A stretch of 10,201 nucleotides of DNA, from NCBI GenBank assembly GCA_048882325.1, contig JBHLRS010000068.1, positions 1-10,201 of the forward strand, given 5' to 3'. The notes below the pieces were generated by a model that was not told the origin of the DNA, ran no database searches, and worked only from the letters and a program-made list of their open reading frames with translations. Source of the DNA: Candidatus Thorarchaeota archaeon (GTDB lineage: Archaea; Asgardarchaeota; Thorarchaeia; Thorarchaeales; Thorarchaeaceae). The translations under genes and the position numbers were made by a program. Of this stretch, positions 1 through 10,201 are shown one piece after another (positions within the stretch are counted from its first letter, which is position 1; every line of letters begins with the position of its first letter).

Positions 1-1
1 G

Positions 2-2332
2 AATATCACAATTGACGGAATAACCAATATTCGGCTAGAGAATCGAACAAACCTGTGGTATGTGAATCTCACTGGGAAGTCTCTTGACCTTGGAATACAC
101 AGTATTGTGATTCGAGCCTGGGCTTATGGATACGAGTACAGTGAAACAGTAGAGTTAGTGACTGTAAACGAGGTTGATACAGACACCCTTGATGTTTCAT
201 GGAGCCCAACGAACCTTACCATAGAATATACAGACTCGCTCAATCTGACAGTAGACTATACATTCTACGACGGAGATGTACCAGCTTTCGCAATGGTCAA
301 TGTTTCAATCTCAGGACGCTTCTATGACCTGATGTACTCAGGAGGTTTCTGGAGAGTTTCAATTCCTGGATCGGATCTGAGCATCGGGCTTCACACTGCT
401 ACCATCACTGCATGGCTTTATGGTTATAGGTACCAAATGGATGTCACAACGAACATCAACGTCACTGAGGCGGCAAATTCGTTCCTCGTCACGTGGGAGC
501 CTTGGGACCTTGATGCATCCTATACTGACACTATCAATGCGTCAGTTGTGTATACTCAAGACTTTTCACCAATTGTTGGAGCGACTGTAAGACTCACCAT
601 CAACGGGACTCCACACCTATTGACCTATAGTGCGCTAGATGAAATGTGGCATTTCAGTATGCGAGCCAGTAACATAGGCCTGGGTATTTGGAATGTGACT
701 GTCACAGCTAACAAGACGGGGTATGCTGATGGCTGGGACTCAAGTTTCCTGTCAATATCTCCAGCAAACACCAATCTGACTGTTGTCACATCAGCTGTAG
801 CAATCTATTATGACGAGGGTGTGACAATCGACATCTACTACCAGCTACTTAATGATACTACAGTTCCAGGAGCAACACTGACTTTCACCATAGATGGTCT
901 TTCGCAGGTGGCAACTTGGGACATAGACCATTGGACATACACTGGTAGTGGAGATGCATTGGGTCTAGGAAACCACCTAGTCTATGTACATGTCGTTGCT
1001 TTTGGATTCCAAGCAGCCCAAAGGTCCATTGATATCAACGTGACTTCGATACCGACGTCTGTAACAACTCCTGCAACAATTGTGTCAATATTCGCATACG
1101 ACTCAGTCACAGTTTCATTCACCTGGATCGATGACAAAAATTCGGTCGCCATTGCTGGATTCATACCTGAAGTAAACTGGCCAGATTCATTCACAGTGGT
1201 TGACCTTGGTAATGGAACCTATAATGTCCTGGTAGACAGTACTGCATTACACACAGGACTCTATGAGCTTGAGGTCAATTTTGTAAGAATAGGTTATGTT
1301 AATGGAAGCCAAGTAGTGAATATCGAGCTATATTCGATACCGATTGCTTTGATCTTCCAGGATCAGATTGAACAGTTCGAAAACGAGTCGATTCTCATCG
1401 AAATCGAGATGCTGAACGCACCTCATGCGACCGTGATTGATTGGGGAGAGATTTTGATTGAGCTTGCAGGAGTTCAATACAATCTATTGTACGATTCATC
1501 ATCTGAAACCTACTCAGTAGAGATTTGGCTGAGCACATTGGCACCAGGAAACTACACACTAAACTTCACTGCCTCAGCGATTGACTGTCTTACTGTAATG
1601 GATGAGATTCAACTAGAGATTGCACCCAAAATCGAGTATGAGCTTGTTCTAGCAGTGGATGAAGAAGTACAAGCAGGACACCAGATTCAGATCACAGTTT
1701 TAGCCACATATGAATCAGGAACAGTTGATGGGATGCATCTCACACTCTACATCGTGGTTGAATCAGAGAGAAGTGTTCCAACACAACTTACTGAAACGAT
1801 AACAACAAATATTGAAGGTCTGGCTCTACTGGAGTTCTACGTTCCGTCGGAGGCTACTAGACTTACAATTTGGGCAGAGTTTGATGGTGCAATCGGGGAA
1901 TGGAACGCAGTATCAAACATTGTAATCAGAGAGGTTTCTCCTGCAGGGATAGATATACTCTCTTTCATCATCTCAATCTTCGAGGACCCAGTCACCTTAG
2001 TGTTCATCATAGGTGGCATCGGATTGCCGGTTGGAGGCCTGCTCCTCCGCCGTAGACGAAGGGGACCAAGGACTCCAATCGAACCAATTCCCACTGAAAC
2101 AATCGCTCCACCCGAACCAAGACCCAAAGCCCCAGCTGGCGAAATGGAAATTCTTCAGGACAAGATCAAAGAAAATCCTGTTGGCTTGACACGTGCTCAG
2201 GTAGCGCAGTCACTCGAGATCTCAAAAAGTAAAGCAGGTGCATTGGTGAGGAAACTTCTCGAATCAGATCCCAGATTTGAAGAAATCAAGGAAGGAAGAT
2301 TACGTCTAATTCGGTTTAGAGAAGACGAGTAA
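2..2332 (+). CDS. 5'-truncated large single-pass surface protein: tandem Ig-like repeats, TM helix, Pro-rich linker, C-terminal winged helix-turn-helix
   Basis: The frame is open from base 2 (NITIDGITNIRLENRTNLWYVNLTGK...), so the GTG at 62 is not the real start. ~95-aa beta-rich repeats end in G-x-(H/W/Y)-x-h-x-h-x-A-xxx-G(Y/F). About 19 N-x-S/T sequons by hand count, all N-terminal to the TM. TM VTLVFIIGGIGLPVGGLLL (1991-2047) is followed by RRRRR (2048-2062) and a Pro-rich linker. C-terminus ILQDKIKENPVGLTRAQVAQSLEISKSKAGALVRKLLESDPRFEEIKEGRLRLIRF fits a wHTH pattern. Confidence 0.9.
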   Translation, partial: NITIDGITNIRLENRTNLWYVNLTGKSLDLGIHSIVIRAWAYGYEYSETVELVTVNEVDTDTLDVSWSPTNLTIEYTDSLNLTVDYTFYDGDVPAFAMVNVSISGRFYDLMYSGGFWRVSIPGSDLSIGLHTATITAWLYGYRYQMDVTTNINVTEAANSFLVTWEPWDLDASYTDTINASVVYTQDFSPIVGATVRLTINGTPHLLTYSALDEMWHFSMRASNIGLGIWNVTVTANKTGYADGWDSSFLSISPANTNLTVVTSAVAIYYDEGVTIDIYYQLLNDTTVPGATLTFTIDGLSQVATWDIDHWTYTGSGDALGLGNHLVYVHVVAFGFQAAQRSIDINVTSIPTSVTTPATIVSIFAYDSVTVSFTWIDDKNSVAIAGFIPEVNWPDSFTVVDLGNGTYNVLVDSTALHTGLYELEVNFVRIGYVNGSQVVNIELYSIPIALIFQDQIEQFENESILIEIEMLNAPHATVIDWGEILIELAGVQYNLLYDSSSETYSVEIWLSTLAPGNYTLNFTASAIDCLTVMDEIQLEIAPKIEYELVLAVDEEVQAGHQIQITVLATYESGTVDGMHLTLYIVVESERSVPTQLTETITTNIEGLALLEFYVPSEATRLTIWAEFDGAIGEWNAVSNIVIREVSPAGIDILSFIISIFEDPVTLVFIIGGIGLPVGGLLLRRRRRGPRTPIEPIPTETIAPPEPRPKAPAGEMEILQDKIKENPVGLTRAQVAQSLEISKSKAGALVRKLLESDPRFEEIKEGRLRLIRFREDE
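180..1620 (+). repeat. About five degenerate protein-level Ig-like repeats (~285-300 nt each) in ORF1; boundaries approximate
   Basis: Recurrent end motifs GLHTATITAWLYGY, GIWNVTVTANKTGY, GNHLVYVHVVAFGF, GLYELEVNFVRIGY and GNYTLNFTASAID, plus a partial unit GIHSIVIRAWAYGY at the window start. No obvious nucleotide-level identity between units. Confidence 0.75.
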
Positions 2333-2390
2333 TCGAATTTCTGCGATAAATGCGATTGAATCAAATCAGGATAAGTATTTCAATAAAAAT

Positions 2391-2514
2391 TCAACAGAAC
2401 AAGAAAACTGGCACTAACTATCTGTTGATTCATCGCATCAACATGTAATAATCAACAAGTATAGTTGATATGTGCAGTTTACGTGCCACCAATCACATGT
2501 TGATGCATCGATGC
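2391..2514. promoter_or_regulatory. Inverted-repeat-rich intergenic element upstream of the 1514-aa gene (candidate structured leader RNA or operator array)
   Basis: Perfect 12-bp IR GCATCAACATGT (2435-2446)/ACATGTTGATGC (2495-2506). Imperfect hairpin pairing 2405-2430 with 2450-2480. 8-bp IR 2391-2398/2421-2428. Palindrome GCATCGATGC at 2505-2514. The repeats are directly visible; the regulatory role is inferred. Confidence 0.45.
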
Positions 2515-2534
2515 TAGATAAATGAGGCTACAAA

Positions 2535-5500
2535 ATGAAACGGGTCTTAATTCCACTCTTGATACTTGCAATCATTCTTTCAGTCCCTTATGCAAGTCAA
2601 ATCAACCAATCCCCAATAGAAGATATTGATTTAGACCGACCTGAAGCGGATATTACGACCCTGTCAGCTGCAGGAGCTAGTGGTAGCAACATTGTTACAT
2701 TGCAATACATGTCGAGAGCACTAAGTGGAAATCAGTTTGGCATTTTCAACTCCTACACCGATTCGTCTCACAATGGAGTTATAGATCTCTCAAGCTATCA
2801 GGTTTCAGGATGGACACTATATGCAGTAGATGTGTCTGCCACAGGGATAGCGGCAACTGCTGAAAGAGTTTCATTGAATGTTATTAAGAACAATGACATA
2901 ATAATAGAGAATGACACTCTTGGTAGTTCTCTAACTACTGATGCCCTCTATCAAGCATTTTACAATTTACCTCATGATGGAAAACTAGAGAACTATAGTA
3001 TAACATACTCTTCACCATATTATCAACCAAGTCAGCTAGGATATGCGTTTATAGTGATTCGGAGTGATTATGCAAGTTTGAGTGCAAATGAAACCAGTTT
3101 CATTTCCCCCTTTATTCAGACTCTCTCAGACACCGTTGTTACCCACGATGTTTCAGCAGATAATGCAATCCTGAATGCAAGTACATACTACTATACGGTG
3201 ATTGATGGCACTGGAATGACTGGACAATTCGCAGCTGGTCAATGGTGGTTCAACAAGATATTCTGGCGGGCTGAAGATTCCTCAACTAATCCCACAGGTT
3301 ATCATCTGTGGGATGACAACAACTGGTATCTGTATCAGGGAGCTTTCCAACGCGAAGCAGATCTCAATTACACCTACACTCCTTGGAACAAGACTTCCGG
3401 TGCACCACTTACCTACCCCTCCGCTGAGTCTATATCTCTCAATGGCAACTCAACTCCTCTTGCTGGAACCACCTGGTCATTCTCATTAGGCAGAAACATC
3501 ACACAACTAACTTTCCAGTCAAACCAGTCAGTGATAATCGACTACAACATCACTCTATGGTATAGAGAGAATGGTATTGCAAGTACAACTTGGAGTGCTC
3601 AGACACCAGGTGCAAGTGTTGAGTGGAACGCCACCACAACTATCTCATATCCTGCATTATCTGGAATTCTAGTGAGATTTCTTGATTATACAGTGCAAAC
3701 AGACTGGACTCCAATAGCCTTGTACAACGGAACTAATTTGGTATTAGGTACTCACACGAAAATTGGAACAACTGTTACATGTACAGATATGACGGATGGA
3801 ACATGGAGATTGTCATCATCCGCTCCAAACTATGTCGGTAATATTGCCTTGAGCGGTGTCACAAAGGGTAAGGTCAGTCATCTGACAGATATGACCATCA
3901 ACGCCACGATAGAAGATAGCGGCAAAACACCAATGACTGGGGGTACCACAAACCTCACTGTTCTACGAGGCATAAGCAGTGTCTATAGTCCTGCAGTGAT
4001 ACCAGCATCTGCGGGATTGGCCAGTTTCTTCTGGGACATCAATGCCACAACTTGGAATGGTACGCACTCAATAGAGGTCTTCTGGACCAATGGACTTGAA
4101 GCGGGATACAACTTGACAGAGGTGTTTGTCTATCACCCAACAACTCTAGTAGCAGATGACGCCTTCATCAACGCCTATGCTGAGAACAGTTTTGGAATTG
4201 GTGTGAACTTCGATCGCAATTGGACTCTGATGGGTCTTGATGGAACCTATGCAGCTGTAACATACTCGTTCGACGGTGGTGCTAACACGAATCTTACTGA
4301 CCAGACTGGAGGTAGATGGACTGCAACAGTATCTACAGCAGGAAAGACTGACGGTACATATCTGCTCTATGTCTATGCTGAGGGATTTGCTCTTGAGAAT
4401 CAGAGCCTTATGATTACGGTAGACCTTGTTTTTCAGACACAAGCGCTTAACATTAGCTGGTCAAATACCAATGATATAGAGTATCTTGAATATACCAACC
4501 TCTCTGTCACCTATCGATTCATGAATGACACAAGAGTTGCAGGGGCCACAGTCACAGTTACATTCCAGAGTCAGACCTATCCAATGACCTGGGATCCATT
4601 GACAAAAACCTACTGGATTGCACTGACAGGTGAGAATTTCACAGGAGTTCCAGGCACGTTCAATTTGAATGTCACTGCAACAAGAGTGGGTTTTGAGTCA
4701 CAGACTGATAATACAATCACAATCACAATAGGAAGTCAAACTGGAGAAGTTTTCAGTGTGACATACAACCCAGGAACTCTGAACATTTCGTACATTGAAA
4801 CTCTGTTTATTCAAGTCACCTATGACTACAATTCTTCACCAATTATGAGTAACACCGTGGTGCGGGTCCTCTTCAATGGGTCAGCTCCTGTTGACCTTGT
4901 TTACAATGCAACCTCATTGAAGTGGGAAACCACACTATTGGGTAGCAACTACTTCGGAGCTTGGGATATCATTGTAAGAGCCACAGCCACTGGTTATACC
5001 ACCCGTGATGATAACAGGATTTTCATTGTGCATGAGGACATCCCATTCATAGACAGTGACATGCCTGGATATCATGTAATAACTGATTATGACACCAGTG
5101 TGGCTTTTTCGATCTTTGTCACCGATTCAACTGGTAGTCCAATCAGTGATGCTAATGTATCGTTTACAGCCTTTGGCTCATTCAGGTTCAACACTACTGG
5201 TAATGGTGGAGAATATGCATTTTCGATTTCTCCATGGACAACACCGGGACACCATGTGTTTACTGTAACTGTCGAGAGGACAGGATACACCACTCGCCAA
5301 CTGACTCTCAACATCACAGTAAATGCTACAACATCTATATCATTCGAAATCAGTTCATATGATGAGTATGAGCAGTGGGACCTTACAATCAATGTGTTGT
5401 ATCGGGATAGTGAACATCTAACACCTATTCTCGATGCTGTTGTGAACGTCACCATTGATGGTACTGTTTATCCTTGCCAGTATGTGGGTCCCTTCTATCA

Positions 5501-7079
5501 AGTCAATGTGACTTTGGACTTGGCACCTGGTTCATACATAATGTATGCATCTGGTTCTGCACAGTTTGCAAATTCAGAAACCAATCAGGCAGACCTGATT
5601 GTAGAAGCAAAAGATGTGGTGCATATCCAAATCGTATTTGAACCACCTCAAGTAGTTGCAGGAGAACTCATGGTGGTTCGTGCAACTCTCATCAACAATG
5701 CAACATTGGATGCAGTATCAGGTATTGACATACACTTTGCAATCTCAATCTTCTATGCAAATGGAACCGTCCTTACCTACGATGATGCAAGTCAGATGGA
5801 TAGAACTAATAACGAGGGTATAGCCACCTATAGCTTCGAGATTCCTGAAGGACAGATTGAATCGCTATCAGCCACAGCTACATACGATGGCGAACGCGAA
5901 ATTTGGGGTACATCGACCACTAAAACTACTGGTGTCACTGTTGGAATTCTATCACTCCTTTTCTCATTCCTTATGAGTGACATTGGACTCATGATCATCC
6001 TTTCATTTGTTGTCTTGGGAATCGTGGCTGCGGCATATAACCGTGGAGTGAAGCCTAAGAAGAAGGCTGCAAAACGCAGTCTAGAGAATCAACTTCATAT
6101 GTTCAAAGACCTTGAAACAGTTCAACACTTCATGGCTGTTTATCTTGACAGAGGAACATGCGTCTTTTATCATCCCTTCACTGAGGACAGAATCCAGCCA
6201 GACTTAATCAGTGGATTCATTGCTGCCATCACCAGTGTCTATGGTGAGATTAAGGGAGATGGCGTCAGGGGAACTCTAGAGGAGATTCAGTATCACGGAT
6301 TACGACTCAACAGCTACAGTGGGCAATACATCATTGGCATCCTCATACTTGAGGGTGAGATGACACCACTTCTCAGGGAGAGACTTCAGTTCTTCGTAGA
6401 GTTGTTTGAGAACCAATACGATCAGGACCTTGATGGTTGGACAGGACTCGTCGACTGTTTTGATCCAGAATGGGTTGTTTCGACCCTGAACTCAGCCTTC
6501 AACTATGCTTGGCACCTGCCTCACAGGTTTGGTCCAACTCAGAAGGTGACTAAGACTGACGCAAAGATTCTGGACTATATTGGAGCTGTCCGTGATGACA
6601 GGAGTGAGTTCTATATTAAAGATCTTCTAACACCCCTTGCTGAAATGTTAGAGAAGACTGAGGCAGAGGTATTGGACCGACTTTTGTTTCTCCAAGACAG
6701 AGGGGTTATTGTGCCAATCGGAATTCAAACAATTCTCCAGCGACAAGGACTGGCATTAGTGAACGGGTCTGAACAACCAATTGCTGCACCTCCTCTAGTA
6801 GTCGAAGAACCCACTACAGTTGACGAGGGACCAAGGCCTGAAGAAGAACTACAGTTTGATGAGTTCGAAGAAGAACTAGTGGAGGAATCCAAGGCCGAAG
6901 TAGTTGAGGAGCCAGAACCTAAAGAAGACGCAATGGAATCTTTTGTCCAAGATGTCGAATCCCTTCTTACTGAACAAGCTAAAACAGAAGAGGAGGAGGA
7001 CATTGACGAGGAAGAAGATGAGCTTGCCAAGTTTGCGAAGGAACTGAGAGAGAAGATTGGGGAAGACGAGGACAACTAA
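2535..7079 (+). CDS. Type I membrane protein: signal peptide, beta-rich head, ~7 Ig-like units, TM, cytoplasmic longin-like domain, winged-helix-like domain, acidic tail
   Basis: Signal peptide MKRVLIPLLILAIILSVPYA. Thr/Ser/Asn-rich ectodomain with many sequons. TM IGLMIILSFVVLGIVAAAY (~5982-6038, aa ~1150-1168) followed by basic KPKKKAAKR. Segment QHFMAVYLDRGTCVFYHPF...DLISGFIAAITSVYGEI...LEEIQYHGLRLNSYSGQYIIGILIL...LRERLQFFVELFENQY shows the beta-beta-alpha-beta-beta-beta-alpha order of longin domains. EFYIKDLL...EKTEAEVLDRLLFLQDRGVIVPI is wH-like. E/D-rich C-terminus. Confidence 0.9.
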   Translation: MKRVLIPLLILAIILSVPYASQINQSPIEDIDLDRPEADITTLSAAGASGSNIVTLQYMSRALSGNQFGIFNSYTDSSHNGVIDLSSYQVSGWTLYAVDVSATGIAATAERVSLNVIKNNDIIIENDTLGSSLTTDALYQAFYNLPHDGKLENYSITYSSPYYQPSQLGYAFIVIRSDYASLSANETSFISPFIQTLSDTVVTHDVSADNAILNASTYYYTVIDGTGMTGQFAAGQWWFNKIFWRAEDSSTNPTGYHLWDDNNWYLYQGAFQREADLNYTYTPWNKTSGAPLTYPSAESISLNGNSTPLAGTTWSFSLGRNITQLTFQSNQSVIIDYNITLWYRENGIASTTWSAQTPGASVEWNATTTISYPALSGILVRFLDYTVQTDWTPIALYNGTNLVLGTHTKIGTTVTCTDMTDGTWRLSSSAPNYVGNIALSGVTKGKVSHLTDMTINATIEDSGKTPMTGGTTNLTVLRGISSVYSPAVIPASAGLASFFWDINATTWNGTHSIEVFWTNGLEAGYNLTEVFVYHPTTLVADDAFINAYAENSFGIGVNFDRNWTLMGLDGTYAAVTYSFDGGANTNLTDQTGGRWTATVSTAGKTDGTYLLYVYAEGFALENQSLMITVDLVFQTQALNISWSNTNDIEYLEYTNLSVTYRFMNDTRVAGATVTVTFQSQTYPMTWDPLTKTYWIALTGENFTGVPGTFNLNVTATRVGFESQTDNTITITIGSQTGEVFSVTYNPGTLNISYIETLFIQVTYDYNSSPIMSNTVVRVLFNGSAPVDLVYNATSLKWETTLLGSNYFGAWDIIVRATATGYTTRDDNRIFIVHEDIPFIDSDMPGYHVITDYDTSVAFSIFVTDSTGSPISDANVSFTAFGSFRFNTTGNGGEYAFSISPWTTPGHHVFTVTVERTGYTTRQLTLNITVNATTSISFEISSYDEYEQWDLTINVLYRDSEHLTPILDAVVNVTIDGTVYPCQYVGPFYQVNVTLDLAPGSYIMYASGSAQFANSETNQADLIVEAKDVVHIQIVFEPPQVVAGELMVVRATLINNATLDAVSGIDIHFAISIFYANGTVLTYDDASQMDRTNNEGIATYSFEIPEGQIESLSATATYDGEREIWGTSTTKTTGVTVGILSLLFSFLMSDIGLMIILSFVVLGIVAAAYNRGVKPKKKAAKRSLENQLHMFKDLETVQHFMAVYLDRGTCVFYHPFTEDRIQPDLISGFIAAITSVYGEIKGDGVRGTLEEIQYHGLRLNSYSGQYIIGILILEGEMTPLLRERLQFFVELFENQYDQDLDGWTGLVDCFDPEWVVSTLNSAFNYAWHLPHRFGPTQKVTKTDAKILDYIGAVRDDRSEFYIKDLLTPLAEMLEKTEAEVLDRLLFLQDRGVIVPIGIQTILQRQGLALVNGSEQPIAAPPLVVEEPTTVDEGPRPEEELQFDEFEEELVEESKAEVVEEPEPKEDAMESFVQDVESLLTEQAKTEEEEDIDEEEDELAKFAKELREKIGEDEDN
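3867..5940 (+). repeat. About seven degenerate Ig-like units in the ORF2 stalk; boundaries approximate
   Basis: End motifs GTHSIEVFWTNG, GTYLLYVYAEGF, GTFNLNVTATRVGF, GAWDIIVRATATGY, GHHVFTVTVERTGY and GSYIMYASGSAQF at ~95-100 aa spacing. Same repeat type as in ORF1. Confidence 0.75.
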
Positions 7080-7135
7080 AACTAAGCCAAGAACACTTAT
7101 CTATCCCTCTTTGAGGACAGGAGTCGTGTGTAGAG

Positions 7136-7447
7136 ATGCCTTGGGCAGTAGACAATTACAACATACTTGACGGACGCATACTGCGTGTTGAGATCACTGT
7201 TCCTTTGATGGAGTTCATGTATCTCAACATTGATGATGTAAAGACAGCATGGATCAAATTCTTGGGTCAATTCATCTCTGAGCAACCAGGGATAGACATG
7301 TCCTGGGAGATGGCACCACGAGATGACAATGCTTTGGTCACTCTCAAGATTGCTAAGACTGGTGACCTCCCCGAGTTCAGTCCCGAGGAAGCAATAGGCG
7401 CTCTGGACGCAGTTGATGCTTTGTTCGATAATGCAGGAATTAGCTAA
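7136..7447 (+). CDS. Small acidic hypothetical protein (103 aa), predicted alpha/beta and soluble
   Basis: ATG start 56 nt after the ORF2 stop, with purine-rich GAGGACAGGAG upstream (7113-7123). Protein-like amphipathic patterning. Fills the gap up to the convergent gene. Family not recognised. Confidence 0.75.
   Translation: MPWAVDNYNILDGRILRVEITVPLMEFMYLNIDDVKTAWIKFLGQFISEQPGIDMSWEMAPRDDNALVTLKIAKTGDLPEFSPEEAIGALDAVDALFDNAGIS

Positions 7448-10201: not shown

Follow-up and report, generated by a model that had tools for sequence, protein, structure and literature searches.

The window, i.e., the whole 10,201-nt stretch of Candidatus Thorarchaeota DNA analyzed here, carries a same-strand tandem of two genes, ORF1 and ORF2, whose products are paralogs along their whole length and not in their last unit alone. 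We give somewhat better than even chances to an account in which an old tandem duplication of a single gene for a giant, N-glycosylated, type-I single-pass surface protein produced both copies, the tail of ORF2 docking a cytoplasmic partner and ORF1 having become a long-reach protein with a decaying tail.

Whole-length paralogy and a common membrane anchor

ORF1, the long paralog, is represented in the window by its C-terminal 776 aa (2..2332, + strand), the 5′ end of the gene being lost at the start of the contig. The remaining 5′ part (~2694 aa) forms the end of contig C8 of the same genome (107372-115529) and contains a signal peptide, the head domain and at least 20 tandem Ig-like repeats with a period of 101 aa. 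The ends of C8 and of the contig of the window (C68) overlap exactly over 77 nt and the reading frame is open across the join, giving a protein of ~3470 aa with orthologs of 2883-3371 aa (2883-3470 aa for the long copy as a whole, against 1480-2170 aa for the short type). ORF2, the short paralog, is complete (1514 aa; 2535..7079, + strand). The two genes are separated by a spacer of 202 nt (2333..2534, + strand, read directly from the sequence), in which GAGG lies 8 nt ahead of the ATG of ORF2 and no run of five or more T follows the stop codon of ORF1; the spacers of relatives measure ~115-225 nt. A search of sequencing runs gave no RNA match and five DNA matches, which come from two studies of sediment or other metagenomes, two of these runs possibly being the source.

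Aligned with ORF2, the joined ORF1 is 37% identical over ~1040 residues (E 3e-174), i.e., the homology spans the whole ectodomain, and the initial annotation, which had restricted the shared part to a stalk and anchor, was too narrow in this respect. Both proteins have a lectin-like/Ig head (45% identical between the two), Ig-like repeats, a membrane-proximal (MP) domain, a kinked hydrophobic anchor and one transmembrane (TM) helix, and they are the only proteins of the whole genome to combine a strong MP match with the head domain. The ancestral ectodomain would have comprised a signal peptide, a lectin-like/Ig head of ~560 aa, Ig-like repeats and a distinct MP Ig-like domain, held by an anchor in which a short hydrophobic stretch with a helix break lay next to the membrane, ahead of one TM helix and a basic stop-transfer sequence, and its cytoplasmic part probably contained a longin domain and a winged helix or helices.

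ORF2 starts with a Sec-type signal peptide (2535-2600, + strand, read from the sequence), followed by the head (residues 28-600; 2616..4334, + strand), whose AF2 model (pLDDT 85.7) displays a lectin-like jelly roll, β-sandwiches and macroglobulin/invasin-like Ig domains. VIA relates it at Z 11-12 to macroglobulin (MG) domains, to invasin/intimin and to lectin-like domains of phage tail tips and Cwp84. These Foldseek and VIA matches are generic (lectin-like, MG, Ig) and have low global TM-scores, and no enzyme-like fold was seen among them, the head domains being modeled together rather than singly. The Ig-like/CarboxypepD_reg-like repeats that follow (residues 601-1022; 4335..5600, + strand) come from a profile search in which CarboxypepD_reg scores 28.1 bits, under its cut-off of 32.3. 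N-glycosylation sequons number 100 in the ectodomain of ORF1 (44 ± 6 in shuffled sequences) and 38 in that of ORF2 (16 ± 3.5), a 2.3-fold enrichment over shuffles, against 0-1 in the tails. Both proteins have an N-terminal signal peptide, a single TM helix close to the C-terminus, a basic flank on its inner side and sequons that are practically limited to the ectodomain, as is characteristic of a type-I single-pass glycoprotein; the TM and signal-peptide calls were read from the sequence rather than taken from a dedicated predictor.

The last ectodomain unit of each protein is the MP Ig-like domain, delimited by HMMs at residues 537-648 of the ORF1 fragment (1610..1945, + strand) and by HMMs and alignment at residues 1023-1135 of ORF2 (5601..5939, + strand). 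The initial annotation had described these two units as similar to each other and distinct from the other repeats; its unit coordinates are accurate, and all the motif pairs it listed share MAFFT columns. Compared pairwise, the MP regions are only weakly similar (BLASTP E 0.002, 21% identity; ~19-25% by alignment), which taken alone would suit the view that their likeness is no greater than that between any two Ig-like repeats. However, an HMM of the ORF2 family built from >100 homologs gives 66.8-69.5 bits (E 9e-23 to 2e-19) on the last unit of ORF1 and at most 1.1 bits on all other repeats of the 3470-aa protein, and a reciprocal HMM based on seven ORF1-type orthologs only, with the row of the window excluded, matches ORF2 only at residues 1023-1136 (25.6 bits, E 6e-10). 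Forward and reciprocal profiles both refute the view that any two repeats would do, to which we attach next to no probability. Likeness to Pfam models is weak and below threshold across the MP family: Big_1 matches 6 of 32 members (best E 2e-6), MG4 also 6 and Invasin_D3 3, the first member scoring well under the gathering cut-offs of all three.

In ORF1, a hydrophobic juxtamembrane segment with an Asp-Pro end (residues 649-663; 1946..1990, + strand, from the alignment) leads to a Gly/Pro-rich TM helix (664-682) and a poly-Arg stop-transfer (683-688; together 1991..2065, + strand, from sequence and alignment), and this basic flank, by the positive-inside rule, puts the tail on the cytoplasmic side. 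The corresponding elements of ORF2 are residues 1136-1149, 1150-1168 and 1169-1181 (5940..6077, + strand), the last being a basic stop-transfer. The hydrophobic segment before the TM helix had been noted as broken by an Asp in both proteins; segment and helix break are found in both families, but the alignment led us to reject the Asp as a conserved charged feature. Among 8 ORF1-type sequences the Pro is invariant and is preceded by D, N or G, and the segment itself carries indels and is nearly missing in two orthologs; ORF2-type sequences carry an S ahead of D, G, P or E, with a Gly two residues on.

Cytoplasmic modules of the short and long copies

Past the membrane, the pair diverges as initially annotated: the cytoplasmic parts of ORF1 and ORF2 share no similarity detectable by BLASTP, and hhalign returns a probability of 0.1%. 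The domain assignments proposed for the two tails, longin and winged helix (wH), hold as well. The longin-fold domain of ORF2 (residues ~1195-1326; 6117..6512, + strand) has an AF2 model (pLDDT 81.8) with the element order β-β-α-β-β-β-α(-α). Foldseek (probability 1.00, E 1.7e-4) pairs it with zeta-COP, AP sigma, Fuzzy, TRAPP, Mon1-Ccz1 and MglB, and VIA superposes 117-132 residues (model residues 16-147) on Fuzzy (Z 12.7), AP-3 mu and the VAMP7 longin domain (11.6) and the Lokiarchaeota Roadblock-Longin protein 8yqg (11.2), with Sec22 also matched. At the sequence level, Pfam longin and Robl_LC7 have no match at E ≤ 1 in ORF2 and 34 homologs, NPR2 and NPR3 have none to ORF2, even weak, HTH_NPRL3 has none to it either, and a search of PDB sequences with the cytoplasmic profile returned nothing under E 0.05. 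The wH that follows (residues ~1334-1404; 6534..6746, + strand) has the AF2 secondary structure H-H-H-strand and a VIA Z of 8.8 (model residues 147-225); NirdL-like_HTH matches 16 of 35 members below threshold, and HTH_24 and MCM_C wH are weak matches too. ORF2 ends in an acidic disordered tail (6753..7076, + strand; 41 D/E in the last 94 aa), the tails of the family having a median of 96 aa and 39% D+E. It contains a conserved short motif ending in DVESLL (6924-6968, + strand) within a predicted helix-like stretch, and the pattern [DE][VLI]E.L[LI] occurs in 84 of 121 tails, against ~1 (at most 4) in 200 shuffles.

With a median identity of 68%, against ~40% for head and MP domain, the cytoplasmic module is the best-conserved part of the ORF2-type protein, and it has invariant Cys and His residues. 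This pattern bears on the proposal that both proteins are structural glycoproteins forming the coat or sheath of an Asgard cell without S-layer, with tails serving anchoring, sorting or assembly rather than signaling. Very large, repeat-rich, strongly sequon-enriched ectodomains, a head resembling S-layer, MG and adhesin domains, a variable number of repeats and a long copy that persists without any tail are all consistent with such a role. A passive anchor is nevertheless unlikely to need the constraint seen on the longin-wH module, with its invariant residues and terminal motif, and a single copy per genome is unlike abundant coat-protein families, so that we regard a purely structural role as unlikely.

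In the account that we prefer, ORF2 would be an adhesion or sensing receptor coupling the surface to the cell interior, and its longin-wH module and acidic dileucine-like motif would most likely dock a cytoplasmic partner, possibly a small GTPase or a GTPase regulator by analogy with all characterized longin platforms. Longin domains also serve roles unrelated to GTPases, such as SNARE regulation and coat adaptors, which makes the class of the partner conjectural. According to two studies, dimers of longin/roadblock proteins serve as platforms for GTPases in organisms ranging from bacteria to eukaryotes, Asgard archaea included (Tran et al., PMC10933270; Liu et al., bioRxiv 10.1101/2020.10.19.343400). 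For ORF2 itself any link to GTPases is indirect: elsewhere in the genome analyzed here, a paralogous longin module forms a fusion protein with an Arf/Rag-like GTPase, and a genomic longin paralog has sub-threshold matches to Fuz_longin_1 (23.0 vs. 26.1) and Robl_LC7.

The tail of ORF1 consists of a Pro-rich variable linker (residues 689-713; 2066..2140, + strand) and a C-terminal winged helix, wH1 (residues 714-776; 2141..2329, + strand), which at 49.8% mean identity among orthologs, against 17.6% for the linker, is the best-conserved stretch of the ORF1-type C-terminus. HTH_24 exceeds its cut-off of 21.9 in two ortholog tails (25.2 and 24.8 bits) and reaches 21.1 in a third; the ORF1 tail of the window matches just DUF7343 (13.7 bits) and aligns column for column with these orthologs. 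wH1 occurs in no other protein of this genome and is missing from two same-genus orthologs. Across genera, the tails of the long copy form a reduction series, from a full longin+wH scoring 200 bits (g19) through longin+wH+wH1 (g24), a degenerate longin of 30-39 bits with wH1 (g25) and ~150 aa with wH1 (g22) to ~85 aa in the genus of the window, and complete loss occurred twice, independently, once in the sister of the copy studied here. The “wH only” tail of ORF1 may for this reason be considered a remnant, the link between the ORF1 and ORF2 tails being provided by the intermediate architectures, and the series points to decay after duplication rather than to an exchange of modules. A remnant is not necessarily useless, as purifying selection acts on wH1 in the copies that retain it. 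ORF1 would then have grown its ectodomain to ~3000-3500 aa by 101-aa repeats while losing its cytoplasmic module, and would now serve as a long-reach adhesin or as part of the coat, the main output no longer being among its roles.

An alternative role for wH1 would be that of a membrane-tethered transcription regulator reporting on the ectodomain and binding DNA either at the membrane, as ToxR and CadC do, or after proteolytic release, as in Notch and SREBP. The wH1 of orthologs matches models of DNA-binding wHTH domains (HTH_24, MarR_2, TrmB) and is conserved where present, and Gly/Pro-rich TM helices such as that of ORF1 also occur in some intramembrane-protease substrates. However, the two same-genus genomes that lost wH1, one of them holding the closest relative of this copy, suggest that it is not essential. 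Moreover, wH1 is all that remains of a longin-wH-wH tail, a kind of module that binds protein in its eukaryotic counterparts (ESCRT-II, NPRL2/3), the linker measures just ~25 aa, and the compared loci show no protease gene linked with the pair. Altogether, we find such a regulator very improbable.

Distribution of the family and conservation of the tandem

Homologs of ORF2 (114) are mostly found in Thorarchaeota, where 70 of 87 genomes, representing all 17 sampled genera of the order, have a single ORF2-type gene; the downstream short copy would thus be the core gene of the family. The existence of a family with a conserved MP/anchor cassette is borne out: it counts 1531 representatives at E ≤ 1e-3, or 359 if the limit is set at E ≤ 1e-10, and has members among Thor-, Loki- and Helarchaeota. 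Its tails include longin+wH+acidic tail, short wH only, degenerate longin+wH, TPR-like repeats, longin+TPR-like repeats, a short coiled coil or none, the Lokiarchaeota and Helarchaeota relatives bearing other tails of TPR-like type. The initial annotation is supported in that the tails of the family differ, but not in the exchange of intracellular outputs for this pair, in which a reduction series takes the place of exchange.

The long copy is preceded, here and in relatives, by a CN hydrolase and a DUF2299 gene; the other neighbors at the locus are a 103-aa ORF and genes of LarA-like and VTT/DedA type. None of these neighbors encodes a GTPase, GEF or GAP. Three M28 peptidases are encoded 4-12 kb upstream on C8 in this genome. 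The acidic 103-aa ORF (7136..7447, + strand), directly downstream of ORF2, is a candidate third component, which the initial annotation had missed, as it had the truncation of ORF1: it occurs once per genome in 70 of 87 genomes, covering all 17 genera, lies in nearly all genomes immediately 3′ of the ORF2-type gene on the same strand, and has a mean column identity of 70%. Pfam, PDB-sequence and Atlas searches, as well as hhalign comparison with the longin domain, gave no match for it.

The arrangement of a long copy followed by a short one is kept in relatives, namely in 22 genomes of 5 genera, and raises the question of contact between the two proteins. They might form a heterodimeric receptor pairing through the shared MP domain and juxtamembrane/TM region, with the long protein providing reach or ligand binding and the short one the only cytoplasmic output. 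The same-strand tandem with its short spacer is in keeping with this, as is the retention of the MP/anchor part by long copies (65-111 bits) while their tails decay, even to nothing, a loss that would be tolerable if the partner carries the output. Heads also group by genome in several lineages (L003/L004, L008, L012, and L018; supports 97-100), which suggests gene conversion keeping them alike, and both TM helices have small-residue motifs. However, 12 of the 17 genera, with near-complete few-contig genomes among them, have the short copy alone, which implies that the short protein can do its work in the absence of a long partner; the two MP domains are little alike, as seen above, and duplication leaves genes in tandem in any case. 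The conserved adjacency, also with regard to the account that we prefer, could stem from a generally conserved gene order in the region rather than from function. Such pairing is, in our estimate, about as doubtful as a purely structural role. A bolder version, which strikes us as more doubtful still, would make ORF2-type proteins outside-in adhesion receptors whose tail recruits or regulates a small GTPase and whose dileucine-like motif is read by a longin domain, the long paralog being an output-less co-receptor. The longin-fold reader could be that of the protein itself or of a neighbor, or the 103-aa protein. If this were true, surface receptors coupled to GTPases and the way in which adaptor complexes recognize cargo tails would both have a prokaryotic forerunner here.

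Relation to known systems and significance

The closest known relatives of the ORF2 tail in fold class and phylum are the Asgard “NPRL2-like longin” and longin/roadblock multidomain proteins (Liu et al., bioRxiv 10.1101/2020.10.19.343400; Makarova et al., PMC11188069; Tran et al., PMC10933270). The text of these papers notes longin fusions with TPR, Ig-like, HTH and signaling domains, and the longin+wH arrangement has many paralogs in the present genome. Their text describes neither a single-pass protein with a glycosylated ectodomain of ~1150-3300 aa, an MP/anchor cassette and a longin-wH tail nor the long/short tandem pair, and a literature search found no single-pass longin-tailed Asgard receptor. 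NPRL2/NPRL3 (Npr2/Npr3) of GATOR1/SEACIT have, like ORF2, a longin domain followed by helical and winged-helix elements, and the AF2 model of ORF2 displays this longin+wH architecture; a paralog, C10:85866, matches HTH_NPRL3 below threshold (20.5 bits vs. 27.2). Whereas ORF2 is anchored in the membrane, NPRL2/3 are soluble proteins that function together with DEPDC5 as a Rag GAP; by fold, ORF2 is best matched by Fuzzy, AP mu/sigma and VAMP7.

On the outside, ORF1 and ORF2 share with giant adhesins of the intimin/invasin type a rod of tandem Ig-like domains and a distal lectin-like head, and their heads and MP domains resemble intimin, invasin and MG domains in structure and, weakly, in sequence. 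Bacterial adhesins, however, are held by an N-terminal β-barrel or a cell-wall sorting anchor and are devoid of a cytoplasmic signaling module, whereas ORF1 and ORF2 have a C-terminal TM helix and a folded cytoplasmic tail. In ToxR and CadC, as in ORF1, one TM helix joins an extracytoplasmic domain to a cytoplasmic winged helix, but theirs is N-terminal, of OmpR type and essential, while that of ORF1 lies at the C-terminus, is HTH_24/MarR-like, can be dispensed with in close relatives and stems from a longin-wH tail. Given the reversed orientation and the type of wH, ORF1 was rejected as a one-component regulator of this kind. Finally, the eukaryotic acidic dileucine signal has the form [DE]xxxL[LI], which the tail motif of ORF2 fits, and AP sigma/mu and zeta-COP are among the top fold matches of its longin domain; both likenesses are resemblances only, the former read from sequence.

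Longin/roadblock proteins and small GTPases are numerous in Asgard archaea. With its strongly constrained longin-wH module, a core surface glycoprotein present once per genome provides a concrete, testable meeting point of such modules with the membrane and the outside, and the pair qualifies as a candidate for linking GTPase-type signaling to the cell surface. The long and short copies constitute a natural experiment across genera, in which one ectodomain design occurs with and without its cytoplasmic module, and the conserved terminal motif and the 103-aa neighbor point to candidate interaction partners. To our knowledge, the cell surface of Thorarchaeota has been seen by no one; even if the tail binds nothing, these proteins are likely to be major determinants of that surface.

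A long and a short paralog in tandem

The source metagenome-assembled genome is 3.6 Mb in size and 93% complete, and the window corresponds to one entire 10.2-kb contig (C68). Homologues of ORF2 carry almost exclusively Thorarchaeota or Promethearchaeota names, which places the organism in the Thor lineage of the Asgard archaea. The left 7 kb are occupied by two large ORFs on the same strand: ORF1 (2-2332, +), which is open at the contig start, and ORF2 (2535-7079, +), which codes for 1514 aa. ORF1 is truncated by the assembly and its 5′ part lies on contig C8 of the same genome. Positions 1-77 are identical to C8:115453-115529, i.e., the last 77 nt of that contig, and the open frame runs across the overlap 2696 codons upstream to a signal-peptide start, yielding a joined protein of 3470 aa; orthologues of the long gene in 7 relatives measure 2883-3371 aa. 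In the whole genome, the ORF at the end of C8 is the only head without an anchor and the ORF at the start of C68 the only anchor without a head. Genes for a CN hydrolase and a DUF2299 protein precede both the C8 ORF and the long gene of relatives, in which the conserved order is CN hydrolase, DUF2299, long gene, short gene, 103-aa ORF, LarA-like, and VTT. The count of ORF1 repeats may still be wrong because the contig break falls within repetitive sequence.

ORF2 and the joined ORF1 are paralogs over their whole length, sharing 37% identity across ~1040 residues (E 3e-174). Each opens with a ~560-aa head; the AF2 model (pLDDT 85.7) contains a jelly roll of lectin-like type, additional beta-sandwiches and Ig domains that resemble those of macroglobulin and invasin. 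In ORF1 the head is followed by a tandem array of 20 or more repeats, each exactly 101 aa long. N-glycosylation sequons are 2.3-fold more frequent than in shuffles in both ectodomains and virtually missing from the tails; this distribution, the signal peptides and the basic residues that follow the transmembrane segment (TM) combine to give both proteins a type-I topology. In the head-domain tree, long and short clades are separate for part of the genus, including the sub-lineage of the window, but in four other lineages the long and short copies group by genome with high support. The heads of both tandem copies are mutual closest relatives at the loci concerned (L003, L004, L008, L012, and L018; supports 97-100), a pattern that suggests gene conversion between paralog heads or repeated duplication.

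The spacer between the two genes (2333-2534) holds no T-run of 5 or more past the ORF1 stop and has a GAGG 8 nt ahead of the ORF2 start, features compatible with co-transcription. Farther upstream, on C8 (95183-103254, +) and 4-12 kb from the long gene, three M28 peptidase paralogs with signal peptides (611, 626, and 620 aa) are found with two unannotated ORFs between them.

A conserved membrane-proximal and anchor cassette

The initial annotation held that the last ectodomain units of ORF1 and ORF2 match one another and stand apart from the other repeats, and profile scores bear this out in both directions. Pairwise BLASTP between the two units is weak (E 0.002). An HMM of the ORF2-family membrane-proximal (MP) domain reaches 66.8-69.5 bits at residues 537-648 of ORF1 but no more than 1.1 bits on any other ORF1 repeat, and an HMM built from 7 ORF1-type orthologues alone has its sole ORF2 match at 1023-1136 (E 6e-10); the motif pairs listed for the two units fall in common alignment columns. 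The last unit is thus a distinct MP domain, with a weak and distant likeness to Big_1/invasin/MG domains. A short hydrophobic juxtamembrane segment with a helix break, followed by the TM, likewise stands in both families, the break relying on Pro in ORF1-type proteins and on Ser/Gly in those of the ORF2 type, but the Asp before the TM is not conserved in the alignment of both families and was ruled out as a conserved feature.

Among 87 genomes of the order, representing 17 genera, the MP/anchor cassette is present in 70, with no genus lacking it, and every genus has an ORF2-type copy. Tandem adjacency is conserved in relatives: 22 genomes from five genera have the long copy in the same orientation and directly upstream of the ORF2-type gene (13 in g1, the window's own genus, 2 in g22, 2 in g24, 4 in g25, and 1 in g19). 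A heterodimer of the long and short proteins, as was proposed, is compatible with these data but is not needed in the 12 genera that lack the long copy and have the short type only, near-complete few-contig genomes among them.

The MP+anchor profile retrieves 1531 representatives, 359 of them at E<=1e-10. Members covering the MP domain through the TM carry several classes of tail, namely longin plus winged helix (wH), the ORF1-type C-terminal winged helix (wH1) only, hybrids of these two, ~500-aa TPR-like repeats, longin plus TPR-like, short coiled coils, or none. Named members with non-Thor tails come from Lokiarchaeota and Helarchaeota MAGs, and many have no Thor head domain. At the Asgard superfamily level, a conserved cassette that carries varying tails and heads is thus real. 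The idea of a modular family with differing outputs holds for the superfamily, but in this pair the tails, as the genus series reveals, were not swapped. Two members, P0229 and P0175, are filed in NCBI as 'Candidatus Deferrimicrobium sp.', a bacterial name; one has a Thor-type head and both have Asgard-type tails, and the label probably stems from faulty binning of the MAG concerned.

Cytoplasmic tails and their probable decay in the long copy

Of the composition predicted for the ORF2 tail, longin, wH, and acidic tail, the longin and wH are supported by the AF2 model (residues 1180-1425, 35 homologues, pLDDT 81.8), and the longin also by Foldseek and VIA. The longin fold spans residues ~1195-1326 (Foldseek probability 1.00; VIA Z 12.7 to Fuzzy, 11.6 to AP-3 mu and the VAMP7 longin, and 11.2 to a solved Lokiarchaeota longin domain) and is followed by a helical linker, the winged helix and an acidic tail of ~100 aa. 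No other part of the protein is conserved as well as the longin-wH module (median identity 68% vs. ~40% for the head and MP domain). The acidic tail is conserved in composition across the family (39% D+E) and otherwise poorly conserved, save for a short motif (window 6924-6968, +; ORF2 residues 1464-1478): [DE][VLI]E.L[LI] occurs near the end of 84 of 121 family tails vs. ~1 for shuffled tails, and it usually lies 8-53 aa before the C-terminus. This motif fits the pattern [DE]xxxL[LI], the eukaryotic acidic dileucine consensus. Both cysteines of the cytoplasmic part, C1209 and C1308, are conserved in the 35 aligned homologues (window about 6126-6524), C1209 and H1198 being invariant and C1308 and H1330 nearly so; these residues could form a metal or redox site.

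As had been noted, the cytoplasmic part of ORF1 is different, with no detectable sequence similarity to that of ORF2. It begins with a poly-Arg stretch and continues through a variable, Pro-rich linker to the ~60-aa wH1, which is the best-conserved stretch of the ORF1-type C-terminus and scores above the Pfam cut-off for HTH_24 in 2 orthologues. The long-copy tail forms a series: a full longin+wH in g19 (200 bits), longin+wH and then wH1 in g24 (hhalign to the ORF2 module, 204 columns, E 8e-5), a degenerate longin (30-39 bits) plus wH1 in g25, ~150 aa including wH1 in g22, and ~85 aa with wH1 only in the window's own genus, in two further genomes of which the protein ends directly after the TM. 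These complete losses are independent, because one tail-less genome carries the closest relative of the window's ORF1. On the simplest reading, a longin-wH(-wH) receptor would have been duplicated once, with stepwise tail decay in the upstream copy. Repeated loss of wH1 weakens the view that ORF1 acts as a tethered transcription factor, as its winged helix might suggest.

Neighbors, module paralogs and role

A gap of 56 nt separates ORF2 from a 103-aa acidic ORF (7136-7447, +), which occurs as a single copy in 70 of the 87 genomes and in 17/17 genera and shows a mean column identity of 70%. Where it shares a contig with the ORF2-type gene, it almost always follows that gene directly and on the same strand (exceptions: G042 and G025). 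Its protein, which has no match in Pfam, PDB or Atlas, could be a partner of the ORF2 tail.

Longin platforms are described as characteristically handling small GTPases (PMC10933270), and the fusions reported by Liu et al. include NPRL2-like longin domains joined to signalling domains in Thor genomes (10.1101/2020.10.19.343400). Neither here nor in relatives do the genes around the locus include one for a GTPase. About ten paralogs of the longin-wH module occur in this genome; one is joined to an Arf/Rag-like GTPase, and two sit on multi-pass membrane domains. The former, a 657-aa protein (C2:180370-182340, -), is the only longin-family/GTPase link seen in this analysis; its GTPase domain is Arf/Ras/Rag-like (66 bits to Pfam Arf) and is followed by a longin-like domain (24.7 bits to the ORF2-tail profile) and winged-helix-like segments. 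The latter, encoded by two tandem genes (C17:51794-54025, -), have about 5-7 hydrophobic segments and C-termini that match the ORF2 longin profile at 22-26 bits, and represent another membrane-anchored form of the module.

The literature searched yielded no description of this architecture or of the pair. New here are the paralogy along the entire length and the joining of C8 to C68, the MP cassette as a specific unit, the conservation of the long/short tandem and of the 103-aa neighbor, the series of tail decay in the long copy, and the terminal motif of the ORF2 tail. The nature of the gene products is well supported; as to their roles, we infer from the pattern of constraint, a fast-evolving, glycosylated, adhesin-like exterior joined to a slowly evolving longin-wH interior with a conserved terminal motif, which is the pattern expected of a receptor or adhesin, that these proteins may serve as such and that the ORF2 tail would dock a cytoplasmic partner.
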